Assembly (NCBI GenBank): GCA_038109085.1
Contig: JAYNIL010000006.1
Span: 1-48,833, forward strand
Source: Chloroflexota bacterium
GTDB taxonomy: Bacteria > Chloroflexota > Dehalococcoidia > Lucifugimonadales > Australimonadaceae
DNA length: 48,833 bases
Direction: 5' to 3'
A program made the position numbers and the translations under genes. The notes beneath the pieces were generated by a model, which ran no database searches, was not told the origin of the DNA, and was given only the letters and a program-made list of their open reading frames with translations. Shown piece after piece: positions 1 through 48,833 of this stretch (the first letter of the stretch is position 1; each line of letters starts with the position of its first letter).

Positions 1-182
1 ACCAACTGCTCTGCCGTAGCCTCTCGCCGAGAGGCCTGCGGGAGTGCCCAGTCGGAGGGCGAGTCGGACTCACTGCGGCGAGCCCATTCCCACATGGTGA
101 TTAAACCAGCCACCATGGCTATGGTGAAAACAACGAATCCGATGACGAGGATGGTGAGTTGAAGACCTATATCTCCAGTCAT
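1..182 (-). CDS. small single-pass membrane protein, partial (runs off the window)
   Basis: Manual translation: MTGDIGLQLTILVIGFVVFTIAMVAGLITMWEWARRSESDSP... An AGAGGT RBS overlaps the stop of the upstream ORF. One hydrophobic helix. Not in the ORF track. Confidence 0.6.
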   Translation of the reverse strand, partial: MTGDIGLQLTILVIGFVVFTIAMVAGLITMWEWARRSESDSPSDWALPQASRREATAEQL

Positions 183-185
183 GAA

Positions 186-362
186 TTACCTCTTTCGCAC
201 GAGGGTGCCGAAGGCGAGAATCGAGGGAACCCAGGTCGCAACGAATAGCCCCGTTAACTGATCAATCAGGAACCAGACAGTCACAGATAGACAGAACGAT
301 ACGAAGGCCGCGATCAGCCAGAGGGCGACCGGCCAATTAATTCGTCTTGGTGTGTGCTTCAC
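186..362 (-). CDS. small two-helix membrane protein (58 aa)
   Basis: GTG at 362 preceded by AAGGAAG. Sequence MKHTPRRINWPVALWLIAAFVSFCLSVTVWFLIDQLTGLFVATWVPSILAFGTLVRKR has two hydrophobic segments. Confidence 0.65.
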   Translation of the reverse strand: MKHTPRRINWPVALWLIAAFVSFCLSVTVWFLIDQLTGLFVATWVPSILAFGTLVRKR

Positions 363-390
363 AGTGATACTTCCTTTCACCACCAAGTTA

Positions 391-537
391 TTAGGCCGCC
401 CTTGAGAGGGCTTGCGTACTGGATTGCCATTCGATACGACCACACTGGAGGCACTTTCGGTATTTCCCGTCAAGGTCGTCTATTCGATAAGTGTCCCCGC
501 TGCACCGGCTGCACGACTTGAGCAGAATTCTTTCCAT
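391..537 (-). CDS. small Zn-ribbon protein (48 aa, CxxC...CxxC)
   Basis: GAGGAGG RBS then ATG at 537. KSCSRCSGD...CLQCG gives two CxxC pairs. Confidence 0.75.
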   Translation of the reverse strand: MERILLKSCSRCSGDTYRIDDLDGKYRKCLQCGRIEWQSSTQALSRAA

Positions 538-643
538 GTCAGCCTCCTCAATGTGGTACCAATTACAACGATAGGCTTGCTGTGTGTAATAGAGTACCAA
601 TACTTAACCGGATTGTCTAGTATGTGCTACTATTTGCTTTAAC

Positions 644-1534
644 ATGAGAAAAATAGAGCACATTCCAGAGCCCGCCTCTCCTTCGCAGCGCGACACTGAG
701 TCCTATTTGGCTGCCGTACTTGCAGGGGATGAAGATCAGGCATCTCAAATCGTTGATAAGGTTCTGGATGCGGGCGTTTCAGTTGTCCAGGTGTTTTCTA
801 GGCTCATCGGGCCGGTGCAACGAGAGTTGGGGGAAATGTGGGCAGCGGACAGACTTAGCATCGCGTTAGAGCATCGCGCTACGGAGATAACCGCGCGTCA
901 GATCGAGCGAATCCGCGCCAGAGCACCTCGTAGGAGGGCGTTGGGGGCTACTGCAGCTGTTGCCTGTGTGGCGGGAGAGCAGCACGCGATGGGAGCCCGT
1001 ATCGTGGCAGATCTGCTCTTCCTGGATGGATGGCGTGTCGACTTTCTTGGGCCAAATGTTCCGGGAGAGGTCATCGCTGAGTTCGTTGCTGAGCAGGGAA
1101 CAAATGTGGTCGTGCTGTCGGTAGTGCTCGAGGATCACGTGGCTTCGGTAGGGGAGGCGGTTGCTGCGGTACGTCGGAGTGCCCCTTCGGCGAAGATATT
1201 GGTTGGCGGTCCGGGGATCGATGAAGCGGGAGTGCTCTTAGCAGGAGCCGATGCGCACGTAGCAACGGCCGAAGATGTGGCGTTGGTGGCTCGGAATGCG
1301 GCCGGGGTACCGATGCAGTTGTCCCTGTATGAAGTGCTAGGCCTAATCGGGAAGCGGATTGAAGCTGAGCGAAAGATGCGCAAGATGAGCCAGCAGGCGC
1401 TGGCAGATGCATCGGGCTTGGATCGGGCTTACATCAGCAATGTGGAGCGGGGCAAACAGAATGTCACGATCGCGGCGTTGCTGCGGTTTGCTGACGCCTT
1501 GGGACTGAGCCTCGGGCAGCTCATCGATGAATGA
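644..1534 (+). CDS. cobalamin-binding transcriptional regulator: B12-binding_2 cap + B12 Rossmann domain + C-terminal XRE HTH
   Basis: W-x9-EH (WAADRLSIALEH), E-x-H-x-x-G (GEQHAMG), GWRVDFLG, VLS and VGG B12-binding motifs. C-terminal RKMRKMSQQALADASGLDRAYISNVERGKQN is an XRE HTH. Confidence 0.9.
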   Translation: MRKIEHIPEPASPSQRDTESYLAAVLAGDEDQASQIVDKVLDAGVSVVQVFSRLIGPVQRELGEMWAADRLSIALEHRATEITARQIERIRARAPRRRALGATAAVACVAGEQHAMGARIVADLLFLDGWRVDFLGPNVPGEVIAEFVAEQGTNVVVLSVVLEDHVASVGEAVAAVRRSAPSAKILVGGPGIDEAGVLLAGADAHVATAEDVALVARNAAGVPMQLSLYEVLGLIGKRIEAERKMRKMSQQALADASGLDRAYISNVERGKQNVTIAALLRFADALGLSLGQLIDE

Positions 1535-2044
1535 GGCCCCAAGCTACTTAGGCACTACCGCACCAGTTTCCTAACCGCCTCTATAGACGAGGAGCGCCAG
1601 GACTCACGAGCTAGACAAGATTTTCTTAGCAGCACGTCGCTATTGGCTCTAAGGACCGTCTTGGTGGTGGCTCCCAGCGGAGCGAGTGAGGGCAGCAGAA
1701 ACGCAGCCGGCGATCTGGCGCCCAAGGCTGAGCCTCCAATGCCCAGCGCGGGCCTGCGTTTCCCGAATTGCCGGGCTTTGTGAGGCCCCAGGGCTCGGAA
1801 GGTCCCCCGTGTATTCCTGGAGCCCATTGCACATAGAGTTATTCGCAGCTATAGGGGTTTGTTCGTAGATCCTCCCCCGTCGCGCGAGCCGGTCACCGCC
1901 CTCCCGGAGCCGGAGGCGCCAAACGGGTGATCCAACTCTCAGTAAGCCGCCGTGTCGTCCGAGGGCCGCACGAGTCCCCGTTCTTGGCCCACCCCAAACC
2001 TATAGCGGAGGGTATGATGCTCCCACCAATAGCAGGAGGCGAGC

Positions 2045-2410
2045 ATGCAGGTCCGCAACCTCAACACGACGCCCAAGATCTCCGGCGCGGGGCCGCTGTT
2101 TACTAGCGACGATGTGCAGCGGGTTCCCTTGGCACCCGACTCCACCGACTTCAACGCCGCCGTCGTCCATTTCGGCCCGGGCGTGCGGAACAAGTTCCAC
2201 TACCATGCATCGGACCAGATCCTGGTCGTCACCGAGGGCACGGGCAAGGTGGTGACTAAGGCGGGGGAAGAGGTCACCGTGCGCGTGGGCGACGTCGTCT
2301 TCGCACCGGCAGGTGAGGAGCACTGGCACGGCGCGCTGGAGGACGGCGGGGCCTTCGCACACATCACCGTCACCCGCAAGGACGGCTCCGTCACGCAGAC
2401 GGAGGCCTAG
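2045..2410 (+). CDS. cupin-domain protein
   Basis: HYHASDQILVVTEGTG and GDVVFAPAGEEHWHGA cupin motifs; AGGAGG RBS. Confidence 0.9.
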   Translation: MQVRNLNTTPKISGAGPLFTSDDVQRVPLAPDSTDFNAAVVHFGPGVRNKFHYHASDQILVVTEGTGKVVTKAGEEVTVRVGDVVFAPAGEEHWHGALEDGGAFAHITVTRKDGSVTQTEA

Positions 2411-2445
2411 AAAGACCTGCTAGCATCGTTGGCCGGAGGTCTCCC

Positions 2446-2757
2446 TTGTTCATCACCGTCTCTCGTTTCGCCGCGTCCCCTCGTGAGGTGGACTTCGATG
2501 CGCTCCAGCAGCAGCTACAACTTGACGTGTTGCCGGAGCTGCGCCACCTGAACGGCTATGAGGGGTGCTACCTGCTGCGCGCTGGCTACCAGGAGGGAAT
2601 GCTCCTGCTGCTGTGGGAGACGGAGGACGCGGCGGCAGCCGCGCGTAAGAGCGGGGCCAGCGCCGATGTGCTGGCTGGCCTCCTGGAGCTCATGTCCAAG
2701 CGCCTGCCCTCAGCGGGCGGCTTCGACGTGGCCTACGCCGACCACCCGGTGGACTAG
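2446..2757 (+). CDS. ABM-like (dimeric alpha+beta barrel) small protein
   Basis: TTG start after GGAGGT. VLPELRHLNGYEGCYLL...LLLWETEDAA resembles the ABM-like pattern. Confidence 0.65.
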   Translation: MFITVSRFAASPREVDFDALQQQLQLDVLPELRHLNGYEGCYLLRAGYQEGMLLLLWETEDAAAAARKSGASADVLAGLLELMSKRLPSAGGFDVAYADHPVD

Positions 2758-2765
2758 GGGAACGC

Positions 2766-3719
2766 ATGGATATTGGACTGATGGTGGAGGGCCAAGCGGG
2801 CCTCAACTGGGAGCGCTGGATTCACGTCCTGCGCCTGGCCGAGCGGGCGGGATTCCCCTCGCTGTTCCGCTCCGACCACTACTTCATCGGCCCCCAGCAC
2901 GACTCGCTGGAGGCGTTCATCTCCCTCACCGTGGCCGCCCGTGAGACCCAGCGCATCCGCTTCGGCGTGCTGGTGAGCCCCGTGACCTTCCGCCACCCCG
3001 TGGACGTGGCGCGCATGGCGGGGCAGATAGACTTGCTCTCCGGCGGGCGGCTGGTGCTGGGCGTGGGCAATGGCTGGAACGAGCCGGAGCACGCGGCCTA
3101 CGGGCTCCCCTTCCCGGAGCCAGCCGAGCGCTCGCGTCGTCTCGAAGAAGCCGTCCACGTGATGCGCGCCCTCTGGGGCCCCGGTCCGGCCTCCTACAAG
3201 GGGCGCTACTATCGGCTGGAGGGCGCGGACATGCTGCCCAAGCCCGCAGGCGGTCGACCGCACCTGCTCATCGGCGGCAGCGGGCCCAAGCGCACACTCA
3301 AGCTAGCGGCCCAGCACGCCGACGAGTGGAACTCCGTCAACGCACCGCCAGAGGTCATCTCCGAGCGGGTGGGCATTCTGCGCGAACACTGCGAGGCCAT
3401 CGGCCGCGACCCGGCCAGCATCCGCAAGGGCGTGATGGTATTTGCCGCCGTGGGCCGCACGCGGCGTGAGGTGGAGGCGGCGGCGGACGGCATCCGGCGC
3501 CTCACCTTCCGGGGCGAGGACCTCACGCCTGCGCAGACCATCGCCAGGGCCCGTGAGCGAGGCATGCTGGTGGGCACGCTGGACGAGGTGATGGAGCGGT
3601 TGGAGGGGTACGCGCGTGCAGGGATCGACGAGGTGCAGTTTCAGCACATGAATTTCGAGGACGACACGCTCCCGGAGTGGCTCGCCGCCGAGGTCGCCCC
3701 CGCCGCCCGCTCCCTCTAG
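2766..3719 (+). CDS. LLM-class (probably F420-dependent) oxidoreductase
   Basis: AERAGF..FRSDH, RFGVLVSPVTFRHP, LSGGRLVLGVGNGWNEPEHAAYG, LIGGSG. Confidence 0.92.
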   Translation: MDIGLMVEGQAGLNWERWIHVLRLAERAGFPSLFRSDHYFIGPQHDSLEAFISLTVAARETQRIRFGVLVSPVTFRHPVDVARMAGQIDLLSGGRLVLGVGNGWNEPEHAAYGLPFPEPAERSRRLEEAVHVMRALWGPGPASYKGRYYRLEGADMLPKPAGGRPHLLIGGSGPKRTLKLAAQHADEWNSVNAPPEVISERVGILREHCEAIGRDPASIRKGVMVFAAVGRTRREVEAAADGIRRLTFRGEDLTPAQTIARARERGMLVGTLDEVMERLEGYARAGIDEVQFQHMNFEDDTLPEWLAAEVAPAARSL

Positions 3720-3730
3720 CGCCCGCGCGC

Positions 3731-3759
3731 TTGACCGTCCACGCGCGCATGCGTAGCCT
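3731..3759 (+). promoter_or_regulatory. sigma70-type promoter candidate
   Basis: TTGACC-17 bp-TAGCCT upstream of the amidase gene. Confidence 0.5.
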
Positions 3760-3786
3760 GCGCCCACCTTGCGGCAGGAGGGGCAT

Positions 3787-4539
3787 ATGGCCCGCGTATG
3801 GGACGCCTATCTCACTGAGCAGGACCGCGCGCATGTCGAGCGTGCCGGGCACGGCCCTCGTGGGTGGGGCCAGCGCCCCGCGCTGCTGCTAGTGGACCTG
3901 TACCGGTGGGTATTCGGCGATGAGCCCCAGCCCCTGCTAGAGGCGGTGGAGCGCTGGCCTGCCTCCTGCGGGCTGGCCGGGTGGGAGGCCCTGCCTCACA
4001 TCCAGCGCCTGCTGGCGGCCGCGCGCGAGGCCGGGGTGCCAGTGGCCCACGCCACGGGGCTGCACGAGTCCGAGTCGGGCCTGGTGGGTTGGAGCGAAAA
4101 CCCGCGCTCGCGCGCATCCAAGTCAGGCTACATGGGCGGTGCGTCCAAGCGAGATGCCTCCATCTACGACATAATGCCCCAGGTCGCGCCCATCGCGGGT
4201 GAGGCGCTGGTGCGCAAGGCCTCGCCCAGCCCCTTCTTCGGCACGCCGCTGGTGGGGCACCTGACCGGGCTGGGCGTGGACACGCTCATCATCGTGGGGG
4301 AGACCACCTCCGGGTGCATACGCGCCTCGGTGGTGGACGCCTGCACCCACCGCTACAGAGTGGTGGTGCCGGAGGAGTGCGTCTTCGACCGCCACCAGGC
4401 CGCGCACGCCATCAACCTGTTCGACATGCACCACAAGTACGCCGACGTGCTCCCGCTGGAGGAGGTGCTGGCCTGGCTCGAAGGCTGGCAGGCCCCGCAC
4501 GGATACGGCACCAAGGAGGCAGCCCATGGGCAGGCTTGA
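3787..4539 (+). CDS. isochorismatase-family cysteine hydrolase (maleamate/N-carbamoylsarcosine amidase-like)
   Basis: PALLLVD, RKASPSPFFGT and GETTSGCIRASVVDA supply the Asp-Lys-Cys triad. AGGAGG RBS before ATG 3787. Confidence 0.9.
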   Translation: MARVWDAYLTEQDRAHVERAGHGPRGWGQRPALLLVDLYRWVFGDEPQPLLEAVERWPASCGLAGWEALPHIQRLLAAAREAGVPVAHATGLHESESGLVGWSENPRSRASKSGYMGGASKRDASIYDIMPQVAPIAGEALVRKASPSPFFGTPLVGHLTGLGVDTLIIVGETTSGCIRASVVDACTHRYRVVVPEECVFDRHQAAHAINLFDMHHKYADVLPLEEVLAWLEGWQAPHGYGTKEAAHGQA

Positions 4540-5284
4540 GGGACGGGCCATCATCGTGACGGGGGGCGCCGCGGGCATCGGCCGCGCCTTCGCCGAGGCA
4601 TACGTGCGGGAGGGCGCGCGCGTCCTCATTGCCGACATCAATGGCCCCGAGGCTGAGCGCACCGCCGCCGCGCTGGGTGAGTTGGGGGGCGATGCCCTGC
4701 CGGTGCGGACGGACGTCTCTTCCGTGGAGGACACCGAGGCCATGGCCGCCGCTGCCATGGAGCGCTGGGGGCGCATCGACGGGCTGGTGAACAACGCCGC
4801 CATCGCCATCCGAGTCAAGCACACCGTGGCGCCCATGGAGGAGATAGACCCCGCAGAGTGGGACCGCATCATCAACGTGAACCTGCGCGGGGTGTTCCTC
4901 TCCTCGCGAGCGGTGGTGCCCCACATGAAGGCGGCGCGCTACGGCAAGATCATCAACATCGCCTCCGGCACGGCGTTCAACGGGCGTCCGTTCCTCTCCC
5001 ACTACGTCGCATCCAAAGGCGGCGTGCTCACCTTCACCCGCTCGCTGGCGCGGGAGGTGGGGGATTGGAACATCACCGTCAACTCCATCGCACCCGGCCT
5101 CACTGCCTCCGAGACGGAGGAGACGCCCATATCCCGCTATGAGGCGCGCGTGCCAGACCGGGCCATCAAGCGGGTCGAGACCCCTGCTGACCTGGTGGGT
5201 GCTGGGGTATTCTTCATCTCGTCCGAATCCGACTTCATCACTGGCCAGTCGCTCATTGTCGATGGCGGCGTGGCGATGAACTAG
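4526..5284 (+). CDS. SDR-family oxidoreductase
   Basis: TGGAAGIG, NNAA, YVASK (YxxxK), VNSIAPG. Confidence 0.95.
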   Translation: MGRLEGRAIIVTGGAAGIGRAFAEAYVREGARVLIADINGPEAERTAAALGELGGDALPVRTDVSSVEDTEAMAAAAMERWGRIDGLVNNAAIAIRVKHTVAPMEEIDPAEWDRIINVNLRGVFLSSRAVVPHMKAARYGKIINIASGTAFNGRPFLSHYVASKGGVLTFTRSLAREVGDWNITVNSIAPGLTASETEETPISRYEARVPDRAIKRVETPADLVGAGVFFISSESDFITGQSLIVDGGVAMN

Positions 5285-5325
5285 TAGCCAGTCCACCAGC
5301 AAATACGCCGCAGAGGTTCCGCCGC

Positions 5326-6462
5326 ATGGGAGAGGTCGTCTTCGCCGCAGCCACCGTCCACGCCCCGCAGTTGCTCACCCGCCCGCCGCAGGAGGACCCA
5401 GCACAGCTGGACGCCGACATAGCGGCCATGAACGAGCTGGGTGCGCTGCTGGACGAGACCAAGCCCGACGTGCTGTTGCTCATTGGCATCGACCACGTGG
5501 AGACGTTCTGGCTTACGGCGGTGCCGCAGTTCGCCGTCATCACCGGCGCGCGGGCCACGGCCGAGTACGCGGGGCACACCTACGCCCCGTCCATCCACCA
5601 GCCGTTCGCGCGGGGGTTGCTGGAGGGGCTGGTGGAGCGCGGGATAGACCTCTCCTACGCACAGGACGCACTGCTGGGCCACGCCTTCGCTGTGCCCCTG
5701 GAGTACGTCCACCAAGGCCGCGCCATCCCCGTGGTGCCCATGTTCGTCAACGCATACCTGCCCCCGCTGCCCACCACGGAGCGGTGCGTCCAGGTGGGCA
5801 GGGCCATCGGCGAGGTCATCGCCTCCCGGCCGGAGCGGGTGGCTATCCTGGCCTCTGGGGGCATGTCCCACTACCCCGGCACCTGGAAGTACTACCACCC
5901 GGAGTACGGCTTTGACCACTGGGCCATCCAGGAGATCGAGGAAGGTCGCTTCGCCGCCCTGGTTGAGCTCACGGGCGAGCAGCTGGATGAGGTTGGCAAC
6001 ACCGAGCTGCTGCCCTGGCTCATCATGCAGGGCGCCACGGGCGTCCAGCGTGGCGAGCTGCTCACCTACCAGCCCACCTCCCACCACGGCCACGCGGTGA
6101 TGCGCTTCATCCCCGACCGGGGCGGGCGCGGCCAAACACACCAAGACCTGCCGCCCTATGGAGGCTTCGAGTTCGCGGGGAAGGGGTACGAGTTCTACAA
6201 GTACCCGACGCCCGAGGATTTCCCCCTCAATAACGCCCTATACCTGCTGCGCACCGACCACACGCATCTGGAGCGGTTCCTGGACAAGCCTGACGCCTAC
6301 TGTAGCGACCTCGGTCTCTCAGCGGCCCAGGGCAAGGCGCTCAAACAGATGACCACCGACGCGGTGGTGGCGGAGGGGGCCCACGGCATCCTTGCCATCA
6401 CGGCCATGCTGGTGATTCAGCGGGCCAAGCGCGAGCGCGAGGCCAGCAAGGCCGCCCACTAG
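5326..6462 (+). CDS. class III (LigB-type) extradiol ring-cleavage dioxygenase with fused C-terminal LigA-like domain
   Basis: TVHAP, DHVETF, GHAFAVPL, SGGMSH, FD and GNTELLPW LigB motifs. The C-terminal LNNALYLL...RFLDKPDAYCSDLGLSAAQ resembles LigA. Confidence 0.85.
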   Translation: MGEVVFAAATVHAPQLLTRPPQEDPAQLDADIAAMNELGALLDETKPDVLLLIGIDHVETFWLTAVPQFAVITGARATAEYAGHTYAPSIHQPFARGLLEGLVERGIDLSYAQDALLGHAFAVPLEYVHQGRAIPVVPMFVNAYLPPLPTTERCVQVGRAIGEVIASRPERVAILASGGMSHYPGTWKYYHPEYGFDHWAIQEIEEGRFAALVELTGEQLDEVGNTELLPWLIMQGATGVQRGELLTYQPTSHHGHAVMRFIPDRGGRGQTHQDLPPYGGFEFAGKGYEFYKYPTPEDFPLNNALYLLRTDHTHLERFLDKPDAYCSDLGLSAAQGKALKQMTTDAVVAEGAHGILAITAMLVIQRAKREREASKAAH

Positions 6463-7457
6463 GGCAGGGTGGCCAGGGCCAGGCAGAAGCGTTCGGCCGG
6501 GATCTCATGGACGAACAGCTCGTCGAGCGCCAATCCGGCGTCCGCGAGGGCCGTGCGGGCTGAATCCGGCGTGAACTTGTAGGAACTCTCCGTCCAGATG
6601 GACTCGCCAGCGCTCAGGTGCACGGTCATGTCCAGCGCCGGGATGAGCACCGTCTGGGCCTCCCGCGCCACCAGGTGCATCTCGATGCGCGAGGCCTGCT
6701 GGTTGAAGAAGGCCCGGTGCGCGAATGCATCGGTGTCGAACGCAGCGCCCAACTCACGGTTCAGCACCCGCAACACGTTGCGGTTGAACGCCGCGGTCAC
6801 CCCCGCCGCATCATCGTAGGCAGCCTCGATTGTGGCCTGCTCCTTCACCATGTCCATACCCACCAGCAGATGGTCGCCCGGCGCTAGCAGCCCGCTCACC
6901 TTCCGCAGGAAGCGCGTGCGCTCGTCGTGTGCCAGGTTGCCGATGGTCCCACCCAGGAACAGCACCAACCGTCCGCCGGCGCTGGGGGGAACCCGAACTA
7001 GGTGGCGCTCGAAATCACCCACCACCCCATGCACTTGCAGGAAGGAGAACTCGGCCAGCAGCGCCAGGGACGAGTCCCGGATCATGGTGGGGCTGACGTC
7101 GAAGGGGACGTAGCGGCGGAGGTGCTCGGGCGCCGAGGGCGCCCCCAGGAGCACGCGGGTCTTGGAGGCCGAACCGGAACCCAGCTCCACGATCTCCGAC
7201 GGGCGCAGCCGCACCATCAACTCCGGCGCGATGCGCTCCAGCAGCGCGCGCTCCGCCCGGGTGGGGTAGTACTCGGCGAGCCCGGTGATGCGCTCGAACA
7301 GAGCCGAGCCCTCGGCGTCGTAGAAGTACTTGGGAGGCAGCTGCTTGGGCGTGGACGAAAGGCCGCGCCGCACGTCTAAGGCGAGCGCTGCGCCGAAGTC
7401 TTCCCCTTCCAGGTGGTTGTCCAGTGTGAAGCGTGAGCCGGTGGAGATATGCGTCAT
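6459..7457 (-). CDS. egtD: L-histidine N-alpha-methyltransferase (ergothioneine biosynthesis)
   Basis: PKQLPPKYFYDAEGSALFERIT..EYYPTRAE, VELGSG, FLGGTIGN, AYDDAAGVTAAFNRN, TESSYKF. Start trimmed to ATG 7457. Confidence 0.95.
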   Translation of the reverse strand: MTHISTGSRFTLDNHLEGEDFGAALALDVRRGLSSTPKQLPPKYFYDAEGSALFERITGLAEYYPTRAERALLERIAPELMVRLRPSEIVELGSGSASKTRVLLGAPSAPEHLRRYVPFDVSPTMIRDSSLALLAEFSFLQVHGVVGDFERHLVRVPPSAGGRLVLFLGGTIGNLAHDERTRFLRKVSGLLAPGDHLLVGMDMVKEQATIEAAYDDAAGVTAAFNRNVLRVLNRELGAAFDTDAFAHRAFFNQQASRIEMHLVAREAQTVLIPALDMTVHLSAGESIWTESSYKFTPDSARTALADAGLALDELFVHEIPAERFCLALATLP

Positions 7458-7537
7458 GGGGCCTCGGCACAACCCTATCAGGCGGCGCTCATCGTGTCGA
7501 AGCCTCAGATGCGCGCATGGGCCTCGGCGGTGCAGGC

Positions 7538-8002
7538 TCAGGCCAGTCCGCGCTCCACCAGCAGGAGCAGGACGTCGGAGAGCAGGAAGATCGCCAGGCC
7601 CAGCACCAGCGTCATATGCACGTGGCCCAGGGCGTTTACCGCCATGCGCAGCCGCCCCTTCGGTACCTCGGAGCCGGAGCGTCCGCTCCTGCCCACCACC
7701 AGGAAGAACATCCAGGCTGAGAGGGCTATCTTGGCGCCCAGCACGGCCCCGTACGCTGCGGTGGAGGTGGACTCGGACAGCCGGCTGACGGCCAGAATGC
7801 CCCCGGTTATCGCGAGGGTCCACATGGACATGCCCACCAATTGGCCGAACTCGGCCCCCGCGAAGCGCGCCAGGGCAGGGGGGGCGATGTTCGCTCGCAC
7901 GGCTGGACGCACCACCACCCAGTAGAAGATGCCGCCGCCCACCCACGCAACGGCGGCAACCGCGTGAAGCCAGCGGATCAGGAGGAGCAGGGCGTCGGTC
8001 AT
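7538..8002 (-). CDS. CopD/DUF4149-like four-helix membrane protein
   Basis: RWLHAVAAVAWVGG, ITG, YG..L..K motifs; four hydrophobic helices. Confidence 0.75.
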   Translation of the reverse strand: MTDALLLLIRWLHAVAAVAWVGGGIFYWVVVRPAVRANIAPPALARFAGAEFGQLVGMSMWTLAITGGILAVSRLSESTSTAAYGAVLGAKIALSAWMFFLVVGRSGRSGSEVPKGRLRMAVNALGHVHMTLVLGLAIFLLSDVLLLLVERGLA

Positions 8003-8167
8003 GGGGAGATGCTAGCGCACGGGGGACTTCCCCGCGACCTCCGGTCGCTCGATGGAGGGGGGGCGCTCATGGCAGCGGGCAACCGCCAGCACCGTGCAGA
8101 ACAGGGCGATTCGCGGGTACAATCGCCGCGACCACCCCGGGTTCGCCCGGTGAGCGCGAGGTGAGCC

Positions 8168-8518
8168 ATGGCAGCGACGGTGAAGTTCTACTGGTACCCC
8201 AAGTGAACCACTTGCCAGAAGGCGAGGGCGTGGCTCTCGCAGGAGGCGGTGCCCTTTGAGGAGCGTGACTACTTCAAGCAGCCCTTCAGTCGTGATGAGC
8301 TAGTGCTGCTGCTGGATGGGGCATCGCCCCGAACGGTGCTCAACGCGAAGTCGGTGGCCTTCAAGAAGTCCGGGCTGAACGCGGACGAGCTACCGGACGA
8401 GCGCATCCTGGAGCTGCTGCTGGAGGAGCCGCGCTACTTCAAGCGCCCGCTGGTGGTGGCCGACGGAAGGCTGCTGGTGGGCCTCAACGCCCAGAAGCTG
8501 GCCGAGGCTCTAGATTAG
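8168..8518 (+). CDS. ArsC/Spx-family thioredoxin-fold protein with UxxC motif (probable selenoprotein; TGA at 8204-8206)
   Basis: GAGGTG RBS, then MAATVKFYWYPK-TGA-TTCQKARAWL continuing in frame into the track ORF 8249-8518 (...EPRYFKRPLVVADGRLLVG). The TGA sits at the first Cys of the family CxxC. Confidence 0.85.
8207..8250 (+). promoter_or_regulatory. bacterial SECIS-like stem-loop
   Basis: GCGAGGGC-GTG-GCTCTCGC hairpin at 8222-8240 with a G-led apical loop 24 nt after the TGA; flanking ACC/GGT can extend the stem. Confidence 0.6.
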
Positions 8519-8572
8519 TTCTAACGTAAGTTGCGGGCTGGTGCGCCCGCCCATGCACATGGGGAGGGTCGG

Positions 8573-10321
8573 ATGCCCATCCGAGTCCTGCCGCCGGAGG
8601 TGGCCGCGGGGATCGCCGCTGGTGAGGTGATCGAGCGGCCCGCCTCGGTGGTGAAGGAGCTGGTGGACAACGCACTGGACGCCGGTGCGCGCTCCATCGC
8701 TGTGGAGCTGGAGCAGGGGGGCCTGGCTCGCATCCGGGTGTCCGACGACGGTTCCGGTATCCCCCCGGATGAGCTCCCGCTGGCCTTCACCCGCCACGCC
8801 ACCTCGAAGATCGCCTCGCTCACGGACCTGGACGCGCTGTCCACCATGGGGTTCCGGGGCGAGGCACTCGCCTCCATCGCCGCCACTGCGCGGGTGCGCC
8901 TCTCCTCGCGCCCCGCGGACGCTTCCGGCGCGGCCTACCTGGAGATGGCAGGCGTTAGCGCGGGGGCGTCGGGCACCGAACCCGCCGCTCCCGGAACCAC
9001 CGTCACCGTGGAATCGCTCTTCGCCTCGATACCGGCGCGCCTCAAGTTCCTGCGCTCCGTCCCCGCCGAGACCTCCCGGGTGCGGGCGGTGGTGCAGCGC
9101 GCCGCCATGGCCTTCCCCAGTGTGCGCCTGCGCCTGCGGGCCGACGGGCGCACGCTCTGCGAGAGCTCGGGCAACGGGGAACTGCGCGACGTGATGGCGG
9201 AGGTGTTCGACCCCCGGACCGCCGCCGCGCTGCTGGCCGTCGCCCCCTCGCCCCGCGCGCCATACGCGGCCCATGGGTTCGTCTCGCCCCCCTCGATGAG
9301 CCGCGCCAACCGCACGGGGATGCACCTGTTCGTCAACGGACGCGCGATATCGAGCCGCACCCTATCGGTTGCGGTGGAGGAGGCGTACCGTGGCTTATTG
9401 ATGGAGGGGCGTTACCCGCTCGCAGTACTGTTCCTCCAGGTGCCCCCCGCCGAGGTGGACGTGAACGTCCATCCCAACAAGCGCGAGGTCCGCTTCGTGC
9501 GCGACGCCGACGCCTTCTCCTCGGTGCAACGCGCTGTGCGCGAGACGCTGGTGGCCAGTGAGCCAGTGCCGGAGGCGCCGATGCTGCTGTCCGCGACAGC
9601 CGCGGCTGCCCCCGCGCCGGGGAGCATGTTCATGAGCGGCCTCACCGTCCCTGGCGCGTCCGGCCCGCTGCCGGAGCCCGGACCCGTTGGGATCGCCGAG
9701 CGTGCCGTGGTTTACGCACCCGCCCAGCCTAGTCAGCAGGCAGGCCTGCCACCGTTGCGGGTGCTGGGCCAGGTCGCGGGCGCCTACATAGCCGCCGAAG
9801 GGCCCGATGGGCTCTACCTGATAGACCAGCATGCCGCCCACGAGTCCGTGCTCTACTACCGCCTGCTGGCCGCCTGGGTGGGCGGACAGGGGCCCGCCGT
9901 GCAGCCGCTGCTGGAGCCGCTGCCCCTGGAACTGAGCCCCCAAGAACAGGAGGCCGCCGAGGACGCGCGGGAGGAGCTCGGCCGTTACGGCGTTTCCCTT
10001 GAGCCTTTCGGTCAAGAAGCGTGGCTCCTGCGCTCCCTCCCCGCGCTGGCGCGGCGCGTGGACCCGCGCCGCCTGGTGGCCGAGGCGTTGGAGGCGCACC
10101 AGCACCCCGGCTCCTACCCGGCGACGCATCAGGCGGTGGCCGCGTCCATCGCCTGCCACAGCGCAGTTCGCGCGGGTCAGGTGCTCAGCGCCGAGGAGAT
10201 GGAGGCCCTAGGCCGTGCGCTTGTGGAGGAGGCCAACCCCCAGCACTGCCCCCACGGGCGGCCCACCACGTTGCGCGTCTCCACGGTGGCGCTGGCCCGC
10301 GAATTCGGGAGGACGGGATGA
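8573..10321 (+). CDS. mutL: DNA mismatch repair endonuclease MutL
   Basis: IAAGEVIERPASVVKEL, GFRGEAL, VDVNVHP, DQHAAHE, CPHGRP. Confidence 0.97.
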   Translation: MPIRVLPPEVAAGIAAGEVIERPASVVKELVDNALDAGARSIAVELEQGGLARIRVSDDGSGIPPDELPLAFTRHATSKIASLTDLDALSTMGFRGEALASIAATARVRLSSRPADASGAAYLEMAGVSAGASGTEPAAPGTTVTVESLFASIPARLKFLRSVPAETSRVRAVVQRAAMAFPSVRLRLRADGRTLCESSGNGELRDVMAEVFDPRTAAALLAVAPSPRAPYAAHGFVSPPSMSRANRTGMHLFVNGRAISSRTLSVAVEEAYRGLLMEGRYPLAVLFLQVPPAEVDVNVHPNKREVRFVRDADAFSSVQRAVRETLVASEPVPEAPMLLSATAAAAPAPGSMFMSGLTVPGASGPLPEPGPVGIAERAVVYAPAQPSQQAGLPPLRVLGQVAGAYIAAEGPDGLYLIDQHAAHESVLYYRLLAAWVGGQGPAVQPLLEPLPLELSPQEQEAAEDAREELGRYGVSLEPFGQEAWLLRSLPALARRVDPRRLVAEALEAHQHPGSYPATHQAVAASIACHSAVRAGQVLSAEEMEALGRALVEEANPQHCPHGRPTTLRVSTVALAREFGRTG

Positions 10322-10944
10322 GTACCCCACTGCGCGTCCTGCTCGCCACGGCCAACCTGGCCAAGTCGGAGCGCCTGGCGTGGCTGTGCGCAGGGCTGTC
10401 CATTGAGACCGTGCGGCCCGCTGCGGGAGAGGGCCCGCAGGTGCCGGAGGATGCGGCGAGCCACCTGGGCAACGCCGTGCGCAAGGCGGTGGCCTGGTCG
10501 GCAGCGCGGGGCGGCGTGGCGCTGGCCTCAGATGGGGGCCTGGTGGTGCCTGCGCTGGAGGGGGAGTGGAGCTCCCTCACTACGCGACGCGCCACTGGCG
10601 CGGGGCCTGAGACGGACGAACAGCGCGCCGGACGGCTGCTGCGCCACATGGCACGCCTGGAGTGTGAATCGCGCGCCGCCCACTGGGTGGAGTCCGTCGC
10701 CATCGCGCGCGACGGACGGCTGGTGGGCGCCTGGCAGGCCCAGGGGCTCGCCGGGGTCATCGCCGCGTCCTACGAGCCCCAGCCGGGCGCGGTGGACGGC
10801 TTCTGGGTCAGCGGCCTCTGGGCGGAATCGGATGGCGGCAGGCGGCTGTGGGAGCTGGACGAGGCAAGCCATGAGCGCCTCGGCGACCCGTGGCTGTCCC
10901 TGGCGCCCCCCGTCCGTGACCTGCTCACCCGCATGGCGGGCTAG
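10318..10944 (+). CDS. Ham1/RdgB-family non-canonical NTP pyrophosphatase-like protein (divergent)
   Basis: LLATANLAK, VPED...NAVRKA, ASDGGLVVPAL. ATG overlaps the mutL stop. Confidence 0.75.
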   Translation: MSTPLRVLLATANLAKSERLAWLCAGLSIETVRPAAGEGPQVPEDAASHLGNAVRKAVAWSAARGGVALASDGGLVVPALEGEWSSLTTRRATGAGPETDEQRAGRLLRHMARLECESRAAHWVESVAIARDGRLVGAWQAQGLAGVIAASYEPQPGAVDGFWVSGLWAESDGGRRLWELDEASHERLGDPWLSLAPPVRDLLTRMAG

Positions 10945-11861
10945 GGGAGTCGCACGCCCCCGGGGCCGATCGCCACCAGCCCGTCGGCGGCGAGGCGCTG
11001 CACCAGGGCTGTGAGCCACGCCTCGTGTTCGGCGTGCCGGTAACCCTCGTGCACCTGCGGGCCCAGCGCATCCAGGGACAGCGCAGCGCCTGCGGGCAGT
11101 GCGCGCAGCGCGGACACCACGCGGCCCCGGTACTGGCGCATCGAGCCTGCGAATCGGCCTTGCTTGGGCACATAGGGCACCGAGGCCGCGGCCAGCGCGC
11201 GCCCCACCTCGCCCTCCAGCGCCGGTGCCGCCGCGCAGAGCGCTCGCAGGGGACACGCCCCACAGGCGGGCCGGGCAGCGGTGCAGAGGGTGGCGCCGAT
11301 GTCCATGAGCGCCTGGTGCCATGCCGATGCGTCCAGCGGTGCGCCAGGGCCGGGTACCAGCGCCGCCACCAGCGGGTCCAGGGCTGCTCGGGCCGGGGCC
11401 TGCGCCCCGTGGTGCACGCGGGATAGCACCCGGTAGACGTTGGTGTCTGCCACCGGGACGGCGGAGCCGAAGGAGAAGCAGGCCACGGCCGCTGCGGTGT
11501 AGGGGCCGATGCCGGGCAGAGCGCGCAGTTCCTCAACGCTGGCGGGCAGCGCACCAGCGTGCTCGCGCACCACCACCTGCGCCAACCGGTGCAGACGGAC
11601 GGCGCGCCCGTTGTACCCCATGCCCGACCAGACGCGGATGACGTCACCCGGCCCCGCGGCAGAAAGCGCCTCCAGCGTGGGGAAGGCGGTCAGGAATTCC
11701 CTGTACTTGGGGACGACGCGCTCCACCTGGGTCTGCTGGAGCATCACCTCCGAGACCAGGATGGCGTAGGGGTCGCGGGTGTGACGCCACGGCAGATCGC
11801 GCGCCTGCGCGGACCACCAGGCGCGGACGGCGGCGTGCAGGTCATGAGCGGCTGGGGTCAC
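10941..11861 (-). CDS. mutY: A/G-specific adenine glycosylase
   Basis: RDLPWR, LVSEVMLQQTQV, LPGIGPYTA, DTNV, CTAARPACGACPLRALC 4Fe-4S motif. GTG start overlaps the tlpA stop. Confidence 0.93.
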   Translation of the reverse strand: MTPAAHDLHAAVRAWWSAQARDLPWRHTRDPYAILVSEVMLQQTQVERVVPKYREFLTAFPTLEALSAAGPGDVIRVWSGMGYNGRAVRLHRLAQVVVREHAGALPASVEELRALPGIGPYTAAAVACFSFGSAVPVADTNVYRVLSRVHHGAQAPARAALDPLVAALVPGPGAPLDASAWHQALMDIGATLCTAARPACGACPLRALCAAAPALEGEVGRALAAASVPYVPKQGRFAGSMRQYRGRVVSALRALPAGAALSLDALGPQVHEGYRHAEHEAWLTALVQRLAADGLVAIGPGGVRLP

Positions 11862-12451
11862 GAGGCCAGTAGCGCGTCCAGCGCCGCGCGAAGCGCCTCC
11901 GGTGACATGGGTCCGATGATCTTGCGCACGATGCGTCCCTCGCGGTCCAGGAAGAACTTCTCCGGCACCCCTCGCACGCCGAACGAGACGCCCAAGCGTC
12001 CATCGGCGTCCAGCAGGTTGGGGTAACCCACGCCGTAGCGCTCGATGTGGCGCAGGCTCGCTCCCGCATCGTCCCATATGGCGATGCCCACGAACTCCAC
12101 GCCTTGGCCCGCGTACTCACGCTGGACGGCGGCCAGGCTCTCGGCCTCCAGGCGGCACGCCACGCACCAGGAGGACCAAAAGTCCACCACCACCACCTTC
12201 CCCGCCAGGGTGGCGTTGTTGACCACGCCTGAGCCGGAGATGTCGAAGCCGGAGTAGGCAGGCGTGCGCTGGAGGGTTACTGGCTGCTCGGCGGTCTCGT
12301 TGAACTCGGCCAATCCCCCCGGCGTGCCGCCGGTGGCCACCAGCCCCCACGCCAGCAGGCCCACCAGCGCCAGCACCGGCGACATGGCCAGGGCGAACAG
12401 GAGGGCTCGGCGGCGGGTCCAGCCGGTGGGTGCGGATGCGGGTTCGGTCAT
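11858..12451 (-). CDS. TlpA/ResA-like membrane-anchored thiol-disulfide reductase
   Basis: N-terminal TM helix, VVDFWSSWCVAC, GVPEKFFLDREG. Confidence 0.9.
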   Translation of the reverse strand: MTEPASAPTGWTRRRALLFALAMSPVLALVGLLAWGLVATGGTPGGLAEFNETAEQPVTLQRTPAYSGFDISGSGVVNNATLAGKVVVVDFWSSWCVACRLEAESLAAVQREYAGQGVEFVGIAIWDDAGASLRHIERYGVGYPNLLDADGRLGVSFGVRGVPEKFFLDREGRIVRKIIGPMSPEALRAALDALLAS

Positions 12452-12476
12452 GGGCACACGCTCGTAGGAGATAGAC

Positions 12477-12504
12477 GAGGAGAGGGCCGCAGGGCCCTCT
12501 CCTC
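12477..12504. terminator. hairpin downstream of the 68-aa gene
   Basis: GAGGAGAGGGCC-GCAG-GGCCCTCTCCTC is a perfect 12-bp stem. Confidence 0.55.
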
Positions 12505-12532
12505 AGTGTACGCGTCGAATGAGCCGAAGGCT

Positions 12533-12739
12533 CTAATCGGCTCCGGAGAGCTCGTGGGCTGCGATGGACGCCTCACCCAGGGTGACGTAGGTTTCCTTGG
12601 CGCTGCCGCAGACCACCTCGTAGACGGAGGAAGCCACGCCTGAGGTGGCGGTGGTCACGGCGCCGCTCTCGGCGACCTCGTACACCTCGGCCTTGCCCTT
12701 GGGGCCTTCGATCGTTGCGATGAGGGAGCGCTGTGCCAT
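12533..12739 (-). CDS. hypothetical small protein (68 aa)
   Basis: Strong GGAGGA RBS, host-like codon usage, flanked by hairpins. Confidence 0.75.
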   Translation of the reverse strand: MAQRSLIATIEGPKGKAEVYEVAESGAVTTATSGVASSVYEVVCGSAKETYVTLGEASIAAHELSGAD

Positions 12740-12816
12740 GTTCTTCCTCCGGAGAGTAGTGGGACGGCCGAGCCCTCGCCGGTAGCGGAAAGGGGGCCGA
12801 TGATGCGAGAGAACAG

Positions 12817-12869
12817 CGGAATCATAGCACCGGGCGTACGGATTGCTGCCCGTACGCCCGGTGATTCCG
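12817..12869. terminator. long inverted repeat downstream of ligJ
   Basis: CACCGGGCGTACGG...CCGTACGCCCGGTG is a perfect 14-bp stem (12828-12863), extended by CGGAAT/ATTCCG. Confidence 0.55.
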
Positions 12870-12889
12870 TCAGGAAAAGCCGCGACGGT

Positions 12890-13930
12890 TTACTTGCCGG
12901 CGGGCAGCTTCAGGCGCGGGAAGACCTTCTTGGCGTTGTCCTCGAAGATGTTCTTCTTGTCCTGGTCGGTCAGCCAGTCGATCGACTCGATGACTGGCTT
13001 AGTGTCGTCCATCCACTTGCCGTTGGCGGGGTCGATGGCCGTACCGGAACCCGGCTTCTCGGTGCCGAACATGCATCGGTCGGTGCCGCAGATCTTGAAC
13101 AGGAGGTCCAGGGACTCCTTGTTGTATAGGACCGCATCGTAGTACATGCGGCGGATCGAGGCGTCGAAGTCCTCGAGATTGGCGTTGGCCTTCATGTCGT
13201 TGAACCGGCGCACGCGCCAGCGGCCGACCTGGAAGGGCACGGAGCCGCCGCCGTGGGCGACGATGATCTTCAGCTTCGGGAAGTCCTTGAACACGGTGGA
13301 CTGCGGCTTGGCCAAGTTCAGCACCACCTGCGACTCGGTGGTGATGAAGTGGGCGGAGTAGGACTCACGGGGGTCCTTGCAGGCCGCGGAGTGGATGTGA
13401 ATCGGGATGTCCAGGGCCACGCACTTCTCGTACAGGGGGTACCAGTACTTGTCGGACATGGGAGGCGTGTAGTGGGCATCGCCAGGCTGGGAGCCGAGGC
13501 CCTCGCCGGGGTCAGGGTTGATCATGACGCCGATGAAGCCCAGCTCGTTTATGGCCCGGTCGATTTCCTCAAGCAGGTGCTTGGAGTCGGGCTCGCCGGA
13601 GTGCTGGGGCAGGGCGGCAACGCCAGCGAAACGGTCGGGGTGAGCCTTGACCTGCTTGGCGATGACGTCGTTGTTGACCTGGCACCACCAGTCGACGATG
13701 GCCGTGGGCTTCTCGGAATGCATCATCTGGAACGGGCGGGGCGAGAGGAACTGCATGTCCGTGCCCACGCTGTCCATGATCTCGATGTTCTGCTTGGCGA
13801 ACTGCTCCACCCGCTCGTCGGAGAGGCTCAGGGCACCCTTGCCGTGGTATCCACCCCCAGCCATGAGCAGGGCGCGCCAGGCGTATAGCTCCGGCGGCGC
13901 CACCGTGTGGGCGTGCATGTCAAGAATCAT
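12890..13930 (-). CDS. ligJ: amidohydrolase_2-family 4-oxalomesaconate hydratase (LigJ-like)
   Basis: MILDMHAH, QFLSPRP, ALPQ, INPDPG, WYPLYEK, HGGGSVPFQVGR, MFGTE. Confidence 0.75.
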   Translation of the reverse strand: MILDMHAHTVAPPELYAWRALLMAGGGYHGKGALSLSDERVEQFAKQNIEIMDSVGTDMQFLSPRPFQMMHSEKPTAIVDWWCQVNNDVIAKQVKAHPDRFAGVAALPQHSGEPDSKHLLEEIDRAINELGFIGVMINPDPGEGLGSQPGDAHYTPPMSDKYWYPLYEKCVALDIPIHIHSAACKDPRESYSAHFITTESQVVLNLAKPQSTVFKDFPKLKIIVAHGGGSVPFQVGRWRVRRFNDMKANANLEDFDASIRRMYYDAVLYNKESLDLLFKICGTDRCMFGTEKPGSGTAIDPANGKWMDDTKPVIESIDWLTDQDKKNIFEDNAKKVFPRLKLPAGK

Positions 13931-14061
13931 TCCCGATCCTCCTTAGTGTGCAGGCTGGTGTTTCAGCCGTGCCTGTTTTGCGGGACGCGGGTTGCGCCGG
14001 CGCACCTGCGTGCGGCGCGCGCGCCGGGGCGGTCCCCGCTCTTCCCGCGGCGAGCACGCCG

Positions 14062-14090
14062 TTTCTACATGGCCCCCCCTGGGATGTCAA
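14062..14090 (-). promoter_or_regulatory. sigma70-type promoter candidate for ligJ
   Basis: Minus strand TTGACA-TCCCAGGGGGGGCCATG-TAGAAA (17-bp spacer). Confidence 0.45.
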
Positions 14091-14214
14091 GAGCGGGGAG
14101 GCGGTGGGCTTGGGCGCGGGCGCGAGCCGGTGTATAAAGTGCACGAACGTTTACCGGTATTCCTGCACCGCGCCCGCGCGGGCGGGCTTCTCATCCTTGC
14201 ACAAGGAGGCCACC

Positions 14215-15291
14215 ATGGCTGACATCGTTCTCGGTATCGGCACCTCTCACTCTCCCATGCTCGCCCTCACCGGGGAGCAGTGGAACCGCTATCGCGCCGT
14301 GGACTACAAGTCCGAGGCACTGGTCTTCCCCCCCGAGGGTATCTCCATGTCCTACGAGGAGGGCCTCAAGCGCGTCCCCACCGCCATCCGGGAGAAGCCG
14401 CTGACCCTCGAAGTGTTCGAGGAGCAGGCGGCCGCCTGCCAGCGGGGCATCGCGGAGCTGGCCAAGACCTTCGCCGAGGTCAACCCTGACGTGACGGTCA
14501 TCATCTCCGACGACCAGGACGAGTGGTTCTTCGACTCCCTGATGCCCGCGTTTACCGTCTTCTGGGGCAAGTCGGTGCCCATCCACCCCCGCGTGGCCCG
14601 CGGCCCGCACGACAAGGACATCGCCGAAGCCATCGCCAAGGGCTACGGCGATGTAGCCATGGACGTGCCGGTGCAGCAGGAGCTGGGCCGCCACGTCATC
14701 AACTACATGATCGAGCACGAGTTCGATGTCTCGCACTTCACCGAGGTGCGGGAGAACTACGGCGGCTCAGTGGTGCGCCGCTACCCCACGGGTGACGGCG
14801 AGTCGGACGCGGTGCGCGTCACCGAGCCGGTGGACCAGGGGCTGCCCCACGGCTTCGCCTTCGTGGTCAAGCGCATTATGGGCAACAAACCCCGCACCAT
14901 CCTCCCCATCTTCGAGAACACCTGCTACCCGCCCAACCAGCCCACGGCCAAGCGCTCCTACAAGTTCGGCCAGGCTGTGGCTGATGCGGTGCGCTCCTGG
15001 GACTCGAACGCGCGGGTGTGCATCGTGGGCTCCGGCGGGCTCTCGCACTTCGTCACCGACGAGGTGCTGGACCGCGCGTGCCTGAGCGCCTTGGAGAAGA
15101 AGGATGCCCAGGGGCTCATGTCCCTGCCTCGCGAGAGGCTCTACTCCGCCGCCTCGGAGACCCAGAACTGGGTGGCCCTGGGTGGGGCCATGGCGGACAC
15201 CCCGCTGAAGATGGAGCTTATCGAGTACGTCCCCGTGTACCGCACCGAGGCGGGCACCGGCGGCGGTTGGGCCTTCGCCCGCTGGCAGTAA
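14215..15291 (+). CDS. desZ: class III extradiol dioxygenase, 3-O-methylgallate 3,4-dioxygenase (DesZ)-like
   Basis: MADIVLGIGTSHSPML, SDDQ.E.F, PHGFAFV, NTCYPPNQPT, SGGLSHFV, SETQNW, YVPVYRTEAGTG match DesZ as I recall it. AAGGAGG RBS. Confidence 0.75.
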   Translation: MADIVLGIGTSHSPMLALTGEQWNRYRAVDYKSEALVFPPEGISMSYEEGLKRVPTAIREKPLTLEVFEEQAAACQRGIAELAKTFAEVNPDVTVIISDDQDEWFFDSLMPAFTVFWGKSVPIHPRVARGPHDKDIAEAIAKGYGDVAMDVPVQQELGRHVINYMIEHEFDVSHFTEVRENYGGSVVRRYPTGDGESDAVRVTEPVDQGLPHGFAFVVKRIMGNKPRTILPIFENTCYPPNQPTAKRSYKFGQAVADAVRSWDSNARVCIVGSGGLSHFVTDEVLDRACLSALEKKDAQGLMSLPRERLYSAASETQNWVALGGAMADTPLKMELIEYVPVYRTEAGTGGGWAFARWQ

Positions 15292-15311
15292 GGATCTCGG
15301 TTTACACGCAC

Positions 15312-15345
15312 GAACGGCCCGCCCCACGGCGGGCCGTTCTCTTTT
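15312..15345 (+). terminator. intrinsic terminator
   Basis: GAACGGCCCGCC-CCAC-GGCGGGCCGTTC followed by TCTTTT. Confidence 0.75.
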
Positions 15346-15433
15346 CTCGCGCTACCCCCGTCTGGCAGTGGCGCCGATGGGGCGCTAGTATGCCTGCGCC
15401 CCTGGAGGGGCGGGCCGTACCCAAGGAGGCGAC

Positions 15434-16333
15434 ATGCGTATCGGCATCGGCATCCCTACGGTGGTGCCTCATGACAGACCGGAGCTGCTGCTGGAGTGGG
15501 CACGTCGTGCCGACGCGGCGGGCTTCTCCAGCCTCAGTGTGCTGGACCGACTTGTGTACGAGAATCCGGAACCCCTGGTGACCCTGGCCATAGTGGCGGG
15601 GGTGACCAAGCGCGTGCGTCTCCTCACCTCTGTACTGCTGGCGCCCCTGCGCCCTGCTGGGCTGCTGGCCAAGGAGGCAGCCACGCTGGACATGCTCTCT
15701 GGCGGACGGCTCACCTTGGGCCTGGGCGTGGGCAACCGGGAGGATGATTTCACCGCATCCCCCGCTGTCTACCGCAACCGGGGCGCGCACTTCGAAGAGC
15801 AGCTCGCGACCATGAAGCAAATATGGGAGGGCGGCCCCGCCGCCAAGGGCGCGGGCCCCGCAGGTCCGGCGCCTGCCCGCAAGGGTGGCCCGGAGCTGCT
15901 AATCGGCGGGCGTGCCCCCGCGGCTCTGCGCCGATCCGCCCGCTGGGGCGACGGGTACGTCATCGGCTCCGTCTCCAACCCGGAGGCGGCGAGGCAGACC
16001 TACGACGTGGTGGCCGCGGAGTGGAAGGCGCTGGGCAAGCCCGGCCGACCGCTGTTTGTGGGAGGCCTGGCCTGCGCCATCGGCGAGGAGGCAGCGCGTA
16101 TCACTATGGAAGAGGTGCAGCGCTACTACGCCTACCAGGGCGGGCCTCCAGGAAATGCGCCCGGCCGCCCCGGCCCCTCCACTGCTGCGGGCGCCCGGCT
16201 GCTCCCGCACACCCCGGCCGCCATCAAGGAGCAGCTGAAGGCTTGCGAGGCGGCGGGGGTGGACGAGGTGCTGCTGCGTCCCGGCGTCTTCGACCCGGAG
16301 CAGGTGGACATGCTGGCCTCAGCCGCTCTGTAG
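15434..16333 (+). CDS. LLM-class flavin/F420-dependent oxidoreductase
   Basis: EWARRADAAGFSSLSVLDRLVY, SGGRLTLGLGVG, LLIGG. Confidence 0.92.
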   Translation: MRIGIGIPTVVPHDRPELLLEWARRADAAGFSSLSVLDRLVYENPEPLVTLAIVAGVTKRVRLLTSVLLAPLRPAGLLAKEAATLDMLSGGRLTLGLGVGNREDDFTASPAVYRNRGAHFEEQLATMKQIWEGGPAAKGAGPAGPAPARKGGPELLIGGRAPAALRRSARWGDGYVIGSVSNPEAARQTYDVVAAEWKALGKPGRPLFVGGLACAIGEEAARITMEEVQRYYAYQGGPPGNAPGRPGPSTAAGARLLPHTPAAIKEQLKACEAAGVDEVLLRPGVFDPEQVDMLASAAL

Positions 16334-16353
16334 GGCTTGTCAGAGGAACGAGT

Positions 16354-16386
16354 GAGGGGGCGCCGCGATGCGACGCCCCCTCTTTT
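16354..16386. terminator. probable bidirectional terminator between convergent genes
   Basis: GAGGGGGCGCCGC-GAT-GCGACGCCCCCTC plus TTTT. Confidence 0.65.
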
Positions 16387-16409
16387 CGTCCCATGAACCG
16401 GCGCTCGGC

Positions 16410-17750
16410 TTAGTGCTTCTTGCCGTCGGAGAGCCAGGCCCCGCCCTTACGGGTGCCGGAGGTTTCCTTGCCCCAGACCATCGCCTTGGAGTCCACTTCG
16501 GCCCACTCCGGTAGGCTGATCCCATCGCCGGAGAGCGCGGCCTCCACGTCGGGCTTGCCGGGCTTGTAGTCCTTGAAGGGACCGCCAGTGCCCTCGTAAC
16601 CGGGGTAGTTGTAGTACTCGCAGGGCAGCTCAATTACCCCTTCGTTGACGTCACGATGGACGTTCATGGGCTCGCCGCCGTCCGAGACGATCTGCATCTG
16701 CTCCTCCAGGATGCGCCGGAACATGATGATGCCCACGTCCGTCACGCCGAGGCGCTCGGTGGTGCGGTCGGAGATGGGGCCCTGGGCCAGCCACGCCAGC
16801 GCGTCTTGGGCGATGACGTAGTCGCGGATCAGCCGCCCCTTCTCGTCGTAGAGCGGGCGCTCCTCAAAGGGCACGTCGATGTCTGCCTGCGCGCTCTCGC
16901 CCGCATTGAATTGACGGTAATTGGTGATCAGATGCAGGGTGTGGGTGTCGTCCACCGGAACGCGGAACTCCAGCCCGTGGCCCACCCGCAGGATGTTGGG
17001 GAAGAGGATGGGGTGGCCGATGCGCCAATGGTCCATGTCCTCGGTCTCATCGCCCACCAGTCGGCGCTTGATGATGCCGTAGTCGGTGATCTCGAAGCCG
17101 ATTTTCCTGTGCTCGGCTCCCCGTGCGCCCACGCCTGCGTTCCACAGGTCGCGCTGCTCCTTGGGCTTGGTGCGGTTCATCCACCAGCCGCCGTAGTAGC
17201 GGTGGAGCCACTGGAAGTGCAGCGGGTCCAGGGAGTTCTCCTGGCACTGGAGCCAGTTGCAGGGAAGCACGACCGACCAGGCGTCTCGATAGCCCGGCCA
17301 GGCCAGCACGTCCCACTTCGGGAGCACGGGGGCAGGGGCGGGGCCCAGGTAGGCGAATACCACGCCGCCCAACTCCTGGACGGGGTAGGCCAGCATCTTC
17401 ACCTTGTCCTTGAAGCGTGAGCCCTCGGGCTCGGACGGCTGATCCACGCACTCGCCCTTCTCGTTGAAGAGCCAGCCGTGGTAGCAGCAGCGCAGGCCGT
17501 CCTTCTCGGGGATGCCGTAGGCCATGGAGGCCTTGCGGTGCGGGCAGCCGGGCTCGATGAGCCCCAGGGTGCCGGATGCGTCCCGGTAAAGGATCAGGTC
17601 CTCCCCCAGCAGGCGCACCTCCTTGGTCGGGTTCTCGTCGTTCACCTGTGAGCTGCCTGCGATGGGGTGCCAGTAGCGGCGCATCAGCGCGCCCATCGGC
17701 GTGCCGGGCCCCACCTGCGTTAGCCGGTCGTTTTGTGCCTTGGTTAGCAC
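16410..17750 (-). CDS. Rieske non-heme iron oxygenase alpha subunit (LigXa O-demethylase / phthalate 4,5-dioxygenase-like)
   Basis: VGPGTPMGALMRRYWHP, CPHR...CCYHGW Rieske site, PCNWLQCQENSLDPLHFQWLH iron site, RVPVDD, QD. Confidence 0.92.
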   Translation of the reverse strand: MLTKAQNDRLTQVGPGTPMGALMRRYWHPIAGSSQVNDENPTKEVRLLGEDLILYRDASGTLGLIEPGCPHRKASMAYGIPEKDGLRCCYHGWLFNEKGECVDQPSEPEGSRFKDKVKMLAYPVQELGGVVFAYLGPAPAPVLPKWDVLAWPGYRDAWSVVLPCNWLQCQENSLDPLHFQWLHRYYGGWWMNRTKPKEQRDLWNAGVGARGAEHRKIGFEITDYGIIKRRLVGDETEDMDHWRIGHPILFPNILRVGHGLEFRVPVDDTHTLHLITNYRQFNAGESAQADIDVPFEERPLYDEKGRLIRDYVIAQDALAWLAQGPISDRTTERLGVTDVGIIMFRRILEEQMQIVSDGGEPMNVHRDVNEGVIELPCEYYNYPGYEGTGGPFKDYKPGKPDVEAALSGDGISLPEWAEVDSKAMVWGKETSGTRKGGAWLSDGKKH

Positions 17751-17802
17751 AGCGTTCCCTCCCGTACGGTGCGGATGCGGATAGTGGCATCCCTAGAGAT
17801 AA

Positions 17803-17840
17803 CACATGGCGGGCGCGTGAAGGAACGCACCCGCCATGTG
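17803..17840 (-). terminator. hairpin after the bicupin gene
   Basis: CACATGGCGGGCGCGT...ACGCACCCGCCATGTG; the single mismatch is a G.U pair on the minus strand. Confidence 0.6.
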
Positions 17841-17862
17841 CGGAGTGTGTGAAGGCCGGTGG

Positions 17863-18981
17863 TTAGGAGGCCGCGGTCTTGGCCGGCTTGAACACGTAGT
17901 CGGGGTTCGTGTAGCACTCGTCCGGCATCGCTGTCTTCAGCCCCTTCTCCGCCAGCTTCTCCACGAAGAGCTGCCGGATCCACGGATCCTCGTTGACGTA
18001 CTCGATGTTGTTGTCCTGCGCGTCGCCGCCGTCGTCGTCGTCCTTGCCGATGAACTGCACTGGCGGGTGCAGGGCGAAGTAGCGCGCCGGTATGTTTCCG
18101 GTGTTGAAGTGCTGGTGGTACCACTGGTCGGGGGGCGTGATGGCCGAGCCCTCTTGCCAGGGGTAGACGGTCTTCTCACCGCCCTGCTTCCACATGATGG
18201 AGTAGCCCTCGCCGCCGGGGATGACGATGAGTCGCCCCGGCCCGTGCCGGTGGCCCTTCTTGTAGGTGCCCGGCGGGAAGACAGACATGTGGGCGGAGAG
18301 TTCCGAGTTGGGGACATACATGGCGATGGACGAACCGCCCGCCCCGCGCGAGGCGAGGGAGACCAGCTTGTCCCATGCCAGGAGATCAGGCCAGAAGTTG
18401 CCGCGCCAGACCTTTCCGCCGATGCGCCCCCACGCCGAGCCGAAGTCCTTGACTACGTCCTTGGCGTCGGAGAAGAAGTCCTGCTGCGCGTCATCGATGG
18501 GCCCGGTGTTCACCTGTTTGTTGTTGAAGAAGAACTCCGGGTCGTTGATGACCGTCATGGCGATGGGCAGGTAGTTGAAGAAGAGCAGCCGCACGGGGCT
18601 GGAGCCCATGTTCTTCAGCTCGCACCAGGCGTTGCGGGGAACCACGAAGGCTGAGCGAGGGCCCCACTCAAAGTCGCGCCGGGTCTTGGAGACCTCACCC
18701 CACACGGAGGAGAAGCCACGGCCGGACAGCACGTACACCAGTTCGTCCACGCCCAGCTTGAAGGGCTTGAGGCTCCCGCCGGACGGGATCTCCTGGACAC
18801 GGGCCTCGGTGACGCCGCCCATGTCAGTGAAGCGGATCAGTGCGGCGTCGCACCCGCGCACGTCCCAGTGCCCCAGCTCCAGGGTGCGCAGGTCCGGGAC
18901 GTAGCAGTCCTCGTAAAGAGGAACACCCTTCTCAGCCTGCTCCTGCAGCCAGTTGTCGTGAAGGAAGTAGCTCTTGGCCAT
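17863..18981 (-). CDS. bicupin protein (gentisate dioxygenase-like fold), function unknown
   Basis: C-terminal cupin GTYKKGHRHGPG..GEGYS..WYHQHFNTG; N-terminal cupin DELVYVLSGRG..VPRNAWCELKN. GGAGG RBS before ATG 18981. Confidence 0.85.
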   Translation of the reverse strand: MAKSYFLHDNWLQEQAEKGVPLYEDCYVPDLRTLELGHWDVRGCDAALIRFTDMGGVTEARVQEIPSGGSLKPFKLGVDELVYVLSGRGFSSVWGEVSKTRRDFEWGPRSAFVVPRNAWCELKNMGSSPVRLLFFNYLPIAMTVINDPEFFFNNKQVNTGPIDDAQQDFFSDAKDVVKDFGSAWGRIGGKVWRGNFWPDLLAWDKLVSLASRGAGGSSIAMYVPNSELSAHMSVFPPGTYKKGHRHGPGRLIVIPGGEGYSIMWKQGGEKTVYPWQEGSAITPPDQWYHQHFNTGNIPARYFALHPPVQFIGKDDDDGGDAQDNNIEYVNEDPWIRQLFVEKLAEKGLKTAMPDECYTNPDYVFKPAKTAAS

Positions 18982-19147
18982 CGGGCCTCCCATCGGTGAG
19001 TTGGCGGTAGGTCCGCCAGGTTCGGGGCAGTGTAGCAAAAGTTGTACCGGTGCGGGCGCTCCCCATCGAGGGTGCGGGCGAGCCCGCAGTAACTTTCCGG
19101 CCCGAAGATCTGCAGGAGAAGGCGCGCGAGATGCTGGGCGCAACCGC

Positions 19148-19591
19148 CTAGCGCCCTGCGGCCATGGCAGCTAGCCCCGCTGCCAGCTCCTCCGTTTCCG
19201 CCGCCGAGAGGCGCGCTTCGGGGTGCAGCGGTAAGTAGAACCAGGGCGGCATCTCTCCCTCGCCCACGGTCTGCGTTGCGTTGCGCAAGGGCCGGTTGGA
19301 ACTCCACTCAGAGAAGTTTAGCTCCGCGCGCCCCCCGTCCACGTCGCTCTGCACCAGCCAGGAGAACGGCGCGACGTTGGAGTACCAAGGCCAGGTTGTC
19401 TCGTTGGAATGGCAGCTGCAGCAGGTGCGGACGGCCAGTTCACGGGTGGTTGCGCTATCCCAGACTGGCTCCGTCACGACCGGAGGGTTGGTGTGAGCGC
19501 GCCCGTAGGGCACAGCCTGCATCAGCACCAAGAGCCCCACCAGCACCAGCGGCGACAGTTTCAACCAATGCTTCCATCGAATTGCCTGCAC
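19148..19591 (-). CDS. Haem_bd-type c-type heme-binding protein
   Basis: Signal/TM helix, HTNPPV, CxxCH (TCCSCHSNETTWPWYS), GRAELNFSEW, MPP. Confidence 0.85.
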   Translation of the reverse strand: MQAIRWKHWLKLSPLVLVGLLVLMQAVPYGRAHTNPPVVTEPVWDSATTRELAVRTCCSCHSNETTWPWYSNVAPFSWLVQSDVDGGRAELNFSEWSSNRPLRNATQTVGEGEMPPWFYLPLHPEARLSAAETEELAAGLAAMAAGR

Positions 19592-19742
19592 GGGGGACTC
19601 TTCGGACGGGCGCGCTCCCAGAGCAAACGCGCATGCGTGGCGGACGGTTGTCTGCTCCGATGCTTATGCGGGGCGGAGGGCCGGTGCGCCGCACCGTCGG
19701 CAAGCGCTATCCTTCGGCCCACTCCACCATGAGGTGAGCCCT

Positions 19743-20495
19743 ATGAGCACCGGCCCTGACTTCACCGGCAAGATCGCCATCGTCACCGGCGCCAGCCGTG
19801 GCATCGGCCGCCAACTCGCCCTGGCGCTGGCACGCCAAGGGGCGACGGTGGTGGGCACCGCTCGCAACCTCGAGGCCTCTCCCGGGCAGGGCGGCACCCT
19901 GTCCAGCATGGTGGCCGAGGCGAAGACTAGTGGCTGGCGCGCGGAGGGCATCGCCGCACGGATCACCGACCCGGCTGACGCCAAGCGGCTCGTGGATGAG
20001 GTCATCACCCGGCACGGGCGGGTGGACATCCTGTGCAACAACGCCGGGCACCTGGTGGACAAGAACCTCCAGGAGCACACCGAGGAGGAGATACACCAGA
20101 CCTATCTCGTCAACGTGTTCGCGCCCCTCTACCTGATACGCGCGGTGCTCCCCGGCATGCGGGCTCAGCGCGCTGGCAACATCTTCAACGTCACCTCCGG
20201 CTCTGGGGTGGGCTCCCCGCGCCCCGGTCAGACGGTCTACTCATCCACGAAGGCGGCGTTGGACCGCATCACCTGGGTGCTGGCTCATGAGGTGAAGGGC
20301 GAAGGTGTGGCCATCAACTCCTGGTGGCCCGGCATCGTCGCCACCGACATGACCGCCGGACGCTTGCAGGGCGACCCGCTAGAGATGGTTGAGGAATCAG
20401 CTCTGTGGGTCATGGCCCAAACGGCGGCCAACTTCACCGCGCGCACCGTGCGCCGGGGTGAGTTCGGCACCGTCTACGGGCCCGGACTGGACTAG
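19743..20495 (+). CDS. SDR-family oxidoreductase
   Basis: TGASRGIG, NNAG, YSSTK. Confidence 0.92.
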   Translation: MSTGPDFTGKIAIVTGASRGIGRQLALALARQGATVVGTARNLEASPGQGGTLSSMVAEAKTSGWRAEGIAARITDPADAKRLVDEVITRHGRVDILCNNAGHLVDKNLQEHTEEEIHQTYLVNVFAPLYLIRAVLPGMRAQRAGNIFNVTSGSGVGSPRPGQTVYSSTKAALDRITWVLAHEVKGEGVAINSWWPGIVATDMTAGRLQGDPLEMVEESALWVMAQTAANFTARTVRRGEFGTVYGPGLD

Positions 20496-20497
20496 GC

Positions 20498-20793
20498 ATG
20501 CAGCAAAACCTGAGGGGGTTCGCCGCGTTGGTGGTGGACTGGCGACGGATGCCACAGACCACCAAGGCCGGGTAGACGGGCAGCGCCGAGGTGCGCTATA
20601 GCCCCGGCTACCTGGCGGACCACTAGTGTGTGCAGGGCCACTTGGTGCATGTGCTGCAGGGCAGCCTGGACGTGGAGCTGCGCGACAGCCAACAGGTGGC
20701 CGTGGGGGCAGGGGCGAGCCTGGCGCTGCCCGGCTGGAACCGGCACATCGTGCTCGCTCCACGGGCGGCGCGCTCATCCTGGTAGTGGATTGA
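20498..20793 (+). pseudogene. degraded DHCW-motif cupin gene
   Basis: Reads VDW..MPQTTKAG*TGSA-EVRYSPGYLADH*CVQGHLVHVLQG...; in-frame TAG at 20573 and 20624. The C-terminus RSTGGALILVVD* is in another frame. Confidence 0.75.
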
Positions 20794-20856
20794 CCAACCC
20801 CTTGTAACCCGACAAAGACCGCATGAGAATATGTTCATTCTCGGCTGGATGGATGT

Positions 20857-21090
20857 ATGTCTAAGAAGCAGCTGGCCCTGGTGGGTGGTGTGGTGACGGT
20901 CTCGGTTTCGGTGGTGGGGATCCTGCTGGACACCTGGGCGCTGGCCGCCCCGTTGGACATGCTGTTTGGGGTCGATGACTTCTCCGGTAGCATCATCGGC
21001 CGCTCCCTGATGGCAGCGGCCTTCGGCGCCGTGCTGCTGGTGACCGGCTACATCGCCGGCCGCCGCACAGGCTACATCAGCCTGCGCTAG
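20857..21090 (+). CDS. small two-TM membrane protein
   Basis: 77-aa ORF with two hydrophobic helices; GGATGGA upstream. Confidence 0.65.
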   Translation: MSKKQLALVGGVVTVSVSVVGILLDTWALAAPLDMLFGVDDFSGSIIGRSLMAAAFGAVLLVTGYIAGRRTGYISLR

Positions 21091-21187
21091 AGCGGCTCGC
21101 CGCTCAGCGGCCCCGCGGTGATCACCAGCCCTAGCTGGTCGTAGGGCCGATTTCGGATCAGCCGGGCCCCCCGAGTGCGCGGGGGGC

Positions 21188-21313
21188 TCACCGTCCCCCT
21201 CGCCCTGCGAGGCTCAGGCTGGTCTGCCCGGTCGCCACCGCCATCAACAGCATGATGGCCAGCATCGCCATGGCCGCATACAGCGGCAGAACCAAACGCA
21301 GACCCGTCCTCAT
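21188..21313 (-). CDS. putative 41-aa membrane micropeptide
   Basis: GAGGGGTG RBS, MRTGLRLVLPLYAAMAMLAIMLLMAVATGQTSLSLAGRGGR*, followed by a hairpin at 21164-21189. Confidence 0.45.
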   Translation of the reverse strand: MRTGLRLVLPLYAAMAMLAIMLLMAVATGQTSLSLAGRGGR

Positions 21314-21378
21314 CGCTTCACCCCTCACACGTCTGTTTGTGCGGCAAGACCAGCATCGCTACGGGGTGTTTAGCCCGT

Positions 21379-21407
21379 GTGACGGCCCCGTTACGGCTCT
21401 GTTACGG
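21379..21407. promoter_or_regulatory. three 11-bp-phased direct repeats GT(G/T)ACGG
   Basis: GTGACGG at 21379, GTTACGG at 21390, GTTACGG at 21401, in a divergent intergenic region. Confidence 0.5.
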
Positions 21408-21436
21408 TTGCGCCCTAGCCCGGCAGGAGGGCACCC

Positions 21437-22270
21437 ATGGCACAGATGCTTACAGGCAGGGTGGCGCTGGTGACGGGAGCGGGGAGCCCCCGTGGACTGG
21501 GGCGGGCCATGGCGCTCGCCCTGGCGGGAGCGGGCGCACGGGTCGGTATCGCTGACGTGGACGAGGCCGCGGCCCGTACGGTGGCTGCCGAGGCCGAGGC
21601 GTTGGGCGGGAAGGGTAGCGCGCTGGCGGTAAGGGTGGACACGTCCGACCCCGCGCAGGCTCATGCCGCTGTGGACGCAGCCATCGCGGGGTTGGGTGGC
21701 CTGCACGTTCTGGTCAACTGCGCGGGCATCAACCCGCACACCGTCCACGGGGCCACGGAGCCACTCTCCTATTGGAAGGACGCCCCCGCGGTGTGGGAGC
21801 GGGTGCTGGCCGTGAACCTCAACGGCTACTTCCACATGGCCCACGCCGCCACTCCCTACCTGCTGGCGCAGGGCTGGGGGCGCATCGTCTCTGTCACCAC
21901 CAGTTTCGACACCATGATCCGGGGCGAGACCTCCCCTTACGGCCCGGCAAAGGCGGGGTGTGAGGCACTGGCCTCGGTGATGGCAGCGGACCTGGCGGGC
22001 ACGGGCGTCACCTCTAACGTGCTGGTGCCGGGCGGGGCTACGGACACCAACATGGTGAAGGCGCCACCCGAGTTCGACCGCTCCCGCCTTCTACGTCCTG
22101 AGGTGATGGGCGAACCGGTGGTATGGCTCGCGTCCGATGAGGCGGACGGGTTCAACGGCCAGCGCATCATCGGCGCGGCATGGGATGGGAGGTTGGGGCT
22201 GGAGGAGCGTCTGGCGCGCTGCGCGGCCCCTGCCGCGTGGCCGCAGCTGGGGCGCAGGAACCGCAGGTAG
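21437..22270 (+). CDS. SDR-family oxidoreductase
   Basis: TGAGSPRGLG, NCAG, YGPAK, NVLVPGG. Confidence 0.92.
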   Translation: MAQMLTGRVALVTGAGSPRGLGRAMALALAGAGARVGIADVDEAAARTVAAEAEALGGKGSALAVRVDTSDPAQAHAAVDAAIAGLGGLHVLVNCAGINPHTVHGATEPLSYWKDAPAVWERVLAVNLNGYFHMAHAATPYLLAQGWGRIVSVTTSFDTMIRGETSPYGPAKAGCEALASVMAADLAGTGVTSNVLVPGGATDTNMVKAPPEFDRSRLLRPEVMGEPVVWLASDEADGFNGQRIIGAAWDGRLGLEERLARCAAPAAWPQLGRRNRR

Positions 22271-22277
22271 TCGGGGA

Positions 22278-22352
<75 letters not shown>

Positions 22353-22368
22353 CCGCTCCTGGGAGGCG

Positions 22369-22827
22369 CTAGCGCACCTCGAACACGGCGTCGATGGACA
22401 CGGTGCCGTCGAAGGGGTTGCGCGCCACGCCCATGGACGAGCGCGCGTGCCGCCCGGCATCGCCGTACAGCTCCATCAGCAGGTCGGAGCAGCCGTTGAC
22501 CACCTTGGCGTAGTCGTTGAAGTCCGGGGTGGACTGCACCATGCCGAAGACCTTGACCACATGCACGACGTTGTCAAGGTCGCCGATAATGGTCTTGAGG
22601 TTGGAGAGCATGCGCAGACAGGCGCGCCGTCCAGCCTCGTACCCCTCCTCGAGCGTACCGCCTCCCCCCATCACCACGGTGATGTTGGAGTCTGCGGTGC
22701 GGGGGCCCACGGCGCTGGTGAACACTAGGTCCCCGGCGCGGTAGCCCACCAGGTAGGAGCCCGCGGGGGGCACGGGGTCGGGCAGCTTGAGGCCCAGGCT
22801 CGCCAGCTTCTCCTCAACGCGGGGCAT
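22369..22827 (-). CDS. RidA/YjgF-family protein
   Basis: EEKLASLGLKLP, VVKVFGMV, VVNGCSDL..LYGDAGRHARSSMG. Confidence 0.9.
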   Translation of the reverse strand: MPRVEEKLASLGLKLPDPVPPAGSYLVGYRAGDLVFTSAVGPRTADSNITVVMGGGGTLEEGYEAGRRACLRMLSNLKTIIGDLDNVVHVVKVFGMVQSTPDFNDYAKVVNGCSDLLMELYGDAGRHARSSMGVARNPFDGTVSIDAVFEVR

Positions 22828-24163
22828 CGCGATCCTCCGAAGGGGGTTTGGCGGGCTCGCCCGCCGGTGGCGACAGTATAGCGTCCGGCGCGGTACCGGC
22901 TGGGACCGGACTGCCAGGCGCCGGAACGCGTCCACCCCGTCTGCCCGTCTCCACGCCGAAGATGGCGACGATGGCCGTGGCCGCTACAAGCACCAGAGCG
23001 ACGATCCAGAAGGCCGTGGTGAAGCCGAGCCAGTCGGCGATGCCGCCGATGAGCAGAGGGCCGGTTATCTGTCCGATATTGGTGAACAGATGCCAGACGC
23101 CCAGGAACGCCCCGCGCATGTGATCCGGGGCCTGGTCCATTGCGTAAACCTGGATCGTCCCGGTGCCCATGGCCTCGGCGGTGCCGAAGACGATGACGGC
23201 GATGGCGGCAGAGGCGAATGAGGTAGTCCCCGCCATGAGCCAAACGCTCACCGCGGTGAGGGAGAGGCTGGCCAGCAGTAGCTTCTTACGCCCGTACCGG
23301 TCGGTGGCGAGGCCCGCTGGCATGGAGGCGATGAGCGCCAGCAGACCGGCAACGGCGATGAGGTTACCCACTGCCGCCGCGTCCAGCCCCGCTACCTGAC
23401 GGGTCTGCACGGGGAAGAGGGTGCGGAACACGCCCGTGCCGCCCACCACCAGACCAAGCCCAACGGTGCCCACCGCCAGAGCGAAGAAGGCGCGGGTGCG
23501 GAACATGGACATGTCGGCCCGCCACCAGGGTGCGCCGGAACGGGCCCGGCGCGGGCTGCGCTTAGCGGATTCCCTGATGAGCAGGACGGTAACGATGACC
23601 ACGGCCAATTTGGTTGCGGCGATGAACAGGAACACCCAGCGCAGACCGATAAAGGTGGCGATCAGGCCACCCACCACCGGGCCCGTGAGTAGCCCGATAC
23701 GCGAGGACGATTCGCGCAGCGCCACGGCGCGCCCGCGCGTCTCCACCACGGTGGAGTCCGCCAACAGGGCGGAGGCGGAGGTCATCCACACACTGATGCC
23801 GGTTCCCGCCAGTATCTCCAGCAGGAAGAACGCCAGGTAGTGATGGACGAAGAAGTCGGAGGTGAGGGCGATGATGTGTAGCACCGCGCCCAAGATGATG
23901 AAGGGCTTGCGGCCGAACCGGTCGGTGAGCCAGCCGGTGAGCGGCCCCGTTATGACGCGGGGGGCAGCGCTGACGGATGAGACCAGCGCCACCAAGAGGA
24001 ACGAGTCACCTAGGTCATAGGCGAACAGGGGACGCACCAGCCACAGACCGCCCGTGCCGAACCCCCAGAAGAAGAACATGAGGAAGACGGGCAGCGTTTT
24101 GGGGCTGAGCAGTGCCCAGAAGGAGGGTTTTTGGGGGGCTGGCGCGCCGGCGTTGTGTGCCAA
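22814..24163 (-). CDS. MFS transporter
   Basis: GWLTDRFGRK and GLATDRYGRK motif A copies; about 12 TM helices. Confidence 0.92.
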   Translation of the reverse strand: MAHNAGAPAPQKPSFWALLSPKTLPVFLMFFFWGFGTGGLWLVRPLFAYDLGDSFLLVALVSSVSAAPRVITGPLTGWLTDRFGRKPFIILGAVLHIIALTSDFFVHHYLAFFLLEILAGTGISVWMTSASALLADSTVVETRGRAVALRESSSRIGLLTGPVVGGLIATFIGLRWVFLFIAATKLAVVIVTVLLIRESAKRSPRRARSGAPWWRADMSMFRTRAFFALAVGTVGLGLVVGGTGVFRTLFPVQTRQVAGLDAAAVGNLIAVAGLLALIASMPAGLATDRYGRKKLLLASLSLTAVSVWLMAGTTSFASAAIAVIVFGTAEAMGTGTIQVYAMDQAPDHMRGAFLGVWHLFTNIGQITGPLLIGGIADWLGFTTAFWIVALVLVAATAIVAIFGVETGRRGGRVPAPGSPVPAGTAPDAILSPPAGEPAKPPSEDRDAPR

Positions 24164-24243
24164 GGTGGCGAGATGCTACCACGGTGCATGCACTTGTGCG
24201 TGGGCCTATGATGCGCCCGTTACCCCACCGTCCGAGGTGCGTG

Positions 24244-25011
24244 ATGGACACTCCCGTCTGGGAGCGATTCGACTCGGCCCATACCCTGGGCCGCCACATC
24301 AACGGCTACGGCACCCTTGTGTCCACCCAGGATGCGGCGTGGGCGCTGGCCGACGCAGGCGCGCGCCACGGAACCGCGGTGCAGGCGGACACGCAGACCC
24401 AGGGCAGGGGGCGCTTTGCGCGCCGCTGGGAGGCGGGCCCCGGCGATGCGCTGCTGCTCTCGGTGCTGGTGCGCCCGCCGTTGGCCGTGGTGCCGCTGCT
24501 CACCGTGGCCACAACGCTGGCGGTGTGCGATGCGGTGCGCGCGCTGGCCGGGGTGGAGGCGGCGGTGAAGTGGCCGAACGACGTGCACGTGGACGGGCGC
24601 AAGCTGGCGGGTGTGCTGGCCGAGGGGCGCACAGGCACCGATGGCGCGACGGCCTGTGTGATAGGAATCGGCCTGAACCTGAACCTGGACCCCGCCGCTC
24701 ACCCCGCAATCGCGGAAACGGCCACCAGCCTGCGGGCCCTCACCAGCGGTTATTTCGAACCGGCGCACGCCGGTGCCGTGGTGCTGGCGGCACTGGACGG
24801 CGCGTACGCAGCCGGGGTCGGCGGCGAAGACCTTGTGGCCCGCTGGCGCGCGGCGCTGGACACGCTGGGCAAGCGGGTTCGGGTGGGTGTGCCAGGCGGG
24901 GCGCTGGCCGGCATCGCCGAAGACGTGGACCGGGAAGGCCGGCTATTGTTGCGGACGGACGACGGGCGGGTCCACACGCTGCCCGCCGGTGACGTGACCC
25001 TCGCAACCTGA
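24244..25011 (+). CDS. birA: biotin--protein ligase (no HTH)
   Basis: STQD, QTQGRGRFARRW, KWPND, KLAGVL, GIGLN. Confidence 0.93.
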   Translation: MDTPVWERFDSAHTLGRHINGYGTLVSTQDAAWALADAGARHGTAVQADTQTQGRGRFARRWEAGPGDALLLSVLVRPPLAVVPLLTVATTLAVCDAVRALAGVEAAVKWPNDVHVDGRKLAGVLAEGRTGTDGATACVIGIGLNLNLDPAAHPAIAETATSLRALTSGYFEPAHAGAVVLAALDGAYAAGVGGEDLVARWRAALDTLGKRVRVGVPGGALAGIAEDVDREGRLLLRTDDGRVHTLPAGDVTLAT

Positions 25012-25044
25012 CGGTCTAGATCTTTGCGCCCGATGACGGTGCGT

Positions 25045-25074
25045 TTGCTGGGCCTCCGGGCCTTCCGGTACAAT
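25045..25074 (+). promoter_or_regulatory. his operon promoter candidate
   Basis: TTGCTG-18 bp-TACAAT. Confidence 0.45.
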
Positions 25075-25135
25075 AAGAGTTCCTACGTGCGAGCGCACGC
25101 GCTAGAGCCCCGCCCATCGGTCTGAAGGAGCACCT

Positions 25136-26542
25136 GTGCAGCCCGTCCGCGACTACGCGCCCGCCTCCTGGCGGCGCATGGTTATCATCCGCCAGCGCCT
25201 CGAGCGTTTCCTCGACCGGCGTGGGTACGGCGTGGTTGCGACGCCCGTGTTGGAGAGCACAGACCTGTTCCTGCGCAAGTCGGGAGGGGAGCTGGCCTCT
25301 CGCATGTACTCCTTCACCGACCCCTCCGGCCACTGGCAATCGCTGCGCCCGGAGTTCACCTCCTCGGTGGTGCGGGCCTTCATCGACGGCACCCTCTCCG
25401 GCCCCGCGCCCCAGCGCTGGCAGTACTGCGGCCCGGTGTTCCGCTACGAGGGTGGCGGCGAGGGCGGCATGGAGTTCCAGCAGCTGGGCGCCGAATTGCT
25501 CTCGGCGGGTGGCCCCGCGGCCGACGCCGAGGTGGTGGCCCTCGCCTCGCAGGGGCTCTCGGCTCTTGGCGTGAAGGGTTACAATTTGCGGGTGGGGCAC
25601 GTGGGCGTGGTCAGCGCCATGCTGGCGGGCCTGGGCCTGCCGGAGCGGGCGCGCGTGTTCGTGCTGGGGAGCCTGGGCGCCCTGCGCTCCAGGCCCGACG
25701 GTATGAAGCAGGTGCGCGCCCGTGCCGCCGAGCTTGGTCTGCTGGACGAGGGACGTCGGCGCGCCATCACCCGCATCGCCCAGCGCATGGCCCCGGAGGA
25801 CGCCGAAGGCATGGTAAAGGCGTTCCTCGCGGCGGGCGTGGACGGGCACACCGGCCAGCGCACGTCGGAGGAGATTTTTACCCGCTACCTGAAGAAGATG
25901 CAGGAAGCCTCGGTGCCCGAGGTGATGGAGCGCGCCCTGCGCCTGGCCGCTGATCTGGTGGAGACTACCGGCCCTGCGGCGCGCACTCGCTCGCGCTTGG
26001 GCAAGCTAGTTGGCTCCTACGGGCTGGATGAGGCCGTGCTGGAGCCGTTGGACGCCTTCCTGCAGGCCCTGGGCCACTACGACCTGAAGGGCGTTCCGGT
26101 GCAGCTGGACCTGGGCCTGGCGCGTGGCATCGCCTACTACACCGGCGTGGTGTTCAACCTGGACCACGCCCGCGTGTCCGGTGCCCCCGCGCTGGGCGGC
26201 GGCGGGCGTTATGACGGGCTGGTGACGGCGCTGGGCGGGGCGAAGGACGTCCCGGCGATGGGCTTCGCCTACAGCCTGGAGCGCGTCTCCGCGCTGCTTG
26301 CGGCCGACTTCGGCGCCGACGATGACGAGGGGGCCATGCGCGTGCTGGTGGTAGCGCTGGAGGGCTCCCAGGACGAGGCCGTCGCCACGGCGGAGCGACT
26401 GCGCGCCCAGGGCATCCCGGCGGAGCTGGACCTGGGTGGCCTGCGCACCGACACCGAGACGGCACGCTACGCCAAGGCGAAGGGCATCGGCACGGTGATG
26501 CGCGTGGGAAGGGATGGCGATGTCGCCGAAACGCGCCTCTAG
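25136..26542 (+). CDS. hisZ: HisZ-like ATP-PRT regulatory subunit (HisRS paralog) retaining an anticodon-binding-like C-domain
   Basis: TPVLE, LRPEFT, PVFRYE..EFQQLGAE, RGIAYYTG, GGGRYDGL, GFAYSLER. First gene of the his operon. Confidence 0.7.
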   Translation: MQPVRDYAPASWRRMVIIRQRLERFLDRRGYGVVATPVLESTDLFLRKSGGELASRMYSFTDPSGHWQSLRPEFTSSVVRAFIDGTLSGPAPQRWQYCGPVFRYEGGGEGGMEFQQLGAELLSAGGPAADAEVVALASQGLSALGVKGYNLRVGHVGVVSAMLAGLGLPERARVFVLGSLGALRSRPDGMKQVRARAAELGLLDEGRRRAITRIAQRMAPEDAEGMVKAFLAAGVDGHTGQRTSEEIFTRYLKKMQEASVPEVMERALRLAADLVETTGPAARTRSRLGKLVGSYGLDEAVLEPLDAFLQALGHYDLKGVPVQLDLGLARGIAYYTGVVFNLDHARVSGAPALGGGGRYDGLVTALGGAKDVPAMGFAYSLERVSALLAADFGADDDEGAMRVLVVALEGSQDEAVATAERLRAQGIPAELDLGGLRTDTETARYAKAKGIGTVMRVGRDGDVAETRL

Positions 26543-27557
26543 CCGGAGCACCAAGGAGCCGCTGCGTCTCGCCATTCCCTCGGACGGAGAGATGCGTGAC
26601 CCCACGCTGGCGTTCTTGGCCGACTGCGGCCTGAAGGTGAACCGGCCTTCGGCCCGCCGCTACACTGCCTCCATCCCCTTGGTGAAGGGGCTAGAGGTGG
26701 TCTTCCAGCGCACCGCCGATATCACGGCGCGCGTTGAGGACGGCAACGCGGACCTGGGTCTGGTGGGGCTCGACCGCTATCAGGAATCGCGCGTCGAAGG
26801 CGGAGACAGCCTGGTCATCATGCCGGCGCTGGGCTTCGGCCAGTGCGAGCTGGTGGTGGCCGTGCCGGAGTCGTGGGTGGACGTGGAGTCCATGGCGGAT
26901 TTGGCCGACCTGGCCGTGGAGTTCCGCGAGTCAGGCCGTGAGCTGCGCATCGCCACCAAGTATCCCCGCATGGTGCAGCGTTTCTTCTTCGGCCATGGCG
27001 TCAACTACTTCTCTATAGCGTCGGTGTCCGGCACCATCGAGGCCACGCCTGCCATGGGCTATGCCGACATCATCGTTGACTTGACCGCTTCCGGCGTGAC
27101 ACTGCGCGAGAACCACCTCAAGCGCCTGGATGACGGCACGGTGCTGACGTCCGAGGGTGCGCTGGTGGGTAACGGGCGTCTGCTGCGCGAGCACCCGGAG
27201 CGCCTTGAACCCGCGCGCGAGGTCATCGAGCGCATCGAGGCCCACCGTGCGGCGGGCGCCTACCAGAGGGTCTCTGCCAACGTGGCCGGAGCCTCCGAGG
27301 AGGCCGTTGCCCAGCGGGTGCTGGAGAAGCCTGAGGCCAGCGGCCTACAGGGCCCCACCGTCTCTCGCGTCTACACCCCCAACGGCAAGACGCTCTTCGC
27401 CGTCACCTCCGTGGTGCGGCGAGAGCACCTGCCGGCGGTGGTGGACCACCTGCGAGCCATCGGTGGCTCCTCGGTCACCGTGTCGGGGACCGACTACGTC
27501 TTCGGTTCCTCCTCCAGCGTGTTCCGCGACCTGCGCGCTGCATTGGGCCTGGGCTGA
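26514..27557 (+). CDS. hisG: ATP phosphoribosyltransferase, long form
   Basis: LRLAIPSDG, ADLGLVGLD, IATKYP, GTIEATPAMGYADIIVDLTASGVTLRENHL, and C-terminal regulatory domain SGLQGPTVS. Start uncertain. Confidence 0.95.
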   Translation: MAMSPKRASSRSTKEPLRLAIPSDGEMRDPTLAFLADCGLKVNRPSARRYTASIPLVKGLEVVFQRTADITARVEDGNADLGLVGLDRYQESRVEGGDSLVIMPALGFGQCELVVAVPESWVDVESMADLADLAVEFRESGRELRIATKYPRMVQRFFFGHGVNYFSIASVSGTIEATPAMGYADIIVDLTASGVTLRENHLKRLDDGTVLTSEGALVGNGRLLREHPERLEPAREVIERIEAHRAAGAYQRVSANVAGASEEAVAQRVLEKPEASGLQGPTVSRVYTPNGKTLFAVTSVVRREHLPAVVDHLRAIGGSSVTVSGTDYVFGSSSSVFRDLRAALGLG

Positions 27558-28900
27558 TGCGCACCGTCACCGGCTACCAGCAGGGGCTGGCTGCGTTGGC
27601 CCGCACGCCCGGCTACGCGGAGCCCCGCCTCTCGCCCGCCGCCGCCGAGCGCATGCAGGGTCTGTTCGTTGAGCCCGTGAGCGCCTCCGAGGCGGTGCGC
27701 CGCATCGTGGCCGACGTGCGTGAGCACGGCGATGAGGCTCTGCGGCGCTGGGCCGAACGCCTGGACGGGGCAGACCTGTCGGTCGTTGAGGTGGAGCCGC
27801 AACGCTGGGCCAGCGCCCTCAAGACGCTGCCTGAGCCCATGGTGGAGGCCCTGCTTGCCGCCGCGGAGCGGGTGCGCGCGTACCACCAGAGGTCCATGCC
27901 CCAGGGATGGGACGACCCGAACGCCGGATACGGGCAGCGCATCGTGCCCCTAGAGCGGGTGGGCCTTTATATCCCCGGTGGCACGGCGGCCTACCCGTCC
28001 ACGGTGCTCATGACGGCCATCCCCGCCAAGGTGGCCGGGGTGGAGCAGGTGGTGCTGTGCACGCCCAACCCCACCCCGGAGACCCTGGCCGCCGCACACA
28101 TCGCGTGCGTTGACCGGCTCTTCGCCGTGGGTGGGGCACAGGCCATCGCGGCCATGGCCTTCGGCACCGAGAGCGTGCCCAAGGTGGACAAGATCTGCGG
28201 GCCTGGCGGGGCGTTCGTCGCTCTGGCCAAGCGCGAGGTGTACGGGAACGTGGACATCGACGGCCTGTACGGCCCGACGGAGACGGTGGTGCTGGCGGAC
28301 GAGACCGCTGACCCCCAGATAGCTGCCGCGGACCTGCTGGCTCAGGCCGAGCACGATGAGCTGGCCTCGCCCGTTCTAATCACCACCTCCGCCGCGCAGG
28401 CGCAGGCCGTGATCGATGCGCTGGAACAGCAGCTGGCTGTGCTAGAGCGCCGTGCCGTGGCAGCCGCCGCCTTGGAGCGCCAGGGCGTGGCCGTGGTGGT
28501 GGAGAGCGTGGAGGAGGGCATCTCCCTCGCCAACGCCTTCGCCCCGGAGCACCTGTGCCTGCTGGTGCGCGATCCCGCCTCCTACGTCGGGTTGGTGCGC
28601 AACGCGGGCGGCATCTTTGTGGGTGAGGACTCCCCGGAGGTGGCGGGCGACTACGTGGCCGGCCCATCCCACACCATGCCCACGGGCGGCACGGCTCGTT
28701 ACGCCTCCTCCCTGGGGGTGCACACCTTCCTCAAGCAGGTGCCGGTCATCGCCTTGCGCCCGCAGCACCTGCGGGAGCTGGGCCGGGCTGCTGCTGCCAT
28801 AGCCCGTGCAGAGGGGCTCATCGGCCACGCCCGTGCGATGGAGCGGCGCCTCGAAGGGGCGGGCGAGCCCGACAAGGACTTCCTCCCGGAGGACCGCTGA
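27557..28900 (+). CDS. hisD: histidinol dehydrogenase
   Basis: GLYIPGGTAAYPSTVLM, GGAQAIAA, DLLAQAEHD, APEHL, GDYVAGPSHTMPT. Confidence 0.97.
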   Translation: MRTVTGYQQGLAALARTPGYAEPRLSPAAAERMQGLFVEPVSASEAVRRIVADVREHGDEALRRWAERLDGADLSVVEVEPQRWASALKTLPEPMVEALLAAAERVRAYHQRSMPQGWDDPNAGYGQRIVPLERVGLYIPGGTAAYPSTVLMTAIPAKVAGVEQVVLCTPNPTPETLAAAHIACVDRLFAVGGAQAIAAMAFGTESVPKVDKICGPGGAFVALAKREVYGNVDIDGLYGPTETVVLADETADPQIAAADLLAQAEHDELASPVLITTSAAQAQAVIDALEQQLAVLERRAVAAAALERQGVAVVVESVEEGISLANAFAPEHLCLLVRDPASYVGLVRNAGGIFVGEDSPEVAGDYVAGPSHTMPTGGTARYASSLGVHTFLKQVPVIALRPQHLRELGRAAAAIARAEGLIGHARAMERRLEGAGEPDKDFLPEDR

Positions 28901-30000
28901 TGGCGCGCCGTCGCGTGCTGGACATGGTACAACCGCACCTGCTGGGGCTGGACGCCTATGAGGCGGTGGACCCGCCGGAGGCGTTGGCCGCACGGGCGGG
29001 CATCCCGGAGTCCGAGGTGGTCAAGCTCAACGCCAACGAGAACCCCTATGGCCCTTCGCCCAAGGTGGCGAAGGCGCTGGCGGAAATGCGTCGCATCCAC
29101 CTCTACCCCGACCCGGCCCAGGTGGCTGCGCGCGAGGCCGTCGGGCGCTACGTTGGGCTGAGCCAAGAACACGTCGTCGTCGGCAACGGCAGTGATGAGA
29201 TTATCGACCTGCTGTTCCGCTCGCTGCTGGCGCCTGGGGAGGCCATCGTCAACGCGGTGCCCACCTTCGGCATGTACGCCTTCAGCGCGCAGGTGTGCGG
29301 CGGGCGGACGTTGCCGGTTGAGCGCGATGCGCGCTTCGCCCTGAACGTCAAGGCCACCGTGGACGCGTGCAACCGGCCCGACGTGAAGGCCGTCATATTC
29401 GCTTCGCCCAACAACCCTTCGGGTAACGCCACGGCTCCTCAAGACATCCTCCGGCTGCTGGAGGCGGACTGCCTAGTCATCGTGGACGAGGCGTACGTGG
29501 AGTTCGACGCGCGCTCCGTGGCTTCGTTGGTGCCCCAGCACCCCAATCTGGTGGTTCTGCGCACCCTCTCCAAGTGGGCGGGCCTCGCCGGGCTACGGGT
29601 AGGGTACGGGCTCATGGCCCCGGAGCTGGCCGATGTGCTCATGCGCGCCAAGCCGCCGTACAACATCTCCCAGGCCGCCGAGACTGCGCTGCTGGCCTCA
29701 CTGGCCGATGTGGACACGCTCAACGAGCGGGCGGGGCGGATCATCGCCGAGCGCGCGCGCCTTGCCGGGCTGCTGGCCGGGGTGCCGGGGGTGAACCCGC
29801 TGCCGTCGGAGGCGAACTTCATCCTCGCCCGCATGCCACAGGGCCGCGGCAAGGTGGTGTATGAAGGCCTCGCTCGGCGCGGAGTCTTCGTGAGATACTA
29901 CGCGCGCGGCGTTCTGGCCGATTACCTGCGGGTATCGGTGGGCACGCCCGAGCAGACCGACCGCCTCATGGCAGCGCTTGCCGAGGCGATGGAGGACTGA
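28900..30000 (+). CDS. hisC: histidinol-phosphate aminotransferase
   Basis: KLNANENPY, GNGSDE, SPNNPSG, DEAY, RTLSKWAGLAGLRVGY. Confidence 0.96.
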   Translation: MARRRVLDMVQPHLLGLDAYEAVDPPEALAARAGIPESEVVKLNANENPYGPSPKVAKALAEMRRIHLYPDPAQVAAREAVGRYVGLSQEHVVVGNGSDEIIDLLFRSLLAPGEAIVNAVPTFGMYAFSAQVCGGRTLPVERDARFALNVKATVDACNRPDVKAVIFASPNNPSGNATAPQDILRLLEADCLVIVDEAYVEFDARSVASLVPQHPNLVVLRTLSKWAGLAGLRVGYGLMAPELADVLMRAKPPYNISQAAETALLASLADVDTLNERAGRIIAERARLAGLLAGVPGVNPLPSEANFILARMPQGRGKVVYEGLARRGVFVRYYARGVLADYLRVSVGTPEQTDRLMAALAEAMED

Positions 30001-30001
30001 G

Positions 30002-30601
30002 GTGGCCCAGCGCACCGGCACCTGCAAGCGGCTGACGGGAGAGACGGACATCGCCGTCACCATCGGCCTGGATGGCACCGGCCGCACCGAGGTGAGCACC
30101 GGCAACGGGATGCTCGACCACCTGCTGGACCAGCTGGGCCGACACGGCCTCTTCGACCTCAAGATCGAGGCCAAGGGTGATGCCGCTCGCACCGGCTGGC
30201 ACCACACCGTGGAGGACACGGGCATCGCACTGGGGAGGGCCTTCGCCGATGCGGTGGGCGATGCGGTGGGCATCCGGCGAATGGGCCACGCCATCGTCCC
30301 GCTAGACGAGGCGCAGGCGCGCGTGGCGCTGGACATCTCCGGACGCCCCTATGCTGTGGTGGAGTTGGGCATCACCGGCACCACCATCGGCGAGTTGCCG
30401 GGCGACCTGGTGCGCCACTTTCTGCACTCCTTCGCCACGGAGGCGCGCATCAGCCTGCACGCCGAGGTGCTCTCCGGTGTTAACGCCCACCACAAGGCGG
30501 AGGCGACGTTCAAGGCGTTAGCGCGCGCGCTGCGCGATGCGGTCGAGCCTGACCCGCGGGCCCCGAACGCGGTGCCCTCCACCAAGGGTACCCTCTCCTA
30601 G
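30002..30601 (+). CDS. hisB: imidazoleglycerol-phosphate dehydratase (monofunctional)
   Basis: ETDI, DHLL, HHTVED, NAHHKAEA.FKA, PSTKG. Confidence 0.96.
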   Translation: MAQRTGTCKRLTGETDIAVTIGLDGTGRTEVSTGNGMLDHLLDQLGRHGLFDLKIEAKGDAARTGWHHTVEDTGIALGRAFADAVGDAVGIRRMGHAIVPLDEAQARVALDISGRPYAVVELGITGTTIGELPGDLVRHFLHSFATEARISLHAEVLSGVNAHHKAEATFKALARALRDAVEPDPRAPNAVPSTKGTLS

Positions 30602-30611
30602 TCGCACACCC

Positions 30612-30863
30612 CTAGGCGGGAGCGACCTCGGCCCGGTACGACTCGATCACTGGGTTGGCCAAGAGTTTGCCGCACATCTCCTCCAGCGCCTTGCGGGCGG
30701 CGGTCTCATCCGCAGCCTCCAGCCGGAGGGTCAGGTACTTGCCCACCTGCACCTGGTCCACGGAGGAGAACCCTAGTGCGTGCAGTCCATGCTGCACGGC
30801 GTTGCCCTGCGGGTCATTGACGCCGGGCTTGAGCTGGATGTGGACCTGGCCGGTGAAGCGCAT
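30612..30863 (-). CDS. purS: FGAM synthase subunit PurS
   Basis: LKPGVNDPQG, VGK, MCGKLLANPVIE. Confidence 0.96.
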   Translation of the reverse strand: MRFTGQVHIQLKPGVNDPQGNAVQHGLHALGFSSVDQVQVGKYLTLRLEAADETAARKALEEMCGKLLANPVIESYRAEVAPA

Positions 30864-30872
30864 GGGTGCGTC

Positions 30873-31814
30873 CTAGGGGTTGGTGTGGTCTGGCACGACG
30901 GGGGTGGGCGTGGGTACCGCCACCGCGGGGGTCACGCCGCAGTTGTTGTCCAGGAACAGTGGCCCGCGGTTGCGGTGGGAGGCGATGAAGGCATCCAGCG
31001 CCTCCACGTCAAAGCCGGTGATGGTCTGGTTCCAGCCCCACGCGGTCAGGACGATGTTCCCGTCAGCGACGGCGTCGTAGGGCTGGGCCACCAAGCAGCC
31101 GGGGTAGCCGGCCTGCCCGGTCAGGTAGTCGGTCAGCATCTCGACCTGGGTGGGGTCGGACAGGTTGTGGTTCACCACCACTGCTCCCTCTTGCAGGTTC
31201 CTCACGATGGCCTCATCAGCCTGCTGCTCCAATAGCACACCCCAGGGGGCGGGGACCGCGTAGTGCGCGCCGGAGGTGGGCGGCGTGGTTGTGTACGCCT
31301 CGTGCTGCTCGCCCTCGGCCACCTCCACGGCATCCTGCACGGTAACCTGGGTGCCCGCCGCGGGCACCAGGGTGGGCGTCGCGTTCTGGCCGGGGCTCGC
31401 CAGGGGTACCACCGACGGCAGCACGATGCCCAATATCAACAGGCTGGCGATGAACCCCCCACCCACGGCGATGAGCGTGCGTCGACGCCGGCGCTTGGCC
31501 ACGGAGCGCTCGCGGCGCTGCGCGCGGGAGACGGTGCGCTTGGCAGGACTGCGGCGCTTTCGCTCCGTCTCGGCATGGGCGGCGGCAGCCGCAGCGGGAG
31601 CCGCGGCATAAGCGATAGGCGCGGGCTCAGCCGGGGCCTCGGCTTCGGCGGCGGACTGCTCCCGCTCCGCGGCTGGGGCCTCGGCTTCGGCGGCGGGGAC
31701 CGCCTGCTCGACCTCCGGCTCGCTGATTGATGTCTCGGCGGCAGGGGTCTCCGGCTCATCGGAGGGAACGGGCTCCTGCGGCTGCTCGTCGTTGGGGCGC
31801 TGCGCTTCAGTCAT
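30873..31814 (-). CDS. DUF3105-like membrane-anchored protein with acidic low-complexity N-terminus
   Basis: Y..TPPTSGAHY, LTAWG; a TM helix follows an Arg-rich stretch. Confidence 0.75.
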   Translation of the reverse strand: MTEAQRPNDEQPQEPVPSDEPETPAAETSISEPEVEQAVPAAEAEAPAAEREQSAAEAEAPAEPAPIAYAAAPAAAAAAHAETERKRRSPAKRTVSRAQRRERSVAKRRRRRTLIAVGGGFIASLLILGIVLPSVVPLASPGQNATPTLVPAAGTQVTVQDAVEVAEGEQHEAYTTTPPTSGAHYAVPAPWGVLLEQQADEAIVRNLQEGAVVVNHNLSDPTQVEMLTDYLTGQAGYPGCLVAQPYDAVADGNIVLTAWGWNQTITGFDVEALDAFIASHRNRGPLFLDNNCGVTPAVAVPTPTPVVPDHTNP

Positions 31815-31827
31815 TGGTGGGTCTTCC

Positions 31828-32730
31828 TCACAGCAGCGGCGTGCCCGAGAGGCGCCGGTAAGCCTCCAGGTAGCGCTCGCGGGTCTTGCGGACGATGTCG
31901 TCGGGCAGGGCAGGGGATGGCGGCGTCTTGTCCCAGGGCTGGGTCAGCAGCCAGTCCCGCACGAACTGCTTGTCGTAGTTGGGCTGAGAGCGTCCGGGGG
32001 CGTACCCCTCAGCGTCCCAGAAGCGGGAAGAGTCAGGGGTGAGCACCTCGTCGATGAGGATGACGCGCCCGGCGTGGATTCCGAACTCGAACTTGGTGTC
32101 GGCCAGGATGATGCCGCGAGGACGCGCGAAGTCGTGCGCGAACCGGAAGATAGCGAAGGAGAGCGCCTCCACCTGCCTTGCCAGCTCATCGCCGATCTGT
32201 GCGCGCACCTGCTCCATGGTCATGGGTTCGTCGTGCCCGGCCTCAGCCTTGGTGGTGGGCGTAAACAGCAGCTGCGGCAACTGCGAGCCGTCCACCAACC
32301 CGCCGGGGACGGGAATGCTGAAGATGCTACCGCTCTTGCGGTAGTCCACCAGGGCCGAGCCGGTCAGGTAGGCGCGCACCACGCACTCCACGTCGATGCG
32401 CTCGGCACGCTTGACTACCATGGCCTGACGGGCGATGCCGGGCGGCAGCGCTTTGATGGTGGGATGCTCAGCCACTGGGCCCAGTGCCGCCGGGTCATCG
32501 GCCATCCCAACAAAGTGATTGGGGACGATGCGTCCGGTCTGCTCGAACCAGAAACGGGACATCTGAGAGAGGATGTAGCCCTTGTCGGGGATGCCGTTGG
32601 GCATCACCACGTCGAAGGCGCTGATGCGGTCCGTGGCGACCATGAGCAGCAGGCCTTTGCCCAGGTCATAGGTGTCGCGCACCTTGCCCTTGTGCAGCGG
32701 GTTCGGCAGGTTGGTGGTCAGCAGCGTCAT
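31828..32730 (-). CDS. purC: SAICAR synthase
   Basis: GKVRD, TDRISAFD, ECVVR, ADTKFEFG, TPDSSRFW, DKQFVRDWL. Confidence 0.97.
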   Translation of the reverse strand: MTLLTTNLPNPLHKGKVRDTYDLGKGLLLMVATDRISAFDVVMPNGIPDKGYILSQMSRFWFEQTGRIVPNHFVGMADDPAALGPVAEHPTIKALPPGIARQAMVVKRAERIDVECVVRAYLTGSALVDYRKSGSIFSIPVPGGLVDGSQLPQLLFTPTTKAEAGHDEPMTMEQVRAQIGDELARQVEALSFAIFRFAHDFARPRGIILADTKFEFGIHAGRVILIDEVLTPDSSRFWDAEGYAPGRSQPNYDKQFVRDWLLTQPWDKTPPSPALPDDIVRKTRERYLEAYRRLSGTPLL

Positions 32731-32733
32731 CGC

Positions 32734-34026
32734 CTACTCCAGCCCGGCCCGCGCGAAGATGGCTTCCACGTGCTTGGTGTAGTAGCCGTAGTCGAACAGC
32801 TCGTCCAGCTGGGCCCTGGTGAGCTTGGCCTGCACCGTGGGGTCCTGGCGCACCAGATCCCTGAAATCCTGGTTCTGCTCCCAGGTGGTGGCCGCGTGGC
32901 GCTGGGCTAGCCGGTAGCCTTCCTCCCGCGCCATGCCCGCCTCCACCAGCGAGAGCATCACCCGTTGGGAGAAGACCAGCCCACGGGTGGACTCGATGTT
33001 GGCCATCATTCGCTCCGGGAAGACCCGTATGCCGGTGACGATGTACGTGAACAGGTCCAGGATGTAGTCCAGCGCCATGGTGGCGTCGGGCAGGATGATG
33101 CGCTCGGCTGACGAGTGCGAGATGTCCCGCTCGTGCCAGAGTGCCACGTTCTCCAACGCGGTCACCGCGTTGCCTCGGATGAGGCGTGCAAGGCCGCACA
33201 CCCGTTCGGACAGGTCGGGGTTGCGCTTGTGTGGCATGGCGGACGAACCCGTCTGCCCCTCGCCGAATGGCTCCTCCACCTCGTGCACCTCGGTGCGCTG
33301 AAGCCCGCGTATCTCTGTGGCGAACTTCTCCAGAGAGGCGGCCACCACCGCCAGGGTTGAGACGAATGCGGCGTGGCGGTCGCGCTGTACGATCTGGTTA
33401 GAGATGGGGGCGTAGGGGATGCCCAGCGTTTCACAGGCATAGGTCTCCACCTCCAGTGGCACCGTGGCGTGGGTGCCCACCGCGCCGGATATCTTGCCCA
33501 CGCTCACTCCGGCCGCAGCGTCGGCCAGGCGCTCACGGTTGCGGCGCATCTCGTCCCACCAGAGCGCCAGCTTCAGGCCGAAGGTGATGGGCTCGGCGTG
33601 GACGCCGTGGGTGCGCCCCATCATCAGCGTGGCGCGGTGCTCTAGCGCTTTAACCCGCAGCGCCTCGATGAGCCGGTCCACTCCATTCAGCAGGATGGCC
33701 GAGGCATCGCGCAGCTGCAGGCCCGTGGCCGTGTCCCACACGTCGTTGGAGGTGAGGCCCAGGTGCACCCAGCGCCCCTCGGGGCCCAAGGAGGAGGTGA
33801 CGGAGTAGAGAAACGCCGTCACGTCATGCTTGGTCTGGGCGAACTTCTCGTTCAGCTTGGCCTGGTCCCAGGTGGCGAGGCGAATCTTGGCCATGTCGGC
33901 CTCGGGCACCACGCCGAGGCGCGTCCACGCCTCGCACACCGCCACCTCGACGGCCAGCCACCTCTCGTACTTGCCGGCGTCTGTCCAGATGGCCTTCATC
34001 GCCTCGTGGGCGTAGCGGTCGATCAC
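32734..34026 (-). CDS. purB: adenylosuccinate lyase
   Basis: IDRY, GRTHGVHAEP, GSSAMPHKRNP, LWHERDISHSSAER. GTG start at 34026. Confidence 0.97.
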   Translation of the reverse strand: MIDRYAHEAMKAIWTDAGKYERWLAVEVAVCEAWTRLGVVPEADMAKIRLATWDQAKLNEKFAQTKHDVTAFLYSVTSSLGPEGRWVHLGLTSNDVWDTATGLQLRDASAILLNGVDRLIEALRVKALEHRATLMMGRTHGVHAEPITFGLKLALWWDEMRRNRERLADAAAGVSVGKISGAVGTHATVPLEVETYACETLGIPYAPISNQIVQRDRHAAFVSTLAVVAASLEKFATEIRGLQRTEVHEVEEPFGEGQTGSSAMPHKRNPDLSERVCGLARLIRGNAVTALENVALWHERDISHSSAERIILPDATMALDYILDLFTYIVTGIRVFPERMMANIESTRGLVFSQRVMLSLVEAGMAREEGYRLAQRHAATTWEQNQDFRDLVRQDPTVQAKLTRAQLDELFDYGYYTKHVEAIFARAGLE

Positions 34027-34670
34027 GAGCGGGCCTCCGTGGGGGCGGTGCGCAGGTAGTCCAGCACCACGTAGAAATCGGTGAGCTCCCGGTGGGGGAT
34101 GCCCTCTGCCCGGCACACGGACAGCAGCACGTCGCGGGCGAAGACGAAGTCGGCTTCGCGGGCGGGGCAGGCGTCCGATGCGCCGTCGCCAGCGTACAGC
34201 ACCGCGTGCCCTGCCTGCCGGTGCGCGCGCACCGCGCTACACTTGCAGTTGCCGGGGTACCAGCCGCAGGCCGGGTCCGCCCACCGATAACTGTAGGTGC
34301 CGGTCTGCGGCGAGCGCTCGGCGGCCTGCACGCCCACGTGGGGGAGTCCGTTCTCGTTGAGCAGCGCGCGGATGTAGTAGTCGAGCCCGTGGCTCACCAC
34401 ACCCAATCCGATGCCCTCGCGCTTACAGTGCGCGGCGAGCTCCACGAAGCCGGGGCGCAACGCCGCTGCCCGGCGCACGTGTTCTGCCTGCTGCTCCTGG
34501 GGGGCGCTGACACCCGCGAAGGCCTGCTCCTGGTACTCGGCCAGGGATATCTCCCCGCGCCGGAACCGGTCGGCCGCCGCTCGCCAGCCACCGGGGTGGA
34601 AGCGCTCCAAGAGCAAAACCGCCACGTTCTGCGTGGCGGCGGTGTCGTCGAAGTCGCACAGGATGAACAT
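34023..34670 (-). CDS. HAD-IB phosphatase (MtnX-like)
   Basis: CDFDDT, LRPGF, VVSHG, GNCKC, YAGDGASD. Confidence 0.85.
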   Translation of the reverse strand: MFILCDFDDTAATQNVAVLLLERFHPGGWRAAADRFRRGEISLAEYQEQAFAGVSAPQEQQAEHVRRAAALRPGFVELAAHCKREGIGLGVVSHGLDYYIRALLNENGLPHVGVQAAERSPQTGTYSYRWADPACGWYPGNCKCSAVRAHRQAGHAVLYAGDGASDACPAREADFVFARDVLLSVCRAEGIPHRELTDFYVVLDYLRTAPTEARS

Positions 34671-34824
34671 ACGGGGGAGGCACCCTACGGGTGGGCTGGC
34701 GTTTGTCAGGATAGCCCATGAGGGCGCTGCGCGCACCCGCGCAGGCCAAGACGCATTATGCATCTGAACCTGGCGAGTGATTGCCGCCCGCGCGATACTG
34801 AGACCTACCCACGGGAGGACGCTG

Positions 34825-36093
34825 GTGACCACCACAGCCAAGGGCCCTGAGGACCTTATCGCCGCCTACACGCAGGCGCGGGCTGCCACCGAGGCCCTAT
34901 GCGCCACGCTGGAGACGGAGGACTACGTCATCCAGGCCATGCCCGACGTGAGCCCGGCCAAGTGGCACCTGGCGCACGTCTCCTGGTTCTTCGAGACGTT
35001 CCTGTTGCGCGCACACCTGCCTGGTTACCGGCCCGTGGACGAGCGCTACGCGGTGCTGTTCAACTCCTACTACAACGCCGTGGGCCCGCAGTTCTCCCGC
35101 CCGGAGCGCGGCACCCTCTCCAGGCCCACCGTGTCGGAGGTGTACGCGTACCGGGCCCACGTGGACGAGGGAATGCTGGCGCTGCTGGAGGGAATGGCCG
35201 CTGAGCAGACGGCGGCTCTGGCCCCGCTGGTTATGCTGGGCATGCACCACGAGCAGCAGCACCAAGAACTGTTGCTCACCGACCTCAAGTACAACCTCTC
35301 GGTGAACCCCCTCAGGCCCGCCTACCACGACCGCCCGCTCCCCACCGCGCCTGCGGCGCCGCTCACCTGGCGATCCTACGAAGGCGGTATCGTGGAGGTG
35401 GGGCACGCAGGCGAGGACTTCGCCTTCGACAACGAGTCGCCCCGCCACCGGGCGCTGTTGGAGCCTTTCGCCCTGGCATCGCGCCCCGTCTCCAATGCCG
35501 AGTGGCTGGCGTTCATGCAGGATGGCGGGTACGCCACCCCCACGCTGTGGCTCTCCCAGGGATGGGCCGCCGCCCAGCGGGAGGGCTGGGAGGCCCCGCT
35601 TCATTGGGAGCAGATTGACGGAAGCTGGCACCACTTCACCCTCTCCGGCCTAGTGCCGGTAGACTTGGACGCACCGGTGAGCCACGTCTCCTTCGTGGAG
35701 GCCGACGCCTACGCCCACTGGGCGGGGGCGCGTCTGCCCAGCGAAGAGGAGTGGGAGCACGCGTTGGGCGGCTTACCCATCGAGGGCAACTTCGTCGAGT
35801 CTGGGCTGCACCATCCGGTCTCTTCAGGCCTCACACTGGGGGTGGACGGGTACCGGCAGGCCTTTGGCGATGTGTGGGAGTGGACGCGCTCCGCCTACCT
35901 GCCGTACCCCGGCTTCCGCGCGTCCGAGGGGGCGGTGGGCGAGTACAACGGCAAGTTCATGCTGGGGCAGATGGTGCTGCGCGGCGGCTCGTGCGCAACG
36001 CCAGCCAGCCACATCCGCGGCACCTACCGCAACTTCTTCTACCCGCCGGATCGTTGGCAGTTCACCGGCCTGCGCATCGCGAAGGACGGGTAG
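34825..36093 (+). CDS. egtB: ergothioneine sulfoxide synthase
   Basis: QAMPDVSPAKWHLAHVSWFFE, FNSYY, HHEQQHQELLLTD, GEYNGKFM, YRNFF...RWQFTG. Confidence 0.93.
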   Translation: MTTTAKGPEDLIAAYTQARAATEALCATLETEDYVIQAMPDVSPAKWHLAHVSWFFETFLLRAHLPGYRPVDERYAVLFNSYYNAVGPQFSRPERGTLSRPTVSEVYAYRAHVDEGMLALLEGMAAEQTAALAPLVMLGMHHEQQHQELLLTDLKYNLSVNPLRPAYHDRPLPTAPAAPLTWRSYEGGIVEVGHAGEDFAFDNESPRHRALLEPFALASRPVSNAEWLAFMQDGGYATPTLWLSQGWAAAQREGWEAPLHWEQIDGSWHHFTLSGLVPVDLDAPVSHVSFVEADAYAHWAGARLPSEEEWEHALGGLPIEGNFVESGLHHPVSSGLTLGVDGYRQAFGDVWEWTRSAYLPYPGFRASEGAVGEYNGKFMLGQMVLRGGSCATPASHIRGTYRNFFYPPDRWQFTGLRIAKDG

Positions 36094-36133
36094 TCCACCT
36101 CCCGCCGAGCGAGCGCAGCGAGCGGGGCGCTCG

Positions 36134-37393
36134 CTAGCGCGCGAACGCGGCGATGTCTGTCCGGTGCATCTTGCCGTCGTAGAAGACCTCGTTGGCCGCT
36201 CGGTAGGCAAGTCGCCGCGCCGCCTTGGCGTCGGCGGTCACCCCCACCACCATGAGAACCCGCCCGCCCGCCGTCACCACCTGCCCGTCACGCAGCCCCG
36301 TGCCCGCGTGGAAGGTGAGCACTCCCTGGGGCAGCGTCTCCAGGTTGCCGACGACCCTGCCTGTCTCAAAGGGGCCGGGATAGCCCGCCGATGCGAGCAC
36401 CACGCCGATGGCCGCGTCGTCGCTCCAGCGCAGATCCAGCGCGTCGAGCCGCCCGTCCAGCACGGCGTCCACCACGTCCAGCAGGTCGTTCTCTAGGCGT
36501 GGGAGTATCAGCTGTGTCTCCGGGTCGCCAAAGCGCGCGTTGAACTCCAGCACCTGCGGCCCGTCGGACGTGAGAATGATGCCGCCGTACAGTACGCCGG
36601 TGTAGGGTATGCCTGAGCGGGCCAGCTCCGCCACCACGGGCTCGATGCACGTGGTGCGGATGCGCTCCTCCAGCGCCGCGTCCCAGAAGGGGGGCGGGGA
36701 GTAGCCGCCCATGCCGCCGGTGTTGGGGCCCCTATCGCCATCGCGTATGCGCTTGTAGTCGCACGCCGCCACGAGCAGGGAGACGCAGGCCCCGTCAGTG
36801 AAGGCGAAGACGCTTACCTCCTGACCTACCAGGCACGCCTCCACCACCAAATTGGCCCCGGCTTCGCCGAAGGCGCGGTCGGTCATCATGGCGTCCACGG
36901 CGGCCAGCGCCTCGTCCTCGTGCTGCGCGACCACCACTCCCTTACCCGCGGCCAGCCCATCGGCCTTGACCACGATGGGCGCGCCCTGCTGGCGGATGTA
37001 CGTCTTCGCAGCCTCAGCGTCGTCGAAGGTGCCGAAGGCGGCTGTGGGCACACCAGCGCGGGCCATCAGTTCCTTGGCGAAGGCCTTCGACCACTCTATG
37101 CGGGCCGCCTCGCGGGTGGGGCCGAAGATGCGCAGCCCCTCGGCCCGAAACCGGTTCACCACCCCAGCGACCAGTGTGGCCTCCGGGCCCACCACCGTCA
37201 CGTCGATAGCGTGCTCGCGCGCGGCGGCCAGCAGGCCCTCCACGTCGTCGGTTTTCACGTCAAGGTTGGTTGCGATGGACGCCGTGCCCGCATTGCCCGG
37301 GGCGCAGAAGATGCGCGGCCCGCGCGGGCTGCGCGCCAGCTTCCAGCACAGAGCGTGCTCGCGCCCACCGCCGCCGATGACCAGGACGTTCAT
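36134..37393 (-). CDS. purD: phosphoribosylamine--glycine ligase
   Basis: GGGGREHAL, KADGLAAGKGV, GPNTGGMG, EFNARFGDPE. Confidence 0.97.
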   Translation of the reverse strand: MNVLVIGGGGREHALCWKLARSPRGPRIFCAPGNAGTASIATNLDVKTDDVEGLLAAAREHAIDVTVVGPEATLVAGVVNRFRAEGLRIFGPTREAARIEWSKAFAKELMARAGVPTAAFGTFDDAEAAKTYIRQQGAPIVVKADGLAAGKGVVVAQHEDEALAAVDAMMTDRAFGEAGANLVVEACLVGQEVSVFAFTDGACVSLLVAACDYKRIRDGDRGPNTGGMGGYSPPPFWDAALEERIRTTCIEPVVAELARSGIPYTGVLYGGIILTSDGPQVLEFNARFGDPETQLILPRLENDLLDVVDAVLDGRLDALDLRWSDDAAIGVVLASAGYPGPFETGRVVGNLETLPQGVLTFHAGTGLRDGQVVTAGGRVLMVVGVTADAKAARRLAYRAANEVFYDGKMHRTDIAAFAR

Positions 37394-37400
37394 GGGGTGC

Positions 37401-39080
37401 CTACTCCCACTCGATGGTGCCGGGCGGCTTGGAGGTGATGTCATACACCACCCGGTTCACCGCCCCAACTTCGTTGACGATGCGGGAGGAGATGCGCGCG
37501 AGCGTCTCGTAGGGCAGGCGCGCCCAGTCGGCGGTCATGGCGTCTTCGCTGGTCACCGCGCGCAGGGCCACCACGTGCTGGTAGGTGCGCTGGTCGCCCA
37601 TGACGCCCACCGTGCGGGTGTCGGTGAGGACGGCGAAGGACTGCCAGAGCTTCTCGTACAGGCCGTCACGCTTGATCTCATCCATGACGATCCAGTCCGC
37701 GGCACGGAGGGCGTCCAGTTTCTCGCCGGTCACCTCGCCGATGACCCGGATGGCCAGGCCGGGGCCGGGGAACGGCTGGCGGTTCAGTATCTCGCCTGGC
37801 AGGCCCAGTTCAGCCCCCGCCAGGCGCACCTCGTCCTTGAACAGGTAGCGCAGTGGTTCCACCAACTTGAGCTTCATGCGCTCCGGCAGCCCGCCCACGT
37901 TGTGGTGGGTCTTTATCTTGTGCGCGGCGGACGATTCCGGTGTCTGGGACTCGATAACGTCAGGGTACAGGGTGCCCTGGGCCAGGAAGTCCACCTCGCC
38001 GAGTCTGCCGGCCTGCTCCTCGAAGATGGCGATGAACTCGTTGCCGATGCGCTTGCGCTTGATCTCGGGGTCCGTCACCCCGGCCAGGGCGGTCAGGAAG
38101 CGCTCCGTGGCCTCCACGTAAACCAGGTTGAGCCCCAGGTTGCGGGTGAACACCTCGCGGACCCGCTCCGGCTCCTCCCGGCGCAGCAGGCCGTTGTTCA
38201 CGAAGATGCAGGTGAGCTGGTCGCCCACCGCCTCGTGGATCAGCTTGGCGGTCACCGCCGAGTCCACCCCGCCGGAGAGCGCGCAGATGACCTTGCCGTC
38301 GCCAACCTGAGCTCGGATACGCTCCACCGTCTCGCGCACGAAGTTGCCTGGCGTCCAGGAGCCCGACAGGCCACAGATGCGTGTGGCGAAGTTACGCAGC
38401 ATCTCCGTACCCTGAGGCGTGTGCGCCACCTCCGGGTGGAACTGGATGCCGTAGTGGCCCTCGTCGTCCGCCATGGCGGCGACGGGGGAGTTATCGGAGT
38501 AGGCGATGGCCCTGAACCCCGGCGGCATCTGCTCGATGCGGTCGCCGTGGCTCATCCACACAGGCTGCTCTTGCTCCAGTCCTTCGAACAGAGGTGAACG
38601 CTCGTTGCGCCGCAGGACGGCGAACCCGTACTCGCGCTCCGTGGAGGACGCGACGCTTCCGCCCAGCTGGTGGGCCAGCAGTTGCATGCCGTAGCAGATG
38701 CCCAGCACGGGCACGCCCGCGGCATACACCCAAGAGGGCGCCTGCGGGGCATCCTTCGCGTACACGCTCGCTGGCCCGCCGGAGAGGATGATGCCCTTCA
38801 GATTCAGCTTGGAGACCGCTTCACGCGTGGCGTTGGGCGGGAGGATCTCGCAGTAGACGTTCAGCTCGCGGATGCGCCGGGCGATGAGACGGGAGTACTG
38901 GGAGCCGAAGTCCAGCACCGCGATGGCTTCGGTGGGCGCCGGGGGATGCGGTGTGTGCTCGGTAGAGTGGCCCTCCCGCTCCTGCGCGATCTCCAGGTAG
39001 GTGGAAACCTCCACGTCCCCTGAGGTCTTGACCCGGTGGGTCTGCTCGTCGGGGGAGTTGGACGCTGGCTGCTTCGCCAT
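37401..39080 (-). CDS. guaA: GMP synthase (glutamine-hydrolysing) with N-terminal extension
   Basis: [49 protein letters not shown]. Confidence 0.97.
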
Positions 39081-39208
39081 GGGTCTCCTGCGCGTGGGAG
39101 AGGGTTGGCTAACGCTATCACCCGTGTGGAAATGGGGTCAACGCGGGCGCAACGAGGTCTCCTTTGCTATGCTGCAGCCCGTCTGCACCCCACCCCCGAG
39201 AGCATCCC

Positions 39209-40219
39209 ATGGACCCCGCCGCCGACAACCCGCTGGCCGCCCATCAGGACGCTGTGAATGCGGCTCTCGCACGTACATTGGAGCAGGCCGGCGCTTCCGG
39301 GCTCCCCCTCTATCGCATGATGTCCTACGCGCTTGGCCTGACAGACAGGGAGGGGGCGCCAGAGCAGGGCGAACCCCCATTCCGGCTCCTGGGGGCCCTG
39401 GCCCTTGAGGCAGGCGGTTCAGATGCGATGCAGGGCGCAGTGGCCGTGGAGTTGCTGGCTGCCTCGGTGGCCGTTCACCAGGAGATGCAACTGGGCGCGC
39501 AGGGCACCCCGGAGCGGCCCGCCGTGTGGTGGCTGTGGGGCCCAGCCCAGGCCATCAACGTGGGTGACGCGCTGCACGCCCTGGCCCGCCTCAGGCTGCT
39601 GCGGCATTCAGAAGCAGAACCCGGAGCGCCGGACGGAGCCATCGCGTCCGCCCATGAGTTGGATGCCACCGCGCTGACCCACGCCGAGGGGCAGTTCCTG
39701 GAGCTGACCTACCAGGAGCGCGTGGACGTGTCCGTAGCCCAGTTCACGGACATGGCCCGAAAGCGACGGGGCGGCCTGTTGGGCGGTGCGCTGGCCGTGG
39801 GTGCCGCCACCGCTAGCGCGCACCCGGCGCGGGTGGACGCGCTGCGCTCATTCGGAGAGGCGCTGGGGGTGGCGGCGCAGATGGCCGATGACCTGGCCGC
39901 GCTCTGGGGAGAGGCCTCCGAGGAGGGGCGCGGACGGGCCCTCTCCAAGAGCAAGCTTTACCCCGTGGTGGAGCTGCAGGAGCGCGCGGACCTAGCCACC
40001 AAGCGCGAACTGGGCAACGTCTACTTCCAGCGGGTGCTGGAGCCCGCGCATCTGGACGCGCTGCGCGGGACGCTGGAGCGGGCGGGGACCCGCGAGCGTT
40101 GCTCCGGCGCCGTGACGCAGGCGCGCGAGGCCGCGCTGGCGGCCCTGGCAGCTTCGGGCGAGCCCGCAGGGCGTTGGGCTGCCGTGGCCGCATCGCTGAC
40201 ACTGATACCCGAGGACTGA
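39209..40219 (+). CDS. polyprenyl-diphosphate synthase-like protein with degenerate Asp-rich motifs
   Basis: AVAVELL, VWWLWGPAQAINVGDAL, EGQ, FGEALGVAAQMADD. Confidence 0.75.
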   Translation: MDPAADNPLAAHQDAVNAALARTLEQAGASGLPLYRMMSYALGLTDREGAPEQGEPPFRLLGALALEAGGSDAMQGAVAVELLAASVAVHQEMQLGAQGTPERPAVWWLWGPAQAINVGDALHALARLRLLRHSEAEPGAPDGAIASAHELDATALTHAEGQFLELTYQERVDVSVAQFTDMARKRRGGLLGGALAVGAATASAHPARVDALRSFGEALGVAAQMADDLAALWGEASEEGRGRALSKSKLYPVVELQERADLATKRELGNVYFQRVLEPAHLDALRGTLERAGTRERCSGAVTQAREAALAALAASGEPAGRWAAVAASLTLIPED

Positions 40220-40222
40220 AGC

Positions 40223-41410
40223 ATGGCCAAGAAGACCGTCCGCGACATCGCATGGAGCGGAAAGCGCGCGCTGGTGCGCGTTGACTTCAACGTTCCCTTC
40301 GAGCGGGGCTCGACGCGCATCTCCGACGACATCCGCATCCGCGAGGCGCTGCCCACCATCACCCATCTCCGTGAGCAGGGGGCCTCGGTAGTGCTGTGCA
40401 CCCACCTCGGCCGCCCCGGCGGGGAGCGCAACCCGGACATGGAGCTGGGCCCCGTGGCCGAGCGCCTCGCAGAATTTCTTGCGACTCCCGTAACCTACGT
40501 GCACGATGCGCCTGGTCCTGAGGCACTGGCCGCCGCCCAAGGGCTGCGGGCGGGCGAGGTTTTGCTGCTTGAGAACATCCGCTTCTGGCCGGGTGAGGAG
40601 GCCAACGATGCGGACTTTGCCCGGGCCCTGGCGGGCCTGGCCGATACCTACGTCAATGACGCTTTCGGCACGGCGCACCGGGCTCACGCCTCCACGGAGG
40701 GTGTGGCGCACCACCTGCCCGCCGTGGCGGGGCTGCTGCTGGAGAAGGAGCTGCGCTTCCTGGGCGGCGCTCTGGAGGAGCCCCGGCGCCCACTGGCCGC
40801 GCTGATGGGCGGAGCCAAGGTGTCCGACAAGCTCAAGGTGCTCCAGCGCCTGGTGGGCCATGCCGAGCACATCTTCGTGGGCGGCGGCATGGCCGCCACC
40901 TTCCTCAAGGCCAAGGGCCTGGGTATAGGCGCATCGCTCCTGGAGCAGCCGATGGTAGCCCAGTGCGCCGGACTGCTGGAAAAGGCGGCGGGCGCGGGCA
41001 CTATGTTGCACCTGCCCACGGACGCGGTCATCGCCCAAAAACTAGAGATGGGCGCCCCCACCCGGAATGTAAGCGTGGACGCCGTGCCGGAGGGGTGGAT
41101 GATCCTGGACATCGGCCCCGCGACGGCCCGTGACTTCGCGGTGACGCTGCGGACGATTGGCACCATCGTCTGGAACGGGCCCATGGGCGTGTTCGAGGTG
41201 CCGCCCTTCGATGCGGGCACCCGCACCGTGGCGGACGCCGTGGCGGACTCCGGCGCGGTGAGCATCATAGGCGGCGGCTCCACCGCGGAGGTGGTGGGCC
41301 ACCTAGGCCTGGCAGGGAAGATGACCCACGTCTCCACGGGGGGCGGGGCGAGCCTGGAGTTCCTAGAAGGGCGCACGCTGCCTGGCGTGGCCGCCCTCAA
41401 CGACGCCTAG
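40223..41410 (+). CDS. pgk: phosphoglycerate kinase
   Basis: RVDFNVP, HLGRP, LLENIRF, NDAFGTAHRAHAS, HVSTGGGASLEFLEG. Confidence 0.98.
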   Translation: MAKKTVRDIAWSGKRALVRVDFNVPFERGSTRISDDIRIREALPTITHLREQGASVVLCTHLGRPGGERNPDMELGPVAERLAEFLATPVTYVHDAPGPEALAAAQGLRAGEVLLLENIRFWPGEEANDADFARALAGLADTYVNDAFGTAHRAHASTEGVAHHLPAVAGLLLEKELRFLGGALEEPRRPLAALMGGAKVSDKLKVLQRLVGHAEHIFVGGGMAATFLKAKGLGIGASLLEQPMVAQCAGLLEKAAGAGTMLHLPTDAVIAQKLEMGAPTRNVSVDAVPEGWMILDIGPATARDFAVTLRTIGTIVWNGPMGVFEVPPFDAGTRTVADAVADSGAVSIIGGGSTAEVVGHLGLAGKMTHVSTGGGASLEFLEGRTLPGVAALNDA

Positions 41411-41435
41411 CGCCACGGCGCACGAGGAGAGAACG

Positions 41436-42203
41436 ATGCGGACGCCGATGGTGGCGGGCAACTGGAAGATGAACACCACGCTGGCCGAGGCCACGGCCCT
41501 TGCTGAGGAGCTTCGCGCGGCGCTGAGCCCGGTGAAGGGCGTTGGCCTGCTGGTTTGTCCGCCCTTCGTCTCGCTGGCCACCGTGTCGGGAGCGCTGGCG
41601 GGCTCCGGCATCGCCGTGGGCGCGCAGAACATGCACCCTGAGGCCAAGGGGGCATTCACCGGCGAAGTGTCCGGACCTATGCTCACGGGTCTCGCTACCC
41701 ACGTCATCCTCGGCCACTCGGAGCGCCGGCACCTGCTGGGTGAGGACGACTCCTTGATCGCCACCAAGGTGCGGTCTGCGTTGGGGCTGGGCCTCACGCC
41801 CGTACTGTGCGTGGGAGAGACGCTGGTTCAGCGCGAGTCGGGGAAGGCCGAGGCCGTGGTGGCCGGGCAGCTGGCCGCGGGCCTGGCTGGCCTGGACGCC
41901 GGTGCCATTGGTAGGGTGGTGGTGGCCTACGAACCCGTGTGGGCCATCGGCACGGGGCGCGCGGCGACACCGGTGATTGCCCAGGCGATGATGGGTGCCG
42001 TGCGCTACGAGCTCACACGCCTCTCCCATGTGGACACCGCCCAGAGCATGCCGCTCCTATACGGCGGTAGCGTGAACCCCGCCAACGCCGCTGAACTGGC
42101 CGCCCAGGAGGACATCGACGGGGCGCTGGTGGGCGGCGCAAGCCTGGTGGCCGCGCAATTCGCCGCCATCGCCACGGCCTTCGCGGCGCGCGCCGCTCGC
42201 TAG
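41436..42203 (+). CDS. tpiA: triosephosphate isomerase
   Basis: AGNWKMN, GHSERR, AYEPVWAIGTG, YGGSV, LVGGASL. Confidence 0.98.
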   Translation: MRTPMVAGNWKMNTTLAEATALAEELRAALSPVKGVGLLVCPPFVSLATVSGALAGSGIAVGAQNMHPEAKGAFTGEVSGPMLTGLATHVILGHSERRHLLGEDDSLIATKVRSALGLGLTPVLCVGETLVQRESGKAEAVVAGQLAAGLAGLDAGAIGRVVVAYEPVWAIGTGRAATPVIAQAMMGAVRYELTRLSHVDTAQSMPLLYGGSVNPANAAELAAQEDIDGALVGGASLVAAQFAAIATAFAARAAR

Positions 42204-42205
42204 CC

Positions 42206-43132
42206 GTGCCCGCCACGCGAGCTCCCGCCGTCTTCATCGTGGGGCCCACGGCCTCCGGCAAGACTGCGGCGGCCATCGCCCTGGCCGGTGGGCTGGCGGG
42301 TCATCCCCCCGCAGAAGCGGTTAACGCAGACTCGCGTCAAGTCTACCGGGGCATGTCCATCGGCACGGCCAAGCCCACCGCCGCGGAGCAGGCTGGGCTG
42401 CGTCACCATTTGGTGGACATCACCGACCCTCAGGACGGCTTTTCCCTGGCCGCGTTCCTCGATGCGGCACGGGAGGCTATCGCTGATGTGCAGGGAAGGG
42501 GGGCGCTCCCCATCGTGGTGGGTGGCACCGGCCAGTACGTGTGGGGGCTGGCCGAGGGGTGGCAGGTACCGCGTGTGCCGCCCGACCCAGTACTGCGCGC
42601 CCGGCTTGAGACAGAGGGTCCGGCGGCGCTGCACGCGCGCCTAGCTCAGGTGGACCCCGAAGCGGCCGCAGCCATCGGCCCCCGCAACACCCGGCGCCTG
42701 GTGCGGGCACTGGAGGTGTGGGAGGCCACGGGCGAGCCCTTCTCCGGCCAGCGCCAGCGGGCCGAGCCGACCTTCGAGCCGCTGCTCTACGGCCTGCGCA
42801 TGCCCCGCGAGACCCTCTACAGGCGCATCGACGGGCGGGTGGATGCCATGCTGGCTGCGGGCTGGCCCGCCGAGGTGCGCGCGCTGCTCGATGCGGGCTG
42901 CAGGCCGGACCATCCTGCCTTCTCCAGCGCGGGGTACCGGGATTTGGCAGCGTATCTTTTGGGTCAGAAAAGCCTTGATGAGGCAGCCCACAAGGCGAAA
43001 GTCGCCACGCACCGGCTGGCGCGCTCCCAGGACGGCTGGTTCCGGGCGGACGACCCGCGTATCAGCTGGTGCGACGGGCAGCAGGCTCTGGTGGAGTCGG
43101 CTGCAAAGGCGGTTTGGGCGCGGCTCACTTGA
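42206..43132 (+). CDS. miaA: tRNA dimethylallyltransferase
   Basis: GPTASGKT, ADSRQVYRGMSIGTAKP, VGGTGQY, RLVRALEV. Confidence 0.96.
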   Translation: MPATRAPAVFIVGPTASGKTAAAIALAGGLAGHPPAEAVNADSRQVYRGMSIGTAKPTAAEQAGLRHHLVDITDPQDGFSLAAFLDAAREAIADVQGRGALPIVVGGTGQYVWGLAEGWQVPRVPPDPVLRARLETEGPAALHARLAQVDPEAAAAIGPRNTRRLVRALEVWEATGEPFSGQRQRAEPTFEPLLYGLRMPRETLYRRIDGRVDAMLAAGWPAEVRALLDAGCRPDHPAFSSAGYRDLAAYLLGQKSLDEAAHKAKVATHRLARSQDGWFRADDPRISWCDGQQALVESAAKAVWARLT

Positions 43133-43200
43133 CGCCAGAGGGCCGCTCAGGCACTCTTTTGCGAACCCCGCGTACGCGAGAAAAATCGAGGCAGGTGAAC

Positions 43201-43857
43201 ATGGATCCCATCGTTGAGGCATTCTCCAAGCTGGGCACGACGCCCGTGTCCGACGCCCTCGACCGGCTCGGCCTGGTCGGGCAGGTGCTGGGCATCAAGC
43301 CCATCGACCGCAAGTTCCGTCTGTGCGGACGCGCTTTCACGGTGCGCACCGAGCCCGTGACCGCCGGCACCAAGGGCGCCAGCGTGGGCGACTACATCGA
43401 CGACATCCCAGAGGGCGGCATCGTGGTGCTGGACAACGGCGGCGCACTGGACGCCACCGTGTGGGGCGACATCCTGACCATCATGGCCTCCCGCAACAAG
43501 CTGGGCGGCACCGTTATCCACGGCGTATGCCGCGACTCCGACCGGTCCCTGGAGCTGGGCTACCCCATCTTCGCCCGCGACACCTACATGCGCACGGGCA
43601 AGGACCGGGTGAAGGCCGAGGAGTACAACGGCCCCGTCTCCCTGGGCGAGGTGCGTGTGACCCCCGGCGACATCCTGCTGGGTGACGGCGACGGCATCGT
43701 GGTGGTCTCCAAGGAGCACGAGGAGCAGGTGCTCAAGACCGCCCAGGACATCGACGCCATCGAGGAACAGATCCGCAACGAGATCCAGAAGGGCGGGCGC
43801 CTGGATGAGGCCCGCAAGAAGTTCCGCTACTTCTCCCTCCAGTCCCGCGAGAAGTAG
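43201..43857 (+). CDS. RraA-family protein, probable HMG/CHA aldolase (LigK/GalC role)
   Basis: VSDALD, GRAFTV, VWGDIL, GVCRD, GDILLGDGDGIVV; sits directly upstream of ligU-ligI. Confidence 0.75.
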   Translation: MDPIVEAFSKLGTTPVSDALDRLGLVGQVLGIKPIDRKFRLCGRAFTVRTEPVTAGTKGASVGDYIDDIPEGGIVVLDNGGALDATVWGDILTIMASRNKLGGTVIHGVCRDSDRSLELGYPIFARDTYMRTGKDRVKAEEYNGPVSLGEVRVTPGDILLGDGDGIVVVSKEHEEQVLKTAQDIDAIEEQIRNEIQKGGRLDEARKKFRYFSLQSREK

Positions 43858-43877
43858 ACCCACCTGCCAGAGCGAGA

Positions 43878-43910
43878 GAACGGGGCGCCACACGGCGCCC
43901 CGTTCCGTTT
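43878..43910 (+). terminator. intrinsic terminator-like hairpin
   Basis: GAACGGGGCGCC-ACAC-GGCGCCCCGTTC followed by CGTTT. Confidence 0.65.
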
Positions 43911-43930
43911 ACCCGGCGGCCCTCCTGCCC

Positions 43931-43959
43931 TTGACCCCCCACGGGGGGCGGGGTAGCGT
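43931..43959 (+). promoter_or_regulatory. sigma70-type promoter candidate for ligU-ligI
   Basis: TTGACC-17 bp-TAGCGT; a CCCCCC-AC-GGGGGG dyad overlaps the -35 box and spacer. Confidence 0.5.
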
Positions 43960-44011
43960 TCCCCTCACCAGCGGGGCATCCCGCCATCGAGCCATCACGG
44001 AGGCATCCTCC

Positions 44012-45124
44012 ATGCAGACGAACATCCCTTGTGTCCTTATGCGGGGCGGCACGTCCAAGGGCCCCTTCTTCCTGGCCAAGGACCTGCCCACAGACCCCGA
44101 CCTGCGCGATAGGGTGCTTCTAGCCCTCATGGGCTCGCCCGACGTGCGCCAGATCGACGGCCTTGGCGGGGCCGACCCGCTCACGTCGAAAGTGGCCGTG
44201 GTGAGCGCCCCCTCCACGCGTGAGGACTGCGACGTGGACTACCTGTTCCTCCAGGTGGTGCCCGACAAGCCGGTGGTGGACCTGACCCAGAACTGCGGCA
44301 ACATGCTGGCGGGCGTGGGGCCCTTCGCCATCGAGCATGGGCTCATTCCGGCGCAGGACGGCGAGACGCCCGTGCGCATCCACATGGTCAACTCCGGTGA
44401 CAAGGCCGTCGCCCGCATCCCCACTCCCGGCGGCGAGGTGGAGTACGGGGGCGACGCGCGCATCGACGGAGTGCCCGGTACCGCCGCCCCCATCTTCATC
44501 GACGTTGAGGAGACGGCGGGGAGCATCTGCGGGGCGCTCCTGCCCACGGGCAATCTGATGGACGTCATCGACGGCATCGAGTGCACGCTGATGGACAACG
44601 GCATGCCGGTGGTCGCCATGCGCGCCGAGGACCTGGGCCGCAGCGGCTACGAGACGCGCGATGAGCTCAACGCCGACGAGGAGCTCAAGAAGCGCATCGA
44701 GTCCATACGTCTCAAGGCCGGGCCGATGATGAACCTGGGGGACGTCACCGATAAGGTCGTGCCCAAGATGTTCCTGCTGGCCAAGCCCAAGGCGGGAGGG
44801 GCCATCTCCACCCGCTCGTACATTCCCAAGGTGGCCCACGCGTCCATCGGAGTGCTGGCGGCGGTCACCGTGGCCACCGCCGCCGTGATGCCGGGCACCA
44901 CGGCCTATGAGCTGGCGGTGCGCCCCGAAGGCTCGCGCAAGGTGCTGGAGCTGGAGCACCCCACGGGCTTCTTCACCGTGGAGATAGAGACCGAGGGCCC
45001 CGAGTCCTCCCTTCACATCAAGCGCTCGGCGCTGCTGCGCACCGCCCGGCGGATAATGGAGGGGCAGGTGAGCATCCCCGCTGAGGTCTGGGACGGCAAG
45101 AGCGCCCCGGCAGCCCGCGTCTAG
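44012..45124 (+). CDS. ligU: 4-oxalomesaconate tautomerase (PrpF family, LigU/GalD)
   Basis: MRGGTSKG, MGSPDVRQIDGLGGADPLTSKVA, QNCGNMLAGV, DNGMP, VPKM, EHPTG, RTAR. Confidence 0.9.
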   Translation: MQTNIPCVLMRGGTSKGPFFLAKDLPTDPDLRDRVLLALMGSPDVRQIDGLGGADPLTSKVAVVSAPSTREDCDVDYLFLQVVPDKPVVDLTQNCGNMLAGVGPFAIEHGLIPAQDGETPVRIHMVNSGDKAVARIPTPGGEVEYGGDARIDGVPGTAAPIFIDVEETAGSICGALLPTGNLMDVIDGIECTLMDNGMPVVAMRAEDLGRSGYETRDELNADEELKKRIESIRLKAGPMMNLGDVTDKVVPKMFLLAKPKAGGAISTRSYIPKVAHASIGVLAAVTVATAAVMPGTTAYELAVRPEGSRKVLELEHPTGFFTVEIETEGPESSLHIKRSALLRTARRIMEGQVSIPAEVWDGKSAPAARV

Positions 45125-45132
45125 GAGTAACG

Positions 45133-46011
45133 ATGACCGAGCGTGTGATTAAGACCATCCCCGGCCCGCACCCCAACCCCTCCAAGCCCCAGTTTGTGCT
45201 CCCGGCCAACGCCTGCGATGCCCACTGCCATGTCTTCGGGCCGGGCGCGCAGTTCCCTTACCACCCGAACCGGGCCTACACGCCACCAGATGCCTCCTGG
45301 CAGAAGTTGCGGGCCCTCCACGACCACCTCGGCATTGAGCGTGCGGTCATCGTCCACGCGTCCTGCCACGGCCCTTACATGGAGGCGACGCTGGACGCCA
45401 TCGCCCACTCCGGCGGTCTTTACAGAGGCACCTCAATTGTCGAGCCGGATATCTCCGACGCGGAGCTACGCCGCTACCACGAGGGTGGAATACGGGCCGT
45501 GCGATTCAACTTCGTGAAGCACCTGGAGTCGGTTCCCGACCCAGACGTAGTACGCCGTATGGCCGAGCGCATTGCGCCCATGGGCTGGCACCTGGTGGTG
45601 CACCTGGACGCCGTTGATATCGAGGAACTAGCCCCGCTGCTGTTGGGCCTCCCGGTGCCCTTTGTCATCGACCACATGGCCCGCGTGAAGGCGGGTGACG
45701 GGCTAGAGCAGGCGCCTTTCAAGACGCTTTTGCGCCTCATGGCCAACGAAAAGGCATGGGTGAAAATCTGCGGCGGGGAGCGCATCTCCTCCGACGGGCC
45801 CCCATTCCACGATGCGGTGCCTTTTGCCAAAGCCTTGCTCAAGGCCGCGCCAGACCGCGTGCTTTGGGGTACTGATTGGCCGCACCCTAATGTGCGGCAC
45901 ATGCCCGACGATGGCGGACTAGTGGATCTTCTGGGCCTCTACGCTCCCGACCAAGAAACCCTGAAAAAGCTAACTGTAGACAACCCCACTAGGCTTTACT
46001 GGTCGGACTAA
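45133..46011 (+). CDS. ligI: 2-pyrone-4,6-dicarboxylate lactonase
   Basis: ACDAHCHVFGP, YTPPDA, VRFNFVK, IDHM, DRVLWGTDWPHPN, MPDDG.LVD, VDNP.RLY. Confidence 0.88.
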   Translation: MTERVIKTIPGPHPNPSKPQFVLPANACDAHCHVFGPGAQFPYHPNRAYTPPDASWQKLRALHDHLGIERAVIVHASCHGPYMEATLDAIAHSGGLYRGTSIVEPDISDAELRRYHEGGIRAVRFNFVKHLESVPDPDVVRRMAERIAPMGWHLVVHLDAVDIEELAPLLLGLPVPFVIDHMARVKAGDGLEQAPFKTLLRLMANEKAWVKICGGERISSDGPPFHDAVPFAKALLKAAPDRVLWGTDWPHPNVRHMPDDGGLVDLLGLYAPDQETLKKLTVDNPTRLYWSD

Positions 46012-46094
46012 ATACCTATCGTCTAAGTACGGCTAGCCCATAGGTTTTTAGTGGAAAGGGCTTGGGAGCCTAAAGCCGAAACCTGGAGGTTTCT

Positions 46095-46949
46095 ATGGCG
46101 CATTGGGGACTCAACGTAGTTAAACAGTACGAGCGTATCGTGGTGTTTACATTGGGCACATACTCCGGGACTCGGGGCCCGGGGATTCGCTGGCTTTGGC
46201 CCTTCATCAATAATGGCACGGCCACTGTAGACCTTCGTGAAGTACCGGTAGCGATTCCGCGCCAGACGGCTATTACGCGGGACAATGCGCCAATCGATAT
46301 CGATTTCTTTGTCTACATGCGAGTAATGCCAGACCGGCCACAGGACACCATCCTCAACATTTCCAATTTCAACATGGCCGCGCAGGCATTGGCGATGACC
46401 ACGCTCCGCGCAGTGGTGGGTGAGATGGATCTAGACGATGTATTGTCCAAACGCGAGCGTATCAACTCGGCCCTGCAGTCCAAGTTGGACGAAGTCACCG
46501 TGAACTGGGGCGTTAAGGTCACGCGAGTCGAGATTAAAGAAGTAGAGCCCCCGCGCGATGTGCAGGAAGCGATGAACCGACAGCTTTCCGCCGAGCGAAC
46601 GCGCCGCGCCGCGGTTACAGAGGCTGAGGGACAACGCGACGCAGCGGTTAACGTTGCTGACGGCGAACGCCGCTCAGCGGTGCTGCGCGCCCAGGGACAG
46701 CGGGAGGCTGCAATTCTCGAGGCCGAGGGTGAGCGCCAAGCTGCGCTGCTGCGGGCTGAGGGTTTCGCTCTAGGGCTTGCCGCCATAAACGAGCAGGCGC
46801 GCCAGGTGGACTCGCGCACCATGACACTGGAGTATTTCGACGCGCTAAAGGAAGTGGGGAGTTCGCCGTCCACTAAATTCGTGCTGCCACTGGAGCTGAC
46901 TTCCATGGTCAGCCAGTTCATGCAGCATTCGCAGGTTACGCGGGAGTAA
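46095..46949 (+). CDS. SPFH/band 7 (QmcA/stomatin-like) protein
   Basis: QYERIVVFTLG, VDLRE, ITRDN, TTLRAVVG.MDLD..LS.RE.IN, WGVKVTRVEIK, AER.RRA, AEG repeats. Confidence 0.9.
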   Translation: MAHWGLNVVKQYERIVVFTLGTYSGTRGPGIRWLWPFINNGTATVDLREVPVAIPRQTAITRDNAPIDIDFFVYMRVMPDRPQDTILNISNFNMAAQALAMTTLRAVVGEMDLDDVLSKRERINSALQSKLDEVTVNWGVKVTRVEIKEVEPPRDVQEAMNRQLSAERTRRAAVTEAEGQRDAAVNVADGERRSAVLRAQGQREAAILEAEGERQAALLRAEGFALGLAAINEQARQVDSRTMTLEYFDALKEVGSSPSTKFVLPLELTSMVSQFMQHSQVTRE

Positions 46950-46957
46950 GGAACGTG

Positions 46958-48592
46958 TCAGAGGGCGGCCAGGAGTCGCAGCAGGCCGGCTTCTGCGTCC
47001 ACCCCTAGGTTGGCATACCCCACCCGGCGCCCGGCCCTGCGGAGCGCATCTACGTCGCCCAAAGCCTGGGCTCGGGCTAGCTCGCCCAGGGTGAAACGCT
47101 CGCCGGGCACTTCGATGTCCTGCCCAACGTCCACGATGAGCACCAAGAAGCGCCCAGAGTCTGGGCCGCCCTTGTGCATCTGGCCCGTGGAGTGAAGGTA
47201 GCGCGGGCCGTATCCCACAGTGGTGGCCAAGTGGTGCTTGACCCCGACGTTCTTGCGCAGGGCCGCCAGCGCGCTGTCCACGCCGGGTGTGCGTGCGGTG
47301 TAGGCCAGCACCGCCAAATACGCCCCCCTTGGCACATCGGTCAACAGTGCGCCCAGGTCAGGCCCTGGTTCGGGGTCGTCCGACCATGGCTGGTGCTGTG
47401 AAGCGCGCAGCGCCCGCCCCGCGGCATCTTTGGCGGCCTGCACCTCCGGCTGGTCGAAGGGCTGCACGCCCAGTAGCGCCCCGGCGATGGCCGTTGCAAT
47501 CTCCCAACGGAAGAACTCCGCCGTCAGGTCGTACCGGTCCTTCAGATCCAGGCGCACCACGGGGTGCTCAAGGGCCGCGATGCGCTCCGCCGCAACGTCC
47601 AGCGGGCTGTTAGCGTCGCCCTCCAGCCGCAGGTAGACGAACAGCCGATCCGTCCCGTAAGCGTCGGGCTCCAGCAGCGGCTCGCCCGTCACCGGGACGA
47701 TCCCTGTGCCACCCTTGCCGGTGCTCTCCGCGATGAGCTGCTCTACCCATAAGCCGAGAGGCTCCAGTGCAGGGGAGGTCAGCAGGGTGAGTTTATCGCG
47801 CCCCTCTGGCACCCCCGCTGCCAGGAAGGCCCCTAGCCACGCTCCGGGGTTCTTGCGCGCCTCACCCGGCCCGCACAGCCCGGCCATCACCGATGCGCGG
47901 TCCAGTAGCCGATCCAACGGCAGGCCCAACAGCGCGGCGGGCACCAGGCCGAAGTGCGAGAGCACCGAGTAGCGCCCGCCGATGTCGGCCTGCGCCTCGA
48001 ACACCTTTCGGAACCCGCTCTCCGCCGCCAGTTCGACCAGCGGGGTGTGGGGGTCGGTAACGGCGACGAAGTGACCGCCCGCCCGCTCCGGGCCGACGGC
48101 TCCCTCTACCAGTGCCCGGTAGTGGCGGTAGAGGGAGAGAGGTTCGATGGTGGCGCCGGACTTGGAGGAGAGAAGGAACAGGGTTTTAGTGGGGTCGAGC
48201 CCCGCGTCTACGGCGTGTACCTGCTCGGGCACTGTGGAGTCCAGCACACTCATGCGCGGGGCGCCCTCGTTGGTGCCCAGCACTGCCCGCAGCACCTCTG
48301 GGCCCAGGGAACTGCCCCCCATGCCCAGCAGCACCACCTGCTCGATGCCGTCGGCGCGCACCCCGGCGGCGAACTCACGAAGCTCGTCAAGGTGCATGCG
48401 CATCTTGCCGGTGACGTTGAGCCACCCCAGCCGGTCGGTTATCTCCGCGGGGCGCCGGTTCCACAGCGTGTAGTCGCCCGCCCACACGCGGGGGATGGTG
48501 CCGTCGCGGTCCAGCCGCTCCAGCGCCTCGTTGACGGCGGGGCCGTACGTCCCCAGCGCCATGACGCTGGGCAGGGCCGTAGCGTCGGTCAA
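46958..48592 (-). CDS. pgi: glucose-6-phosphate isomerase (type found in Tal-Pgi fusions, standalone here)
   Basis: RLGWL, LGMGGSSL, SKSG.T.E, AVTDP, GGRYSVLS, EQLIAESTGK, PFDQP.V, GPRYLHSTGQ.HKGG. Confidence 0.9.
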   Translation of the reverse strand: MTDATALPSVMALGTYGPAVNEALERLDRDGTIPRVWAGDYTLWNRRPAEITDRLGWLNVTGKMRMHLDELREFAAGVRADGIEQVVLLGMGGSSLGPEVLRAVLGTNEGAPRMSVLDSTVPEQVHAVDAGLDPTKTLFLLSSKSGATIEPLSLYRHYRALVEGAVGPERAGGHFVAVTDPHTPLVELAAESGFRKVFEAQADIGGRYSVLSHFGLVPAALLGLPLDRLLDRASVMAGLCGPGEARKNPGAWLGAFLAAGVPEGRDKLTLLTSPALEPLGLWVEQLIAESTGKGGTGIVPVTGEPLLEPDAYGTDRLFVYLRLEGDANSPLDVAAERIAALEHPVVRLDLKDRYDLTAEFFRWEIATAIAGALLGVQPFDQPEVQAAKDAAGRALRASQHQPWSDDPEPGPDLGALLTDVPRGAYLAVLAYTARTPGVDSALAALRKNVGVKHHLATTVGYGPRYLHSTGQMHKGGPDSGRFLVLIVDVGQDIEVPGERFTLGELARAQALGDVDALRRAGRRVGYANLGVDAEAGLLRLLAAL

Positions 48593-48833
48593 CGCCCACC
48601 TCCGCTCAGCAGGGCGCGGGTAGCCTGGGCAACGGCGTCAGCGGTGAGGCCGTATTCGGCGTAGAGGCGCTGGTAGGGAGCGGAGGCGCCGAAGGTGTCC
48701 ACTCCGATGGCCTTGCCTGTCGCCCCGATGTGCCTCTCCCACCCCAGGGTGACGCCAGCCTCCACCGACACGCGCGCCGGTACCGAGGGCGGCAGCACCT
48801 CGTCACGGTAGGTCTGCGACTGTGCGGCGAACA
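48589..48833 (-). CDS. tkt: transketolase, C-terminal part (partial)
   Basis: YRDEVLPPSVPARVSVEAGVTLGW..IGVDTFGASAP..LYAEYGLT. Confidence 0.93.
   Translation of the reverse strand, partial: FAAQSQTYRDEVLPPSVPARVSVEAGVTLGWERHIGATGKAIGVDTFGASAPYQRLYAEYGLTADAVAQATRALLSGGGR

What the first reader, a model, noticed from the sequence alone, without database searches (positions are those of the whole stretch)
8168..8518. Hidden selenoprotein: ArsC/Spx-family protein with UxxC and a SECIS-like hairpin
Seen: RBS + ATG 8168 gives FYWYPK-[TGA]-TTCQKARAWL, in frame with the downstream ArsC-like body, with a GC stem-loop at 8222-8240. Established: family members (YusI/Spx-like) read Y..PxCxTCxKA..WL, so the TGA replaces the redox Cys, and bacterial SECIS elements lie just 3' of the UGA. 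Inference: Sec is decoded, which implies selA/B/C/D elsewhere in the genome. Standard annotation would truncate this gene. Sec-containing ArsC-like proteins are known but uncommon.
Basis: partly seen in the sequence, partly recalled or inferred. Interest (0 to 1): 0.72.

Follow-up and report, generated by a model that had tools for sequence, protein, structure and literature searches.

The report
Spx/ArsC-fold selenoprotein gene beside mutL
An apparent stop codon inside this small gene is kept in nearly all relatives and is very likely read as the rare amino acid selenocysteine, giving a predicted redox protein of a kind already catalogued in 2008 that gene callers still cut short.

Summary
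Observation confirmed. ORF 8168-8518 has one in-frame TGA at codon 13 (U-T-T-C), aligned to the first Cys of the Spx CxxC. The genome has selA, selB, selD (itself with a TGA) and tRNA-Sec. TGA is kept at this codon in 47 of 48 orthologues. The one Cys form is in a genome where none of the four Sec genes was found. The 8222-8240 hairpin meets the bacterial SECIS model, and 5 of its 8 pairs show compensatory changes across 47 genes; alone it folds no better than shuffles in context. Sec decoding is inferred (~97%), not measured. The fold is ArsC/Spx. The Spx Gly52 loop and two of the three ArsC catalytic arginines are missing, so a selenol/thiol-disulfide oxidoreductase is the best guess; an Spx/YusI-like regulator is the main rival. 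Not new in kind: three similar sequences are in the 2008 GOS 'Arsenate reductase 2 (UxxC)' set, and this scan reported the family before on other DNA (e1-3174999).

The parts
8158..8163 (+). Shine-Dalgarno-like GAGGTG, 4 nt before the start codon
   Evidence: sequence
8168..8518 (+). CDS of a 116-aa ArsC/Spx-fold protein with predicted UxxC motif
8204..8206 (+). in-frame TGA, codon 13, inferred selenocysteine (aligns with Spx Cys10)
8213..8215 (+). Cys16, predicted resolving cysteine; Cys in 48 of 48 orthologues
8222..8240 (+). SECIS-like hairpin: 8-bp stem, loop GUG at 8230-8232; first loop base G in 47 of 47 TGA rows
8444..8449 (+). Arg93-Pro94 (RP motif shared by Spx, YusI and ArsC), invariant in 48 of 48
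8573..10321 (+). mutL, downstream neighbour on the same strand in 31 of 31 loci examined
7538..8002 (-). divergent predicted membrane protein (weak CopD-like hit, below cut-off), upstream in 29 of 31 loci

Best explanation
The gene at 8168-8518 carries an in-frame UGA that is very likely decoded as selenocysteine, giving a 116-aa ArsC/Spx-fold protein predicted to work as a small selenol/thiol-disulfide oxidoreductase. Shown: the ORF, the conserved TGA, the covarying hairpin, the Sec genes and the predicted fold. Inferred, step 1 (about 0.97): SelB-GTP-Sec-tRNA(Sec) binds the G-first loop of the hairpin 23 nt downstream and delivers Sec to UGA13; otherwise RF2 would stop translation after 12 residues. 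Inferred, step 2 (about 0.55): Sec13 at the start of helix 1 is the attacking nucleophile and Cys16 resolves it to a selenenylsulfide, which cellular thiol systems re-reduce, so the protein cycles as a redox catalyst or relay. The substrate is not identified. The confidence given is for both steps together.
For: Sec machinery in G000, all over cut-off: selA 375 bits, selB 350 (8), selD 378 with its own TGA, tRNA-Sec 72 bits with anticodon TCA. TGA at the aligned codon in 47 of 48 orthologues from 47 genomes of the order plus one named Dehalococcoidia record, and in 20 of 21 further hits in a 200-genome phylum sample. The Cys form in G007 (93% complete) goes with no selA, selB or selD over cut-off, no clear tRNA-Sec and a decayed hairpin (-3.9 against -11.9 kcal/mol); it nests inside the TGA clade of the family (SH-aLRT 98, quick tree). 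Hairpin: 95.7% of cells paired, 5 of 8 pairs with two-sided changes, 0/500 shuffles reach the pairing or covariation score, slid controls 30-69%; RNAalifold finds 7 of the same pairs unprompted. Codons in the stem are frozen: Arg+7 is AGG/AGA in 30 of 30 TGA rows, against 3.4% of Arg codons in G000 genes and 41 of 244 elsewhere in the same genes. For the oxidoreductase reading: the thioredoxin-like ArsC fold (pLDDT 86.5; Z 16.2-14.1 to ArsC, Spx and YffB chains, rmsd 2.0-2.8 over 112-115 residues), an invariant Cys16, and the loss of the Spx- and ArsC-specific residues.
Against: No protein, RNA or labelling data. The hairpin is not significant from one sequence. Covariation counts come from related genomes and overlap codons under protein constraint, so the shuffle control overstates them. 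G089 has a Cys form although it has selA, so Cys does not always follow loss of the machinery. Three TGA-bearing genomes (G011, G028, G031) gave no strong selA hit, though all three have selB and selD. On function, the best sequence matches among solved structures are Spx proteins (E 2e-20, against 1.5e-11 for YffB and 4e-7 for E. coli ArsC), the protein passes the broad Spx/MgsR model (78.4 against 75.05 bits), and the basic helix-4 region is kept (K/R at the Spx Arg60 position in 39 of 48).
Confidence: 0.55

Rival explanations
1. Same Sec recoding, but the protein is a redox-sensing transcription regulator like Spx, or like the Gly52-less YusI/OseR group; the Se-S bond would be a switch, not a catalytic centre.
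For: Spx is the top match by sequence and by Foldseek E-value. 28 of 48 members match TIGR01617 at E<=1e-15. CxxC-type and RP motifs are kept, as is the basic helix 4. OseR of C. difficile lacks Gly52 yet is reported to act as a repressor (PMC11481553, passages). The gene was single-copy in G000 and is syntenic across relatives.
Against: There is a two-residue deletion in the Spx loop that holds Gly52, and the aligned column is Gly in 2 of 48 (a nearby column is Gly in 26 of 48, so the alignment is not certain). The protein is 116 aa against 131-132 for Spx. It scores 73 bits against the Spx cut-off of 123 (12) and lies outside the Spx and YusI clades. The hosts' alphaCTD has Leu in 27 of 27 at the column where solved actinobacterial chains have Tyr (63, 98); that this column is B. 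subtilis Tyr263 is recalled, not shown by a call.
Confidence: 0.3
2. Same Sec recoding, and the protein is a true arsenate reductase of the E. coli R773 ArsC type.
For: PF03960 ArsC hit, 62.7 bits. The fold ties with ArsC structures. The literature label for this kind is 'arsenate reductase 2'. No gene over the TIGR00014 cut-off was found in the 61 genomes searched, so no classical ArsC fills the role.
Against: Of the Arg60/Arg94/Arg107 triad (PMC3169414, passages) only Arg94 has a counterpart: Arg in 0 of 48 at the Arg60 column and 0 of 48 at the Arg107 column (2 of 48 one column on), judged against ArsC-like proteins P0241 and P0268. HX3CX3R occurs in 5 of 48 and not in this protein. It scores 47.6 bits against a cut-off of 106. 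acr3 was found in 3 of 61 genomes and not in G000; no ArsB hit in G000; the neighbours are not ars genes.
Confidence: 0.08
3. The TGA is a nonsense mutation or a sequencing error, and the gene is broken or starts downstream at GTG 8249.
For: An 89-aa ORF from GTG 8249 exists and is what the databases hold (P0001).
Against: TGA sits at the same codon in 47 of 48 orthologues at 35-91% identity, with protein conservation on both sides of it. Contigs of four runs show no other letter there. The downstream start would drop strand 1 and the whole redox motif.
Confidence: 0.01
4. The organism reads UGA as Trp or Gly throughout (code 4 or 25).
For: None beyond the in-frame TGA.
Against: prfB (RF2) is present, 478 bits. 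5 of 13 correctly framed housekeeping ORFs of the window end in TGA and none has an internal TGA (two further rows were given on the wrong strand and dropped). tRNA-Trp has anticodon CCA, and the only TCA tRNA called is tRNA-Sec. The non-TGA orthologues have Cys, not Trp or Gly.
Confidence: 0.01

Closest known systems
GOS 'Arsenate reductase 2' selenoproteins (UxxC, cd03032; Zhang & Gladyshev 2008, PMC2398784)
   Same: Sec at the first position of CxxC in an ArsC/Spx-fold protein. By eye, three sequences in that section of supplementary file 3 (JCVI_READ_1318105, 1121231, 1095390070075) share this family's motifs: UxTC, ERD[FI]F, RSP, EPRLI[RK]RP.
   Different: Most sequences of that GOS set are of another subtype, with an [RK]AP motif in place of EPRxxxRP. 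The comparison was by eye; no alignment score was computed.
NCBIfam NF041106 ArsC_rel_Se_1, 'ArsC family (seleno)protein'
   Same: UxxC, same superfamily; listed as 'arsenate reductase-like protein' in the 2026 review (PMC13188914).
   Different: Scores 31.3 bits against a cut-off of 85, so this model does not capture the gene.
Bacillus subtilis Spx (PDB 1z3e, 3gfk, 7f75)
   Same: Best sequence match (E 2e-20, 33% identity), same fold (Z 15.9, rmsd 2.2 over 113 residues), CxxC and RP motifs.
   Different: Sec in place of Cys10, deletion at the Gly52 loop, shorter C-terminus, separate clade, Chloroflexota host.
YusI/OseR subfamily of Spx-like proteins
   Same: Near-identical N-terminal motif FYWYPKCxTC, similar length, no Gly52.
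   Different: Forms its own clade (SH-aLRT 99) without this family; uses Cys; 27-38% identity.
E. coli R773 ArsC and YffB
   Same: Same fold (Z 14.1-14.2 and 15.7) and the Arg94-equivalent RP motif.
   Different: No Arg60 or Arg107 counterpart, a second Cys in the motif, no ars operon context.

Membership tests
Bacterial selenoprotein gene | In-frame UGA aligned with a conserved Cys of homologues | tested here: met
Bacterial selenoprotein gene | selA, selB, selC, selD in the same genome | tested here: met
   all over cut-off
Bacterial selenoprotein gene | bSECIS model: 3-9 nt loop, 4-16 bp stem, G in the first two loop positions, 16-37 nt from UGA, MFE <= -7.5 kcal/mol (PMC13188914) | tested here: met
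   3-nt loop GUG, 8 bp, 23 nt, -11.9 kcal/mol; loop starts GU or GG in 47 of 47 (98); covariation. bSECISearch itself was not run.
Bacterial selenoprotein gene | Selenium detected in the protein | not testable with these tools
   needs 75Se labelling or mass spectrometry
ArsC/Spx superfamily (PF03960, TIGR01617) | Score over curated cut-off and fold | tested here: met
   PF03960 62.7/24 bits; TIGR01617 78.4/75.05 bits; fold
Canonical Spx | Score over the Spx cut-off (NF002459) | tested here: not met
   73.3 against 123 bits
Canonical Spx | Gly52 for alphaCTD contact (PMC2801614) | tested here: not met
   two-residue deletion; Gly in 2 of 48 at the aligned column; local alignment somewhat uncertain
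Canonical Spx | Redox motif and RP motif | tested here: met
   UxxC; Arg93-Pro94 in 48 of 48
Canonical Spx | Binds RNA polymerase alphaCTD | not tested
R773-type arsenate reductase ArsC | HX3CX3R motif and Arg60/Arg94/Arg107 triad (PMC3169414) | tested here: not met
   motif in 5 of 48 and not in this protein; only the Arg94 counterpart is present
R773-type arsenate reductase ArsC | Score over TIGR00014 cut-off; arsenite pump in context | tested here: not met
   47.6 against 106 bits; acr3 and arsB not found in G000
NF041106 ArsC_rel_Se_1 | Score over cut-off | tested here: not met
   31.3 against 85 bits
GOS 'Arsenate reductase 2' (UxxC, cd03032-like) | UxxC in an ArsC/Spx-like protein; similarity to listed members | tested here: met
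   motif-level match by eye to 3 listed sequences; no alignment score computed

The most novel reading that the evidence does not exclude
This is a selenocysteine-based redox switch: an Spx/YusI-like transcription regulator of Chloroflexota whose Se-S bond senses oxidation, and whose read-through would tie mutL expression to selenium supply. mutL follows it in 31 of 31 loci, and in 4 of them the mutL start lies at the stop codon. No paper describing a Sec-containing Spx-type regulator appeared in the listings of searches.
Probability: 0.15. Interest if true: 0.75.

Novelty: new member of a known kind. Interest (0 to 1): 0.3.

Why it matters
It corrects an annotation error repeated across a lineage: the 11 closest database proteins are 71-98-aa fragments covering 59-82% of the query, and none of the 269 stored proteins carries U. 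It gives a clean natural case of Sec-to-Cys change with loss of the Sec machinery and decay of the SECIS (G007), and a well-aligned, covarying bacterial SECIS. No Sec-specific NCBIfam model captures this subfamily. If the protein proved to be a transcription regulator, that would be a notable use of selenocysteine as a signalling switch.

Tried and rejected
Single-sequence folding of the region was not significant. The sequencing-run search listed no RNA holder, which says nothing on expression. The promoter/terminator scan of 7950-8700 found no site. The first neighbourhood clustering merged shadow ORFs and was uninformative; it was redone by tblastn. The careful tree did not finish; only the quick tree is used, with 56 of 114 inner branches unresolved. 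Rows left out of the 48-row alignment: G020 (partial match, residues 76-114); second or weak hits in G047, G048 and G046 (L122 and L124 are glutaredoxin-like, L123 gave no alignment); 12 of 61 genomes had no hit. In one search, purC and purB were given on the wrong strand and dropped. The plasmid search gave only distant Spx/ArsC-family hits. Literature searches gave no paper on this family in their listings; deep-Sep (PMC12013277) has none of the five terms searched in its main text. The BSepDB database itself and the accession numbers in the review tables could not be checked and may already hold this family.

Full report
Observation. The sequence shows GAGGTG at 8158-8163, ATG at 8168, TGA at 8204-8206 in frame as codon 13, and TAG at 8516-8518. 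Read with TGA=U, the product is 116 aa with U13-T-T-C16. Table-11 ORF calling gives only an 89-aa ORF from GTG 8249. In context it is not more stable than shuffles (z -0.3 to -1.4 over five windows), and an alternative pairing wins in the 60- and 100-nt folds. A similar hairpin follows 245 of 6385 open-frame TGA codons genome-wide. Contigs from four DNA runs of one study list no other letter at the TGA or in the hairpin.

Host and machinery. The genome G000 is 1.74 Mb, 69% GC, 96.7% complete. The closest named record (90% identity) is titled Candidatus Australimonas brisbanensis, which NCBI places in Chloroflexota, Dehalococcoidia. G000 has selA, selB, selD and tRNA-Sec over their cut-offs; selD itself has one in-frame TGA. 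UGA is otherwise a stop: RF2 is present, and 5 of 13 correctly framed housekeeping ORFs end in TGA with none internal. At least four more candidate selenoprotein genes (Prx-like, PrdB-like, two DsbA-like; names from motif recall, not from a family search) and selD have a hairpin at a similar distance.

Conservation of the TGA. 49 of 61 genomes of the order had a hit, 47 of them full length. With one named Dehalococcoidia record these give 48 orthologues at 35-91% identity: 47 have TGA at the aligned codon and one, G007, has TGC. G007 (93% complete) gave no selA, no selB over cut-off, no selD, and only a borderline tRNA-Sec hit (48.8 bits, the level of tRNA-Ser hits in G000). Its hairpin has decayed, and it nests in the TGA clade of the family, so this looks like a Sec-to-Cys change with loss of the machinery. 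43 of the 46 TGA-bearing genomes have a strong selA hit; the other three have selB and selD. In a 200-genome phylum sample, 21 more genomes had a hit at E<=1e-15, 20 with TGA and one (G089) with TGC. All 12 of those 21 that were tested have selA, including G089, so Cys forms also occur beside the machinery. These genomes are kin, not independent samples.

The SECIS. Across 47 TGA rows (46 distinct) the 8-bp stem is paired in 95.7% of cells, 5 of 8 pairs show two-sided changes (25 cells), no shuffle of 500 reaches the pairing or covariation score, and slid controls give 30-69%. RNAalifold finds 7 of the 8 pairs by itself. The first loop base is G in 47 of 47 and the second is U or G in 47 of 47. 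In the 30 TGA rows first examined, the Arg in the 5' arm is always AGG/AGA (3.4% of Arg codons in G000 genes; 41 of 244 elsewhere in the same genes), Ala is GCG 28/28, Leu CTC 29/30 and Ser TCG 29/29, while G007 uses CGG and CTG. Third-position entropy is 0.68 bits inside the hairpin and 1.47 outside. All four constraints of the published bSECIS model are met (PMC13188914, passages). In more distant phylum members the hairpin shifts in register.

The protein. It passes PF03960 and, narrowly, TIGR01617, but not the Spx, ArsC or NF041106 cut-offs. The AlphaFold model (pLDDT 86.5, Sec as Cys) ties between ArsC-family, Spx and YffB structures (Z 16.2-15.4, rmsd 2.0-2.4, 112-115 residues); by sequence Spx is closest. 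In a quick tree of 117 rows, canonical Spx and YusI (99) form their own clades, and the window's family-level clade (98) lies outside both; deeper forks are unresolved. Spx contacts alphaCTD through Gly52 and Tyr263 (PMC2801614, passages). Here that loop is two residues shorter with Gly in 2 of 48 at the aligned column, and the hosts' alphaCTD has Leu in 27 of 27 at the column where solved actinobacterial chains have Tyr (the identity of that column with B. subtilis Tyr263 is recalled). ArsC needs HX3CX3R and three arginines (PMC3169414, passages); only the Arg94 counterpart is kept. acr3 was found in 3 of 61 genomes and not in G000, and no ArsB hit was found in G000. Binding to alphaCTD could not be modelled and is untested.

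Context. mutL follows on the same strand in 31 of 31 loci, 54 nt downstream here and at the stop codon in four; a divergent predicted membrane gene precedes it in 29 of 31. This supports orthology; a functional link to mismatch repair is not shown.

Mechanism. Most likely SelB, bound to the in-frame hairpin, inserts Sec at UGA13 (about 0.97, inferred). The product would be a small thioredoxin-fold protein with Sec13 as nucleophile and Cys16 as resolving residue, acting as a selenol/thiol-disulfide oxidoreductase or redox relay (0.55 overall). The rival is a redox-sensing regulator of the YusI/OseR kind, which also lacks Gly52 (PMC11481553, passages), at 0.3. Arsenate reductase 0.08; broken gene or alternative code about 0.01 each.

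Prior knowledge. The 2008 GOS survey lists 42 'Arsenate reductase 2' UxxC selenoproteins assigned to cd03032 (PMC2398784, passages). Part 8 of 59 of its supplementary file 3 holds that section, and three of its sequences share this family's motifs by eye, while most are of another subtype. The 2022 and 2026 reviews list an 'arsenate reductase-like protein, UxxC' (PMC9312934, PMC13188914, passages). BSepDB names Dehalococcoidia among selenoprotein-rich genomes (PMC13326102, passages). An earlier agent of this scan reached the same reading on another genome (e1-3174999); I had found the GOS match before looking. Database gene calls remain truncated.

Verdict. A real and well-supported selenoprotein gene, a new member of a known kind, with function untested. 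Interest 0.3.

Noticed in passing
G000 C51:5401(+), C12:5473(-), C13:35376(-), C24:1794(+), C43:3961(-): Other in-frame TGA genes with a downstream hairpin: selD, a Prx/AhpC-like UxxC gene, a PrdB-like UxxC gene and two DsbA-like genes (names of the last four from motif recall). selD and the Prx-like gene have the same 3-nt, G-first loop.
   Followed up: partly
L122 (G047:C1:2548300-2549300): A second, glutaredoxin-like UxxC gene in G047 with a hairpin of the same register and a longer C-terminal part.
   Followed up: no
L162 (G089): Cys form of the protein without the hairpin in a genome that has selA; several full-length Cys forms among the representative proteins group with it in the tree.
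   Followed up: partly
L026, L033, L037, L041: The mutL match starts 317 nt after the Sec codon, at the gene's TGA stop, suggesting translational coupling in one genus.
   Followed up: no
window:6459-7946(-) and window:34777-36093(+): By their motifs (recalled, no family search) these ORFs look like the ergothioneine genes egtD and egtB, far apart in the window; the first lies upstream of the divergent membrane gene in 8 related loci.
   Followed up: no
window:8573-12077: mutL is followed by a short ITPase/Ham1-like ORF and a convergent mutY-like gene (labels from motif recall), a small DNA-repair cluster.
   Followed up: no
window:12890-19143 and 43069-46011: Clusters of ORFs resembling aromatic-ring degradation genes (amidohydrolase, extradiol dioxygenase, Rieske oxygenase, cupin, PrpF-like, lactonase-like); labels from motif recall.
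   Followed up: no
window:1-1550: The first ORFs look more AT-rich than the rest and include a B12-binding-domain protein with a C-terminal HTH (644-1534, label from recall); a possible island edge.
   Followed up: no
G000 whole genome: ARAGORN found 45 tRNA genes but no tRNA-Phe, despite 96.7% marker completeness.
   Followed up: no
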